A stretch of DNA of 32,000 nucleotides from Chlamydiota bacterium (GTDB lineage: Bacteria; Auribacterota; JACPWU01), in the NCBI GenBank assembly GCA_016196885.1, contig JACPWU010000038.1, positions 1 through 32,000 on the forward strand, written 5' to 3'. The translations under genes were made by a program, and so were the position numbers. Positions 1 through 32,000 of this stretch are shown here, piece after piece. The notes below the pieces were generated by a model. That model did not search any database. It was not told the origin of the DNA and saw only the letters and a list, made by a program, of their open reading frames with translations. The number at the start of each line of letters is the position of its first letter. Within the stretch, counting starts at the first letter, position 1.

Positions 1-270
1 GAAAGTGGATGATAGATGTTGGATTCCTTTCTCTCGTTCAAGCTTGTGTAGTCGCCCGATTCATCGGGCAGCCCCATAAATGGGGCGACTACAAAATAAG
101 GGAGGCGAGGTAGGGCGGGGCTTTCATTGCACACGATGACCCCCAAAAGGGTCATTGAAATTACATAAGAGGGGAGAAAATCCCTCCCCTTGGGGACAAG
201 GGGCATTTCTCTCCCCGTAGTTACCCCAGGGGGCTATTTCGTTGAGGGGAGTTGGAGGGGTTAAAAGGAG

Positions 271-1212
271 ATGATGAAGATATCGGATCTTGGTGAATTT
301 TCATTGATTGATCGAATTCGAAGGAAGGCCTTTCGGTCTGGGGATGTGCTTGTGGGGATTGGGGATGATGCCGCGGTTTTAAAAGTGCGTGGACAATCCA
401 AAAGGTTGCTCTGGACTGTGGATCATGTAGTGGAGGGCATTCATTTTGAGAAAGGCGAGGATTGGAAGCGGGTAGGAAGAAAGGCATTGGCCCGGTCTTT
501 GAGCGACATTGCGGCCATGGGGGGTGTCCCCAAGCATGCCTTGGTCTCTTTGGGATTGCCTCGCGGGATGGCCGTTAAAAAAATAGATCTTTTTTATGAG
601 GGGTTTTTGAAATTGGCTCGAGAATTTAAGGTGAGTTTGGTGGGAGGAGATGTGACGCACAGTCCAAAGGATTTTTTTTCTTCTGTCGCGGTTCTAGGGG
701 AGGTGAGTCGTGATCGTTGTATTTTGAGAAAAGGTGCGAGGCGAAGGGACGCCCTCTTTGTCACTGGATCTTTGGGCGGGTCACTGCTTGGAAAACATTT
801 GCGCTTTCGTCCTCGCTTGCGGGAGGGGGCTTGGCTGGCCTGCGAAGGGATTGCGGCAGCCATGATTGATGTGAGCGATGGTTTTCTTTCGGATCTGGGG
901 CATATTTTGGAAGAAAGTCATGTCGGGGCTTCTTTGGATTTAAGAAAAATTCCTATTTCACAGGCGGCTCGAATCATGGCTGGGCGAGATGGTAAAACCC
1001 CTTTGAGGCATGCCCTGGAGGATGGGGAGGATTATGAACTTTTGTTTTCTTCCCGAGAGAAAGATTTTTCTTGGATGAAGGCATTTAAGAAAAAATTTGG
1101 AATTCCTGTGACCTGTGTGGGACATGTGATCCATCAACCTCTTAAAATTTTTGCCCATGATGAAAAAAATAACACCTTCGAAATCAAAGCCAAAGGCTTT
1201 CGTCATTTCTAA
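271..1212 (+). CDS. thiL: Thiamine-monophosphate kinase
   Basis: 313-aa ORF with GDDAAVL and VDHVVEGIHF motifs near the N-terminus, typical of ThiL / AIR-synthase-related proteins. Confidence 0.85.
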   Translation: MMKISDLGEFSLIDRIRRKAFRSGDVLVGIGDDAAVLKVRGQSKRLLWTVDHVVEGIHFEKGEDWKRVGRKALARSLSDIAAMGGVPKHALVSLGLPRGMAVKKIDLFYEGFLKLAREFKVSLVGGDVTHSPKDFFSSVAVLGEVSRDRCILRKGARRRDALFVTGSLGGSLLGKHLRFRPRLREGAWLACEGIAAAMIDVSDGFLSDLGHILEESHVGASLDLRKIPISQAARIMAGRDGKTPLRHALEDGEDYELLFSSREKDFSWMKAFKKKFGIPVTCVGHVIHQPLKIFAHDEKNNTFEIKAKGFRHF

Positions 1213-1651
1213 AGAAACTCAAGTTCTCGCGAGTTTAAGTCCTCAGGAAACTTACGCTTGGGGCGTGATTTGTGGGAAGGCCTTCCCTCAGGGGGTGATG
1301 GCCCTCTTTGGGGATTTGGGGGCTGGAAAGACGGTGTTTGCAAAGGGGGTGGCGCATGCCTTGGGAGTGGCAGATGCCAGAAAAGAGGTGCTGAGCCCCA
1401 GCTTTACGATCGTTCGAGAACATGAGGGGGATGTTCCTTTTTTGCATGTGGATCTCTATCGGGTTTCTTCTCGTGAAGAATTGGAAGAGCTTCATTTGAG
1501 AGAATATTTTGAGCGGGGAGGAGTGGCCTTGATTGAATGGCCAGAAAAGGCATTGGAGTTTTTGCCTTCTGAGAGGCTGGAAATTTATTTTGAGATTTTG
1601 GGTCCGAAAAAAAGGAGAATTTCTGTGAAGAGACGGATGAAGGCCTCATGA
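1151..1651 (+). CDS. tsaE: tRNA threonylcarbamoyladenosine (t6A) biosynthesis ATPase TsaE
   Basis: P-loop GDLGAGKTVFAKG and a size typical of YjeE/TsaE. The start is uncertain: ATGs at 1151, 1157 and 1160 all overlap the thiL 3' end by about 60 nt, and no later in-frame ATG/GTG/TTG was found. Confidence 0.8.
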   Translation: MPMMKKITPSKSKPKAFVISKETQVLASLSPQETYAWGVICGKAFPQGVMALFGDLGAGKTVFAKGVAHALGVADARKEVLSPSFTIVREHEGDVPFLHVDLYRVSSREELEELHLREYFERGGVALIEWPEKALEFLPSERLEIYFEILGPKKRRISVKRRMKAS

Positions 1652-2325
1652 AAGTGCTTGGGATCGAGACTTCAACGCGTGTGGGCTCCCTCGCCTTGGT
1701 AGAAGGGGGTCGCGTCCTGGGTGAAAAGGTCATCAGCGAAAATTTGCGTCACGCGGGTGCTTTTGAGGAAGTGCTAGCGGATCTTTTTCGAGAGACGGGG
1801 GTTCAGAAAAAAGCTTTAGATGCCATTGCGGTGGGATTGGGTCCGGGCTCGTTCACAGGGATTCGCATTGGACTGGCGATAGGAAAGGCGCTTGGCTTTG
1901 CTCTTCAAAAACCCCTGTGGGGGGTAGGGACATTGGATGTTTTAGCGCATCAGGTTTCTTCCCCTTTTCTTAAATTTTCTCCCTTGATTTTGGGTGAGGC
2001 CCGAGAAGTTTATGGATGCCTTTTTGTGAAGGTGGGAAACGTGCTTAAGAAGGAAGTCCCAGAATTTGTCACCCCCATTGAAAATTTAAAAAATCATATT
2101 TCTGGAGACGTTTTTTATTTTGGACCCGCGCTGGAGCGGGACGGATCTTTTTTGGAAAATATTTTTGGAGCTCAGTTTGTGGACAAAAAAATTCTTTTTC
2201 CGAGTGCTTCGAGAGTGGCCCTCTTGGCACAGGATTCACAGTGGAGAGTGGAAGGTCCTTCTATGAATCCTCTTTACCTCAAACGCCCGTTCATAAAACA
2301 GTCGACACAGATGATTGGGAATTAA
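1648..2325 (+). CDS. tsaB: t6A biosynthesis protein TsaB (YeaZ)
   Basis: N-terminus MKVLGIETSTRVGSLALV and the GPGSFTGIRIG motif. The start overlaps the tsaE stop (ATGA). Confidence 0.85.
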   Translation: MKVLGIETSTRVGSLALVEGGRVLGEKVISENLRHAGAFEEVLADLFRETGVQKKALDAIAVGLGPGSFTGIRIGLAIGKALGFALQKPLWGVGTLDVLAHQVSSPFLKFSPLILGEAREVYGCLFVKVGNVLKKEVPEFVTPIENLKNHISGDVFYFGPALERDGSFLENIFGAQFVDKKILFPSASRVALLAQDSQWRVEGPSMNPLYLKRPFIKQSTQMIGN

Positions 2326-2328
2326 AAA

Positions 2329-3456
2329 ATGCCTTTGAAAACGCTGATCCAAAAGAAAGAAAAAGTTTGGCTTGAGATTGATGGTAAGATGATTGGCTAC
2401 AATGTGTCCTGGATTCGGCAGTGGGTGGGTTCTCAGGTATCTCTTTTAGGCGTTGTGAAGGCCGATGCCTATGGTTTGGGCGTTCTTGAAATCTCAAAGG
2501 TTCTTCTGGAAAATGGGGCGCATCCATTAGGTGTGACGAATGTCCAAGAGGGGATTTACGTAAAGAAGCATTTCCCTCAAGCCTCTGTGGTGATTTTGGG
2601 GCCGAGCTTTCTGGATCATGTGGAGGAGATTTTAGAATGGGATTTGGTTCCCATGGCTTCCTCTTTGGAGTTCTTAAAAAGACTGAATGAAGTGGCTTTG
2701 GTCCAGGGTAAATCGGCCAAGGTGCATCTGATGATGGATACGGGAATGGGCCGAATTGGGCTTTGGTATGAGAAGGGGGAAGAGTTTTTTAAGGCGTTAA
2801 CGGCTTTTAAGGCGATTACCATTGAAGGGGTGGCCAGCCATTTTGCTTCTTCGGATGAGGAAAATTTAGACTTTTCGAAGTTGCAGCTCAAGCGTTTCCA
2901 AGAATTTCTTTTTCAACTCAAGGTGATGGGTTTTGAAGTAGGGCTACGGCACATGGCGAACAGTGCGGCCCTTTTGAGGATGCCGGATTCTTTTCTCAAT
3001 ATGGTACGCCCCGGAATTTTATTATATGGTATTTACCCCAGTTCTTTTTGTCCGAGAAAGGAACTGAAGACGGCTCTTTCATGGAAAACGAGAATAGCCT
3101 TCATTAAGGAAGTAGAGAGGGGCCGTACGGTCAGTTATGGAAGCACGTTTGTGGCTTCTTCCAAAACCAAAATTGCGACTTTGCCCGTGGGTTATTGCCA
3201 TGGCTATGATCGGCAGCTTTCGAATCAGGGAGAGGTTTTGATTGATGGAAGACGGTGTCGTGTCGTTGGCCGCGTCACCATGGATCAGATCATGGTGGAC
3301 TTGGGATTCCATTCTCCAGCCAAAGTGGGGGATGAGGCCGTTTTGGTAGGAAAACAAGGGGATGAGGAAGTGACGTTTGAAGAACTGGCTGAGAGAGCCC
3401 AGACCATTCCCCATGAATTGTTATCACGGTTGAAAGTGCAAAAATATTATCATTAG
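2329..3456 (+). CDS. alr: Alanine racemase
   Basis: PLP-lysine motif VVKADAYGLGV, plus the C-terminal YGS and VGRVTMDQ motifs. Confidence 0.9.
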   Translation: MPLKTLIQKKEKVWLEIDGKMIGYNVSWIRQWVGSQVSLLGVVKADAYGLGVLEISKVLLENGAHPLGVTNVQEGIYVKKHFPQASVVILGPSFLDHVEEILEWDLVPMASSLEFLKRLNEVALVQGKSAKVHLMMDTGMGRIGLWYEKGEEFFKALTAFKAITIEGVASHFASSDEENLDFSKLQLKRFQEFLFQLKVMGFEVGLRHMANSAALLRMPDSFLNMVRPGILLYGIYPSSFCPRKELKTALSWKTRIAFIKEVERGRTVSYGSTFVASSKTKIATLPVGYCHGYDRQLSNQGEVLIDGRRCRVVGRVTMDQIMVDLGFHSPAKVGDEAVLVGKQGDEEVTFEELAERAQTIPHELLSRLKVQKYYH

Positions 3457-3470
3457 AAAGAAATTATTTT

Positions 3471-3857
3471 ATGAAAAAAATTATTTCTACTGCTCATGCC
3501 CCCATTCCAGTCGGACCTTATTCTCAAGGAATACAGACGAATTCGCTTTTGTTTGTCTCTGGCCAAATTCCAATGGATCCTGTTTCAGGCAAGATGGTTT
3601 TGGGGTCTATTCAAGATCAGGTGGAGAGGGTATTGGAAAATGTGAAGGCGATTGTAGAAGCAGCAGGTGGAAATTTATCAAATGTCGTGAAGACCACGAT
3701 TTTTCTAAAGGATTTGAAAAATTTTGAAGCTGTTAATCAGGTGTATTCAGAATATTTTGGGGAATCAAAACCGGCTCGAAGTACAGTAGAGGTGAGTCAA
3801 CTTCCCAAGGGGGCTGAAATGGAGATAGAGGCGATAGCGGTTTTGGAAAAACAATAA
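3471..3857 (+). CDS. ridA: RidA/YjgF family reactive enamine/imine deaminase
   Basis: 128 aa with APIPVGPYSQG, FVSGQIP and the C-terminal PARSTVEV..LPKGAEMEIEAIA pattern. Confidence 0.85.
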   Translation: MKKIISTAHAPIPVGPYSQGIQTNSLLFVSGQIPMDPVSGKMVLGSIQDQVERVLENVKAIVEAAGGNLSNVVKTTIFLKDLKNFEAVNQVYSEYFGESKPARSTVEVSQLPKGAEMEIEAIAVLEKQ

Positions 3858-3863
3858 AAACAG

Positions 3864-3950
3864 CTGTGAGTGGTGAGGGGTGAGTCGTGAGTAAAAAAAT
3901 AATACTTTTAAAACTCACCCCTCACCGCTCACCTTTCACCCCTCACGACT
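3864..3950. repeat. Hairpin built from inverted heptamer arrays: (NNGTGAG)x4 facing (NCTCACC)x5
   Basis: GTGAGTGGTGAGGGGTGAGT (3866-3885) pairs with ACTCACCCCTCACCGCTCAC (3913-3932), 19 Watson-Crick pairs plus one G-T. Both arms have 7-nt periodicity. It starts 7 nt after the ridA stop and has no U-tract. Confidence 0.8.
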
Positions 3951-3967
3951 ATAAGGATTGAATTCCC

Positions 3968-3997
3968 TTGACGGTTCTTTAAGTTTTGTGTTAGTTT
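3968..3997 (+). promoter_or_regulatory. Candidate sigma70-type promoter for the 4021-8411 operon
   Basis: TTGACG (3968-3973), a 17-18 nt spacer, then TTAGTT/TAGTTT (3991-3997). A GGGAGG RBS precedes the GTG at 4021. Confidence 0.4.
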
Positions 3998-4020
3998 TCG
4001 CCCTTCGGGAGGGGTGAGCT

Positions 4021-4383
4021 GTGGAAAAGGCAGGAGACATCGAGTTTAAATGTGTTCAAGAAGAGTGCGATGGCCTCGTTCAATTTTCAATCTTGAATGT
4101 GAACCAGCATATTTCTGTCCAATGTCCTTCTTGTCACAAAGATTATACCTTCAATAAAGATTTTTCAGATAAAATCAAAAAGTTTGTGGATTTGATTTTG
4201 GCCGTTCGTGCCTCTGAAGATATTTTGGGCAACACCTATGTGGCCATTGATGTGGACAATCATTCTGTGCGGGTTCCGTATCGCCTGCTTTTAACGAGGC
4301 TCAACACGCTTTTGACGCTTCAGATCGGGACTCAGGAGATCATTTTTAAATTTCGCGTGGAACCTTTACAGACCCAGGCTTGA
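4021..4383 (+). CDS. Hypothetical Zn-ribbon protein (CxxxxC ... CPSC)
   Basis: 120-aa ORF with a GTG start behind GGGAGG. Four Cys are arranged as two knuckles (CVQEEC, CPSC). I recognised no family. Confidence 0.6.
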   Translation: MEKAGDIEFKCVQEECDGLVQFSILNVNQHISVQCPSCHKDYTFNKDFSDKIKKFVDLILAVRASEDILGNTYVAIDVDNHSVRVPYRLLLTRLNTLLTLQIGTQEIIFKFRVEPLQTQA

Positions 4384-4386
4384 CGC

Positions 4387-4788
4387 GTGAACGATCCCAT
4401 TCGGATTTTGCCAGATCTTCAATTCACCGTTCTTTGCGATGATGTGCGTCGTGAGCACAATGGTAAACTCATTCTCCTGGGGCTTTTTGAAACAGTGGGG
4501 GCGAGCCGTTTCCCCATCATTCATCCGACCCTTTTTGTGGTCAACCGCTGGTGCAATGGAGTGGGGGAATACCGTCAGAACACCGTGATTCGTCAGCCGG
4601 ATAATTCCGTTTTAGCGGAGGATGCGCTCACCGCTATTAAATTGGACGACCTCAAGGCCAAGCACACGGTGATCGCCCGTTTCAACAATCTGCGTTTTTC
4701 CAATCCTGGTGAATATGCGGTAGAAATAAGATTGGATGGAGAATTGAAGATTCGTTATCCCATGGTGTTGACTTCGTCTGCCAAATGA
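4387..4788 (+). CDS. Small uncharacterised beta-rich protein, paralog of 18605-18997
   Basis: 133 aa with a GTG start 3 nt after the upstream stop. It shares LCDD, K-x-[LS]-L-x-G-[LI]-F, FP-x-x-H and PG-x-Y motifs with the 130-aa product of 18605-18997. It may belong to an uncharacterised Pfam DUF (DUF6941 from memory, unverified). Confidence 0.65.
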   Translation: MNDPIRILPDLQFTVLCDDVRREHNGKLILLGLFETVGASRFPIIHPTLFVVNRWCNGVGEYRQNTVIRQPDNSVLAEDALTAIKLDDLKAKHTVIARFNNLRFSNPGEYAVEIRLDGELKIRYPMVLTSSAK

Positions 4789-5780
4789 TCAAAAAAGGCG
4801 TGAGTTATTTTTCCAATCGCTATCTGTCTCATTTCAAAGAAGATCTAGTCGAAATTCAGTCTTTCCCTTTTCATTATATTCTTCATACCTTCAGCGAAAA
4901 TGATTTGGCTTATTATCGGGGAACTTTGCAAAAGATGATTGCGCTTTCCAAGGAGGCGGGGCTCCAGGTGTATGTGGATCCTTGGGGGGTGGGAGGGGTT
5001 TTTGGCGGCGAGGCCTTTTCGAGGTTTGTAGCACAGCATCCTGAAGAATGTCAGGTGCTCTCTTCGGGACGTAGGCTCGCGGCGGCATGTCCGGCTCGCC
5101 CTCGCTTTTTAGATTTTATGAAGGGGTGGCTGGAAGCAGTTTCTCAATTAAAATCCGATGTTGTTTTTTGGGATGAGCCCCATTTTTATTTTGAAAATAA
5201 CTTGACCTCAAGAAACTCAAGTGAAGATTGGGCCTGCTGTTGTGATTTTTGTCGACATGAATTTAAAAAGCAGTGGGGCCATGAAATGGGTCCCGAGCTA
5301 ACCGCAGAGATTCTTACATTTCGGGAGGAGTGTCTCATTTCATTTTTGAGGAGTCTTTGCAGTCGAGCCCATCAATTGGGTTTTAAAAATGCGGTTTGTC
5401 TGGTTCCCAAATTCGAAAAAATTTTAGGAATAGAGCATTGGGAGAAAGTAGCTTCTTTACCAGAAGTAGACATTTTGAGCGCTGATCCTTATGCCATCCT
5501 TTTGAATGTCCAGGTGCGAGATTTTGTGAGAGAAATCACTCAACGTGTGACAGGCTTGGCGCAAAAATTTGGAAAAGAATCCGAGATTTGGGTCCAGGCC
5601 TTTCGAATCCCGAAAGGCCGCGAAGAAGAGGTGACGTGGGCCATTCAAGAAGCCTCTTCCGGGAAGCCCTCTCGTTTGGCGGTGTGGTCTCATCGGGGGA
5701 CGGAGGCGATGTCTGAGCTTTCATGCGATCGTCCAGAGCTGGTTTGGGAAAAGGTGAGAGAAGGATTTCATGGTCGCTAG
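4785..5780 (+). CDS. Hypothetical protein, possibly a clan GH-A-like TIM-barrel hydrolase
   Basis: 331 aa, with the start overlapping the upstream stop (ATGA). VVFWDEPHF resembles the NEP acid/base strand of clan-A glycosidases, and EIWVQAF is a possible nucleophile strand. The assignment is weak. Confidence 0.4.
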   Translation: MIKKGVSYFSNRYLSHFKEDLVEIQSFPFHYILHTFSENDLAYYRGTLQKMIALSKEAGLQVYVDPWGVGGVFGGEAFSRFVAQHPEECQVLSSGRRLAAACPARPRFLDFMKGWLEAVSQLKSDVVFWDEPHFYFENNLTSRNSSEDWACCCDFCRHEFKKQWGHEMGPELTAEILTFREECLISFLRSLCSRAHQLGFKNAVCLVPKFEKILGIEHWEKVASLPEVDILSADPYAILLNVQVRDFVREITQRVTGLAQKFGKESEIWVQAFRIPKGREEEVTWAIQEASSGKPSRLAVWSHRGTEAMSELSCDRPELVWEKVREGFHGR

Positions 5781-6915
5781 ATTCACTTTTTGGAAAGGTG
5801 ATTTTCTAAGAAAGGCTTGGGCCTTGGAATGGTCTCTTCGCCTTTGGGGTGGGAAAAGGGTTTTAAGCGATTATTTTCTTTCTCGTTCCCTCTCGGTCGG
5901 CGTTCCTTTGTCCGATGCCATGGATGTTTTTAGAGAAATCAGGTCCATGGAGGATTGGGTGAGGCTTTGGTATGGATTGGGCTTGAGGCGGGAAAGGTTG
6001 GCCTTGGAGGCAGAGCGTGAGGAAAGGATGATGAGCGCTGCCTCCTTTTGGATGATGGCACGGGCCGCTTTTCAGATGGCGCAATTTCCTTTTTATGGTT
6101 ATCCGGATTTGAAAGACAGAATTTACCGCCGATGTGCTGCTGCTTATCGAAAGGCGGTTCCGTATCTTGTCCCTCCTCCTCATGTGATAGAGATTCCATT
6201 TCGATCCTTTCAATTGCCAGGCTATTTGAGATTTCCTGTGAAAGATCCACAAGACCTTTGCGTGGTCATTTTAGGAGGGATTGACGGTGTCAAAGAAGAG
6301 ATGCATTACTATGCAGATTATTTTGTCGCTCGAGGATTTCCCACGCTCTACTTCGATGCGCCGGGTCTGGGGGAATCCTGGCGGCAGGTGAAGATGACCC
6401 CGGATTATGAAGAATTAGGGAAGGCCATTTATCGTTTTTTATCGAATTACAACGGCACCCCTTTTTCAAAAATCGGGCTTTTCGGAATCAGTTTGGGGGC
6501 AAACATGGCTGTACATATGGCAGCCAGTGCTATACCCTTTCAGGGTTGCGTGGTGGTTTCTCCTCCTTTTCATCCCAAGGATTATTTTAGGCATCTGTTT
6601 TTTCTCATTCAAAAGGCGGCTTATCATGTGATTGGAGGAAAAGGCCCTCTCCATGAATTTATGGAGAAGATTTCGCTTGAGAAAGTGGCGCCTCGTGTGA
6701 AATGCCCCATGCTGATTGTCGGAGGTGAGCGAGACACGATTTTGCCGGGAGAAGAAGCGCTTCTTCTATATGAGAAGGTTACAGCCCCAAAGCGGCTTTT
6801 ATTTTATGAAGATGGGACCCATGGCTGCCCTGAACATACGGTCGAGACGCTTTGGGAGGCGGAGAAGTTTTTTGAAAAGTTGGCATCGGGTCTTGAGCCC
6901 ATTGGAAAAATGTGA
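5770..6915 (+). CDS. Alpha/beta hydrolase (FrsA/dienelactone-hydrolase-like esterase)
   Basis: GxSxG nucleophile elbow GISLGANMA, with downstream GGERD and EDGTHGC (Asp/His candidates). It overlaps the upstream ORF by 11 nt. Confidence 0.75.
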   Translation: MVARFTFWKGDFLRKAWALEWSLRLWGGKRVLSDYFLSRSLSVGVPLSDAMDVFREIRSMEDWVRLWYGLGLRRERLALEAEREERMMSAASFWMMARAAFQMAQFPFYGYPDLKDRIYRRCAAAYRKAVPYLVPPPHVIEIPFRSFQLPGYLRFPVKDPQDLCVVILGGIDGVKEEMHYYADYFVARGFPTLYFDAPGLGESWRQVKMTPDYEELGKAIYRFLSNYNGTPFSKIGLFGISLGANMAVHMAASAIPFQGCVVVSPPFHPKDYFRHLFFLIQKAAYHVIGGKGPLHEFMEKISLEKVAPRVKCPMLIVGGERDTILPGEEALLLYEKVTAPKRLLFYEDGTHGCPEHTVETLWEAEKFFEKLASGLEPIGKM

Positions 6916-8411
6916 AACCTCCTTTCATTCTCTCGATTGACCAAGGCACTTCCAGCTCTCGGGCGATGGTGTTTGATGCTCGGGGTCCATGCGTCGCTGC
7001 GGCATCACGGCCATTGAAGGTGCGTTATCCCCATCCCGGCTGGGTAGAGCAGAATCCAGGGGAAATTTGGAAAACCGTTTATTTATCCGTCCAAGAAGTT
7101 TTAGAGAAGATCGATAAGAAGGGTCAAGTGGTTGCAATCGGCATCACCAATCAAAGGGAGACTGCTCTTCTTTGGGATGCAAAAACCGGCCGCTCGGTGG
7201 GTCCTGCCATTGTTTGGCAATGCCGCCGGACGGCGGATCTTTGTGAAAAATGGAAAAGGATTTACGGAGAAAAATTTTTTCACGGGAAAACAGGACTGGT
7301 CGTAGATCCCTATTTTTCAGCTTCCAAAATCGTTTGGATGTTTCATCAAAATCAGGATCTTCGGCACAGGGCTGCAAGGGGAGAGATTCTTTTTGGCACG
7401 GTGGACAGTTGGATATTATGGAAATTGACGGGGGGGCATGTTCATGCGACGGACCAGACCAATGCCTCGCGAACGCTTCTTCTCAATCTTCAGAAAGCCT
7501 CATGGGACCCCGAAATTTTGGACGCCCTCAAAATTCCTTTGAACATGTTGCCTCACGTGAAGGAGTCTATCAGCCATTTTGGCAAGACCACTCGCTTAGG
7601 AGTGCTTCCCTCTGGGATTCCTATTACAGGGATTGCGGGGGATCAGCAGGCGGCTCTTTTTGGCCAGGCCTGCTTCAAGTCGGGCATGGTCAAAAACACG
7701 TATGGCACAGGCTGCTTTATGTTGTGGGCCTTGGGAGAAAAAAGGATTTTGTCTCGACACGGACTTTTGACGACGCGGGCCTGTTTTGGAAAGAGTCAAA
7801 TGGGTTATGCCTTGGAGGGAAGTGTTTTCGTCGCAGGCTCGGCGATTCAATGGCTGCGGGATGAAATGAATTTTATCCATCGCTCTTCGGACTGCGAAAA
7901 ATGGGCGCTTGGCCTCAAAGACAATGGAGGTGTTTATCTTGTGCCTGCCTTTACGGGATTGGGCTCTCCTTATTGGGATCCTCATGCCCGAGGGGCCATT
8001 TTTGGTTTGACACGGGGAACGAGGAAGGCCCATCTCGTTCGGGCGGCTTTGGAAGCGATTGCTTATCAAACAAGGGATGTTCTAGAGGCCCTTGAAAAGG
8101 AGGTTAAGTGTCCCATTCGAGAATTGCGGGTGGATGGCGGAGCGTGCAAAAATAATTTTCTGATGCAGTTTCAGTCAGACATTTTAAATTGTGAAGTCAA
8201 TCGTCCTGACCAAATTGAGACTACGGCTCAAGGGGTGGCATGGATGGCTGGGTTGGGCGTGGGCTTGTGGAAAAACACAGATGAGGTAGCCCGTCTGAGA
8301 AAAACGGATGTAAAATTTTCACCCATGATGAAAAGTGCTGAAAGAAAAAAACTTTATCGTGGATGGAAAATGGCGGTATCAAAGGTTATGACCCATACAA
8401 ACCCGTTATAA
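6912..8411 (+). CDS. glpK: Glycerol kinase
   Basis: ILSIDQGTSSSR, GITNQRETALLWD and GDQQAALFGQ motifs. The GTG start overlaps the upstream stop (GTGA). Confidence 0.92.
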   Translation: MKPPFILSIDQGTSSSRAMVFDARGPCVAAASRPLKVRYPHPGWVEQNPGEIWKTVYLSVQEVLEKIDKKGQVVAIGITNQRETALLWDAKTGRSVGPAIVWQCRRTADLCEKWKRIYGEKFFHGKTGLVVDPYFSASKIVWMFHQNQDLRHRAARGEILFGTVDSWILWKLTGGHVHATDQTNASRTLLLNLQKASWDPEILDALKIPLNMLPHVKESISHFGKTTRLGVLPSGIPITGIAGDQQAALFGQACFKSGMVKNTYGTGCFMLWALGEKRILSRHGLLTTRACFGKSQMGYALEGSVFVAGSAIQWLRDEMNFIHRSSDCEKWALGLKDNGGVYLVPAFTGLGSPYWDPHARGAIFGLTRGTRKAHLVRAALEAIAYQTRDVLEALEKEVKCPIRELRVDGGACKNNFLMQFQSDILNCEVNRPDQIETTAQGVAWMAGLGVGLWKNTDEVARLRKTDVKFSPMMKSAERKKLYRGWKMAVSKVMTHTNPL

Positions 8412-8533
8412 ATTGCGTGTCATCTCGAGGAGTGCCTTTGCGGGCGAGAGATCTTTCTTGTAGCGTTAAAAACAAGATTTCTCTTTGCTGTTGCTCATCG
8501 AAATGACAATGTGATGTGAAAAACAGCGTTTGC

Positions 8534-8729
8534 TAATAACAGTTTAGCACCCATTCTCCCTCAAGGGAACCGAGGCGGTTTTTGATGGGGCGTTGAAGTC
8601 GTTCGCGAGCATGGTACCTCGACGAATAGTCGAGGTGAGCGAACGACTTCGCCGAGCTCGTCCCGATCGCTGGTCGGGGCGAGCGTCCCCATCAAAAATT
8701 GCCTCGGTTCCCGTAGCTAAACTATTACG
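8534..8729. repeat. ~196-nt branched imperfect palindrome (possible structured RNA or palindromic repeat element)
   Basis: Nested pairings: AGTTTAGC 8541-8548 with GCTAAACT 8716-8723; GGGAACCGAGGC 8565-8576 with GCCTCGGTTCCC 8701-8712; GGTTTTTGATGGGG 8577-8590 with CCCCATCAAAAATT 8687-8700 (12/14); GAAGTCGTTCGC 8595-8606 with GCGAACGACTTC 8639-8650. There is an apical hairpin CCTCGAC/GTCGAGG (8617-8635) and a side hairpin GCTCGTCCCGA/TCGGGGCGAGC (8656-8684). Confidence 0.7.
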
Positions 8730-8749
8730 TTTTCTATAGGAATCAAAGA

Positions 8750-9529
8750 ATGCTACCACGTTCGTTTCATAAAAATCGCTTTCTTATTTTTGGCCACCGC
8801 GGCTCTCCTCTTCGTGTTTGTGAGAACAGCCTCGAAAGTTTTGAAAAAGCCTTTGAAGAGGGTGCAGACGGCGTGGAATGTGATGTTCGGTTAACGAGCG
8901 ATAAAAAGGTTTTTGTCTTTCACGATGAGAAAATCGAGCGGCTGACAAAGGCAAAAGGGTTTTTCAAAAATCATTCTTCTCAAAATATTCGAAGGCTTTT
9001 TTTGAAAGGTCCCAAACCTCTTCGCATTCCAACTTTGGAGGTCGTGTTAAAAAAAATGGGAAAGAAAGGGCTTTTTTACATTGAGTTGAAAGAAGGAACC
9101 CTGCCTCAGAAATCATGGCCTTTGCTTGCATGGAACACAATGAAAATTGTTCAAAAATATAATTTTTTGAATCGTTCGATGCTGGTTTCTTTTAATCACA
9201 AGCTCATTCGATGGATCAAAGAAAAAGACACTCGATTTTTAACAGGTCTTAATTTTTCAACGGCCGGTGAGCTTCGACAAGCTCGTAAGACAGGCTTTCA
9301 ATACCTTGATTGTCTGTGTCCGAGTATTTCGTGTTTAACCCTTTCCTTGATGAAAGAGGCCCGTGCGCATTCTCTGGATGTGATTGTCTGGGGAGTCAAT
9401 GATGAAAAGGATTTTAGGAAGGCTGTAAAATTAAATGTGAGGGGCGTTGTTTCGGATGATCCCATGAGAATGGTGGAATACCTAGCCCGCTTTTCTCATC
9501 AGATTTCGTCGCGAGAGCGCCAAGTCTGA
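8750..9529 (+). CDS. Glycerophosphodiester phosphodiesterase (GDPD family)
   Basis: FGHRGSP...ENSLESFEKAFEEGADGVECDVRLTSDKKVFVFHD is the canonical GDPD N-terminal motif set. The last ~16 codons lie inside the 9482-9589 inverted repeat. Confidence 0.85.
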   Translation: MLPRSFHKNRFLIFGHRGSPLRVCENSLESFEKAFEEGADGVECDVRLTSDKKVFVFHDEKIERLTKAKGFFKNHSSQNIRRLFLKGPKPLRIPTLEVVLKKMGKKGLFYIELKEGTLPQKSWPLLAWNTMKIVQKYNFLNRSMLVSFNHKLIRWIKEKDTRFLTGLNFSTAGELRQARKTGFQYLDCLCPSISCLTLSLMKEARAHSLDVIVWGVNDEKDFRKAVKLNVRGVVSDDPMRMVEYLARFSHQISSRERQV

Positions 9530-9589
9530 CGACGCAGACGAGTCGGAATTGGCGCTCGCAGAAGAAATGTGATGAGAAATGCGGGCTAG
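9482..9589. terminator. Long inverted repeat between convergent genes (putative bidirectional terminator or repeat element)
   Basis: The ~42-nt arm 9482-9523 faces the ~41-nt arm 9549-9589, imperfectly, for example CTAGCCCGC..TCTCATCA..CGCGAGAGCGCCAA against TTGGCGCTCGC..TGATGAGA..GCGGGCTAG. It sits between the GDPD stop (9529) and the CPBP stop (9597). Confidence 0.6.
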
Positions 9590-9596
9590 CCTTCTT

Positions 9597-10361
9597 TTAA
9601 AACATCCTCGGGGCCGTATACAGCGCAAAGATATTTAAAATTGCATGAGTGAAGAAAGCTGTTTCCAGTCCGTAGCGGTTCATGAGATGTCCGAGGGCGA
9701 GTCCAATCAAAAATGTTTGTGTAAATTTAATTTCCCAGGCGGATAAAATTCCCAAATGGGCCGTGGCAAAGATGAGAGAACTTCCAATGATAGCCATCCA
9801 GACTCCTCCCTTTTTCTTTCTCAAGAGGTAAGCCAAAAAGGTTTGAAGAAAAAGTCTAAAAATACTTTCTTCGTAAAAGGCGACCAGAATAAAAAAAAGG
9901 GCTGAACTGACAGGGATGACTTGAGCGCCCGAATGATTTTCCAACAGTTTGGCCTCTAGTGGAGGGAAGAGCTTAAAGAGGATGTAAGTGAAAGAGCAAA
10001 TGAGGAGAGAATAGAGAAGAATGATTTTCAGACGGGACAAAAGGTTTTGGATTTTCAGACGATGCCTGGCCCGACTCAAAGAAAGGATGACGGGAAGGCT
10101 GGGTCTTTTTAATTTCCGGCACAACATCATCCCCGTCGTGATAGCCAGGGACAGGGTCACGAAATGAAACAGGGCAATCAGCCAATTCTGGGTCCAAAGG
10201 CTTCGAAGAATGAGAACCCCGAGTTCGAGAAGAACAAAGAGAGATGCCGTATTCTTACCGAAATTCCAATAAATTAGGCCGGCTCTTTTGCCTTTCAAGT
10301 AAAAAAAAGCGCTCCCTAAAATCAGGAGGGTGAGCGAGATTTGTAAAAGAGTCGCAAACAT
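9597..10361 (-). CDS. CPBP family intramembrane glutamic endopeptidase (CAAX protease/Abi-like)
   Basis: Polytopic membrane protein with the EExxxR motif (YEESIFRLF), FxxxH (FATAHL) and HxxxN (HAILN). Confidence 0.8.
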   Translation of the reverse strand: MFATLLQISLTLLILGSAFFYLKGKRAGLIYWNFGKNTASLFVLLELGVLILRSLWTQNWLIALFHFVTLSLAITTGMMLCRKLKRPSLPVILSLSRARHRLKIQNLLSRLKIILLYSLLICSFTYILFKLFPPLEAKLLENHSGAQVIPVSSALFFILVAFYEESIFRLFLQTFLAYLLRKKKGGVWMAIIGSSLIFATAHLGILSAWEIKFTQTFLIGLALGHLMNRYGLETAFFTHAILNIFALYTAPRMF

Positions 10362-10371
10362 GTTCCGATGT

Positions 10372-10578
10372 TTAACTTTTCACAAAGTATTCATCAAAGA
10401 ACTGCAAATGTCCACAAGATTTGCATTCGAGGACTTTCATGTGGAAGGTTTTGGCTTTGCTGAGGCGTTTTTCCTTTTCTCCAGAGAGGGAAGTGACTTC
10501 CTTGATCATTTGGTGCTCCCCGCAATTGGAACAGGTAAATGTTTGTGCCATGTTAGGTTTGGACCTTGAGGATGCCAT
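10372..10578 (-). CDS. Single-module Zn-ribbon protein (third copy of the module found in 10553-11161)
   Basis: FTCSNCG ... CKSCGHLQFF. The start is either ATG 10578 or ATG 10551; the latter lies 1 nt after the upstream TAA and gives MAQTFTC, parallel to MADHFTC of module 2. Confidence 0.6.
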   Translation of the reverse strand: MASSRSKPNMAQTFTCSNCGEHQMIKEVTSLSGEKEKRLSKAKTFHMKVLECKSCGHLQFFDEYFVKS

Positions 10579-11161
10579 ATTTAGGTTCCGCTTTTATAGA
10601 TTCAGTGTCAAAAAACGAAGACCAGCCGCAATGATCGCAGCAGAGGCAAACCCATTCCGAGGCCGTTAGCCCCAGGAGATGGCGCCAATCTTTTTTTCGG
10701 ATGGTGACGGACTTGGCAAATCCCTTCTTGCCGTAGCACTCAGGACAGGTGAAATGATCGGCCATATCCATGAATTTCTCATACACGGGTTCATCCAAGG
10801 GCAGAGGATCTAATTCATCGAGTCCCCACCGCCGATTTAAATTATAGAAAGAAGTGAGGCCGCAGTGGGTGCAACTGGCCTTGATAAATTTATGAGGTTT
10901 TTCTCGAGACAATTGGGAATATTCTTTTCCAGAAACAGAGACAATATCGGTGGCTAAATCTTGGAAACCACATTGCGGACATTGAAAGTTTTTGCTCAAA
11001 TGCTCACAGATATTCTCAATCTGGGGCCGCTTTTCCTCAAGAAATTTCTCAATTTTGTGAAGGGGTATGATATTTTGTTCCCGATAACTAAAGTAATCTC
11101 GGTAAATGGCTTCCATCACAAAATAAAGAAGTAGAATGAGAGTGAGTACCATGATTTCCAT
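10553..11161 (-). CDS. Membrane-anchored protein with two Zn-ribbon modules
   Basis: N-terminal hydrophobic helix, then FQCPQCG...CTHCGLTSFY and FTCPECY...CDHCGWSSFF. Each module is CxxC, ~33-37 aa, CxxCG, aromatic-aromatic. The spacing is reminiscent of YgiT/MqsA-type ribbons (resemblance only). Confidence 0.6.
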   Translation of the reverse strand: MEIMVLTLILLLYFVMEAIYRDYFSYREQNIIPLHKIEKFLEEKRPQIENICEHLSKNFQCPQCGFQDLATDIVSVSGKEYSQLSREKPHKFIKASCTHCGLTSFYNLNRRWGLDELDPLPLDEPVYEKFMDMADHFTCPECYGKKGFAKSVTIRKKDWRHLLGLTASEWVCLCCDHCGWSSFFDTESIKAEPKYGILKVQT

Positions 11162-11346
11162 AAAAGCCGCCTCGGCTGCTGAAAAAGGTCACTTTCTACG
11201 TTGCGTGCTGCGCTTCCTTGTCGACGTACCATTCAAATGTATAACTCCTCGGTCGCTTGCACGCGCCTTGAAAATGGCTCTTTTTGATCAGCCGCCTGCT
11301 TTCAAGGTACCACATAAAAGGGGGGAGCGCAATTTTAGGACGCAAT

Positions 11347-11718
11347 ATGATAAAACATAACTCATTTGGAGAAGGAAGCTTACGTAGAATTTTAGGGGGG
11401 GTTATCTTGACAGTGGGCTGGATTCTTTCTCCCCTCACCTGGTGGAATGACTGGCTGGTCAATTTGCCCTTGTCCTGGCTTTTGGCGAACTTTTCCACCT
11501 CCCCTCAGAATCGTCACGTCTTTGGAATGTGGTTTGTTTTCTTTTATTGGCTGAGCAATTTGCTCGGTTTTCTTTTGATGTATGTGGGTTGGCGATTTTT
11601 CTCACTTCAAAAAAGGGTCACAAAAAAAGAGGTGGTCACTTCCTTTTTTGTTTCAGCAGGGGTCACAATTGTGATACTTTTCTTAATAAGAATAGGGTGG
11701 ATTAAACCGATTTTGTAG
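11347..11718 (+). CDS. Small integral membrane protein (hypothetical)
   Basis: The ORF track opens at 11284, but ATG 11347 (MIKHNS...) is the more plausible start. Three to four hydrophobic segments and an SPLTWWNDWLVNLP motif. Confidence 0.55.
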   Translation: MIKHNSFGEGSLRRILGGVILTVGWILSPLTWWNDWLVNLPLSWLLANFSTSPQNRHVFGMWFVFFYWLSNLLGFLLMYVGWRFFSLQKRVTKKEVVTSFFVSAGVTIVILFLIRIGWIKPIL

Positions 11719-11722
11719 GACT

Positions 11723-13057
11723 GTGAGTCTTTCAATGTCTTGCGATCTCTTTGATGTGATCATCGTAGGTGCAGGGCCTGCAGGCATTGCGGCTGCGATG
11801 GTGAGTGCTCGAGCAGGTCTTTCGACGGTGCTTTTAGAAAGGGGCAATTACCCCGGTTCCAAAAATCTTTTCGGCGGCATTCTTTTCACCCCTGAACTGG
11901 AAAAGCTCGTTCCTTCTTTTCTCGAGAAAGCCCCCTTAGAGCGTCACATGAGCCGTCGCCGATTTTCTTTTTTGACGACCGATGGAGAATTGGCGCTCGA
12001 TCTTTGGTCCAACCGTTTTAATCAACCTCCCTTTAACCATTCCTTCACAGTGATGCGATCTAAGTTTGATCGTTGGTTTGCGACCCAGGCTGAAGAAGCG
12101 GGCGTTCAGCTTCTCACGGGGGTGGTCGTGGACGATCTTGTTTGGAAAGATGAAAAGGTGGTAGGCATCAAGGCCCGGGGAGAGAAGGAAGGACAATTTG
12201 ATGAATTGTACGCCTCTCTTGTGATTTGTGCGGAAGGGGCCAATTCTCTCTTGGCTGAAAAATCAGGTTTGAGGTCCGGAAAAAGCAAAATGACACCTCA
12301 AAATCGGACGGTGGCGGTCAAGGAAGTCCTTCGATTGACGAAGGAAAAAATTCAGGACCGATTTAATGTGCGTGAAAAAGAAGGGGTTTCCGTGGTGTAT
12401 CTGGGGGAGGTAGTCAAGGGAGCTTTGGGAACGGGTTTTCTCTACACGTATGAAGATTCCATTTCGGTCGGATTGGGTTGTGAAATGAAGGATCTCATTG
12501 ACCGAAAAATGGCCCCCTATGATCTTTTGGATCACATGAAATCACATCCGGTCATTGCACCTCTCATCGAAGGTGGGGAGGTGATTGAATATTCCACGCA
12601 CATGATTCCGGAAGACAGCTTCAGAAATTTGCCTGAGCTTGCGACGCACGGCCTCATGTTGGTGGGAGACTCGGCGGGTTTAATCAATAACTCTATTTTT
12701 CAAGAAGGGACGAACATGGCGATAGCCTCGGGCCTTTTCGCGGGGGAGACCGCGGTCGAAGCCAAGCAGAAAAAAGATTTTTCTCTTTCAACGTTGTCGC
12801 GGTATCGAGAAAAGTTAGAGAATTCTTTTGTCTTAAAAGACATGCGCCATTATGGTGGTTTCCTGGACATGATGCGCGAGCATCGAGAATATTTGGGATT
12901 GTATCCAGAGTTGACTCTGGAGTTTTTGGTGAATTATTTCACGGTGGATGGACGGTCGAAAAAGGAAATAAAAAAAGAGACTTTTCGAAAATTGAGAAAA
13001 AAAATCAGCATTCCGAAGTTAATCATGGACATGATCCGGGCTCGAAAAATGATTTAA
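11723..13057 (+). CDS. fixC: FAD-dependent electron-transfer-flavoprotein:quinone oxidoreductase FixC-like
   Basis: DVIIVGAGPAGIAAA dinucleotide-binding motif, ~440 aa, followed by a FixX-like ferredoxin gene. The start could be ATG 11735. Confidence 0.8.
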   Translation: MSLSMSCDLFDVIIVGAGPAGIAAAMVSARAGLSTVLLERGNYPGSKNLFGGILFTPELEKLVPSFLEKAPLERHMSRRRFSFLTTDGELALDLWSNRFNQPPFNHSFTVMRSKFDRWFATQAEEAGVQLLTGVVVDDLVWKDEKVVGIKARGEKEGQFDELYASLVICAEGANSLLAEKSGLRSGKSKMTPQNRTVAVKEVLRLTKEKIQDRFNVREKEGVSVVYLGEVVKGALGTGFLYTYEDSISVGLGCEMKDLIDRKMAPYDLLDHMKSHPVIAPLIEGGEVIEYSTHMIPEDSFRNLPELATHGLMLVGDSAGLINNSIFQEGTNMAIASGLFAGETAVEAKQKKDFSLSTLSRYREKLENSFVLKDMRHYGGFLDMMREHREYLGLYPELTLEFLVNYFTVDGRSKKEIKKETFRKLRKKISIPKLIMDMIRARKMI

Positions 13058-13124
13058 CGCTGTGCCGAAAAGATGTGTTGATGTACCAATGTAATAAGGA
13101 ATTTTATATCATTGAGGAGGTCAT

Positions 13125-13406
13125 ATGGCTAAAAAGATATCGCTAGAGGACCGCCTGTTTCTCGTTCAAAGGAATTTTGGCAAGAAAAGTCATATCACGA
13201 TCGATCAAGAGGCGTTTCGAAAAGATCCCGTGAAGCCCATTCTTTTTATTTGCCCTGCTAGAGTTTTCCTTCTCAATGAATCTTCCGGGGAGTGTGTGAT
13301 CAATCACGAAAATTGCCTCGAATGTGGGACCTGCCAAGTCGCAAGTCGCTATGTGAAGTGGACGAATCCCAGCAGCGGGTTTGGGGTGACTTATAAGTAC
13401 AGTTAG
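13125..13406 (+). CDS. fixX: Ferredoxin-like protein FixX
   Basis: 93 aa with CxxCxxC (NCLECGTCQVA) and the typical position downstream of fixC. Confidence 0.8.
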   Translation: MAKKISLEDRLFLVQRNFGKKSHITIDQEAFRKDPVKPILFICPARVFLLNESSGECVINHENCLECGTCQVASRYVKWTNPSSGFGVTYKYS

Positions 13407-13499
13407 AAGACAGAATTGAGAATTCAGAATTCAGAAGACAGAAGAAAACATACCTTACCTATTCTGTCTTCTGAATTCTGAATTCTCAATTCTGTCTTC
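13406..13499. terminator. Perfect 38-bp hairpin made of inverted heptamer arrays (GAAKWCA units), between convergent fixX and exbD
   Basis: 13406-13443 is the exact reverse complement of 13462-13499, with an 18-nt loop. The TTCTNNN array continues to 13524 (9 units), into the exbD 3' coding end. Confidence 0.85.
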
Positions 13500-13913
13500 T
13501 CAATTCTGAATTCTAGCTTCTGGCTCTGTCAACGCTATAACCCGCTTAAACCCTGCCAGTTGAATTTGATCCATGACCTCAATCGCCAGCCCATAGGCGG
13601 CCTTTTTATCGGCTTCCAAAGTGACCATGGGATCCTTCAAACGTGACTTTTCCATTTTAAGTTTTCCGGGAAGTTGAGTAAGAGCAATTTCATCATGGTT
13701 GAGAAAAATTTTTCCATCGGCCGTAATACTGAGCGTGATTTTCTCTTCTTCAATTTTTTGAGATTGATGGCCATGGGGAAGTTCAATTTGAACCGCCGGT
13801 TTTTCGACGAACGTGGTTGTGACCAGAAGGAAAATGATAATGGTAAACATCAAATCAATCAGAGAAGTGATTTGAATGCTCGGTTTTCCTTTAGCACGCG
13901 TTTGAAATTTCAT
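13500..13913 (-). CDS. exbD: Biopolymer transport protein ExbD/TolR
   Basis: 137 aa with an N-terminal TM helix carrying the SLIDLMFTIIIFLL motif, downstream of an ExbB-like gene. Confidence 0.85.
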   Translation of the reverse strand: MKFQTRAKGKPSIQITSLIDLMFTIIIFLLVTTTFVEKPAVQIELPHGHQSQKIEEEKITLSITADGKIFLNHDEIALTQLPGKLKMEKSRLKDPMVTLEADKKAAYGLAIEVMDQIQLAGFKRVIALTEPEARIQN

Positions 13914-13916
13914 AAC

Positions 13917-14555
13917 CTATTCATGATAAATTTTCGCCAAGGTAATTCCTATGCAAGTTTCCATGTCCAGAACCATGTTTTCCACTTTTTTCGTGAAAAA
14001 AGTATGTGCGATCAGCGTTGGAATAGCGATCACGAGTCCTGCGATGGTGGTGACAAGCGCTTTTGAGATGCCTCCGGAGAATTCCTTCGCAAGGCCAATT
14101 CCCTTTGTGGAGATGACGGCGAAGACGTCAAACATGCCCAGTACGGTTCCGAGCAATCCCAAAAGGGGAGCCACGACTGCAATCATTTCAAGGACAAGAA
14201 AGCCGCTTTCCAGGTGGCGGGCCTCAATGCGGCCAGCCAATTCCACGGCCTTTTCATTTTCTTCTTTGGATAAATTTTTTTGGGAAAGTCCTAAGTCCGT
14301 CAGTCGTCCTGTGGGGTTGTTTTTGGAGAGGTCTCGGCTGGGCCGACGTCCGCCTGCCTTAAGGATCCTCTCGATTTCCTCAGGCGTTTTTGAATTTTCA
14401 ACCAGGGTGATGAGGAAACTAGGCACGACATTATTTTTCCTCAAGGAAAAGGCCCTTTCCAAAATAACAGCGAGCGAAAGAATCGAACATCCCAAAAGCG
14501 GGATCATGGTCCAGCCTCCCGAGAGAAGAATTTCAATGAAATGATTTTGCGTCAT
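13917..14555 (-). CDS. exbB: MotA/TolQ/ExbB proton-channel protein
   Basis: 212 aa with three TM segments and the conserved C-terminal LLGLLGTVLGM...ISKALVTTIAGL region. Confidence 0.85.
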   Translation of the reverse strand: MTQNHFIEILLSGGWTMIPLLGCSILSLAVILERAFSLRKNNVVPSFLITLVENSKTPEEIERILKAGGRRPSRDLSKNNPTGRLTDLGLSQKNLSKEENEKAVELAGRIEARHLESGFLVLEMIAVVAPLLGLLGTVLGMFDVFAVISTKGIGLAKEFSGGISKALVTTIAGLVIAIPTLIAHTFFTKKVENMVLDMETCIGITLAKIYHE

Positions 14556-14567
14556 GATTTTGTCCCT

Positions 14568-15551
14568 TTATTTTGTTCCCTTCGTGTAATTAAATTCAAG
14601 CCGGACCCATAATCCGTTGGTGCGAATGTATGAGAGTACTTCTGGAGGAAGTGCTGAAAAAGGTGCACATTTTTCAATGGCCACGATCGGGTATCGCAAA
14701 GAGAGTTCAGGTCCCTCATGTTCGATCACCTGTAACGATTCGATTTTGCCATCGGGCATGATTTTGAAAACGACAACGGTCTTTTTGATTTTATAGAAAG
14801 TCGTATTCGAAAATTCAGGAGAAGAAAAAATCTCTAAATTCCAGACGTGAGAGATTTTTTTGAATTCCTTTGAAATGTATTGAGCGACGACATGAGAGCG
14901 GCTGTTATAGGCCCATTCGGCCAAGATATCTGAGACCGTCTCAATGTTTTTTTGAGCGGGAGAAAAATCTTCGTCATGGCCTCGACTCGACATTTGAACG
15001 TTGTGAGAAGTTGATTTCTGAGACGTCTTTTTTTCTTTTTGCTTTTCTTTGAGAGAAGACTTCTTCAGTTTTTTTGTGATGTGTTTAGGAAGATCAGATT
15101 CCTCTTTCGGTTTTGTCACAGGGGCCGTCTCTTCTTTCTTAGGCTTTTGAAGAGGGTGGGGGAAGACCCGTGAAGCTGTGGATCGGGGCAAACTTCGGTA
15201 TTCCGTGGTCCCGTGTTGATAAGGAAGTCCCTGGGGTAAAGTGGGTTTTGAAATGGGATTTTGAGAGGCGGTATTTTTTTCTGAAATCACAGGAGTGGGA
15301 AGATCACACTTTTTTTCGAGCATCGTTGGGGACGAAGGAATAAATTCCAGGGTGACCTTTTTTTCGGGTTGAACAAAAAGGGGTTGTTTGAACAAGGCGG
15401 TGGAAATTTCTGAACTTTCAACAAAGAAGACAACGCCAGCACTGTGGAGAAATACAGAAAGGAGACAGGCGATGGAAAGTCTTGAAAAATGGCCTCTCGA
15501 TAGGATGATTTTCATGGACTTGATTTTAGAGAAAAATAGGTTTTTATTCAA
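14568..15551 (-). CDS. TonB-family energy transducer-like protein
   Basis: N-terminal anchor, a Pro/Lys-rich linker and a C-terminal beta-rich domain (VVVFKIMPDGKIESLQVIEHEG...). It is the first gene of the exbB-exbD operon. Confidence 0.65.
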   Translation of the reverse strand: MNKNLFFSKIKSMKIILSRGHFSRLSIACLLSVFLHSAGVVFFVESSEISTALFKQPLFVQPEKKVTLEFIPSSPTMLEKKCDLPTPVISEKNTASQNPISKPTLPQGLPYQHGTTEYRSLPRSTASRVFPHPLQKPKKEETAPVTKPKEESDLPKHITKKLKKSSLKEKQKEKKTSQKSTSHNVQMSSRGHDEDFSPAQKNIETVSDILAEWAYNSRSHVVAQYISKEFKKISHVWNLEIFSSPEFSNTTFYKIKKTVVVFKIMPDGKIESLQVIEHEGPELSLRYPIVAIEKCAPFSALPPEVLSYIRTNGLWVRLEFNYTKGTK

Positions 15552-15601
15552 TTGAGAAACCTATTTCGAGCTTGGTGAGGTGTACAAAATTGGCATTTGT
15601 C

Positions 15602-15631
15602 TTGACGTCTTATCCTAGAAGACGTTAGAAT
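15602..15631 (+). promoter_or_regulatory. Candidate sigma70 promoter with an embedded inverted repeat
   Basis: TTGACG (15602-15607), an 18-nt spacer, then TAGAAT (15626-15631). The spacer contains ACGTCTT-N7-AAGACGT. Confidence 0.45.
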
Positions 15632-15648
15632 TTTCGAAAGAGAGAGTA

Positions 15649-16917
15649 TTGTTGGATATGAAATATCGGAAATCTGCTAGAAAAAAAGAAGTTAAAACAC
15701 TCGAGAAGAATTTGCCCAAGGTAGAGAAGGCTTTAAGAAAGGGAATTTCTTTGGGGCTTGTGTATTTGGATGTCTCTAAATTTTGGTCTTTTGAAGAGCA
15801 GTATGGATGGGAATTTATAGACAAGCTTTTTTCAAGGGTGAGCGAAGTTCTCCTTCATTTGAAAGAGAAAGCCCCGCCTTTTTTGGATGTTTTGCCCACC
15901 TGCCGGATGTGGCGAGATGATTTTGTTGTTTTTTTTATTCCCGGACCTAAGCATCCTCTCAAGTGGACAGAAGGTCTTTTGACCCGAGTCGTCGAGGCGC
16001 TTCGTGAAGGACTGAAGGAGTTTCTTCCTAAAAATGAGCGTCTGGATCAAGGGGATCTTGAATTTTTTTCGGGTTGGGCGATGATTCATTCTGTCAAGGG
16101 GATTCCCGTTGGAACGTTGATCAGTCGGGCGATTCGCGAGGCTTTGGATTTTGCGGCCGAGCAGCGTTTTTCGAATGTATCACAACTGGCCTTGGAGTTG
16201 GACGAAATCATTAACGGGGGAAAGCTTTCCACTGTTTTTCAGCCGGTGGTCTGCCTAGATACCAAAACCGTTTTGGGGTATGAGGCCTTGGCCCGGGGTC
16301 CTGAAGGAAGCGCCTTTCGAAATCCGGAGGTGATTTTCAATGTCGCGGCTCAGGCTCGCTCTCTCATGAAGGTGGAACGTTTGGCCAAGATATCTGCCAT
16401 GGAGGCGGCTCGTCAAATTCCTGAACGATATAAACTTTTTCTGAACATTGATTCTGAGCTCTTGATTCAGCCGAGGGAAATTTTTAAAATGTTGAAAGAG
16501 GTAGGCTGCTTTCCGGGGAGAGTCGTTTTTGAAATCACGGAGCGCAAGGCGGTCAAGGATTTCGAGCAGCTTCGGTCGGTGATTCAGATGATGAAAAAGG
16601 AAGGGTACGAATTTGCCATTGATGATGCGGGCAGTGGCTATGCCTCGATGGAATCCATTGCCATTTTGGATCCCCAATATATTAAAATAGATCAATCCAT
16701 TATTCGTGGGATCGAGACCCATTCTGTGAAGCAAGATGTGGTGAAGGCCTTTGTCAATCTTTCTAGGATGCGTCATGCGATTTTGATTGCAGAAGGCGTG
16801 GAGGATGAAGGAGAATGTCGGATGTTGTCTTCTCTTGGGGTCGCATGTGCGCAGGGGTTTTTCTTCGCCCGCCCTGCCTTCCCTCCTCCCAAAGCGGACT
16901 CTTTACAATGTTGTTGA
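15649..16917 (+). CDS. Degenerate GGDEF-like domain plus EAL domain (c-di-GMP phosphodiesterase)
   Basis: EAL signatures: VFQPVV, YEALARGP, EITER, DDAGSGYAS, KIDQS, AEGVE, QGFFFARP. The N-terminal half is GGDEF-like, but WRDDF replaces GGDEF. The start is TTG 15649 or ATG 15657. Confidence 0.85.
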   Translation: MLDMKYRKSARKKEVKTLEKNLPKVEKALRKGISLGLVYLDVSKFWSFEEQYGWEFIDKLFSRVSEVLLHLKEKAPPFLDVLPTCRMWRDDFVVFFIPGPKHPLKWTEGLLTRVVEALREGLKEFLPKNERLDQGDLEFFSGWAMIHSVKGIPVGTLISRAIREALDFAAEQRFSNVSQLALELDEIINGGKLSTVFQPVVCLDTKTVLGYEALARGPEGSAFRNPEVIFNVAAQARSLMKVERLAKISAMEAARQIPERYKLFLNIDSELLIQPREIFKMLKEVGCFPGRVVFEITERKAVKDFEQLRSVIQMMKKEGYEFAIDDAGSGYASMESIAILDPQYIKIDQSIIRGIETHSVKQDVVKAFVNLSRMRHAILIAEGVEDEGECRMLSSLGVACAQGFFFARPAFPPPKADSLQCC

Positions 16918-16924
16918 GAATCTT

Positions 16925-18004
16925 ATGCTACCTTGGCTAGGGCTGGTCATTACGGTATTGATTTTTGCTGTGGGTGTACTCCTCTTCATTCCCTTTTGGA
17001 GAAAAGAAGCCCATTCCAGAGGGGCTTCGTTTGAAAAAACTTTAGAAAGTTTGCGTTCAGAAGTCCGTCTCAATTTGGATGGGAATACGCAGCTCATTCA
17101 ACAACAGCTTCTGGGCATTTTAAAACAAGTGGGCGATCAACTTTATCAGGCGCGGCAGGATTTAGGAGGGAGGCTTGAAGGGACGGTTCGTGTGGTGGGG
17201 GAATTGCAAAATAAATTAGGAAAGCTCGAAGAGTCTAATCGCCAAGTTTATGAAGTGGGACGTGACATTGCCCGGCTTCAAGAGATTTTAAGGGCGCCCA
17301 AATTGAGAGGAGGTTTGGGTGAATTCTTTTTAGGGGACCTTTTAAGCCAGATCATTCCTCCCGAATATTTTTCTCTTCAATATGGTTTTCGCTCAGGGGT
17401 CAAAGTGGATGCGGTCATTCGCCTGGGCGGAAAACAGTTGGTTCCTGTAGATTCAAAATTTCCTTTGGAAAATTTCTTAAAGATTCTCAGTGCCTCGGGT
17501 GACTTAGATAAAAGGTCTTATCGCAGGCAATTTTTGACGGATGTAAAGAAACACATTGATGCCATTGCCTCCAAATACATTTTGCCAGATGAGGGGACTT
17601 TTGATTTTGCGCTCATGTATATCCCGGCGGAAAATGTTTATTATGAAACCATTATCAAAGATGAAGGCGATTCCGAGCATTCCCTCTTTCAATATGCCTT
17701 GGCGAAAAGGGTGGTTCCGGTCTCACCCAATAGTTTTTATGCGTACTTGCAGGTCATTTTGCTTGGGCTTAAGGGAATGAAAATCGAAGAAAGGGCCTTG
17801 GAAACCATTGGTCAATTGAGGCGGCTCTCGGATGAATTTTCAAAATTTAGAGAGGATTTTGATCGTGTAGGAGCCCATTTATCCAATGCAAAAGGCAGCT
17901 TCGAAAAGGCCGAGAAACGTCTCGGCAAATTCGGTGAGAGGCTTTCCGATGTGAGTGCGCTAGAACCTGAGAAGGCAAAGGCATTGGCGCAAGAAGTTGT
18001 TTAG
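16925..18004 (+). CDS. rmuC: DNA recombination protein RmuC
   Basis: N-terminal TM helix, a coiled-coil region, then VDSKFPLENF and MYIPAENVYYE motifs. I moved the start from the ORF-track 16787 to ATG 16925, because the upstream part overlaps the EAL gene. Confidence 0.85.
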   Translation: MLPWLGLVITVLIFAVGVLLFIPFWRKEAHSRGASFEKTLESLRSEVRLNLDGNTQLIQQQLLGILKQVGDQLYQARQDLGGRLEGTVRVVGELQNKLGKLEESNRQVYEVGRDIARLQEILRAPKLRGGLGEFFLGDLLSQIIPPEYFSLQYGFRSGVKVDAVIRLGGKQLVPVDSKFPLENFLKILSASGDLDKRSYRRQFLTDVKKHIDAIASKYILPDEGTFDFALMYIPAENVYYETIIKDEGDSEHSLFQYALAKRVVPVSPNSFYAYLQVILLGLKGMKIEERALETIGQLRRLSDEFSKFREDFDRVGAHLSNAKGSFEKAEKRLGKFGERLSDVSALEPEKAKALAQEVV

Positions 18005-18366
18005 TGAACTGACTTGTGATTGAAAAGTATATCCTTCAAAACGTGTTCAACTTCTCTCAATGTGCCCTTTCCTAAAGATCCCAACTTCCTTTTGATAAGG
18101 GAATGATGTAAAGAGTGTATTTTATCTACGATGATAGCGGATGGTTTTTTAAAACCAGAAGGGTGATAATCAGGATGTGAAGTATCTATTCTGATTAAGA
18201 AAGATCCCTCTCTTCTGATATTAGAGGTTACGAGGCAAAGGATCACATCCTTTTCTTGAAGGTTGTAGGATGTTGTGGAAAGTACCACGGCAGGGCGGAC
18301 CTTTTGAGAGGTAAGATCGGTGTAAGGAAAAACAGTCAGAACAATATCTCCCTGAGAAAGATTCAT
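18001..18366 (-). CDS. PemK/MazF-family toxin (type II TA endoribonuclease)
   Basis: GDIVLTVFPYTD...KVRPAVVLS...ILCLVTSN pattern. The start overlaps the upstream stop (ATGA). Confidence 0.8.
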   Translation of the reverse strand: MNLSQGDIVLTVFPYTDLTSQKVRPAVVLSTTSYNLQEKDVILCLVTSNIRREGSFLIRIDTSHPDYHPSGFKKPSAIIVDKIHSLHHSLIKRKLGSLGKGTLREVEHVLKDILFNHKSVH

Positions 18367-18608
18367 ACCGGATAGCCATCATCAAGAGTGTAAATATCTT
18401 CTTCCTTGTCGTGGAGGAAGGAATGCGAAGGATCATTTTTTGAAATCCATTCTAAGATTTCTTCGTCGGTTGTTTCAAAATCTTGATCTGTAAAATAGAA
18501 GAAGGTCTCATTGGGGATTGTTCCTAGCTCTTGATAGCTTGGCTTAGAAATTTCATTACTTCCCAGAACGAAGAAAAGGAGTGAATTTCCAGTCCGACTC
18601 TTATTCAT
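18363..18608 (-). CDS. Putative acidic antitoxin partner of the MazF-like toxin
   Basis: 81 aa with a D/E-rich C-terminal half (TDQDFETTDEEILEW...DKEEDIYTLDDG). It is ATGA-coupled on both sides. The assignment rests on position and composition only. Confidence 0.5.
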   Translation of the reverse strand: MNKSRTGNSLLFFVLGSNEISKPSYQELGTIPNETFFYFTDQDFETTDEEILEWISKNDPSHSFLHDKEEDIYTLDDGYPV

Positions 18609-18997
18609 AACATATCCCCTTTTAATAGGCTGAAAACTCTTTCTGCAACAGGTTTATTGTCTATGAGAACCTGAAATTTATACTTTCCGGGTTCTGGAAA
18701 AGAAACGTTCAGAAGTTCAAAAGCACACTCAAAGATAGCGTTGGAATCTTTTGACTCGAGTGAGCCTTGGACGTTTACCAGAGATTTCGTGTCTTTAAAT
18801 TTTTTGCATTCTAAAATAATATTATATTTTCCATTGCAATTTGTTAAGGTGAAGTAAATATTCATTCTCCCGTGACAGACGGGAAAATCTTTTGCAAGAA
18901 TCGAATTGAAAATTCCGATGAGACTTTTTTTATGAGTTCTCTTGTCATCTATAATGTCATCACAAGTGATTAAAGTTAGGGCTTTAGGTGTCTCCAT
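18605..18997 (-). CDS. Small uncharacterised beta-rich protein, paralog of 4387-4788
   Basis: The start is set at ATG 18997 (METPKAL...); the ORF track opens at 19054. It shares TCDD, KKSLIGIF, FPVCH and EPGKYKF motifs with 4387-4788. Confidence 0.65.
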   Translation of the reverse strand: METPKALTLITCDDIIDDKRTHKKSLIGIFNSILAKDFPVCHGRMNIYFTLTNCNGKYNIILECKKFKDTKSLVNVQGSLESKDSNAIFECAFELLNVSFPEPGKYKFQVLIDNKPVAERVFSLLKGDML

Positions 18998-19111
18998 TTT
19001 TAAGCGATATTCCTTTCTTCTTCTATTGAAGCATGAATGTCGGATGATAAGCAATAAGATGTGAAGTGTATGAATCTATCTATTTATGATGCAAAGAGTT
19101 AGCATTTTTAA

Positions 19112-19663
19112 CTAAAACGCCACCTTGGGTGCCTGTCTTTCCTCAGACCCTGCCGTTTGAAAAAATTCTTCCGGCATGAATTTGAAGAGACCCGCGATGA
19201 GATGGATTGGAAAACTTTGGAGTTGAGTGTTGTAAGTCGTGACCGTGTCGTTGTAAAAACTTCTCACAGATCCTATTTTATTTTCAGTTGAGGCAAGTTC
19301 TCCCTGTAGGGCCATCATGTTTTGATTGGCTTTAAGATCGGGATAATTTTCCACAACTGCAAAGAGCGACTTCAGCGTGTCGGTCAGCATGTTGTTGGCC
19401 TGTGCTTGTGCCTGAGCGCCCTTTACCTGGGTTGCCATGTTTCTTGCCTGAACCACTTTTTCAAGTGTTTCTCTTTCGTGTTTGAGATAACCCTTGCAGG
19501 TTTCTACCAGATTGGGAATGAGATCATATCTTCTTTTAAGCTGGACATCTATTTGGGCCCAGGCGTTTTTAGCTTTGAGACGAAGGCTTACCAATTTGTT
19601 ATAAGTGAAAATACACCCTAAAACGATAAAGGCAGCGACGCCTAAAATAATCCAGACAGTCAT
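19112..19663 (-). CDS. lemA: LemA family protein
   Basis: N-terminal TM helix followed by YNKLV..R..AKNAWAQIDVQLKRRYDLIPNLVE, the canonical LemA signature. Confidence 0.88.
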   Translation of the reverse strand: MTVWIILGVAAFIVLGCIFTYNKLVSLRLKAKNAWAQIDVQLKRRYDLIPNLVETCKGYLKHERETLEKVVQARNMATQVKGAQAQAQANNMLTDTLKSLFAVVENYPDLKANQNMMALQGELASTENKIGSVRSFYNDTVTTYNTQLQSFPIHLIAGLFKFMPEEFFQTAGSEERQAPKVAF

Positions 19664-19688
19664 GGGATCTCCTGCGCTAAACTATTTC

Positions 19689-19697
19689 ATTATACCA
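19689..19697 (-). promoter_or_regulatory. Extended -10 element (TGGTATAAT) upstream of lemA
   Basis: The reverse complement of 19689-19697 reads TGGTATAAT, about 26 nt upstream of the lemA ATG. No convincing -35 element. Confidence 0.4.
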
Positions 19698-19742
19698 GTT
19701 TTGTGATACAGTTCTATGAATAAAGCGTATAGTATGAACTGT

Positions 19743-19932
19743 GATGTTGTATTTAAAAGTGTGTCCTTTTATTGATGCGGGTGGCCCGACTGGGGGTCCC
19801 CCGCTGATCGCCAGCAGGTCGAGACTTGAAAATTACTCTTCAAGAACCAAATCGAGACCGATGCCGTCAGCGGGGGTGAGGAGGGACAGGACCCGCCTCC
19901 TCTTAAAAGGGCACACTTTTAAATACACGATC
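19743..19932 (+). mobile_element. Non-autonomous TIR element (MITE-like), copy 1, 190 bp
   Basis: Termini GATGTTGTATTTAAAAGTGTGTCCTTTT ... AAAAGGGCACACTTTTAAATACACGATC. Flanked by the direct repeat TGAACTGT (19735-19742 and 19933-19940). A second copy lies at 24797-24989. Confidence 0.8.
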
Positions 19933-19986
19933 TGAACTGTACGCTGAACGCTAATCGCTGTACGCTTTTTCATGGAGATTAGAAAC

Positions 19987-21660
19987 ATGAGTCAAAATTT
20001 AAAACATCGTAGCAGTGTCTTAACCGATGGTGTGGACCGCTCACCTGCTCGTGCCATGTTGAAGGGGATTGGCTTTACCGATGAGGATTTAAGCCGTCCC
20101 TTGATCGGCGTTGCCAATACCTGGATCGAAGTCATGCCCTGTAATTTTCATCTTCGGCGATTATCTGAAAAAGTGAAAGAGGGAATTCGTGCGGCCGGAG
20201 GAACGCCGATTGAATTTAATACCATTGCAGTTTCGGATGGAATTTCCATGGGAACGGAAGGGATGAAGGCCTCTTTGATCAGTCGCGAAGTTGTGGCGGA
20301 TTCCATTGAACTTGTGGTGCGGGGTCATCTCTTCGATGGCGTGGTGGCTCTTTCAGGCTGTGACAAAACCATTCCAGGAACTGTGATGGCCTTGGCGCGG
20401 CTGGATTTACCTTCGGTGATGCTTTATGGAGGCTCGATCCTGCCGGGGCAATTTCAGGGGCATGATGTGACCATTCAAGATGTTTTTGAGGCTGTAGGGG
20501 CTTGCTCTGCCGGGAAAATGAATTTGGATCAATTGCGCGATTTGGAGAATCATGCCTGTCCTGGCGCGGGGGCCTGCGGGGGGCAGTTCACGGCCAATAC
20601 CATGGCGATTGCGATGGAGATGTTGGGCATTTCTCCCATGGGGAGCGCAAGCGTTCCCGCGATGGATCCTAAAAAGGATGAGGTCGCTTTTCAAATGGGA
20701 CAAGTTGTGATGAATGCCCTTAAAAATGATTTGCGGCCAAGCAAAATCATCACTCACAACGCGCTTGAAAATTCCATTGCCTCCATTGCCTTGACGGGGG
20801 GATCCACCAATGGGGTTTTGCATTTGCTCGCGATTGCGTATGAACTTGGCATTCCCTTGGCCATGGAGGATTTTGACCGCATCAGTTCTCGCACCCCGCT
20901 TCTGGGAGATTTAAAACCGGGCGGCCGCTTTGTTGCAACCGATCTTTACAAAGCAGGGGGCACCCGTTTGGTCGCTCAACGATTGAAGGATGCAAATCTA
21001 CTTCACCGAAATGAAATGACGATTACTGGAAAGAAAATGGGAGAGGAGGCCTCTCTAGCTCAAGAAACTCCGGGCCAGGTAGTCCTGCGGCCGCTCTCAA
21101 AGCCTTTGAAACCTACCGGTGGTTTTGTGATTTTAAAAGGGAATCTTTCTCCGGAGGGATGTGTGGTGAAAGTTGCAGGCCATGAACGCATGTATCAAAA
21201 AGGGCCGGCGCGTGTGTTTGACAGTGAGGAGGCCGCTTTCGAGGCAGTTCGGGCCCGGAAAATTAAATCGGGAGATGTGGTGGTCATTCGCTATGAAGGT
21301 CCGAAGGGAGGGCCTGGCATGCGGGAAATGCTGGCGGTGACAGCGGCCCTCGTGGGAGAGGGCCTTGGAGAGAGTGTTTCACTTTTGACAGACGGTCGAT
21401 TTTCAGGAGCGACGCATGGACTCATGGCAGGACATGTTTCTCCAGAGGCGGCTTGCGGCGGTCCGATTGCAGCTTTAAAGGATGAAGATCAAATTATTTT
21501 TGATATTAAAAATCGTCAATTAAATGTTGAACTTTCAGATGAAGAAATGCGTCTCCGGCTAGAAAGATGGACGCCTCCAAAGCCTCACTATCAAAAAGGT
21601 GTCATGGCCAAATATGCTAAAATGGTCTCTTCGGCGGCAAAGGGGGCGGTGACGGGGTAA
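19987..21660 (+). CDS. ilvD: Dihydroxy-acid dehydratase
   Basis: [19 protein letters not shown] and [16 protein letters not shown] motifs. I prefer the start at ATG 19987 (GGAGA 10 nt upstream) over 19972. Confidence 0.92.
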
Positions 21661-21785
21661 AAAATCAAAATTCAAAAATCAAATATCAAAATGACATATT
21701 AAAATTCAAAATGTTCCAATATCCGAGCAGATGTAGAAATTTTAATTTTTGATTTGTCATTTTGATTTTTAAATTTTGATATTTT
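21661..21785. repeat. A/T-rich imperfect hairpin of AAAWTCA heptamer arrays
   Basis: A 12-bp perfect core, ATCAAAATGACA (21685-21696) with TGTCATTTTGAT (21755-21766), is flanked by imperfectly complementary 7-nt-periodic arrays. It begins at the base after the ilvD stop. Confidence 0.55.
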
Positions 21786-21803
21786 AAGGGAGGCAGGACT
21801 CCG

Positions 21804-23105
21804 GTGAAGAAGTCCCTTTTTTTTACTATTCTCTTTGTCCTTTTCATTTCCATTTCATCCCTTGCCTCCGTTGCCTATCGCATTGATGTGGAGGGTCCCA
21901 TCAACGATGTTTTGGCTGATTTTGTTGTTCATTCCATTCAAGAAGCGCAAGATCATCAGGCCCCTTTTGTGATTTTGAGGCTCAGCACACCGGGTGGTTT
22001 TGATACCGCCATGCGAAAAATTATTTCAGAGATTCTCGGCAGTCGTATTCCTGTCATTGTGTATGTTGGCCCCGCGGGAGCCCGTGCTGCCTCTGCCGGT
22101 TTTTTTATTTTGCTGGCTGGCGATGTAGCTGTCATGGCCTCTGGAACCAACACCGGTTCGGCCCATCCCCTCTTGGCATTGGGTGGGATTTACCCGATCG
22201 AAAAGGGAAAGGGGATGAAAACGCTCTCGGAAAAAGTGATGAACGATGCCAGGGCCTATTTACGGGGGATTGCCGAAAAGCGCGGAAGAAATGTAGAATG
22301 GGCCGAAAAGGGAATCACGGAAAGCAAATCTTACACAGAGAAAGAGGCCCTGGAGGGAAAACTCATTGAGCTCGTCGTCAAAGACGAAAAGGAGTTGATG
22401 AAGGTTTTAAGAGGTCGTGAGGTGACCCGGTTTTCAAAAGAGAAAGTGACTTTACCTGTAGGTTCTGTCTCGCTCAAAGTTTGCGAAATGACTGGGCGGC
22501 AAAAAATTCTTTTGGCCATCAGTGATCCCAATCTGGCCCTTTTGCTGGGACTTGTCGGGCTTTTGCTGATTTATTTTGAATTCAGTAACCCCGGTCTGAT
22601 TGCCCCGGCGGTGCTCGGGGCCCTTTGTCTTTTGGTCTCCATGATTGGCTTTTCGATTCTCCCCATCAACTTTGTGGGTGCCCTCTTGATGATTTTGGCG
22701 CTGGGCCTTTTCATTGCAGAAATTAAAGTCCAGGGCTTTGGCATTTTGGGGATAGGCGGTATTATTTCGCTTCTCGTCGGGGCCTTGATTTTGGTAGATG
22801 CACCCGAGAGCAATCTTGGAATCAGACCTGTGGTCGCTGTGGCAGTCGTTCTTTCCTTTGGTGCCATTCTGATGCTTTTGGTTCGATTGACCGTAAAAAG
22901 TTTACACAGGAAAGTCCAGACAGGTCTTGCTGGAATGATTGGGCTCACAGGCGTAGCCCACAGCGCCATTGGGTTGGAGGGCCAAGTCCATGTCCGGGGA
23001 GAATATTGGAATGCCATTTCTTCGAGCCCGATTCCTGAAGGAAAAAAAGTGCGCGTGGTGAAGGTGGAAAATCTGAAGGTGGTGGTGGAGGAAGTCAAAA
23101 ACTAA
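21804..23105 (+). CDS. NfeD-family membrane-bound ClpP-class serine protease
   Basis: 433 aa with a GTG start behind GGGAGG. It has a signal/anchor, a ClpP-like domain, multiple TM helices and a C-terminal OB-like domain (VRGEYWNA...VRVVKVENLKVVV). Partner gene of SPFH. Confidence 0.85.
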   Translation: MKKSLFFTILFVLFISISSLASVAYRIDVEGPINDVLADFVVHSIQEAQDHQAPFVILRLSTPGGFDTAMRKIISEILGSRIPVIVYVGPAGARAASAGFFILLAGDVAVMASGTNTGSAHPLLALGGIYPIEKGKGMKTLSEKVMNDARAYLRGIAEKRGRNVEWAEKGITESKSYTEKEALEGKLIELVVKDEKELMKVLRGREVTRFSKEKVTLPVGSVSLKVCEMTGRQKILLAISDPNLALLLGLVGLLLIYFEFSNPGLIAPAVLGALCLLVSMIGFSILPINFVGALLMILALGLFIAEIKVQGFGILGIGGIISLLVGALILVDAPESNLGIRPVVAVAVVLSFGAILMLLVRLTVKSLHRKVQTGLAGMIGLTGVAHSAIGLEGQVHVRGEYWNAISSSPIPEGKKVRVVKVENLKVVVEEVKN

Positions 23106-23111
23106 AAAAAA

Positions 23112-23200
23112 GTTCAAAGGTTTAAAGGTTCAAAAGTTCAAAGGAAAAAGCTCCAAAGTGCATCAACCTTTGAACCTTTGAACTTTTGGACCTTTAAACC
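23112..23200. repeat. Hairpin of GTTYAAAR octamer arrays between nfeD and the SPFH gene
   Basis: GTTTAAAGGTTCAAAAGTTCAAAGG (23120-23144) pairs 24/25 with the complement within 23167-23200. Both arms have 8-nt periodicity. Confidence 0.75.
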
Positions 23201-23217
23201 TTCGTAAAGGAGGAACT

Positions 23218-23979
23218 ATGCTTGCCGCTTATCCATTTACTATTTTTATCGGTGTGATTATTTTTTATTTGATGAGCTCTCTTAAGATTTTAAATGAATA
23301 CGAACGGGGCGTCATTTTTAGGCTAGGACGGGTGTTGGGAGAGGCGAAGGGGCCGGGCCTCATTTTTGTGTTTTGGCCCATTGATCGGATGGTGCGGGTT
23401 TCCTTAAGAACCATCACCTTTGACGTTCCTCCCCAGGATATTATTACGAAAGACAATGTCTCTGTGAAAGTAAATGCCGTTGCCTATTTCAGGGTGGTGA
23501 ATCCGGTTCGGGCGATCATTGACGTTGAAAGTTTTCTATATGCGACTTCTCAGTTAGCCCAGACGACCTTGAGATCGGTGTTGGGAGAAGTAGAGTTGGA
23601 CGATTTGCTCAGCAAAAGAGAAACGCTGAATGTAAAATTGCAAAATATTTTGGATACACATACGGACCCTTGGGGGATTAAGGTGTCTTTGGTTGAAGTG
23701 AAACAAGTAGATTTACCTCCCGAAATGGTTCGGGCTATTTCTAAGCAGGCTGAGGCTGAACGGGAAAAGCGGGCCAAAATTATTCATGCTGAAGGAGAAT
23801 TTCAAGCGGCTGAAAAACTTTATCAAGCCTCTCGCGTGATTGCTCAAGAACCTGCTGCGATTCAGCTACGTTATTTACAGACTTTGACGGAGATTGGGGT
23901 TGAGAAAAATACCACCATTATTTTCCCACTGCCGATCAATATTCTGGAAAACTTTATTAAGAAAAATTCAAAAGTTTAA
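23218..23979 (+). CDS. SPFH/Band 7 (stomatin-like) protein
   Basis: [28 protein letters not shown] and the Glu/Ala-rich [16 protein letters not shown] region. Confidence 0.9.
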
Positions 23980-24041
23980 AGGTTCAAAGAATGAGCACCC
24001 ATGAACCTTTGAACTTTTGAACCTTGGAACCTTTGAACTTT
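23967..24041. repeat. Second hairpin of the same GTTCAAAG octamer family, overlapping the SPFH stop
   Basis: TTCAAAAGTTTAAAGGTTC (23967-23985) pairs 18/19 with GAACCTTTGAACTTTTGAA (24003-24021). The right array continues to 24041. Confidence 0.7.
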
Positions 24042-24055
24042 CATAAGGAGGTCTT

Positions 24056-24286
24056 ATGGTCAGCGCCTATATTTTCATTGAAACCGATCATGGAAAGGCA
24101 AAGTCCGTTCGTGAAGACATTCAAAAATTCTCCTTTGTGAAGCGAGTCCATTTGGTGACAGGTCCTTATGATTTGGTCGCCTTTGTCGAAGCCCTCGATC
24201 TGGCTGCCCTGGGTGATTCTATCACTGTGAAGGTCCAGTCTATTCCTGGGGTGGTGAAGAGTCTTACCAATATTGTGGTGGAGTAG
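24056..24286 (+). CDS. Stand-alone Lrp/AsnC ligand-binding (RAM) domain protein
   Basis: 76 aa, YIFIETD...V..V..V.GPYDLVAFVE pattern. There is no HTH domain. Confidence 0.7.
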   Translation: MVSAYIFIETDHGKAKSVREDIQKFSFVKRVHLVTGPYDLVAFVEALDLAALGDSITVKVQSIPGVVKSLTNIVVE

Positions 24287-24310
24287 GCTATTCCAAGGTA
24301 GCGTCTCTAA

Positions 24311-24417
24311 CTTTTCTTTAATGGACTTTGGAGAGGACGGCATTATTTTGCAAAACAAATTGAAATTTTTGCTATTGAAGAGAAGACAAGATGATTGGTC
24401 ATAACCGTGATTACAAG
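24311..24417 (+). pseudogene. Possible remnant of a DUF4258-like toxin gene (frameshifted C-terminal fragment)
   Basis: A 27-codon ORF (24311-24394: MDFGEDGIILQNKLKFLLLKRRQDDWS) plus a +1-frame tail LVITVITRYF (24385-24417) resemble the C-terminal ..G..L.VV....VITV.. end of DUF4258 proteins, which usually precede DUF2283 genes. Recognition by eye only. Confidence 0.25.
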
Positions 24418-24439
24418 GTATTTTTAAAGGGAGGTCTTC

Positions 24440-24676
24440 ATGAAACTCACTTATGATCCTCGCTATAACATTGCCTATTTGCGTCTGCACGAGAAGACAG
24501 ATTCGGTTGAGACGATTCATATCAGCGATGAATTGAATGTGGATATTGCCTCGGATGGGACTGTGTATGGGATTGAACTTTTGAATGCGAATCAGCAATT
24601 GTGTGCAGAAGATGCTGGGAAGCTGGTGTTTGTCAATGAGGCTTTGGGAAAGAGCAAGGAAATTTCATTTAAGTAA
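24440..24676 (+). CDS. DUF2283 family protein
   Basis: MKLTYDPRYNIAYLRL ... VDIASDGTVYGIELLNANQQL matches the DUF2283 pattern (YD-x-x-x-D/N-x-x-Y-I/L ... G-x-I/V-x-G-I-E-I/L). Confidence 0.75.
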   Translation: MKLTYDPRYNIAYLRLHEKTDSVETIHISDELNVDIASDGTVYGIELLNANQQLCAEDAGKLVFVNEALGKSKEISFK

Positions 24677-24796
24677 GAATTTCAAAGTTGGCATGCTAAG
24701 CTGAACGAAGAAGAGGAATAAGATCCCTCGCCCGCCTTTCCGAGCGAGAGCGAGGCTGGATCCCGCCGACGTTGCGTCGGGATCCTCGGGATGACT

Positions 24797-24989
24797 GATC
24801 CAGTATTTAAAAGTGTGTCCTTTGGAAAGGTGGCGGGTCCTGCCGCCCAACCACCCCATCAACGGCATCGGTCTCGATGAGGGATCGAGATGTATAGCTG
24901 ATGCGAATGACTCGACCTGCTGGCGCTTGATGGGGACCCCGTTGGGCGTCACCCGCATGAATAAAGGACACACTTTTAAATACATTATC
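24797..24989 (-). mobile_element. Non-autonomous TIR element (MITE-like), copy 2, 193 bp, inverted relative to copy 1
   Basis: The reverse complement aligns end to end with 19743-19932. Flanked by the direct repeat GGATGACT (24789-24796 and 24990-24997). Confidence 0.8.
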
Positions 24990-25088
24990 GGATGACTGTT
25001 GCGCAGTCATTTTCCTTGACTTTTATCTTTATTTTTACTATACCAAACTCGTGTAGGAGAGTATGCTAAAGAAAGGAGGTGAGCTCGA

Positions 25089-25394
25089 ATGTTGGAGATC
25101 ATCTTCTTAGGGTTGGCATGCATGAGTGCGCCTCTTTTTGCCAAGTATGCGGGTTTTGAGCACAAAAAGCTGGCCTTTGATATGGTGGGGCTTTCTGGGA
25201 TGTTTTTCCTTCTAGGTTCGGCTTTTATGCTTGTGTCCTCGAAGCTTGAAATGTTCAGTGGGCTGGGTCATTACGGAATGCTTTTCAGCTATTTCGTCGG
25301 CCTTTTGGGCATGGTGATCGGGGCTCTCTTGGCAGGGTTAGATCTTCTGATGGAATTTTTCATGCATCCCGAAAAGTTGTTCCAACACGGATAA
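25089..25394 (+). CDS. Small hypothetical membrane protein (about 3 TM)
   Basis: 101-aa hydrophobic ORF with a GGAGG RBS 6 nt upstream. No family recognised. Confidence 0.5.
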   Translation: MLEIIFLGLACMSAPLFAKYAGFEHKKLAFDMVGLSGMFFLLGSAFMLVSSKLEMFSGLGHYGMLFSYFVGLLGMVIGALLAGLDLLMEFFMHPEKLFQHG

Positions 25395-25443
25395 GCCGTG
25401 ATGGAGGGTGAAAAGGGGTTAGGGGGAAAAAGGTCGGGGATTC

Positions 25444-26166
25444 TTATTGTTTAAACAACCCCTGAATTTTTGTGAGCGACAATTCCTGAAAACTTTTGAG
25501 CACCAGGTCTGACTCTTTTAATTGCGACTTCGAATACGTGTGGGCCAAGGCAAGCGATTTCATCTGGGCCTTGTGAGTTCCTCTCACCCCCGCAATAGAA
25601 TCTTCGATGACCAAACACTCCTGAGGAAGGATTTTTTTGAAGCGGTTTAATTTCTTAAGGGCTAATAAATAACTTTCCGGATCGGGCTTGCTTTTTTTTG
25701 TGTCTTCGGCAGCAATAATCACTTTGAATTTTTTGAGAATCCCCGCCCTTTTCAAAATCCAGCCTATCTCACTTCCCAAAGCAGCCGAGGCAATGGCAAG
25801 CGGGTATTTTTTGGAGAGAATGTTCACCCATTTTTTCACGCCAGCAAAGAGCGTGAGGTGTTTTTCAATATAGGCCTCATAGGCATGCGCTTTCCTCTCT
25901 ACCAGCTTTCTGATTTTTGACCTTGAAATCGGATGTCCCTCTTTGTTTAGAATTTTTTCAAAACAATTTTTATCATCAAAGGCCAAATAATGGCTGTAAT
26001 ACTCTTGGGCGCTTAACCGGATTCCTTCCTCTTTCAAAATTTTCTGAAACATTTTTAAGTGAATCGGTTCATCGTTCACAATGACGCCGTTGAAGTCGAA
26101 GATGATGGCTTTTAATGAAAAAAGTCGTGAGTCGTGAGTCGTGAGTCGTGAGTGTTGAGTTGTCAT
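25444..26166 (-). CDS. HAD-superfamily hydrolase (beta-phosphoglucomutase-like subfamily IA)
   Basis: Motif I IIFDFNGV (the second Asp is Asn), KSKPDPE, and VIEDSIAGVRG. The first ~15 codons are encoded by a 7-nt tandem repeat. Confidence 0.75.
   Translation of the reverse strand: MTTQHSRLTTHDSRLFSLKAIIFDFNGVIVNDEPIHLKMFQKILKEEGIRLSAQEYYSHYLAFDDKNCFEKILNKEGHPISRSKIRKLVERKAHAYEAYIEKHLTLFAGVKKWVNILSKKYPLAIASAALGSEIGWILKRAGILKKFKVIIAAEDTKKSKPDPESYLLALKKLNRFKKILPQECLVIEDSIAGVRGTHKAQMKSLALAHTYSKSQLKESDLVLKSFQELSLTKIQGLFKQ
26124..26165. repeat. Heptanucleotide tandem repeat (GTCGTGA)x4 plus two degenerate units
   Basis: Perfect units at 26124-26151 and degenerate units GTGTTGA, GTTGTCA to 26165. 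It shares the exact 13-mer GTGAGTCGTGAGT with the 3864-3950 hairpin and has no complementary arm nearby. Confidence 0.85.
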
Positions 26167-26181
26167 CGTGTGTTCTTAACC

Positions 26182-27210
26182 TTAGAACGTGTTGAGTAAA
26201 TCTATCATTTGTCGGAGTCTCCCCCAACTGCCGCGAGTGTAATTGAAAAGAAGACGGGGGAGTCCAGCCAGGTCCGGTTCATTCGCTTCTTCTGGGGTCG
26301 GAGGTGATTTTGAAATTTTCCCTTCGACAAGAATGTCTGAAAATTTCTCATTGAGTTCATCAACCGCTTTATCTGAAACAGGAGACTGGAGACGGATAGC
26401 AAACTTTTCACCGACGAATCGAGAGGAGTGATAAATGCGATAAAATTGAACCAATTCCTTTACAGCCTTTTCAACGGAATCTGTCACTTTAAACAGGCTT
26501 AAATCTTCTGGAGAAATCAGTTTTTTGCCCAAAAGGTGTTTGTGAATATAAGCCTCCCAATCTTTCCAATAAGTGTTTCCAGGAGGAGCAACCATGACAA
26601 TAGGACGGGGTGAGCATTTACCGGTTTGAACCAGGGTCAAGGCTTCATAACCTTCATCGTGGGTTCCAAATCCGCCCGGAAAAAGGACCACTGCATCGGA
26701 TTCTTTGATAAAGATGAGTTTGCGGGTGAAAAAGTATTTATAATTGATCAGTTTAAGATCGTTTTCGATGATCATGTTTGCCTTTTGCTCGAAAGGCAGG
26801 CGAATGTTGACGCCAAAACTTTTGTCCCGGCCGGCCCCTTCGTGACCTGCTTTCATAATGCCACTGGCAGCGCCCGTGATGACCATCCAATTGGATTGGG
26901 CAATTTTTTTTGAAAATTCGATGGCCATTTGATAGTCCGGTTGATCTTCGGGCGTTCGGGCTGAACCAAAAATGGTGACTTTTTTCGTGCGGCGATAAGG
27001 AGAAAAAATCTTAAAAGAATAGCGAAGTTCTTTGAGCGCTGAGTTGATGATTTTTAAGTCACCCCTTTCTGTTTTGTCCTCGATTAACCTCAAGATCGAA
27101 TTAAGCATGTCCTTGAGGAGCCCTGATTCATCCGAGGTTTGGGCCCATTCAATGAGATGAGCCAGATCCTCAGGCGTTGGACGGGGATTCTTACCGGGTA
27201 TATTTCTCAT
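26182..27210 (-). CDS. LOG-family (TIGR00730-type) nucleotide 5'-monophosphate nucleosidase-like protein, long form
   Basis: VTIFGSAR, ITGAASGIMKAGHEGA and PGGFGTHDE motifs, with N- and C-terminal extensions beyond the ~190-aa LOG core. Confidence 0.75.
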   Translation of the reverse strand: MRNIPGKNPRPTPEDLAHLIEWAQTSDESGLLKDMLNSILRLIEDKTERGDLKIINSALKELRYSFKIFSPYRRTKKVTIFGSARTPEDQPDYQMAIEFSKKIAQSNWMVITGAASGIMKAGHEGAGRDKSFGVNIRLPFEQKANMIIENDLKLINYKYFFTRKLIFIKESDAVVLFPGGFGTHDEGYEALTLVQTGKCSPRPIVMVAPPGNTYWKDWEAYIHKHLLGKKLISPEDLSLFKVTDSVEKAVKELVQFYRIYHSSRFVGEKFAIRLQSPVSDKAVDELNEKFSDILVEGKISKSPPTPEEANEPDLAGLPRLLFNYTRGSWGRLRQMIDLLNTF

Positions 27211-27232
27211 GAGAAGACCTTAGCAGAAAAAG

Positions 27233-27248
27233 AATTTACATGTAAATT
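27233..27248. promoter_or_regulatory. Perfect 16-bp palindrome AATTTACATGTAAATT upstream of the LOG gene
   Basis: It lies 23-38 nt upstream of the LOG ATG (27210, minus strand). A candidate operator for a dimeric regulator. Confidence 0.35.
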
Positions 27249-27336
27249 TTGTAATTCTAATTATAATCTCTATTCTTTAGTATATCATAGCATCGTGCAC
27301 GGTTTTTCATAATTGTCATCACGAACAGAAGTGGTT

Positions 27337-27428
27337 TTCCCCTCCCCTTAAGATAAGGGGAGCTGGAGGGGTTATGAGTTTGATTTACATAACTCCCCCC
27401 TCCCCTCTTAACTTAAGAGGGGAGAAAA
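27337..27428. repeat. G/C-word hairpin cluster sharing two blocks with positions 158-263
   Basis: CCCCTCCCCTTA-AGAT-AAGGGGAGCTGGAGGGG and CTCCCCTCTTAA-C-TTAAGAGGGGAG hairpins. GGGGAGCTGGAGGGGTTA (27357-27374) matches 246-263 at 17/18. TAAGAGGGGAGAAAA (27414-27428) is identical to 166-180. Confidence 0.7.
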
Positions 27429-27473
27429 ACGCCGTTTTCATAATCATGGTGTGAAGCCTTGAGGAGATTTTTT

Positions 27474-28250
27474 ATGATTCATCCAACAGCGGTGGTAAGT
27501 GCGAAGGCTCAATTGGATTCTTCAGTGGAGGTTGGGCCTTATGCAGTGATTGAGGATCATGTCCGAATCGCAGCGGGTACAAAAGTATGGGCGCATGCCT
27601 ATGTGACGGGTTATACCGAAATAGGTCGAGACAATCAAATCCACATGGGGGCGGTGATCGGACATTTTCCACAAGACTTAAAATTTGATGGGCGAACACG
27701 ATCTTTTCTCAAAATGGGGGATCGCAATACCTTTCGAGAATATTCAACCATTCATCGGGGGACAGAGCCCGAAAGTTCTACCGTGATTGGGAACGACAAT
27801 TATCTCATGGGAGGGGCGCATGTGGCGCATAATTGTGTGGTGGGCAGCCGTGTGATTATCTGTAACTATGCTGTTCTGGGGGGGTATGCCCATGTGGCCG
27901 ATCAGGTGTTTATTTCTGCCAGTGTGATGATTCACCAGCATGTGCATGTGGGGCGCCTCGTCATATTTTCAGGCGGAGCTGGCGTTTCCAGAGATGTCCC
28001 GCCCTTTATGATGGCATGCGAGCGCAACGAAATCTGGTCGATGAATTGGGTCGGCATGCAACGCGCAGGATTTTCTCCAGAGACGATGCGGGAGATGAAG
28101 GGTGTCTACAAAATTTTTTATCGCTCAGGACTCAATGTCACCCACGCCCTAAGAAAAATTGAAGAAGAGAATTTTAAAAGCCCAGAGGTTGCAGAGTTTG
28201 TCGAGTTTATAAAAAATTCTCCCAATGGCGTTTTGCCGCATCGAGGGTAA
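27474..28250 (+). CDS. lpxA: Acyl-ACP--UDP-N-acetylglucosamine O-acyltransferase
   Basis: MIHPTAVV start, left-handed beta-helix hexapeptide repeats and a C-terminal helical domain. GAGGAG RBS at 27461-27466. Confidence 0.85.
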   Translation: MIHPTAVVSAKAQLDSSVEVGPYAVIEDHVRIAAGTKVWAHAYVTGYTEIGRDNQIHMGAVIGHFPQDLKFDGRTRSFLKMGDRNTFREYSTIHRGTEPESSTVIGNDNYLMGGAHVAHNCVVGSRVIICNYAVLGGYAHVADQVFISASVMIHQHVHVGRLVIFSGGAGVSRDVPPFMMACERNEIWSMNWVGMQRAGFSPETMREMKGVYKIFYRSGLNVTHALRKIEEENFKSPEVAEFVEFIKNSPNGVLPHRG

Positions 28251-28254
28251 AGTC

Positions 28255-28542
28255 CTATTTGTTTCGATAATGACTTAAGTATCGGTTAATGCTGTTGTGA
28301 TCCCCTATCACATGACAAAAGAAGGTGTCTTTGTCTAATTTCATTGCAATTCTCAAACGGATGTCTGCTCGAATTTCATATTTGTCATGGTTGATTTTCT
28401 TGAATCCAAGGCCCTTAGGAAGGTCACCTTCCTTCAAGGCGGACATGAACTCTTTTAAGAGATCAGAAACTTTTTTTTGATCTTTTGGAAAAAGTTTCTT
28501 GAACTGTTTTTGAAAATGACTAGAAAGGGTGAGATGTTTCAA
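28255..28542 (-). CDS. RelE/ParE-superfamily toxin (type II TA)
   Basis: 95 aa with the pattern ...KG..FKKI...KYEIRADIRLRIAMKLDKDTFFCHVIGDH, directly downstream of an AbrB-type antitoxin gene. Confidence 0.65.
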   Translation of the reverse strand: MKHLTLSSHFQKQFKKLFPKDQKKVSDLLKEFMSALKEGDLPKGLGFKKINHDKYEIRADIRLRIAMKLDKDTFFCHVIGDHNSINRYLSHYRNK

Positions 28543-28551
28543 GTGAAAAGC

Positions 28552-28812
28552 TCACGGGTTAAGAAGGCTGTCAATGTCCTTTTTTGACTTTAATTTTTTC
28601 CACCCCTTTTTCTTTTCATCTTCATGCAGTCGGTCGAGTCCCTCCAATGCTTCTTGGGAGTAGCGGGGTTCCAGATCTACTGGAACGAGAACTAACGTAT
28701 TCCCGCGTGCTTCAACTTTGACAATTTTCTCTTCTCCCATGTTTAGGCATTTCAAGAGATCTGACGGCAAATGAAGGTCGTTTCTGGCATTGATTCTAAG
28801 TGTTAGAGTCAT
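28552..28812 (-). CDS. AbrB/MazE/SpoVT-type antitoxin
   Basis: N-terminal swapped-hairpin pattern LHLPSDLLKCLNMGEEKIVKVEARGNTLVLVP. Confidence 0.65.
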   Translation of the reverse strand: MTLTLRINARNDLHLPSDLLKCLNMGEEKIVKVEARGNTLVLVPVDLEPRYSQEALEGLDRLHEDEKKKGWKKLKSKKDIDSLLNP

Positions 28813-28932
28813 AAAAACCCACCTCTGCCACCAATATACCGTATTGTATTTCTGACTTCAATTAAAAAGTGAACAAAATTCATATATGAAGATATGAACA
28901 ATGGAGGCTCATCCAGGGGAAGGGTGTATCCA

Positions 28933-28962
28933 TAAAAAAAGGAGAGGATTCCTCCTCTCCTT
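28933..28962 (-). terminator. Rho-independent terminator of the large secreted-protein gene
   Basis: On the minus strand, the 10-bp stem AAGGAGAGGA/TCCTCTCCTT with a 4-nt loop is followed by a T7 tract, about 25 nt after the stop at 28987. Confidence 0.75.
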
Positions 28963-28986
28963 TCCCTATACAGAAGGTCTTAAAAA

Positions 28987-31635
28987 TTAGCAGTCGAAGT
29001 AAGTGCCTACATCATCAAAGTCTGCCTCGTTGGTATCCGTATTTCCTTTGATCGCACTTCTCTTTAAAAACACCCTCAATTTCTTTCCAGAGGAATTCAC
29101 TGAAGAGTTGATCGAGAGGGTTGCCCAGGTGGTTGAACTTCCCGATGTTCCAGAGGTTAGGTATTGAAGAATTTTGTTGTTGCTGTCCATGACATAGGCA
29201 TAGAGATAGGGCTTTCCACTTTTTGCCGAACCATTCGTGTAGCGTGCCAGTGCCTGAATACTCAAGCTTGAACTTCCACTGGGAATCGCAAGGTCTTGAT
29301 AGAGGTAGTTTCCACTGTTCTTCAATGCAAAGAAGGGATTGTCTCCTTCGTAGAGAACGGTCGCTCCATAGTTTTGCCAAGAAGAAGTTCCAGAGCTTGC
29401 ATCGCCATTTAAGAGCGAATTGACACAATCTTCAAGCGTGACGGCGATTGCCTTCTCTGTTTGACGGTAACCGTCGTCCGCCTTTAAGTTTAAATTGATG
29501 GTGACAGGTAAATCATCGTTGGTGTAGCCACTGTTTTCTTCTGTGGGTGAAAGAACCAAGGTCGTATAGGTGACACCTGGAGAGCGGGTCGTGTTTGTGA
29601 AAGAGGCCCAGGTCGGTGCATTTGTGATCGTGACAGAGATGGTATCTTCGTCTTCTAGGTCTTCCACAGTGATTTGTTGGGAGAGGCTTCCCCCTAACTT
29701 GACTTCAAGGGTGCTGGGTGTTGATTCGTCAAATTGAGGAGCATGCCCAAAAAGTTTTGCGAGACCTTCGCTCACATGGCTCTGGGCCATGAACGTGTCT
29801 TGGAGAAAGGTCGAACGGTAATTTTCCATCATGAGTGCCATGGGTCCGAGTTCAATTCCCAAATGATTCACGCTAAAGGCCATGTTGATGTCAAAAGAGG
29901 AATAGGGCCCGTAAGGTCCAAAAATATTTTCGTACAGGGTGTCATAGAAATTTCTCAAAACTTGAAAGCCGGGGTTATTGGTGAGAACCCCGCCATCCTC
30001 CTCTTTAAAAAAGGGTAAGGTGCTAAGCGCGGCATAGGTAGCGCAGGCATCATTGTAGGTAGAACCCTCTTGGGGAGGAGCGCCGAAAAGACCTTCATAA
30101 CTCCCGTCAGGTCTTTCGCAGGCGGCCAGGCCCCAACTACTTTCAGAGAAAAGTAAATCATATCCGCCACATTCTGTTTTTAAATCAATGCAATATTGGC
30201 GGTTGGCTTGGGTTGCAACTTTAGAATTTTCATGCCAGTCCACAGGATCGTAATCCAACCCCGCTAGATCGGGTCGATCAGAGCCAAGGCTCTTAAAATC
30301 AACCCAGGGACGGGCGAAGAAATAAGTGAAAAGAGAACCAAAATAAGAATTGTAAACGGAGTAACTTGTCCCAGAAGAAGAATTATACGTGAGATAAGAG
30401 GTGCGAGAAACGCGATAAAAATTCTCTAAATACTCTGCATTGTCGGGGTCCTGAGCCAGGGCCAAGATATTGATGAGAAAGAGCTCGTCCGTGGTACGAT
30501 CCCATTTATAACTGTCAAACGTGTTGGTACTGGGGTGATAGGACATGTAAAACCATTTTTGGCCCGTGCCGTCATCCCGAAACCAGAAAGACCATTTCAT
30601 ATTATTGAAAATCGAGTCGGCCTCATCTTTTAAATCGGACCAATATTCTCCTACCTGAATAACACCGGCGAGTAAGAGGGCATTGTCCACAGAAGAGACT
30701 TCACTTCCGGAGTAAGCCGTGCTGTCCGCATTCAGAAAGTGGAATAAAAATCCAGAGGTCCCGTATTTCGCTGGATTGCTGGTCTGTAAACCTTGGATTC
30801 GAATGATCTCACTGAGAATGGATTGAGCCCTGGTTTTGGCTTGATCGGGAGTGACTGTGTTCCAATAGCTACTCGTTCCATATCGCTCTGCGAGCACTGC
30901 CAAGGTGCTCAGACCAAAGCCTGTTGCAGCAATGGAGGTGAAAGAAGAATTATTCATCGAATCTTTCACCATGCCGTAAGAGCCCAGCGTTTGCTGATAA
31001 AAATAAAGGGCCGCGTCAGCTTCTGTTTTATCCAGCAAGTCTACATCTGAAAGGGAAGGTCCGCTGGTCAGTGCAGGCGCTTGGACGCCCGTCTCGGGAC
31101 AATCGGTCGAAAGGGCCACGTCCTTAAAGTAAAAACCCGCTTTTTCTTTTTGATCCGCAACGATCACCACTTCACTCAATTGAGTTCCTGAAAAAGTAAA
31201 GGGAATCGTCACGGTCGTATAACTGGAGGTGCTTCCAAAATCTTCAAGGTAAACCGCGGTCACTTGACCGTCGGGACTTTTAAATTCAAATTTGAGTTTT
31301 GAGGGGGCGTTGTAAGAAGAACTTTTCTTCACGGTGATTTTGACGGATTGAATGGAACTTGAAACGTTCATGTCACTCGTTAAAACAAATGAACTTCCGC
31401 CATAGCCGTCCGTGCAGGTGGAAGAGGTGGTGTCATAGGCGTAAAGATAGCTTCCGTCGGACTGGGTTTGAGGATACCCCGAAATCCAGCATCCCCAACT
31501 GTAGGGGCCATTGTACAGTTTACTTCCAGAACTGGTGTAAAGAACACTCGTGTCTTCAGCGTAGGCCTCCTGGGTAAGGGACATGGCTAAAATGAAGCTC
31601 AAGCACAAAAAAATCGCCTTTTGAATGATTTTCAT
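28987..31635 (-). CDS. Secreted multidomain glycoside-hydrolase-like protein: (alpha/alpha)6-barrel-like core (GH144/DUF3131-like, tentative) with N- and C-terminal beta-sandwich modules
   Basis: The start is set at ATG 31635 (MKIIQKAIFLCLSFILAMSLTQEAYA signal peptide, AAGGAGAGAGGAG upstream). Core motifs: ATGFGLSTLAVLAERYG, GFLFHFLN, SSVDNALLLAG. The C-terminal LNGDASSGTSSWQNYG segment resembles CBM4/9/22-type modules. Confidence 0.6.
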   Translation of the reverse strand: MKIIQKAIFLCLSFILAMSLTQEAYAEDTSVLYTSSGSKLYNGPYSWGCWISGYPQTQSDGSYLYAYDTTSSTCTDGYGGSSFVLTSDMNVSSSIQSVKITVKKSSSYNAPSKLKFEFKSPDGQVTAVYLEDFGSTSSYTTVTIPFTFSGTQLSEVVIVADQKEKAGFYFKDVALSTDCPETGVQAPALTSGPSLSDVDLLDKTEADAALYFYQQTLGSYGMVKDSMNNSSFTSIAATGFGLSTLAVLAERYGTSSYWNTVTPDQAKTRAQSILSEIIRIQGLQTSNPAKYGTSGFLFHFLNADSTAYSGSEVSSVDNALLLAGVIQVGEYWSDLKDEADSIFNNMKWSFWFRDDGTGQKWFYMSYHPSTNTFDSYKWDRTTDELFLINILALAQDPDNAEYLENFYRVSRTSYLTYNSSSGTSYSVYNSYFGSLFTYFFARPWVDFKSLGSDRPDLAGLDYDPVDWHENSKVATQANRQYCIDLKTECGGYDLLFSESSWGLAACERPDGSYEGLFGAPPQEGSTYNDACATYAALSTLPFFKEEDGGVLTNNPGFQVLRNFYDTLYENIFGPYGPYSSFDINMAFSVNHLGIELGPMALMMENYRSTFLQDTFMAQSHVSEGLAKLFGHAPQFDESTPSTLEVKLGGSLSQQITVEDLEDEDTISVTITNAPTWASFTNTTRSPGVTYTTLVLSPTEENSGYTNDDLPVTINLNLKADDGYRQTEKAIAVTLEDCVNSLLNGDASSGTSSWQNYGATVLYEGDNPFFALKNSGNYLYQDLAIPSGSSSLSIQALARYTNGSAKSGKPYLYAYVMDSNNKILQYLTSGTSGSSTTWATLSINSSVNSSGKKLRVFLKRSAIKGNTDTNEADFDDVGTYFDC

Positions 31636-31767
31636 GAGTGTTTCTGTCTTTTCTCCTCTCTCCTTTGTAACCATGATTAAAGACACTGGAGGATGAAAAA
31701 AGGTCAAAAGACAGGGTGAAAAATATCTTATTTTCTAACCTATTGGAGTTAAGGTAGTTAAAAAAAT

Positions 31768-32000
31768 TTATAGAATGTGGAGCATGGAAAGTTTCTGAAG
31801 AAACCCTTCGTGGGATTGATAAAGATGGGTTTGAAAGCCTAAAAATTGGGCGGGGATGATGTTTTTTTGCTGGTCGTCGATGAAAAGGCATTCCTGGGCT
31901 CTGGCCTTGACGCAAGCCAGGGCCGCAAAATAAATCCCGGGATCTGGTTTTTTGACCCCGATTTCATAAGAGGTGATGATGCGCTCTAAGCGATTTAGAA
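31768..32000 (-). CDS. HAD-superfamily hydrolase, C-terminal fragment (5' end outside the window)
   Basis: The reading frame from 31998 downward gives ...GVKKPDPGIYFAALACVKARAQECLFIDDQQKNIIPAQFLGFQTHLY...*, with stop TAA at 31768-31770. These are HAD motifs III/IV. This ORF is not in the supplied track because it has no start in the window. Confidence 0.7.
   Translation of the reverse strand, partial: LNRLERIITSYEIGVKKPDPGIYFAALACVKARAQECLFIDDQQKNIIPAQFLGFQTHLYQSHEGFLQKLSMLHIL

Follow-up and report, generated by a model that had tools for sequence, protein, structure and literature searches.

The genes fixX and exbD lie tail to tail in the 32-kb stretch of a Chlamydiota metagenome-assembled genome (MAG) analysed here (32,000 nucleotides, called the window below), and the sequence between them can fold into a long perfect hairpin whose arms are tandem arrays of 7-nt units. 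A preliminary description of this DNA took this and several similar structures to be a dedicated class of 3' elements. Are they such elements, or are they repeats of another origin that have come to lie at gene ends?

A perfect hairpin fills the fixX/exbD junction

The fixX-like ferredoxin gene (Fer4_ETF_QO; 13125..13406, plus strand) ends in the stop codon TAG at 13404-13406, and the convergent exbD gene (PF02472; 13500..13913, minus strand) ends at 13500-13502 (TGA on the minus strand). A repeat search and a separate scan both found an inverted repeat, site A, that exactly fills the gap between these stop codons, with arms at 13405-13443 and 13462-13500 that are 39 bp long and 100% complementary. 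The left arm (13405..13443; AGAAGAC AGAATTG AGAATTC AGAATTC AGAAGAC AGAA) starts within the fixX stop codon, an 18-nt loop (GAAAACATACCTTACCTA) occupies 13444..13461, and the right arm (13462..13500) is the exact reverse complement of the left, its last base being the first base of the exbD stop codon. The arms thus reach into both stop codons, so that the stem holds two bases of one and one base of the other. The perfect 38-bp hairpin described earlier (13406-13443 with 13462-13499) and its start at the fixX stop codon are correct; the pair 13405/13500 adds one bp to it.

The description of the arms as 7-nt tandem arrays agrees with TRF analysis, which gives period 7 in both arms and, in the right array, a 28-nt (four-unit) super-period over 13461-13514 with 96% matches. 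The TTCTNNN array beyond the stem (13501..13524, minus strand) is part of this super-repeat and contains two exbD stop bases, the codons of the ExbD tail PEARIQN and a single base of the codon before them. Nine TTCTNNN units do run to 13524 and encode the end of ExbD, as had been proposed: the seven C-terminal residues, PEARIQN, are encoded by array units and are non-conserved. The predicted RNA fold of site A has a free energy of -66.6 kcal/mol on the plus strand and -65.4 kcal/mol on the minus strand, against -26.7 +/- 3.5 for shuffled sequences (z = -11.3; 0 of 200 as stable).

Could so perfect a palindrome be an artefact of assembly? Only the MAG contig has the left arm and loop of site A, and independent single-run assemblies halt within the arms; contigs from short reads break inside the arrays. 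Against an artefact, three relatives have the flanking genes in the same convergent order, Logan contigs follow the MAG sequence for 27-30 nt of the right arm, and the arrays are unequal in length and enclose a unique loop. In addition, independent assemblies contain the whole of site E (below) and of a hairpin at 8576-8672 in the sibling MAG L129. We consider an artefact extremely improbable.

Other arrays in the window

Four more hairpins with periodic arms, B to E, are present in the window; all four places at which the same architecture had been reported are real. Site B (3866..3946; GTGAGNN x4, loop, CTCACNN x5) starts 8 nt after the ridA stop codon and has a 20-bp stem (3866-3885 / 3913-3932; -43.0 kcal/mol). 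Site C (21660..21787; -30.6 kcal/mol) has AAAATCA arrays and a conserved AAAATGACA...TGTCATTTT core, and extends from the ilvD stop codon to 17 nt before the nfeD start. Site D (23108..23202; 28-bp stem, -41.5 kcal/mol), built of the 8-mers AAAGGTTC / GAACCTTT, lies between the nfeD stop codon and the band7 ribosome-binding site. Site E (23967..24041; 20-bp stem, -23.9 kcal/mol) is made of 8-mer units of the same family as D; its left arm overlaps the last band7 codons and stop, and it ends 15-18 nt before the start of an asnC-like gene. A sixth array of the window genome, site F, lies 4.7 kb past the window end in sequence taken from a Logan contig only. The hairpins had been placed 0-10 nt after stop codons; they are indeed stop-proximal, but the starts of B-E range from 13 nt before to 11 nt after the stop.

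Some arrays are unpaired. Array G (26123..26160; GTGAGTC x4.4) shares the word family of site B and is found 21 nt past the stop codon of a LOG-family gene, within the first codons of a HAD ORF, and a heptamer array at 19937..19966 (x4.3, 73% matches) ends 5 nt before the ilvD ATG. Among the relatives, unpaired arrays are found at the exbD 3' end of L008 and at L129 4943-4974. The coding ends that are overrun by arrays (ExbD tail, Band7 tail, HAD N-terminus) are all non-conserved. By TRF and comparison with controls, the tandem arrays of 5-11-nt units are longer than chance, as in long simple-sequence repeats.

Enrichment in a clade of uncultured Chlamydiae

A strict scan found 4 periodic hairpins in the 32-kb window and 2 in 1.55 Mb of 117 unrelated loci, and a relaxed scan found 12 in four related Chlamydiae MAGs (124 kb examined) and 1 in the 1.55 Mb of controls. 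The control loci included those returned by a contig search with a FixC alignment, which were from distant phyla only (best 54% identity). Periodic hairpins are real, are about 100-fold enriched in this clade of uncultured Chlamydiae, and extend beyond the genome in which they were first noticed. No heptamer arrays and no periodic hairpins occur in the Simkania plasmid pSn over its first 50 kb, so that on this small sample the feature is not general to Chlamydiota, and the Waddlia genome paper does not mention such repeats. A search of genome contigs with ExbB gave no match. Searches of metagenomes with a REP-like palindrome gave 0 matches to the exact sequence and, with a gapped pattern, 37 loci of 46-66% GC that belong to unrelated organisms and in none of which a periodic hairpin is present.

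Comparison with transcription terminators

The array hairpins resemble intrinsic terminators in that a stable stem-loop lies a few nt after a stop codon and could serve both genes of a convergent pair. They differ in size (stems of 20-39 bp and loops of 15-31 nt, versus about 5-15 bp and 3-8 nt in intrinsic terminators), in the internal periodicity of their arms, in that some lie in tight gene strings or a promoter region, and in having no U-tract. U-tracts, noted at the outset as usually missing, are absent at B, C, D and E and after the site A stem; immediately downstream, the stem of A is followed by CAAUUCUGAAUUCU, that of B by CUUUCACC, that of D by CGUAAAGGAGG and that of E by CCUUGGAACC. 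A contrast case is the canonical intrinsic terminator at 28931..28963, which lies 24 nt past the stop codon of a glucoamylase-like gene and has a GC-rich stem of 11 bp, a loop of 4 nt and a U-run. It had been given as 28933-28962 and is real and different from the array hairpins, but it is on the minus strand and consists of a hairpin at 28938-28963 and then a T-run.

A scan with a terminator consensus gave no enrichment over shuffles and missed the array sites. Rfam, searched with permissive filters, gave no match at gathering score for the array hairpins; the sub-threshold matches were only to plant and animal miRNA-precursor and snoRNA models, which represent generic long hairpins. Three stem mismatches are G-U on the sense strand, but whole sites fold as well or better in antisense; a test for strand asymmetry (G-U versus A-C mismatches) thus gave no clear sign of any, both strands folding equally well. 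In family C (the site C family, below) 1 of 26 pairs is compensatory, and most pairs are invariant, so covariation is uninformative there; the alignment displays conserved sequence, not compensatory change.

The missing U-tracts, the equal folding of the two strands and the family C alignment all weigh against the hairpins being dedicated, selected 3' elements, namely U-tract-independent terminators or mRNA 3'-end stabilisers that are generated and maintained in place and whose sequence is free to turn over provided that the stop codon is followed by a long stem. The exact placement of site A between convergent genes and the finding that Xanthomonas transcripts start or end at comparable repeats above a control group (PMC4692102) count in favour of such elements, which nevertheless seem to us unlikely overall. 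The array hairpins may plausibly act in termination or RNA processing.

Repeat words form dispersed families

The repeat words had been thought specific to each locus, but they fall into dispersed families that span loci and genomes (A/F, B/G/L007, C/L129 and D/E). Sites A and F are 81-85% identical and have an 18-mer in common; D and E have in common their word, loop fragments and a trailing ribosome-binding site; and B, G and positions 3598-3700 of L007 belong to one word family. Site C is 72-77% identical to six copies in L129, and there is also a 53-nt partial copy at 91%; the AAAATGACA core is conserved among the copies of this family, of which L129 has at least six. Two L129 copies (11917-12013 and 13114-13211), at junctions 1.2 kb apart that flank ilvC, have a common core of ~100 nt that includes the loop and differ by one inserted T. 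An ATTGCGG family occupies three sites in L129. Since words recur at unlinked loci and in different genomes, and some loops and a ~100-nt core are held in common, the repeats are copied or dispersed sequences and were not invented independently at each place, and this family structure also speaks against an origin in situ as dedicated 3' elements.

Might the arrays instead be a mutational by-product with neither mobility nor function, in which common k-mers close to gene ends expand by slippage and template switching gives the inverted copy? Alike words at separate loci would then reflect shared mutational preferences. The words CAGAAGA and AAAATCA are over-represented 4-5-fold across these genomes, so that arrays built from them could have separate origins, which counts against dispersal; the L131 band7 3' end (AAAAGTTAA) resembles the D/E word; and the unpaired arrays and overrun coding ends described above also fit such a process. 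Among the long simple-sequence repeats of prokaryotes, moreover, heptamers are the commonest (Mrazek 2007, as cited in PMC4679880). However, GTTCAAAG, GTGAGTC and ATTGCGG are almost confined to arrays, non-periodic core and loop motifs are conserved within families, and the ~100-nt core of the two L129 junctions carries a unique loop. On this evidence a pure by-product is improbable.

A further alternative is that a cold-shock, S1-type or other protein binds the arrays and recognises their 7-8-nt units in single-stranded RNA or DNA, in which case a switch between hairpin and protein-coated forms would regulate termination or translation of the next gene. The strict periodicity, the recurring words and the placement, which reaches from stop codon to ribosome-binding site, would suit such a protein; CspB binds heptamer repeats with one protein per unit (PMC4679880), and cold-shock proteins have been raised as candidate binders of the TAACTGA arrays (MacGregor 2015, PMC4679880). 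Several facts make this very improbable: at least eight unrelated words, with both 7- and 8-nt periods, are present within one clade, no common motif was found among them, no candidate protein was identified, and most units are locked in very stable stems.

Junctions in relatives and position relative to stop codons

In the window the nfeD-band7 and band7-asnC junctions are 112 and 76 nt long; L129 has 12 nt at the first, and L131 has 16 nt at the first and 12 nt at the second. Since the relatives have junctions of 12-16 nt at these places, D and E are lineage-specific insertions or expansions. They lie inside a nfeD-band7-asnC gene string that is tightly packed in the relatives, each with a strong ribosome-binding site right after it, which is not what would be expected of dedicated 3' elements. 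A family C copy at L129 6688-6822 lies in a divergent junction, a promoter region, and the sites orthologous to exbD/fixX and ridA in L007, L008 and L009 have no hairpin; both observations count against such elements as well.

Other features of position favour them. All six sites of the window genome start within about 13 nt of a stop codon; in roomy junctions (B, L129 13057-13314 and L129 18703-18909) the hairpin is nearer to the stop codon than to the next start; and three genomes have periodic hairpins between ilvD and nfeD, each built from a different word, which looks like positional conservation and favours a selected function there. But is a selected function needed to explain the general position? 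Insertion or expansion between stop codon and ribosome-binding site is by itself a constraint that largely explains why the hairpins lie just after stop codons. Thus the proposal of a dedicated class of 3' elements is not borne out: the position is largely what purifying selection would leave, and to this are added the divergent-promoter copy and the hairpin-free orthologous sites.

Relationship to known repeats

The preliminary description was aware of no described equivalent, but a close one is known in Xanthomonas, where each genome has 70-75 convergent inverted pairs of GGGAATC heptamer arrays that are capable of forming stem-loops near stop codons (Rehm et al. 2015, PMC4692102). These show a strong bias to positions within 50 bp of a stop codon or overlapping it and are under-represented between divergent genes, and their unit number varies between related genomes while the type of pair is kept (PMC4692102). 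Here too, convergent heptamer arrays lie close together and near stop codons, with one divergent-junction exception. In Xanthomonas each genome uses a single G-rich word that has the potential to form G-quadruplexes, typically in about four units, whereas the present repeats use several mostly A/T-rich words with 7- and 8-nt periods, have stems of up to 39 bp, have conserved non-periodic cores or loops in some families, and occur in the phylum Chlamydiota. GGG-tract arrays of the GGGNATC type are absent; the words are AGAATTC, AAAATCA, GTTCAAAG and GTGAGNN, and a G run is found in two site-B units only.

REPINs (REP-BIME) are multi-copy extragenic elements with two inverted arms and a spacer that are predicted to form a long hairpin in ssDNA or mRNA (Bertels & Rainey 2011, PMC3116915). 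The present repeats are likewise multi-copy hairpin families, several per genome, with singlets beside doublets; a REP arm, however, is a short imperfect palindrome recognised by a RAYT transposase, whereas the arms here are direct tandem arrays without internal palindromes. Separate from the array hairpins, the window genome also has a REPIN-like true palindrome (window 47-93). Heptanucleotide repeats such as the cyanobacterial STRR and the TAACTGA arrays of Beggiatoaceae are similar in being intergenic 7-nt arrays at gene boundaries that overlap ORF ends, with a patchy phylogenetic distribution and suspected slippage. Those arrays are overwhelmingly direct (BOGUAY has 169 direct sets versus one indirect), and most are just upstream of start codons (MacGregor 2015, PMC4679880); the inverted pair is the typical form here.

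In the manner of MITEs, the repeats have terminal inverted repeats, are within 50-500 bp, are non-coding and multi-copy, and have filled and empty sites (nfeD-band7 and band7-asnC in the window versus L129 and L131). The bacterial MITEs Correia/NEMIS and the Rickettsia palindromic elements are also small, non-coding palindromic repeats at gene boundaries that sometimes supply stop codons or extend reading frames, and that are lineage-specific with empty sites in relatives; internally periodic arms are not known as a feature of either. A further difference is that neither a clear target-site duplication nor a partner insertion sequence turned up here. Long inverted arms made of short tandem sub-repeats are a property of Drosophila FB and similar foldback transposons, but these are eukaryotic, kilobase-scale and in some cases carry a transposase, so that the analogy is anatomical only.

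A possible origin as foldback repeats

We favour, with some reserve, the reading that site A is one copy of a dispersed set of 70-130-nt foldback palindromic repeats with inverted arrays of 7-8-nt units, of which a few word families are scattered over the genomes of the clade. The repeats are situated either between a stop codon and the ribosome-binding site of the gene that follows or between the stop codons of two convergent genes. Their arms would grow and shrink by replication slippage of units and of multi-unit blocks (compare the 28-nt super-repeat of site A), and the inverted partner may be made or homogenised by intramolecular template switching, which would explain the perfect match of the 39-bp arms despite the differing units within each arm. 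Copies might spread by a transposase acting in trans or by recombination. No transposase or RAYT gene was seen in ~63 kb of two repeat-rich genomes, and no Y1_Tnp was among the Pfam hits listed. The two L129 copies with the ~100-nt core have no recognisable target-site duplication; site D has TAA on both sides, which fits a TA/TAA duplication and, equally, an ancestral TAATAAGGAGG.

Purifying selection would keep these foldback repeats only where they are harmless, right after stop codons. Where transcribed, they must fold into RNA stems of 20-39 bp at gene ends. Most probably these stems would partly block read-through and 3' exonucleases, or would be cut by RNase III and so uncouple neighbouring cistrons; between fixX and exbD such an effect would act both ways. 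We suppose that the effect is incidental and that some sites may have co-opted it. It is conceivable, though decidedly unlikely, that an unrecognised foldback class supplies most of the gene-end hairpins of this environmental Chlamydiae clade, as U-tract-independent bidirectional terminators or RNase III sites, with slippage-prone heptad arms and spread by some enzyme or by hairpin-templated copying. If so, selfish repeats would build and continually rebuild transcription-unit boundaries.

Implications

The phylum Chlamydiota is usually described as repeat-poor. Even if they are neutral, the repeats break short-read assemblies precisely at gene ends, alter protein termini (ExbD, Band7, HAD), give rise to spurious ORFs in MAG annotation and can serve as strain-typing markers. 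They also provide a second independent lineage in which to ask why heptamer arrays often form inverted pairs beside stop codons, a matter that was left open by the Xanthomonas work (PMC4692102). If the repeats do set transcript ends, then the gene-boundary signals of these bacteria would come from fast-turning-over repeat families and not from conserved terminators.

Periodic-arm hairpins at gene ends

The window, whose proteins carry the NCBI label 'Chlamydiae bacterium', was mapped for genes by Pfam scans; it is part of contig JACOUD010000018.1 (MAG GCA_016178005.1), whose position 5508 is window position 1. The perfect hairpin with heptamer-array arms claimed in the preliminary description at the junction of the convergent fixX and exbD genes (site A, 13405-13500) was confirmed as follows: a repeat search and a separate scan of our own gave arms at 13405-13443 and 13462-13500 that are 39 nt long, 100% complementary and separated by an 18 nt loop, and TRF finds a period of 7 in both arms and a super-period of 28 nt (four units, 96% matches) in the longer right array at 13461-13514, whose TTCTNNN units extend to 13524. 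The left arm is known from the MAG contig alone. The TAG stop of the fixX-like ORF lies at 13404-13406 and the minus-strand TGA stop of exbD at 13500-13502, so the stem covers the entire stop-to-stop gap, and array units encode the final seven ExbD residues, PEARIQN. The RNA folds are -66.6 kcal/mol (+ strand) and -65.4 (- strand), with z = -11.3 against shuffles (-26.7 +/- 3.5).

The four further sites proposed, which we name B to E, are also real periodic hairpins. Site B (3866-3946) starts 8 nt past the ridA stop, C (21660-21787) runs from the ilvD stop to 17 nt before nfeD, D (23108-23202) sits between the nfeD stop and the band7 ribosome-binding site, and E (23967-24041) overlaps the band7 stop, its end lying 15-18 nt short of an asnC-like gene that has a strong ribosome-binding site. 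No U-tract is present 3' of any of sites A to E. The single canonical terminator reported for the window is there, though on the minus strand (28938-28963). Rfam returned only sub-threshold matches, to miRNA-precursor and snoRNA models, which is what any long hairpin would give.

A strong ribosome-binding site precedes the 76-aa AsnC_trans_reg-like gene after site E (24056-24286, + strand), and a relative also keeps this gene after band7; the 185-aa minus-strand ORF that overlaps it (24041-24598) has no Pfam match and is probably spurious. At 18001-18608 a small ORF lies upstream of a MazF-like toxin gene, and at 28255-28812 there is a small-ORF pair, one member weakly AbiGii-like; both are ordinary toxin-antitoxin-like modules that adjoin repeat-rich junctions.

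Repeat words are shared across loci and genomes

Are the repeat words specific to each locus, as had been proposed? They are not, since words are shared between A and F, between D and E, among B, G and locus L007, and between C and locus L129. Site F is an eight-unit CAGAAGT/CAGAAGA/CAGAATT array 2 nt past the stop of a comEA-like gene, seen on a single-run Logan contig of the window genome (L127) that reaches 4.7 kb past the window and ends inside the array. Self-comparison of the 42-kb composite, with alignments, showed that A and F have 81-85% identity, an 18-mer in common and the same word family, and that D and E are alike in word, loop fragments and trailing ribosome-binding site. The GTGAGTC word is common to B, to the unpaired array G (26123-26160) and, in another genome, to an inverted pair that lies where two genes converge (L007, 3598-3700). 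Site C matches six elements of L129, a locus of the sibling MAG GCA_016178055.1, at 72-77%, plus a 53-nt partial match at 91%, and has in common with them the non-periodic core AAAATGACA...TGTCATTTT. L129 also holds three sites of an ATTGCGG family, a GTTTAAA hairpin akin to D and E, and one family-C copy in the divergent lemA/ilvD promoter region.

In both genomes one gene is flanked by two copies of the same family: band7 by D and E in the window, and ilvC by family-C elements at 11917-12013 and 13114-13211 in L129, which have a ~100-nt common core including the loop and are one inserted T apart. These flanking pairs suggest local copying. The more distant relative GCA_964640155.1 has its own word, CCAGTCT/CAGTCNC, as an unpaired array at the exbD 3' end that encodes the ExbD tail (L008, 10407-10434) and as an inverted pair in the ilvD-nfeD junction (L131, 8583-8660). 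Array G is a perfect GTGAGTC x4.4 array within the first 15 codons of a HAD-hydrolase ORF, at its junction with a LOG-family gene, with the sole start candidate an ATG at 26166; read from the sequence, it would be a repeat-encoded N-terminal extension before the conserved IIFDFNGV.

Orthologous junctions in relatives

The convergent exbD/fixX arrangement is kept in three relatives (FixC 74-76% identical), none of which has a hairpin there or after ridA; past the conserved ...ALTE, the ExbD tail varies in each of the three. The nfeD-band7 junction is 112 nt in the window, 12 nt in L129 and 16 nt in L131, and the band7-asnC junction is 76 nt in the window and 12 nt in L131 (no value for L129), which makes D and E lineage-specific additions between stop codon and ribosome-binding site, a gap that is the sole neutral place in a junction of this type. 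In the ilvD-nfeD junction, by contrast, each of the three genomes has a periodic hairpin, and the word differs from one to the next: AAAATCA in the window, ATTGCGG in L129 and CCAGTCT in L131 (the last with -36.9 kcal/mol, z = -3.7).

Frequency and comparison with known repeats

We scanned for gapless inverted repeats with an arm periodicity test (strict: score >= 16, arm autocorrelation >= 0.7), using as controls 117 loci of 1.55 Mb in all (80 genome loci of many phyla and 37 metagenome loci). The strict scan found 4 periodic hairpins in the 32-kb window versus 2 in the controls. The relaxed scan covered 124 kb from four related Chlamydiae MAGs, with 12 hairpins versus 1 in the controls, and gave none in 50 kb of the Simkania plasmid pSn. 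Hairpins of this kind occupy 8 of the 16 L129 junctions of at least 25 nt, 5 of them passing the relaxed scan. Both strict control matches are CCGCTNC heptamer-array inverted pairs of one genome, Endozoicomonas atrinae (NZ_LUKQ02000004.1; L035, 2008-2080 and 9854-9937), 7 and 34 nt past ORF stops; they have the same architecture, in a gammaproteobacterium, and appear to form one word family.

The preliminary description was aware of no described equivalent, and essentially the same architecture is in fact known from Xanthomonas, where Rehm et al. (2015) counted 70-75 pairs per genome of GGGAATC heptamer arrays in convergent, inverted orientation. These pairs tend to overlap a stop codon or to lie less than 50 bp from one, are under-represented between divergent ORFs, and differ in length among species (PMC4692102). 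The preliminary interpretation is supported in part: the architecture recurs next to stop codons and without a U-tract, but its words are not locus-specific and it has a described equivalent. Compared with the Xanthomonas pairs, the repeats here fall into several word families that are A/T-rich, have periods of both 7 and 8 nt, form much longer stems, contain conserved cores, and occur in another phylum. REPINs (PMC3116915) are similarly dispersed hairpin-forming doublets, but their defining palindromic REP arm is absent here, and heptamer direct arrays (STRR; TAACTGA, PMC4679880) have the same unit size and gene-boundary location but lack the inverted pairing. Our literature search found no paper on such repeats in Chlamydiae; this is a known kind of repeat in a variant form.

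Other repeats in the window

Distinct from these hairpins is a dispersed palindrome of REPIN-like form, TGTAGTCGCCCC-ATTTAT-GGGGC-TG-CCCGATGAATCGGGCGACTACA, with two small inverted hairpins within an outer stem and four copies in 5.6 kb (window 47-93, and 85-133, 628-674 and 5399-5461 of L004, the contig sequence upstream); metagenome contigs that are unrelated and of higher GC also carry similar elements. Another dispersed repeat, GC-rich and ~190 nt long, contains the internal inverted repeat CCCCCGCTGA...TCAGCGGGGG and lies at 19748-19932, at 24797-24984 (reverse) and at about 8610-8650 of L127. The copies within the window share 76.6% identity, and Rfam gave no match to the repeat; it, and not a gene, is probably what the 106-aa 'ORF' at 24665-24985 represents. 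Where the GDPD and Rce1-like genes converge, a 26-nt non-periodic inverted repeat (9482-9507 / 9564-9589) extends across both gene ends; it has related copies some 6.3 kb farther upstream in the contig, at window -922 to -739.

Origin and consequences

The stems must form whenever they are transcribed, and duplexes of 20-39 bp would resemble substrates of RNase III more than hairpins that protect as terminators do. The two strands of these hairpins fold equally well and the family C alignment has no informative covariation, so there is no direct sign of selection at the RNA level. A selected role as terminator or insulator, above all at site A and the ilvD 3' end, is a serious rival that we nevertheless consider unlikely. 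Families of small dispersed foldback palindromes, the most likely reading, fit the data better than independent local inventions. Slippage would give the unit structure, the 28-nt blocks and the unpaired arrays, recent inverted copying or homogenising could account for the perfect 39-nt arm match despite differing units within an arm, and purifying selection may produce most of the stop-proximal placement. Neither a target-site duplication nor a transposase was found in the ~63 kb covered.

Site E and one sibling hairpin were recovered entire in independent assemblies. Short-read contigs from three runs terminate inside the arms of A, B, D, F and one sibling-genome element (single-run contigs L001, L002, L005, L006, L127 and L130), which explains the fragmentation of assemblies at these repeats. 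It is thus likely to be these hairpins that fragment MAGs of this clade and truncate their gene ends.

Follow-up and report, generated by a model that had tools for sequence, protein, structure and literature searches.

The 32,000-nucleotide stretch of Chlamydiota DNA analysed here (the window) carries three overlapping genes that, with a probability of about one half, constitute a type II toxin-antitoxin (TA) system of the MazF/PemK kind arranged as a three-gene cassette, D-A-T, in which the product of the first gene (D) binds a motif in the antitoxin (A) and controls the toxin (T) through it. A three-gene DUF6941-MazF cassette has not been described before, and this is one of the few TA cassettes seen in a genome of the Chlamydiae lineage. 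Tripartite TA systems are rare, and each of those known (toxin-antitoxin-chaperone or TAC modules, omega-epsilon-zeta, PaaR-PaaA-ParE and HipBST) has revealed a new form of toxin control. The module would also open a first route to the function of the DUF6941 family, on which we found no literature.

The three open reading frames (ORFs) lie on the minus strand and encode a 130 aa DUF6941 protein, an acidic protein of 81 aa and a PemK/MazF protein of 121 aa (Table 1). An alternative TTG start at 19054 would lengthen D to 149 aa; all homologues begin ME-x-PKAL. The original prediction, made from the letters of the sequence alone, had read the genes as joined by two ATGA overlaps, and both are confirmed from the ORFs and the junction sequence. 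It had also described the module as an A/T-rich, island-like insert between rmuC and lemA, which the composition bears out: the G+C content of the D, A and T genes is 0.35, 0.38 and 0.39, compared with 0.455 for rmuC, 0.44 for lemA and 0.453 for the whole window, and the module occupies the lowest-GC kilobase, the eight lowest 1-kb values of the window all starting within 17901-18601. The names given to the neighbours are likewise correct, RmuC matching PF02646 (E 3e-55) and LemA PF04011 (E 8e-60).

Table 1. Features of the D-A-T module and its upstream spacer in the window.
Feature	Position	Strand	Description
D	18605-18997	minus	first gene of the module; 130 aa counted from ATG
A	18363-18608	minus	81-aa acidic putative antitoxin; gene upstream of and overlapping the PemK gene
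T	18001-18366	minus	121-aa putative toxin of the PemK/MazF family, pI 9.5
D/A stop-start overlap, ATGA	18605-18608	minus	junction reads ...ATGTTATGAATAAG...
A/T stop-start overlap, ATGA	18363-18366	minus	junction reads ...CCGGTATGAATCTT...
Most conserved segment of D	18905-18964	minus	residues 12-31, CDDIIDDKRTHKKSLIGIFN; conserved in triad and solo DUF6941 proteins (alignments)
DUF6941-linked motif of A	18474-18530	minus	residues 27-45, ELGTIPNETFFYFTDQDFE
Shared antitoxin tail	18366-18473	minus	A residues 46-81, TTDEEILEWISKNDPSHSFLHDKEEDIYTLDDGYPV
lemA-D spacer, 114 nt	18998-19111	minus	sole possible site of a promoter or operator for the module; nothing recognised

T belongs to the PemK/MazF family, as originally predicted, and is a putative endoribonuclease-type toxin that would be toxic to the cell and neutralised by its partner. 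It matches PemK_toxin (PF02452) with an E of 1.6e-16 and a score of 60.9 bits (cut-off 23.1), over profile positions 2-109 of 109, and the PHROG 'MazF-like growth inhibitor' with an E of 5e-12. A profile of T and its relatives matches the solved structures of Staphylococcus aureus MazF (4of1/4mzm, E about 5e-10) as well as B. subtilis EndoA and M. tuberculosis MazF6/9, the E values ranging from 5e-10 to 1e-6. The invariant K22-x-R24-P25-A26 of T corresponds in the alignment to GVRP in MazF of S. aureus (R24-P25 to its V-R-P), and T47/S48 to I-T-G of the same protein. We take the positions of R24 and T47/S48 to be those of the catalytic residues, following published work on MazF of B. subtilis and E. 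coli.

A, by its sequence and position the antitoxin of the module, has a pI of 4.1. It had been described as acidic and without a recognisable DNA-binding fold, in agreement with our searches: A matches nothing in Pfam, NCBIfam, PADLOC or PHROG, Pfam domains occur in 0/28 of its relatives, and it contains none of the MazF partner domains catalogued in PMC3879964 (AbrB/SpoVT, RHH/CopG, PhD/YefM, wHTH, DUF2281, DUF104 and DUF3018). Its AF2 model (pLDDT 56, pTM 0.21) has helices at residues 48-58 and 60-66 only, and the protein is predicted to be largely disordered. A single-sequence search with the 81-aa protein returned only three proteins, and an exhaustive profile search added four more real relatives; P0009, P0011, P0012 and P0016, also returned by the latter, were rejected as spurious repeat proteins.

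The last ~35 residues of A (PSxxFLxDxEEDIYxLxDG) form a tail that is common to hundreds of small proteins, a tail profile search recovering 1192 proteins at E<=1. Among these are 133-aa PhD/YefM antitoxins (E about 1e-12 to 1e-14) and others whose N-termini look AbrB-like by eye; antitoxins of both appearances lie in two-gene modules with PemK, their partners being confirmed. On plasmid pANL of S. elongatus, for example, the antitoxin gene adjoining PemK ends FEFLNDEPDLYSLEDGAPI. A itself ends in PSFxFLxDxEEDIYxLxDGxP beside a PemK gene, placing it in the same tail group, and residues 46-81 are presumed to be the MazF-neutralising region. The module resembles MazEF and PemIK (Kis-Kid) in its PF02452 toxin and in the small acidic antitoxin gene that precedes and overlaps the toxin gene; the antitoxin gene is immediately upstream and ATGA-coupled as in canonical two-gene MazEF, and the acidic/aromatic C-terminal tail is that of two-gene MazF antitoxins. 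It departs from them in that A has no N-terminal DNA-binding/dimerisation domain and no predicted fold, in that no palindrome lies upstream, and in the conserved third gene ahead of the pair. Where the two-gene relatives have their DNA-binding domain, A has, upstream of the tail, a motif of the pattern E-x-G-T-x-P...FFYF, and an HMM of these residues (27-45), run against the 129 proteins collected, matches only the 28 of A type. The two kinds of antitoxin amount to a natural experiment: in two-gene modules the MazF tail is joined to a DNA-binding domain, in three-gene modules the same tail is joined to a short motif and accompanied by DUF6941. Domain swaps between the two would give a direct readout of what the third protein contributes.

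The same three genes recur elsewhere. Wherever the neighbourhood of an A-motif protein was readable, DUF6941 was directly upstream and PemK directly downstream (6/6 look-ups), and searches that began with DUF6941 yielded five further distinct triads, for a total of at least 11, set in differing genomic surroundings. Their flanks include rmuC/lemA, PIF1 helicase/pyruvate carboxylase, guaA/dnaE and MerR/DUF2442. The co-occurrence is strict: in all cases examined, the gene ahead of the A-T pair was DUF6941 and no other. In the 10 independent triads that were resolved in full, the gap at the D-A junction lies between -17 and +16 nt, and that at the A-T junction between -8 and -1 nt; since the same gene order and tight junctions recur in all of them, the arrangement is more than chance. 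The pairwise distances of the D, A and T proteins are correlated across 10 triads (Mantel r: D-T 0.78, D-A 0.69, A-T 0.76; p = 2e-4 in each case), and the N-proximal motif of A tracks the clades of D. In the window and at all nine other resolved loci, D is as low in G+C as A and T, 5-18 points under its flanks, compared with only about 2 points for solo D genes. Triad D has the composition of the A-T pair and not that of the host, which suggests that D travels with the pair, and the cassette appears to be mobile and compositionally foreign. Taken together, the recurrence of at least 11 triads in different contexts, the co-divergence and the common atypical G+C content support the view that the third gene belongs to the module as a conserved component and is no accidental neighbour, as far as the original prediction of a third TA component concerns the triads. 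Simple co-inheritance of the cassette explains the co-divergence and common composition equally well.

For the family as a whole, that prediction does not hold. The A-T pair is present at 7/69 sampled DUF6941 loci (5 distinct), or about 10%, and about 90% of the sampled genes are solo. Solo relatives lie in biosynthetic operons, and cysNC stands directly ahead of DUF6941 at 33/63 loci, that is, ahead of half of the solo genes. Because most sampled genes are solo and half of these follow cysNC, DUF6941 is, judging from gene neighbourhoods, a recruited housekeeping-type protein and not a dedicated TA family. Solo proteins share with triad D their clear membership of DUF6941 (PF22091) and the same conserved N-terminal motif, but their genes have host-like G+C content and many follow cysNC, whereas triad D genes are cassette-like in G+C content and coupled to A-T. 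The proteins most closely related to the window's D (52-59% identity) are solo, and solo D genes are nested within triad clades (P0005 is 72% identical to D of the L001 triad), which implies that D functions without A-T and that A-T can be lost. A scan of genome contigs with DUF6941 found one solo Armatimonadetes locus only.

These relationships would also suit a system of two parts, in which A-T is an ordinary MazF pair that has lost its own DNA-binding domain and promoter and is translationally coupled to D, D being unrelated and without a physical role; the A motif would then serve something else, such as self-association or as a degradation signal. We regard this as rather unlikely. It accommodates the prevalence of solo genes, many of them coupled to cysNC instead, and their nesting within triad clades. 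It also fits the tight coupling of DUF6941 genes to varied neighbours, which extends to the paralogue in the window, the lack of an operator-like repeat upstream of D, and the family's conserved motif, which is unchanged in triad D relative to solo D and shows no obvious specialisation. However, if D were a mere promoter donor, other donors would be expected, and the pair is always behind DUF6941 in at least 11 triads with unrelated flanks; the tracking of D clades by the A motif and the pair-like G+C content of triad D argue in the same direction. The suggestion that the family might be linked to toxins held for the A-T pair but not for other toxin types: downstream of DUF6941, we saw neither these nor any other recurrent coupled gene beyond the A-T pair and a methyltransferase-like ORF. 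At four DUF6941 loci, the coupled downstream ORF is methyltransferase-like by eye.

D is a DUF6941 member by its match to PF22091 (E 1e-18, 68.4 bits vs a cut-off of 27). The ORF at 4387-4788 had been named as its paralogue, and rightly: it matches the same family (E 4e-25, 89 bits) and is 22% identical to D (pairwise E 5e-9). The AF2 model of D has 8 strands (pLDDT 77), and the predicted fold is an 8-strand Ig-like beta-sandwich. Foldseek matches in the PDB are generic Ig-like sandwiches only (query-normalised TM about 0.37-0.56), including the AlkC Ig-like domain, UNC119/PDE6D/RhoGDI and the GH3 FnIII-like domain, so that the fold, as modelled, gives no clue to function. Searches by sequence found no relatives of solved structure, and family profile searches returned DUF6941 only, with no SecB match. 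Residues 21-27, within the most conserved segment, have pLDDT below 50, and residues 12-31 could be a flexible or partner-dependent site.

It is improbable, in our judgement, that D is a transcriptional autoregulator replacing the antitoxin's missing DNA-binding domain, as in the regulator-first tripartite systems omega-epsilon-zeta and PaaR-PaaA-ParE. The regulators there are an RHH repressor (omega) and an HTH protein (PaaR), and D has neither fold. The best Foldseek match of D, AlkC, would favour such a role, the part matched being presumably its Ig-like DNA-contacting domain, as would the lower acidity of triad D (pI 5.9-8.6 vs a median of 5.4 for solo DUF6941). But neither family profiles nor Foldseek revealed a recognised DNA-binding family or fold in D, the structural matches are generic, and solo relatives in biosynthetic operons are unlike a repressor. 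No operator was detected either: on the minus strand the lemA-D spacer lacks a sigma-70-like site, it has neither inverted repeats of >=8 nt nor a relevant Rfam match, the count of promoter-like sites upstream of D is not above that of shuffled sequence (5 vs 3.8 +/- 1.9), and no common operator or element was seen upstream of D across six triads. The likeness to omega-epsilon-zeta and paaR-paaA-parE lies in a gene order in which a third gene, an antitoxin without a DNA-binding domain and a toxin form one operon, omega and PaaR being transcriptional regulators (PMC4803016). The pasABC system of plasmid pTF-FC2 also has a third small protein, obscure in mechanism, that appears to enhance antitoxin action (PMC4803016); unlike D, PasC is the product of the last gene, and the repressor is PasA itself. 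Homology between PasC and D is not expected.

In the reading that we favour, A would be a small, acidic, disordered antitoxin whose conserved C-terminal helix and acidic/aromatic tail neutralise T. Its two-gene relatives have an N-terminal DNA-binding/dimerising domain (PhD/YefM, or AbrB-/DUF2281-like by eye), in place of which A has a short aromatic linear motif only. This motif may be a docking site for D, made just before from the same mRNA, with docking probably by strand addition to the D sandwich, and D would hold, stabilise or scaffold the otherwise unstructured A. D, apparently taken over from a family of solo genes that is widespread and of housekeeping type, would thereby make toxin control dependent on itself, much as a SecB-like chaperone and the ChAD segment do in TAC.

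In TAC, a short transferable antitoxin segment imposes dependence on a chaperone that was drawn from housekeeping SecB; TA linkage applies to over 7% of the SecB sequences (PMC5105189). D-A-T shares with TAC (HigBA/MqsRA/HicAB with a SecB-like chaperone) its tripartite make-up, an accessory protein from a mostly housekeeping family with a TA-linked minority, and a short extra antitoxin segment strictly correlated with the accessory gene (PMC5105189, PMC6377645). The original prediction had noted a likeness to TAC or other three-component systems, and the tripartite character stands, but not membership of TAC: D is an Ig-like DUF6941 protein and not SecB, the toxin family is different, the order is D-A-T instead of T-A-C, and the A motif is N-proximal (residues 27-45) and not a C-terminal ChAD extension, the C-terminus of A being a toxin-binding-type tail. 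The best reading is that D-A-T is analogous to TAC and not homologous to it. Tentatively, DUF6941 could be a second, independently evolved 'partner-addiction' device, an Ig-like protein that binds a portable aromatic motif of ~20 residues, itself a replacement for the DNA-binding domain of the antitoxin, with MazF release following the state or availability of DUF6941. If true, this would possibly link a metabolic/stress signal or a phage trigger to RNA cleavage through a member of a family in which coupling to sulfate-activation genes is frequent. Were the motif and DUF6941 transferable like ChAD and SecB, they would make a small new tool for protein stabilisation or control.

A phage trigger is central to another model, purely conjectural and to our minds highly improbable, in which the module monitors D or its cellular process, and in which anything that disturbed or sequestered D, such as a phage protein, would free A to be degraded and activate MazF. 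The housekeeping-type family of D and the apparently mobile, foreign character of the cassette would fit this model, and TAC is reported to sense phage proteins via the chaperone-antitoxin interaction (bioRxiv 10.1101/2024.02.24.581848). Against it, PADLOC defence-system models match none of D, A and T at E<=1, scans found no relatives of D or A on viral contigs, and no defence genes were seen adjoining the module in the window. A tblastn search of plasmids with D found nothing.

One type of tail-bearing protein, P0033, has another partner. The 142-aa protein upstream of P0033-type antitoxins was considered as a DUF6941 protein and rejected, having no DUF6941 match. In this type the next gene encodes a P-loop kinase-like protein and not PemK, suggesting that the tail may not be strictly MazF-specific.

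The locus is arranged exactly as the original prediction described it, as three minus-strand ORFs with ATGA overlaps at both the D/A and A/T junctions in the ORF reading of the window. They encode a DUF6941 protein (D), a small acidic protein (A) and a PemK/MazF-type toxin (T), and are flanked by the genes for RmuC and LemA. The module is the lowest-GC kilobase of the window: D, A and T have a G+C content of 0.35-0.39, whereas their neighbours range from 0.44 to 0.51 and the D paralogue has 0.49, which bears out the claim that the module is A/T-richer than rmuC and lemA. The claim that the window holds a paralogue of the first gene is also correct.

Coordinates of the module genes and of the D paralogue in the window
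Feature	Coordinates	Strand	Product	Family match
D	18605-18997	minus	130 aa	Pfam DUF6941 PF22091, E 1e-18
A	18363-18608	minus	81 aa, pI 4.1	no family match
T	18001-18366	minus	121 aa	PemK_toxin PF02452, E 1.6e-16
Paralogue	4387-4788	+	second DUF6941 protein, 22% identical to D	DUF6941, E 4e-25

The PemK/MazF assignment of the last gene holds at the profile level as well. A profile that combines T with its relatives matches the solved structures of S. aureus MazF, B. subtilis EndoA and M. tuberculosis MazF6/9 (E 5e-10 to 1e-6), and the invariant Arg-Pro of T is aligned with the Arg-Pro of solved MazF-family structures, indicating that T is, by sequence, a bona fide member of the family.

A is a modular antitoxin. 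It has no matches in Pfam, NCBIfam, PADLOC or PHROGs, and its identical copy in NCBI, from a Chlamydiae bacterium MAG, is annotated as a hypothetical protein. Searching with the single sequence recovered just three proteins, and an exhaustive profile search a few more relatives of 73-86 aa. A profile of these relatives reached 1192 proteins at E<=1, which have in common the last ~35 residues, D-E-E-[IL]-x(5-7)-PSFxFLxDxEEDIY[ST]LxDGxP. The tail is joined to varied N-termini, including a PhD/YefM domain (PF02604, 133-aa proteins) and others that by eye appear AbrB-like. Genes of both kinds (P0046, PhD/YefM-tail; P0114, AbrB-like-tail) lie immediately 5' of a PemK gene in plain two-gene modules, and a protein encoded beside PemK on the Synechococcus elongatus plasmid pANL has the C-terminal end FEFLNDEPDLYSLEDGAPI. 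The occurrence of one tail on varied N-termini, beside PemK in two-gene modules, indicates that it behaves as a MazF-partner module and identifies A as the antitoxin. In the alignment, A opens with a variable stretch (residues 1-26) and closes with the shared tail (residues 46-81); between them lies a moderately conserved motif (residues 27-45, E-[VIL]-G-T-x-P-x3-[YF]-F-x-F...) that, among 129 proteins compared, is restricted to the 28 A-type proteins. AF2 (28 homologues) models A as largely disordered (pLDDT 56), with helices at residues 48-66 only. No Pfam domain is present in any of the 28 homologues (0/28), and the description of the middle protein as acidic and devoid of a recognisable DNA-binding fold stands.

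At L020-L023 (e.g., L022 491-1761), the antitoxin tail also occurs in P0033, a 72-aa protein. A 142-aa protein without family is encoded before it and a P-loop kinase-like protein (200 aa, weak AAA_18/SKI/cytidylate-kinase matches), not PemK, after it; this set may be a different three-gene module reusing the tail. At L108 (2001-4036), P0046 bears two tandem tail copies, and an Rnl2-type RNA ligase gene comes after its PemK gene, which places an RNA cutter beside an RNA sealer. In a Leptospira noguchii plasmid (CP091969; L010 1012-1539), a single 175-aa ORF, unannotated in the record, appears to join a MazF domain to a DUF2281-like antitoxin that ends ...WDNEEDAVYDNL.

D, too, belongs to the module as a conserved component. 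DUF6941 is directly 5' and PemK directly 3' of the motif-bearing antitoxin in all six retrievable neighbourhoods (P0003, P0002, P0021, P0068, P0064 and P0024); at L015 the toxin ORF had merely gone uncalled. A metagenome scan from DUF6941 yielded 80 loci; the same A-T pair lies downstream in seven, of which five are distinct. Counting the window, at least 11 distinct triads were found. The triads lie between unrelated flanking genes (rmuC/lemA, PIF1 helicase/pyruvate carboxylase, guaA/dnaE, MerR-family/DUF2442), and their junctions are always tight (D-A -17 to +16 nt; A-T -8 to -1 nt). Pairwise distances of D, A and T are correlated over 10 triads (Mantel r 0.78 for D-T, 0.69 for D-A and 0.76 for A-T, each p = 2e-4). 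D is as GC-poor as A and T, 5-18 points under the flanks, in the window and all nine other resolved loci; solo D genes, those without the A-T pair, are only ~2 points under their flanks (68 loci). D and the A-T pair therefore have a common history and travel together. The genomic case for a three-gene unit, as originally proposed, is strong.

DUF6941 itself is not a toxin-antitoxin family. Only 7 of the 69 loci with enough downstream sequence have A-T downstream of D, and nothing else found 3' of D in these 69 was a toxin or a recurrent coupled partner; the expected linkage of the family to toxins thus holds for the recurring triads but not for most DUF6941 loci. The closest relatives of the window D (52-59% identity) are solo, as is the single GTDB match, and solo genes are nested inside triad clades (P0005 and the L001 triad D share 72% identity). 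That most DUF6941 genes are solo, and that the D motif is unchanged, would fit hitch-hiking, in which A-T merely exploits the expression signals of D, but the exclusive pairing of A-T with DUF6941 in every case examined, and D's cassette-like GC, count against it. The gene after solo P0005 (L004 692-1099) is convergent, and P0005 itself is longer by 5-9 C-terminal residues at the very point where triad genes end in the ATGA overlap; this looks like the scar of A-T loss. Where at least 600 nt of upstream sequence was available (63 of the metagenome loci L028-L107), 33 loci, L036, L040 and L042 among them, have a solo D gene 3-56 nt behind a same-strand cysN/cysNC gene, which encodes sulfate adenylyltransferase subunit 1 / APS kinase with an ACT pair. 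The adjacency hints that DUF6941 is tied to sulfate activation or to an EF-Tu-like GTPase.

The predicted fold of D is an Ig-like sandwich of eight strands (pLDDT 77). No solved structure related by sequence was found, and its structural neighbours are generic only (AlkC Ig-like domain, UNC119/PDE6D/RhoGDI, GH3 FnIII-like; query-normalised TM ~0.37-0.56). Its most conserved segment is residues 12-31, of which 21-27 are modelled below pLDDT 50. An omega- or PaaR-like regulator would fit the gene order (PMC4803016); however, D has neither a recognised DNA-binding fold nor a pI far from neutral, and a search for an operator found none. A role as guard or sensor is conjectural, and no PADLOC or viral links were found.

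The evidence best supports a tripartite MazF system with DUF6941 as antitoxin partner. A would have swapped its DNA-binding and dimerising domain for the short aromatic motif, which may dock on the co-translated D, and D would stabilise or scaffold the disordered A; we infer the D-A contact solely from strict co-occurrence. The proposed mechanism is analogous to that of toxin-antitoxin-chaperone (TAC) systems, in which a short transferable segment (ChAD) makes the antitoxin rely on a SecB-like chaperone; that chaperone was recruited out of a housekeeping family, >7% of whose members are TA-linked (PMC5105189). The module is nevertheless not a TAC system: it has no SecB, its gene order differs and its motif is at another site of the antitoxin than ChAD. 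The MazF partners catalogued in one survey are AbrB, CopG, DUF3018, wHTH, DUF104, DUF2281 and PhD, with no DUF6941-like third gene (PMC3879964), and the tripartite systems reviewed are pasABC, omega-epsilon-zeta, paaR-paaA-parE and SpoIIS (PMC4803016). No papers on DUF6941 (PF22091) were found. D-A-T is therefore rated a MazF toxin-antitoxin system in which both the antitoxin architecture and the third component are undescribed.

In the window, rmuC (plus strand) and the T gene converge, leaving no space for a terminator since their ends overlap by 4 nt (18001-18004). Two genes away from the module, an EAL-domain protein of the cyclic-di-GMP phosphodiesterase type (15649-16917, plus strand), unusual if the genome is chlamydial, is encoded by a gene ending just within the annotated rmuC start. 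The D paralogue begins 3 nt past an ORF of 120 aa that matches zinc ribbons weakly, and overlaps by ATGA an unrelated 331-aa ORF without Pfam match, forming another tightly coupled gene trio (4021-5780, plus strand) of host-like GC (0.49).

Follow-up and report, generated by a model that had tools for sequence, protein, structure and literature searches.

The window analysed here, that is, the whole stretch of 32,000 nucleotides, contains two copies of a short element bounded by terminal inverted repeats (TIRs). Copy 1 occupies the spacer between two divergent genes, lemA on the minus strand (19112-19663) and ilvD, with its right end 54 bp before the ATG of ilvD at 19987; this start is backed by a 100%-identical NCBI protein from a 'MAG: Chlamydiae bacterium'. 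Copy 2 follows a DUF2283 gene (24440-24676) and precedes a small ORF (25089-25394). The genes between the copies are ilvD-nfeD-band7-asnC, and relatives without the element have this order too. In addition, a 185-aa minus-strand ORF listed near copy 2 is spurious, and the real genes there encode the DUF2283 protein and, at 24056-24286, a ligand-binding protein of the AsnC type. The element copies, their TIRs and the flanking duplications are as follows; the skeleton named in this list is described below.

19735-19742, no strand: left target-site duplication of copy 1, TGAACTGT, identical to 19933-19940.
19743-19932, plus strand: MITE copy 1, 190 bp, read in the sequence and found by alignment and by blastn/nhmmer.
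19743-19769, plus strand: left TIR of copy 1, GAT GTT GTATTTAAAAGTGTGTCCTTT, which matches the IS256-family skeleton GN5GTN9TGTGT.
19906-19932, minus strand: right TIR of copy 1, reading inward GAT CGT GTATTTAAAAGTGTGCCCTTT, with one skeleton mismatch (TGTGC for TGTGT).
19933-19940, no strand: right target-site duplication of copy 1, TGAACTGT.
24789-24796, no strand: left target-site duplication of copy 2, GGATGACT.
24797-24989, minus strand (inverted relative to copy 1): MITE copy 2, 193 bp, read in the sequence and found by alignment and by blastn/nhmmer.
24797-24823, plus strand: low-coordinate TIR of copy 2, GAT CCA GTATTTAAAAGTGTGTCCTTT.
24963-24989, minus strand: high-coordinate TIR of copy 2, reading inward GAT AAT GTATTTAAAAGTGTGTCCTTT.
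24990-24997, no strand: right target-site duplication of copy 2, GGATGACT.

MITEs are non-coding DNA transposons reduced to the TIRs on which a transposase acts; that transposase is supplied in trans from another place in the genome. By its size, its TIRs, its copy-specific 8-bp duplications and its sharp homology edges, the element described here is a real MITE. It had been noticed in an earlier, sequence-only reading of the window, and the coordinates and strings given there for both copies and for their duplications all proved correct when they were read again in the sequence. The same reading described two copies with the same ends and different 8-bp duplications, and this description holds: both duplications are perfect, and homology between the copies stops at the TIR tips. 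In a pairwise alignment that included 28 bp of flank, the copies are 75% identical, homology ends exactly at the GAT / ATC tips, beyond which the two copies have unrelated flanks. Both duplications are exactly 8 bp long: one base further out, the two sides no longer agree. The chance that an exact 8-bp repeat abuts a given pair of ends is 4^-8 (1.5e-5), and the chance of two such repeats is about 2e-10, so that coincidence cannot account for both.

All four termini have the form GAT-NNN-GTATTTAAAAGTGTG(T/C)CCTTT. When up to three mismatches are allowed, the 18-nt terminus GTATTTAAAAGTGTGTCC occurs at four sites in the window (with actually 0, 1, 0 and 0 mismatches), against 0.04 expected. According to an inverted-repeat search, the TIR arms are 27-29 bp long and 90-100% complementary; the terminal inverted repeats reported previously are thus present, with a stem slightly longer than the roughly 23 bp assigned to it. 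The G+C content is 30-33% in the 27-bp ends and 60-61% in the cores, and the mean of the window is 45%. Searches of the 32-kb window with the element, using blastn and nhmmer, found no third copy or fragment.

The ORFs inside the element are read-throughs of the repeat of 24-67 aa and one ORF of 106 aa that runs into the flank. One frame is open from end to end in both copies, the chance of an open frame being about 0.2 per copy, and the element plus its duplication measures 198 or 201 bp, both of which are multiples of 3. When 35 of the window's 36 principal ORFs were scanned with Pfam, no transposase was identified, and a tblastn search of the window with 17 transposases of the IS256 family as queries found neither a transposase of that family nor a remnant of one at E<=1e-3. 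Both searches bear out the earlier statement that the window holds no transposase, and the interpretation of the element as a non-autonomous MITE agrees with every feature that can be tested in the window.

The near-identity of bp 7-27 across the four termini, compared with the 25% difference between the interiors, is what one would predict for ends that must stay recognisable. It also bears on the history of the copies. Because the duplications are perfect and the ends near-identical while the interiors differ by 25%, the divergence would be older than these insertions, and the copies probably came from two source elements that had already diverged. Had the divergence built up after insertion, both 8-bp pairs would have stayed intact with a probability that we estimate at roughly 0.015. 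If the sources had already diverged, further copies exist, or once existed, in this genome or in a donor.

To find the transposase family to which the ends are most similar, we used the following comparison. The MITE end resembles the left end of IS256, and this resemblance was checked against sequences. TIRs of the IS256 family range from 24 to 41 bp and start with G(G/A), and the MITE TIR, which is about 27 bp long and starts with GAT, falls inside this range of length and start. The end sequence of IS256 was confirmed in PMC4207318 and also in plasmid pTEF1, and the ISCth4 end was taken from PMC7780238. A sample of 17 diverse members of the family was drawn from plasmids by tblastn, and their ends were determined by inverted-repeat search with the flanking duplications as a check. 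Ends were resolvable in 14 sampled members, in 4 of which the TGTGT core lies in a shifted register, and exact 8-bp duplications were found in 7 sampled elements. Published duplications in this family are 8-9 bp long (PMC3189936; PMC7780238).

The set from which the skeleton was derived consists of nine plasmid-sampled elements and ISCth4 from the literature, which together give 19 in-register ends aligned without gaps from the tip. In these ends, G1, G7-T8 and T18-G-T-G-T22 are invariant or nearly so (17 of 19 start with G, and 12 of 19 with GA). The MITE termini, the tips of which are fixed independently by the duplications, carry all eight skeleton bases in three of the four ends and seven of the eight in the fourth. 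Searched on both strands of the 32-kb window, the corresponding pattern GN5GTN9TGTGT occurs at three sites, all of which are MITE tips, versus 0.37 expected. This makes the pattern a handy query for orphan MITEs of the IS256 type.

Compared from the tip inward, the 19 in-register ends of the IS256 family agree with the MITE TIR at 8-15 of 21 positions, the highest values being those of an Acinetobacter element (15/21) and of the left ends of IS256 (IRL) and IS16 (14/21 each). The four members with a shifted register agree at 6-10 of 21 positions. Besides IS256, the three families compared were IS6, IS66 and ISL3; the ends of these three, which also produce 8-bp duplications, agree with the MITE TIR at 6-8 of 21 positions. 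On a position-weight profile of the IS256 family, the MITE ends score from -1.5 to -6.6 versus 13-31 for left-out members of the family; scores equal to those of the MITE ends or better are reached by about 0.3% of control positions, and the MITE ends lie about 3 SD above background. A subterminal TGTAAA motif is described for the family (Dodd et al. 1994, as cited in PMC7780238). At bp 20-25 of the MITE, TGTCCT stands in place of TGTAAA, and only TGT is common to both. Note that TGTAAA is also missing in two of the sampled family members, namely the Methylococcus element and ISEc58, which have TGTGTG or TGTGAG. The sequence-only reading had matched this TIR to no IS family. The TIR does fit the skeleton of one, the IS256 family, but the fit is partial, with a poor full profile score and no TGTAAA.

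From these comparisons of ends, we regard an IS256-type transposase, with moderate confidence, as the best-supported candidate helper, and we think it reasonably likely that the MITE is mobilised in trans by an IS256-family (Mutator-like DDE) transposase. According to PMC7780238, members of this family make 8-bp duplications and transpose by copy-out/paste-in, and the transposase touches the TIR at bp 7-11 and 14-25. By analogy with IS256 and ISCth4, the helper, a DDE transposase of the IS256 type encoded elsewhere, would bind bp 7-27 of each end. The contact with the TIR would be in two parts, one domain lying near bp 7-11 and the other along bp 14-25, a block that is invariant here. The GAT tip would be the site of cleavage, and bp 4-6 would be free to vary. 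One strand would then be nicked at the tip and joined near the other end, replication would produce a circle with abutted TIRs, and the circle would integrate across an 8-bp staggered cut, the repair of which would leave the 8-bp duplication. The observed part of this mechanism comprises the ends and the duplications, and the remaining steps are borrowed from IS256 and ISCth4 (PMC7780238).

The search for further copies outside the window used the exact terminus GTATTTAAAAGTGTGYCC as a query to scan genomes, IMG/VR and the JGI metagenome contigs. The numbers of matching loci were 5 for 185,579 species-representative genomes, 7 for IMG/VR and 24 for the JGI metagenome contigs. Every match was single, none of these loci having an inverted partner end, and no IS256-type transposase was found at the loci that contain the 18-mer. 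The scans thus gave no autonomous element with these TIRs, and the two copies in the window are the only ones known. Except at one locus, the similarity around the matches spans at most 19-26 nt and was taken as chance. At the exception (L027), positions 1189-1229 match one end of copy 2 over 31 nt with 90% identity, including 8 nt inside the TIR, and this match may be the solo end of a related element. A scan of IMG/VR with an internal conserved block also gave single matches only, without a partner end. A blastn search of the plasmid collection with the element returned nothing, and the peptides read through the element, which were compared with 5.8 billion proteins with the aim of finding copies miscalled as genes, had no match. 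Because the collections gave single chance matches only, the element family is, as far as sequence searches indicate, rare or lineage-restricted in public data. As a class such elements are well known; as a family this one seems to be undescribed.

The sequence-only reading had also proposed a search of Rfam and a comparison with empty sites. A search of the whole window against Rfam at gathering thresholds gave no matches to any known family, and a search around copy 1 at E<=10 gave best values of E = 0.18 and 1.6 for a miRNA and a snoRNA model, both of which are eukaryotic models and far below threshold. For the second comparison, we used three syntenic relatives (L022, L023 and L025) with an IlvD identity of about 80%. 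The gene order common to them is lemA-(TPR)-ilvD-nfeD-band7-asnC-HAD, and no copy of the element is present across about 65 kb of their sequence, including the syntenic spacers. The spacers are too diverged for the base-by-base alignment by which an empty site would be shown. The case, raised in the same reading, that the direct repeats might belong to a larger duplicated segment was examined as well: the segment between the copies is neither a duplicated nor a mobile unit, and its genes are syntenic in these relatives, which lack the element.

Because copy 1 sits 54 bp upstream of ilvD inside the divergent promoter region, it may alter the expression of ilvD, and the annotation of promoters and 5' UTRs at this locus should take the element into account. 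An outward-directed promoter at the right end of this copy was considered and rejected: the only candidate (TTTAAA-16-TACGCT) matches the consensus at 7 of 12 positions and was not called by a promoter scanner.

Not only the ends but the whole element folds as one long rod, and it does so on either strand. The fold of copy 1 has an energy of -92 kcal/mol (z = -8.0), with -84.9 kcal/mol for the other strand, and that of copy 2 has -85.9 kcal/mol (z = -8.05). The consensus structure contains 53 pairs in six helices, and all of these pairs are formed in both copies; the rod fold of the interior is real. The arms of the rod are not plain mirror images of each other, since each has its own conserved sequence common to both copies. 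The features of the interior that are used below are as follows.

19798-19807, plus strand: 5' arm of helix 5, CCCCCGCTGA, which pairs with 19867-19876 (TCAGCGGGGG).
19809-19823, plus strand: internal block CGCCAGCAGGTCGAG, the same in both copies in the alignment despite 25% overall divergence.
19851-19867, plus strand: internal block ATCGAGACCGATGCCGT, the same in both copies in the alignment.

In copy 2, helix 5 is formed by CCCCATCAA / TTGATGGGG, and four adjacent pairs are changed on both sides. Over the whole structure, six pairs are changed on both sides between the copies, versus 0-1 in slid controls and 3.0 +/- 1.2 in shuffles, of which 7 of 500 reach six. The four adjacent ones among these six pairs read GCUG/CAGC in copy 1 and AUCA/UGAU in copy 2. 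The 15- and 17-nt blocks in the internal-loop region are identical between the copies. Since there are only two sequences and the changes are Watson-Crick on both strands, these data fit selection on the fold, either as RNA or as DNA, as well as a single templated correction of a quasi-palindrome.

The rod could serve to pair the two ends, could act as an RNA hairpin or terminator if transcribed, or could be kept up by DNA-templated correction of the palindrome. A bolder interpretation, which we consider doubtful, is that the rod itself is under selection, so that the element would be an in-frame-tolerant MITE carrying a functional module of single-stranded DNA or RNA with covarying helices plus CGCCAGCAGGTCGAG and ATCGAGACCGATGCCGT. 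If this were true, the module might be a fold that joins IS256-type ends for copy-out, or a terminator, RNase III target or small RNA that eases insertion near genes, and the element would represent a family of IS256-derived MITEs that has not been described before and is restricted to an uncultivated lineage of the PVC group. The pair is a small and clear case in which conserved TIRs go together with compensated helices, and with more copies it could serve to separate selection on structure from templated repair of a palindrome.

The identity of the helper is the point on which the main alternative differs. A MITE of the same kind could depend on a transposase of another 8-bp-duplicating DDE family, such as ISL3, IS1595, IS6, IS66, some subgroups of IS4/IS5, or an undescribed family, and we regard this as possible but on the unlikely side. 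The 8-bp duplication is not specific to IS256, as exact ones are also found for IS1216 (IS6) and for an IS66-family element in L067; the bases G1, T3 and G7-T8 are common to IS6 ends and the MITE; and the lack of TGTAAA together with the low score on the full IS256 profile points the same way. Against this, the sampled ends of IS6, IS66 and ISL3, with their 6-8 of 21 matching positions, never have TGTGT at bp 18-22, whereas the IS256 skeleton, which was built without the MITE, is found in the window solely at the tips defined by the duplications. An IS256-type helper is the reading we prefer on these grounds.

Two further alternatives would remove mobility from the centre of the interpretation. 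In one, the element works mainly as a regulatory palindrome or structured RNA, such as a terminator for both directions or a substrate of RNase III comparable to ERIC/Correia, and its mobility is historical. The same 53-pair rod in both copies with z of about -8, the six both-side pair changes against 0-1 in slid controls, the perfectly kept internal-loop blocks of 15-17 nt, and the terminator-like arrangement of a GC-rich stem base followed by TTTTAAAT in both directions would all suit such an element. However, there are two sequences only, and the four adjacent compensated pairs could be one templated quasi-palindrome correction in DNA; pairing is as good on one strand as on the other, which points to no orientation of a transcript; no Rfam family matches; and a terminator at copy 1 has no obvious use between divergent neighbours. 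In addition, this alternative leaves two different perfect 8-bp duplications unexplained, and we judge it very unlikely; the structure would at most provide a secondary function of the MITE. In the other, the pair is not mobile at all, being a segmental duplication, a chance pair of palindromes, or the ends of one composite element (19743-24989). The copies are indeed inverted and 4.9 kb apart, and no other copy was found in the collections searched. Yet each copy has its own duplication, which for two exact 8-bp flanking repeats amounts to the chance of about 2e-10 given above, and the flanks outside the copies are unrelated. The pair was not inserted as a unit, because the outer flanks TGAACTGT (left) and GGATGACT (right) differ, and it is not a composite transposon, because the housekeeping genes between the copies are conserved and syntenic and the outer duplications are mismatched. 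Immobility in any of these forms is extremely improbable.

Several other classes of element were tried and rejected. A cyanobacterial MITE of the Nezha type, which had been prompted by heptamer repeats, was dropped since IlvD points to the PVC group. Retrons, attC sites, omega-RNAs and bridge-RNAs were set aside because none of them is known to give TIRs with 8-bp duplications, and there is no gene for a partner protein adjacent to the element. REP and REPIN sequences, which are mobilised by RAYT, are palindromes of 20-40 bp or doublets of these with a head of the GTAG/CGTC type; they have no architecture of TIRs plus duplications and occur in very many copies. The element here is 190 bp long, has TIRs and 8-bp duplications, and is present in just two copies in the window.

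A MITE in a metagenome-assembled genome is a routine observation and alone matters little. If the proposed helper is the right one, the MITE would mark a present or recent active transposase of the IS256 type in a poorly known uncultivated lineage, labelled 'Chlamydiae bacterium' at NCBI.

The structured bacterial MITEs are among the closest known systems. They include Correia/NEMIS in Neisseria, ERIC/IRU in enterobacteria, RUP in Streptococcus pneumoniae and bcr1 in the Bacillus cereus group. Correia, ERIC, RUP and bcr1 are non-coding, intergenic elements of 100-200 bp with TIRs and duplications and with a hairpin that spans the whole element, and some of them are reported to show compensatory changes. 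Their duplications are 2-5 bp long (often TA), and they are tied to other transposase families or to none. The MITE described here is thus alike in kind and differs in its 8-bp duplication and its likely helper; it is not known to have sequence similarity to them. Rfam, which covers some structured repeat families of this sort, has no match to the MITE. The Rickettsia palindromic elements (RPEs) are likewise palindromic and able to stay in frame, and they are without clear TIRs and duplications. The MITE resembles them in the frame that is open in both copies and in the length of element plus duplication, which is a multiple of 3. Unlike RPEs, both of its copies are intergenic, with none known inside a gene, and TIRs and duplications are present.

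A parallel from another uncultivated host is provided by MITECca01/02 of Cardinium, an IS982-derived MITE of about 240 bp that was found by manual curation and is lineage-restricted (PMC9769881). Its TIRs match those of a parental IS family, a role that the IS256 family would have for our MITE; the difference is that the parent of MITECca01/02, ISCca4 (IS982), is present and identified in the same genome, and that no parent of our MITE was found in the window or in the collections searched.

The comparison with the IS256 family itself, represented by IS256, IS1542, IS16, ISCth4, ISXax1 and ISEc58, all of which are taken to move by copy-out/paste-in, shows both sides. The MITE differs from these elements in being without a transposase gene, in having TGTCCT for TGTAAA, and in its low score on the full profile, and its interior is a GC-rich palindrome, unlike the untranslated sequence of the family; a cognate IS of the MITE is not known. 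It resembles them in the 8-bp duplication, in the TIR of about 27 bp that starts with GA, in the skeleton G1 / G7-T8 / T18-GTGT-22, and in the bipartite plan of the TIR, in which a variable stretch separates the tip from the inner block.

The target sites of both copies of the MITE, a non-autonomous element with terminal inverted repeats (TIRs), were reconstructed from the sequence at 19735-19965 for copy 1 and at 24989-25020 for copy 2. Both insertions lie at small repeat or secondary-structure features, two cases being too few to define a target preference. Copy 1, in the lemA/ilvD spacer, adjoins a run of xxxCGCT heptamers (GTACGCT GAACGCT AATCGCT GTACGCT) and sits within the loop of an AGCGTA...TACGCT hairpin. 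The site of copy 2 is a hairpin, ATGACTG-TTGCG-CAGTCAT, with TTTT after it, and the insertion falls in the hairpin's 5' arm.

Two genes to the left of copy 2 lie on the plus strand, and a 185-aa open reading frame at 24041-24598 on the minus strand was rejected as an artefact:

24056-24286, plus strand, gene for an AsnC-type ligand-binding protein
24440-24676, plus strand, gene for a DUF2283 protein

Copy 2, this DUF2283 gene and the open reading frame at 25089-25394 make up a stretch of about 1.1 kb that is missing in two syntenic relatives (L022 and L025), where asnC directly adjoins a HAD hydrolase gene. Downstream of the DUF2283 gene and immediately left of copy 2, a GC-rich segment (24722-24787) contains two neighbouring hairpins, CCCTCGCCCG...CGAGCGAGAG and GGATCCCGCCGACG..CGTCGGGATCC; neither blastn nor nhmmer found similarity between this segment and the MITE interior.

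A related element may have left a solo end in another metagenome. In JGI contig Ga0124853_1121145 (L027), positions 1189-1229 include 31 nt that match one end of copy 2 at 90% identity, among them 8 nt internal to the TIR (CATGAATA). The contig shows neither a partner end nor a nearby transposase.

Many intergenic spacers in the window contain paired arrays of 7-8-nt tandem repeats that are mutually inverted, and one further array site is given as a single interval:

3866-3892 and 3914-3946, inverted array pair
13405-13443 and 13461-13522, inverted array pair
21660-21712 and 21739-21787, inverted array pair
23108-23144 and 23165-23202, inverted array pair
23959-23988 and 24002-24038, inverted array pair
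26123-26153, array site

The repeat units are, for example, (GTGAGTG)n opposite (CTCACCC)n, or (AAAGGTTC)n opposite (AACCTTTG)n. Every pair forms a long hairpin made of short repeats, and one is 100% complementary over 39 nt. Such hairpins may act as unusual terminators or as elements that govern RNA stability. Since arrays of the same type occur in the lemA-ilvD spacer of the syntenic relative L023, they look like a feature of the whole lineage.

Elsewhere in the window, a MazF/PemK toxin gene (18001-18366) is overlapped by a small upstream open reading frame (18363-18608) that likely encodes its antitoxin, and there are two DUF6941 paralogues (4387-4788 and 18605-19054). 'Chlamydiae bacterium' is the NCBI label of both the source and a relative, GCA_016178055.1. 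The genes include ilvD (joined in the relative by ilvN/ilvC/leuA), ExbBD, Wzy/GT4 glycan genes, and an ETF-QO-like oxidoreductase; such a set looks like that of a free-living organism rather than a classical chlamydia, and the label may therefore be coarse.

Both MITE copies are intergenic, and the same reading frame (YLKVCP...SRPMP...KGHTFKY) is open from end to end in each; the chance of such an open frame is about 0.2 per copy. No protein in the database searched carries the read-through peptide. Because the element plus its duplication measures 198 bp in copy 1 and 201 bp in copy 2, each divisible by 3, a MITE inserted in a gene could preserve the reading frame. In this respect the MITE resembles the Rickettsia palindromic elements, whose insertions within genes are able to remain in frame.

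Follow-up and report, generated by a model that had tools for sequence, protein, structure and literature searches.

Compensatory changes in the long hairpin of a non-coding MITE from an uncultured Chlamydiota bacterium

Two repeats in a 32,000-nt stretch of DNA (positions 1 to 32,000 of contig JACPWU010000038.1, assembly GCA_016196885.1; hereafter the window) are copies of a non-coding MITE of an uncultured Chlamydiota bacterium. The element is predicted to fold back on itself, and the copies differ in a way that keeps its arms complementary. On balance, we consider it probable that this self-complementarity is under selection through the propagation of the element itself and not through a function for the host.

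Ends, target sites, and coding capacity

Copy 1 (chl1) is a complete element of 190 bp at positions 19743-19932 on the plus strand. It begins with GAT and ends with ATC. Copy 2 (chl2), likewise a complete element, comprises 193 bp at positions 24797-24989 and lies on the minus strand, inverted relative to copy 1; its reverse complement can be aligned with copy 1 over the whole length. This full-length alignment had been noticed in a first-pass annotation of the window, and all strings and coordinates quoted there for the two copies are present in the sequence. Both copies carry terminal inverted repeats of ~24 bp (GATnnTGTATTTAAAAGTGTGTCC) and have the extended ends GATnnTGTATTT...AAATACnnGATC in common. 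In copy 1, the left terminal inverted repeat GATGTTGTATTTAAAAGTGTGTCCTTTTA (19743-19771, plus strand) comprises 29 nt and is 90% complementary to the right one (19904-19932, plus strand; repeat pair I12), and copy 2 contains perfect inverted repeats of 21 nt (24803-24823 and 24963-24983; repeat pair I25). Perfect 8-bp target-site duplications border both elements at homologous boundaries. In the case of copy 1, the same 8-mer TGAACTGT abuts both ends (19735-19742 on the left and 19933-19940 on the right), and in the case of copy 2 the duplicated sequence is GGATGACT (24789-24796 on the low-coordinate side and 24990-24997 on the high-coordinate side). Inverted repeats and duplications together substantiate the earlier proposal that the repeats are mobile. 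Neither chl1 nor chl2 shows damage to its ends or a mismatch in its duplication, which indicates that they are young insertions.

Alignment of the two copies requires indels of 1, 1, and 5 nt, which shift the reading frame between them, and a six-frame query with both copies (12 frames) against 5.8 billion protein clusters gave no match at an E value of ≤10. The element is therefore non-coding. With its inverted repeats, a duplication of fixed length, a small non-coding sequence, and several dispersed copies, it has the defining features of a MITE. The inverted repeats and the 8-bp duplication are the traces left by a DDE-type transposase, of the cut-and-paste or the copy-in kind, that is supplied in trans. 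Candidates for the parent family, among those that produce 8-bp duplications, are IS256, ISL3, and IS1595. No autonomous element or transposase gene with matching ends was present among the ~250 kb examined (window plus fetched loci), and BLAST searches of plasmids with the element and with its end returned either nothing or chance-level matches with an E value of 8. A full-text literature search on Chlamydiae and MITE returned no described MITE in this group, and the present family, delimited by its ends, its duplication size, and a covariance model, thus adds a well-defined MITE to a phylum for which that search had found no such description.

Both copies are intergenic. Copy 1 has a LemA gene on one side and ilvD on the other, and copy 2 lies between two small unannotated ORFs. 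The window, a chromosomal segment, corresponds to positions 5508-37507 of contig JACOUD010000018.1 in assembly GCA_016178005.1, and ten of the proteins encoded in it are identical to MAG proteins in NCBI (MBI1882972 and following). The gene content of the window is that of ordinary housekeeping functions (thiL, tsaB, alr, ilvD, nfeD, slipin, lpxA, and leuS), and the genome holds other GC-rich palindromic intergenic elements. A reading of copy 2 as an integron attC site was dropped, as the words resembling RYYYAAC/GTTRRRY (GCCCAAC and GTTGGGC) occur in copy 2 but not in copy 1.

Fold and covariation of the two window copies

The interior of the element is a GC-rich, imperfect palindrome. As RNA or as single-stranded DNA (ssDNA), either strand of both window copies was predicted to fold into one nested rod of ~190 nt. 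The RNA folds of both copies and both strands had z-scores of -7.4 to -8.2. For chl1, the values were -7.75 (RNA) and -7.2 (DNA), and for chl2 they were -7.8 (RNA) and -8.55 (DNA). Scores of -7.2 to -8.6 for RNA and ssDNA confirm the rod-like fold described in the first-pass annotation.

Along the element, conserved and variable segments form a mosaic. The overall difference between chl1 and chl2 is ~25-30%, with identities of 100% in the basal helix, 94-100% in the termini and the conserved blocks, 40-57% in the variable helices, and 27% in the apex. The basal helix of copy 1 consists of GCGGGT (19777-19782), which is part of the invariant block ATGCGGGTG, and its partner ACCCGC (19891-19896), which is part of the invariant block CAGGACCCGCC; these and all following arms are given for the plus strand. 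The alignment also bore out the remaining blocks reported as invariant, GGGGTCCCC, GCCAGCAGGTCGAG, and ATCGAGACCGATGCCGT. The block GCCAGCAGGTCGAG (19810-19823 in copy 1) is non-palindromic, identical in chl1 and chl2, and forms the 5′ side of the inner internal loop, the 3′ side of which is formed by ATCGAGACCGATGCCGT (19851-19867 in copy 1; 17 of 17 positions identical in the two copies).

Despite their low identity, the variable helices between the conserved blocks are still paired. Copy 1 pairs CCCCCGCTGA (19798-19807) with TCAGCGGGGG (19867-19876), and at the homologous place copy 2 pairs CCCCATCAA (24854-24862) with TTGATGGGG (24927-24935). Copy 2 has an additional outer variable helix, in which CGCCCAAC (24844-24851) is paired with GTTGGGCG (24941-24948). 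All of these pairings had been proposed before and were recovered, as was the apex hairpin CTTGAA...TTCAAG of copy 1 (19824-19844), which is part of the minimum-free-energy fold and effectively unrelated to the apex of copy 2. Only the proposed pseudoknot or alternative structure around ACCCGC, with GAGGAGG/CCTCCTC in copy 1 and GGTGG/CCACC in copy 2, did not hold up, as these complementarities were at chance level (P values per copy between 0.06 and 0.76).

For the evaluation of covariation, the minimum-free-energy fold of copy 1 was imposed on the aligned sequence of copy 2, with random substitutions as the null model. Seven pairs had changed on both sides and were still paired (null mean, 2.4; P = 0.005), and the broken pairs, most of which belong to the replaced apex, numbered only 13 (null mean, 25.9; P < 5e-5). 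In an alignment of six sequences, which includes copies from a related genome described below, both partners had changed in 9 of the 21 shared pairs, and 91% of the cells were paired, a proportion that fell to 37-53% when the partners were slid by 1-3 columns; none of 500 column shuffles reached the observed values, and as the available six or seven copies come from two genomes and are related by descent, such shuffle statistics overstate their independence. The earlier claim that the helices covary beyond chance is thus supported by the two window copies as well as by the larger alignment. In alignment A3, the basal helix (pairs 41-46/166-171) is nearly invariant in the six copies, with 97% of the cells paired, and changes on both sides were found in 5 of the 9 pairs of helix 4 and in 4 of the 6 pairs of helices 2 and 3.

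A matched change is seen in the inner helix, which in chl1 (CCCCCGCTGA/TCAGCGGGGG) is lengthened by 1 nt on both arms relative to chl2 (CCCCATCAA/TTGATGGGG). In the further copies described below, this helix reads CCCCATTGA/TCAATGGGG in r15a and CCCCATCGA/TCGATGGGG in r15b, and in chl3 it resembles that of r15a with one mismatch, the form CCCCATTGA/TCAATG.GGG being given for chl3 and r15a.

The internal loops of chl1 and chl2 are asymmetric in the same way, and these shared asymmetries of the arms indicate that the palindrome is older than the split between the two copies; for the same reason, independent births of the palindromes by fold-back are ruled out as the cause of the pattern. If the palindrome predates the split, the matched changes needed either selection or the copying of one arm onto the other. 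According to the latter explanation, intrastrand template switching while the DNA is replicated or mismatch correction in an extruded hairpin would restore complementarity without any selection, and the fold would have no function. In agreement with a copying process that alters both arms in one step, the compensated pairs are all Watson-Crick pairs on both strands, intact copies are almost devoid of G:T or A:C intermediates, the fold is symmetric between the strands, and the 1-nt change in length of the inner helix is matched on both arms. The strong divergence of the variable helices would also be easier to reach if paired changes arose in one step. However, arm-to-arm copying should erase asymmetric loops and bulges, which persist in chl1 and chl2 and in part in chl3. 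For this reason, and because of the behavior of decayed copies reported below, we regard copying without selection as an unlikely explanation.

Further copies and their insertion sites

Further copies were sought in neighboring and orthologous DNA that was fetched via the proteins of the window. The source contig could be extended with Logan contigs by ~5.5 kb upstream and ~4.7 kb downstream of the window. A third copy, chl3, lies ~4 kb beyond the end of the window on a Logan contig (L012, 8525-8655). This copy is reduced to the core, has no inverted repeats, and begins 4 nt downstream of the leuS stop codon; it has GCCAGCAGGCGGAG in place of the block GCCAGCAGGTCGAG and retains part of the right spacer (AACCTC versus CACCTT). 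The gap between leuS and comEA comprises 155 nt in the source genome and includes chl3, whereas it measures only 7 nt in three relatives (L014, L015, and L021), which suggests that chl3 is an insertion. The LeuS proteins of the relatives compared are 73-77% identical to that of the source genome (76% in the case of GCA_964640155.1). At the sites of chl1 and chl2, no alignable empty site was found in the available relatives, which are too distant.

The related Chlamydiota MAG GCA_964640155.1 (L015/L019) contains three shorter copies, named r15a, r15b, and r15c, and a weak fourth one. Copy r15a is intact, has inverted repeats, and forms a near-perfect rod (z = -11.7); in its flanks only an offset 6-nt repeat, CTTATT, was present. 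The conserved block GCCAGCAGGTCGAG is missing from the shorter L015 copies, and r15a lacks both GCCAGCAGGTCGAG and ATCGAGACCGATGCCGT. As r15a is intact, the rod can form without these blocks, which are presumably dispensable for mobility as well. One end of r15b is decayed, and a Logan contig terminates within this copy, as would be predicted for a repeat. In r15c the inverted repeats are retained as remnants only, with a repeat remnant and the spacer adjoining the core. The weak copy, r15d, was found with the covariance model (E = 0.025); it has the basal signature TGGGTGGC...GCCAGGACCCA and different short flanking repeats, and its basal pair TGGGT/ACCCA replaces GCGGGT/ACCCGC by a change from C:G to T:A.

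Copies are thus present at a density of three in ~42 kb of the source contig and of three, plus the weak one, in ~30 kb of GCA_964640155.1, and none was found in ~60 kb from three other relatives. Upstream of ilvD, chl1 has the same sense as this gene and r15b the opposite one, and a third relative has no copy at this place, which shows that chl1 and r15b are independent insertions. A search of 185,579 species genomes, a collection that does not contain the source genome, with the conserved inner blocks as the pattern gave no match. The single match of a 20-nt word of the inverted repeat in JGI metagenomes (L005) lies in an rpoA-like N-terminal coding region without a second repeat and was dismissed as chance. 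A search of viral contigs with the pattern of paired inverted repeats returned AT-rich phage sequences that carry TGTGGAAA repeats; these three regions are nearly identical to each other and unrelated to the MITE.

The existence of cores without inverted repeats, such as chl3 just behind the leuS stop codon, is what would be expected if the core GCGGGTG...CAGGACCCGC were a REPIN-type hairpin of separate origin, mobilized as ssDNA, that became nested in an unrelated MITE. The hairpin would then be selected because of the single-strand mode of transposition. The basal signature of r15d within different flanking repeats, the other GC-rich palindromic intergenic elements of the genome, and a MITE of Bacillales that shares the word TTTAAAAGTGTG and whose core also occurs repeat-free in Paenibacillus point in the same direction. 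On the other hand, r15c still carries repeat remnants and the spacer next to its core and chl3 part of the right spacer, so that repeat-free copies are better read as decayed MITEs, and r15d is a weak match. Moreover, the sequence contains no GTAG/CGTC head and the window no Y1 or RAYT transposase. A nested REPIN-type hairpin therefore appears to be a very unlikely origin of the core.

Another idea, to which we assign a low probability, is that the GC-rich core, GYGGGTG(R)C...CAGGACCCRC with the conserved inner blocks GCCAGCAGGTCGAG and ATCGAGACCGATGCCGT, is a structured nucleic acid that forms a module by itself. Such a module could act as RNA or ssDNA, in protein binding or catalysis, or could be a separate hairpin element. 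If so, the module would occur in several terminal contexts within this Chlamydiota clade, namely, inside a MITE, repeat-free, and between other termini, and the element would be a cargo-carrying MITE and not simply an insertion sequence shortened by deletion.

Intact and decayed copies

Intact and decayed copies were compared, three against three. For the intact copies, the RNA and DNA folds of either strand had z-scores of -7.2 to -12.3, whereas those of the decayed copies chl3, r15b, and r15c were only -1.8 to -3.5. Mismatches between the arms were of the transition type in 8 of 17, 6 of 15, and 10 of 20 cases in the decayed copies, but only in 2 of 17, 2 of 19, and 2 of 10 cases in the intact ones. 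Copies with decayed termini therefore lack the rod, which indicates that the fold is not maintained at the insertion sites, unlike what would be expected for an RNA of use to the host. The rod decays after insertion and is confined to lineages in which transposition continues, a pattern that fits selection at the level of element propagation and not a host RNA gene. This pattern also speaks against arm-to-arm copying, because a replication mechanism should ignore transposition competence and would not leave decayed copies to gather transition mismatches and lose the rod.

The same comparison bears on the possibility that the GC-rich core is a strand-specific functional RNA carried as cargo, such as a small RNA, a cis-regulatory element, a processing site, or a ribozyme. 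The two non-palindromic blocks (14 and 17 nt), which are 94-100% identical beside covarying helices, form a signature typical of structured RNAs with functional loops, all copies are intergenic and near gene starts or ends, and the nhmmer profile clearly separated the two orientations (copy 1, 162.7 bits on the plus strand and 30.0 on the minus strand; copy 2, 158.5 bits on the minus strand and 23.4 on the plus strand). However, the Rfam 15 covariance models gave no match over the window at the gathering thresholds, and with both elements only miRNA and snoRNA noise was obtained at E ≤ 10 (E values of 0.14-1.6), in agreement with the earlier remark that the element was not recognized as SRP, 6S, tmRNA, RNase P, or a familiar riboswitch or ribozyme class. 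No promoter or terminator consensus was found within the elements. The fold energies of the plus and minus strands were 0.1-7 kcal/mol apart, with a sign that changed between copies, and G:T and A:C mismatches between the arms of the intact copies occurred in ratios of 1:1, 0:2, and 1:1, so that neither type dominates. Such scarce and balanced mismatches mark neither strand as the folded one. The opposite orientations of chl1 and r15b relative to the downstream ilvD gene, the lack of the conserved blocks in the intact copy r15a, and the decay of the structure in old copies are further arguments against a cargo RNA, which we consider quite improbable. Of the original proposal of a selected fold on a mobile element, the covariation proved to be real, but a reading as a host-useful or strand-specific RNA is disfavored by the equality of the strands and by the loss of the rod in decayed copies. 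As a caution for annotation, covariation, however strong, does not suffice to call an RNA gene where the DNA is palindromic.

The explanation that we prefer is selection through the propagation of the MITE. As chl1 and chl2 are young insertions yet ~25-30% apart, their differences would have accumulated earlier, as active elements diverged into lineages that each retained the rod, under purifying selection that would act on self-complementarity at the level of element propagation. The likeliest benefit may concern mobilization. A duplex of ~190 bp is presumably too stiff to loop, and extrusion of a hairpin or cruciform could juxtapose both ends, along with the subterminal GCGGGT motifs, for the transposase. 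No DDE transposase is known to require a hairpin substrate, and this benefit is thus one that we infer from the structure. As a second possible benefit, a tightly folded read-through transcript might render insertions beside genes less harmful.

The element offers a clean natural contrast, in which young, transposition-competent copies keep the hairpin by matched changes and old copies lose it. This is the type of evidence needed to argue that the self-complementarity of a MITE is selected for mobility and is not a by-product. Should the parent transposase be identified, the natural stem variants and compensatory variants would be ready-made mutants for studying the role of a hairpin or cruciform in the synapsis of short transposons.

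Comparison with known systems

Correia elements of Neisseria and ERIC elements of enterobacteria are intergenic imperfect palindromes of 100-160 bp with inverted-repeat ends, and the hairpins formed in their read-through transcripts affect mRNA processing. They duplicate TA and have other termini, whereas the Chlamydiota element is flanked by an 8-bp duplication, and no sequence similarity to Correia or ERIC elements was detected in the searches run. The general review used for this comparison (PMC3184786) is also the source for bcr1 discussed below.

The search of the 185,579 species genomes with the pattern of paired inverted repeats returned a family from Bacillales MAGs and one gammaproteobacterial locus. 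The Bacillales repeat (L001, L002 twice, and L004) resembles the Chlamydiota element in that it contains the 12-nt word TTTAAAAGTGTG in both inverted repeats, measures ~182 bp, and forms a GC-rich rod; 10 of its 63 pairs are compensated. It differs in its ends, which suggest TTAA or TA as the target in place of an 8-bp duplication, and in an excess of G:T on one strand (23 versus 9) and conserved G·U pairs, both of which are absent from the Chlamydiota family. As BLAST detected no homology between the cores, the Bacillales and gammaproteobacterial matches were not pooled with the Chlamydiota family. The elements from Bacillales and Paenibacillus gave only noise against Rfam.

The element bcr1 of the Bacillus cereus group is a MITE-like repeat of ~155 bp in which compensatory changes keep the structure and some copies have lost stability (PMC3184786). 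Compared by description, bcr1 and the Chlamydiota element are both small non-coding repeats, dispersed in intergenic regions, with flanking direct repeats and a long predicted hairpin or cruciform. The direct repeats of bcr1 comprise 5 bp and its transcription is known, whereas the Chlamydiota element has an 8-bp duplication and inverted repeats of ~24 bp and belongs to another phylum.

In REPINs, which are REP doublets that form hairpins, what matters in the variable spacer is its ability to fold into a hairpin, compensatory changes are common, and selection has been argued to act on the replicative element, with the doublet as its unit, and not on the host (PMC3116915). Conserved ends, a variable hairpin interior, compensation on both sides, and the argument for selection at the level of the element are common to REPINs and the Chlamydiota element. 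REPINs, however, are not flanked by target-site duplications, lack the long inverted repeats typical of transposons, and depend on a Y1 transposase (RAYT) that acts on single strands. Membership in the REP/REPIN class was therefore rejected for the Chlamydiota element, which has 8-bp duplications and 24-bp inverted repeats, lacks the GTAG/CGTC head, and is accompanied by no Y1 domain in the ORFs of the window. A derivation from IS200/IS605 elements was likewise rejected in view of the inverted repeats, the duplications, and the presence of one nested rod in place of two end hairpins.

Compensatory changes that keep a hairpin are thus already known from bacterial MITE-like repeats, namely, bcr1 and REPINs, and the pattern reported here is not new in kind. 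Given this precedent and the MITE features of its ends, duplications, size, and copies, the Chlamydiota element belongs to a known class of elements.

Genomic surroundings of the MITE copies

GC-rich hairpins at window positions 24722-24790 (e.g., GGATCCCGCCGACG TTG CGTCGGGATCC) directly adjoin copy 2 of the Chlamydiota MITE, a hairpin-forming inverted-repeat element, and the target site of this copy lies at their edge. The gap between leuS and comEA holds chl3, the third copy, of which only the core is present, in the source genome, and a different palindromic element (GGCTGCTGAAAAAGG ... CCTTTTTGAGCAGCC; L016 12487-12649) in the sister Chlamydiota MAG GCA_016178055.1. Insertions thus seem to land in this gap repeatedly. 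For the relative GCA_964640155.1, an independent assembly of the genome (L020 1-56, a Logan contig of SRR8893623) breaks within r15b, a MITE copy with one decayed end, as is compatible with the MITE occurring there as a multi-copy repeat.

JGI metagenome contig Ga0187771_10001819 also contains a 23-nt stretch identical to the MITE inverted repeat (L005 4796-4819). It is located inside an rpoA-like coding sequence, in the region encoding the N terminus (peptide ...EKDTLLNTYGKF...), and was judged to be a coincidence.

A MazF/PemK-type toxin gene is present on the minus strand at 18001-18366, together with a small upstream ORF overlapping it (18363-18608) that probably encodes its antitoxin; the pair is situated 1.1 kb from copy 1.

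Other repeats and palindromes in the window

A further GC-rich palindromic intergenic element occurs once within the window, at 8565-8712. Its 26-nt terminal arms (GGGAACCGAGGCGGTTTTTGATGGGG and the complement) enclose two inner hairpins, and the predicted fold is Y-shaped (z -12.45). The profile built from MITE copies did not pick up this element.

Short-period arrays were found as well. Two arrays of an 8-nt, TTCAAAGG-like unit (23097-23215 and 23959-24054) lie on either side of the slipin (band-7) gene and are mutually inverted (36 nt, 94% complementary), and a similar array of 7-nt units at 13401-13525 has perfect inverted arms of 39 nt. GTGAGTC arrays are located at 3853-3892 and 26114-26153.

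Comparison with a Bacillales MITE family

The uncultured Bacillales MAG CAYYCV01 carries a ~182-bp MITE family (L001 5343-5525; L002 2821-3001 and 6404-6586; L004 2073-2253) with a rod-shaped fold (z about -12), whose target is probably TTAA or TA. A relative of its GC-rich core without inverted repeats was found in Paenibacillus cellulosilyticus (NZ_CP054613.1, 1.11 Mb; L011 2968-3126), 60 nt upstream of an ABC-transporter permease gene; GGAGAAACG..AGTGGTCGCCTTTGTCCCCGGATT is conserved, and Rfam gave no match for this core.

The inverted repeats of the Bacillales family, TTTAAAAGTGTGGTGAAAAA, have a 12-nt word in common with the Chlamydiota element, and 10 of the 63 pairs of the Bacillales fold are compensated. 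Unlike the Chlamydiota family, the Bacillales family contains conserved G.U pairs and shows on one strand more G:T than A:C mismatches (23 versus 9), a hint that folding in the latter family is strand-specific.
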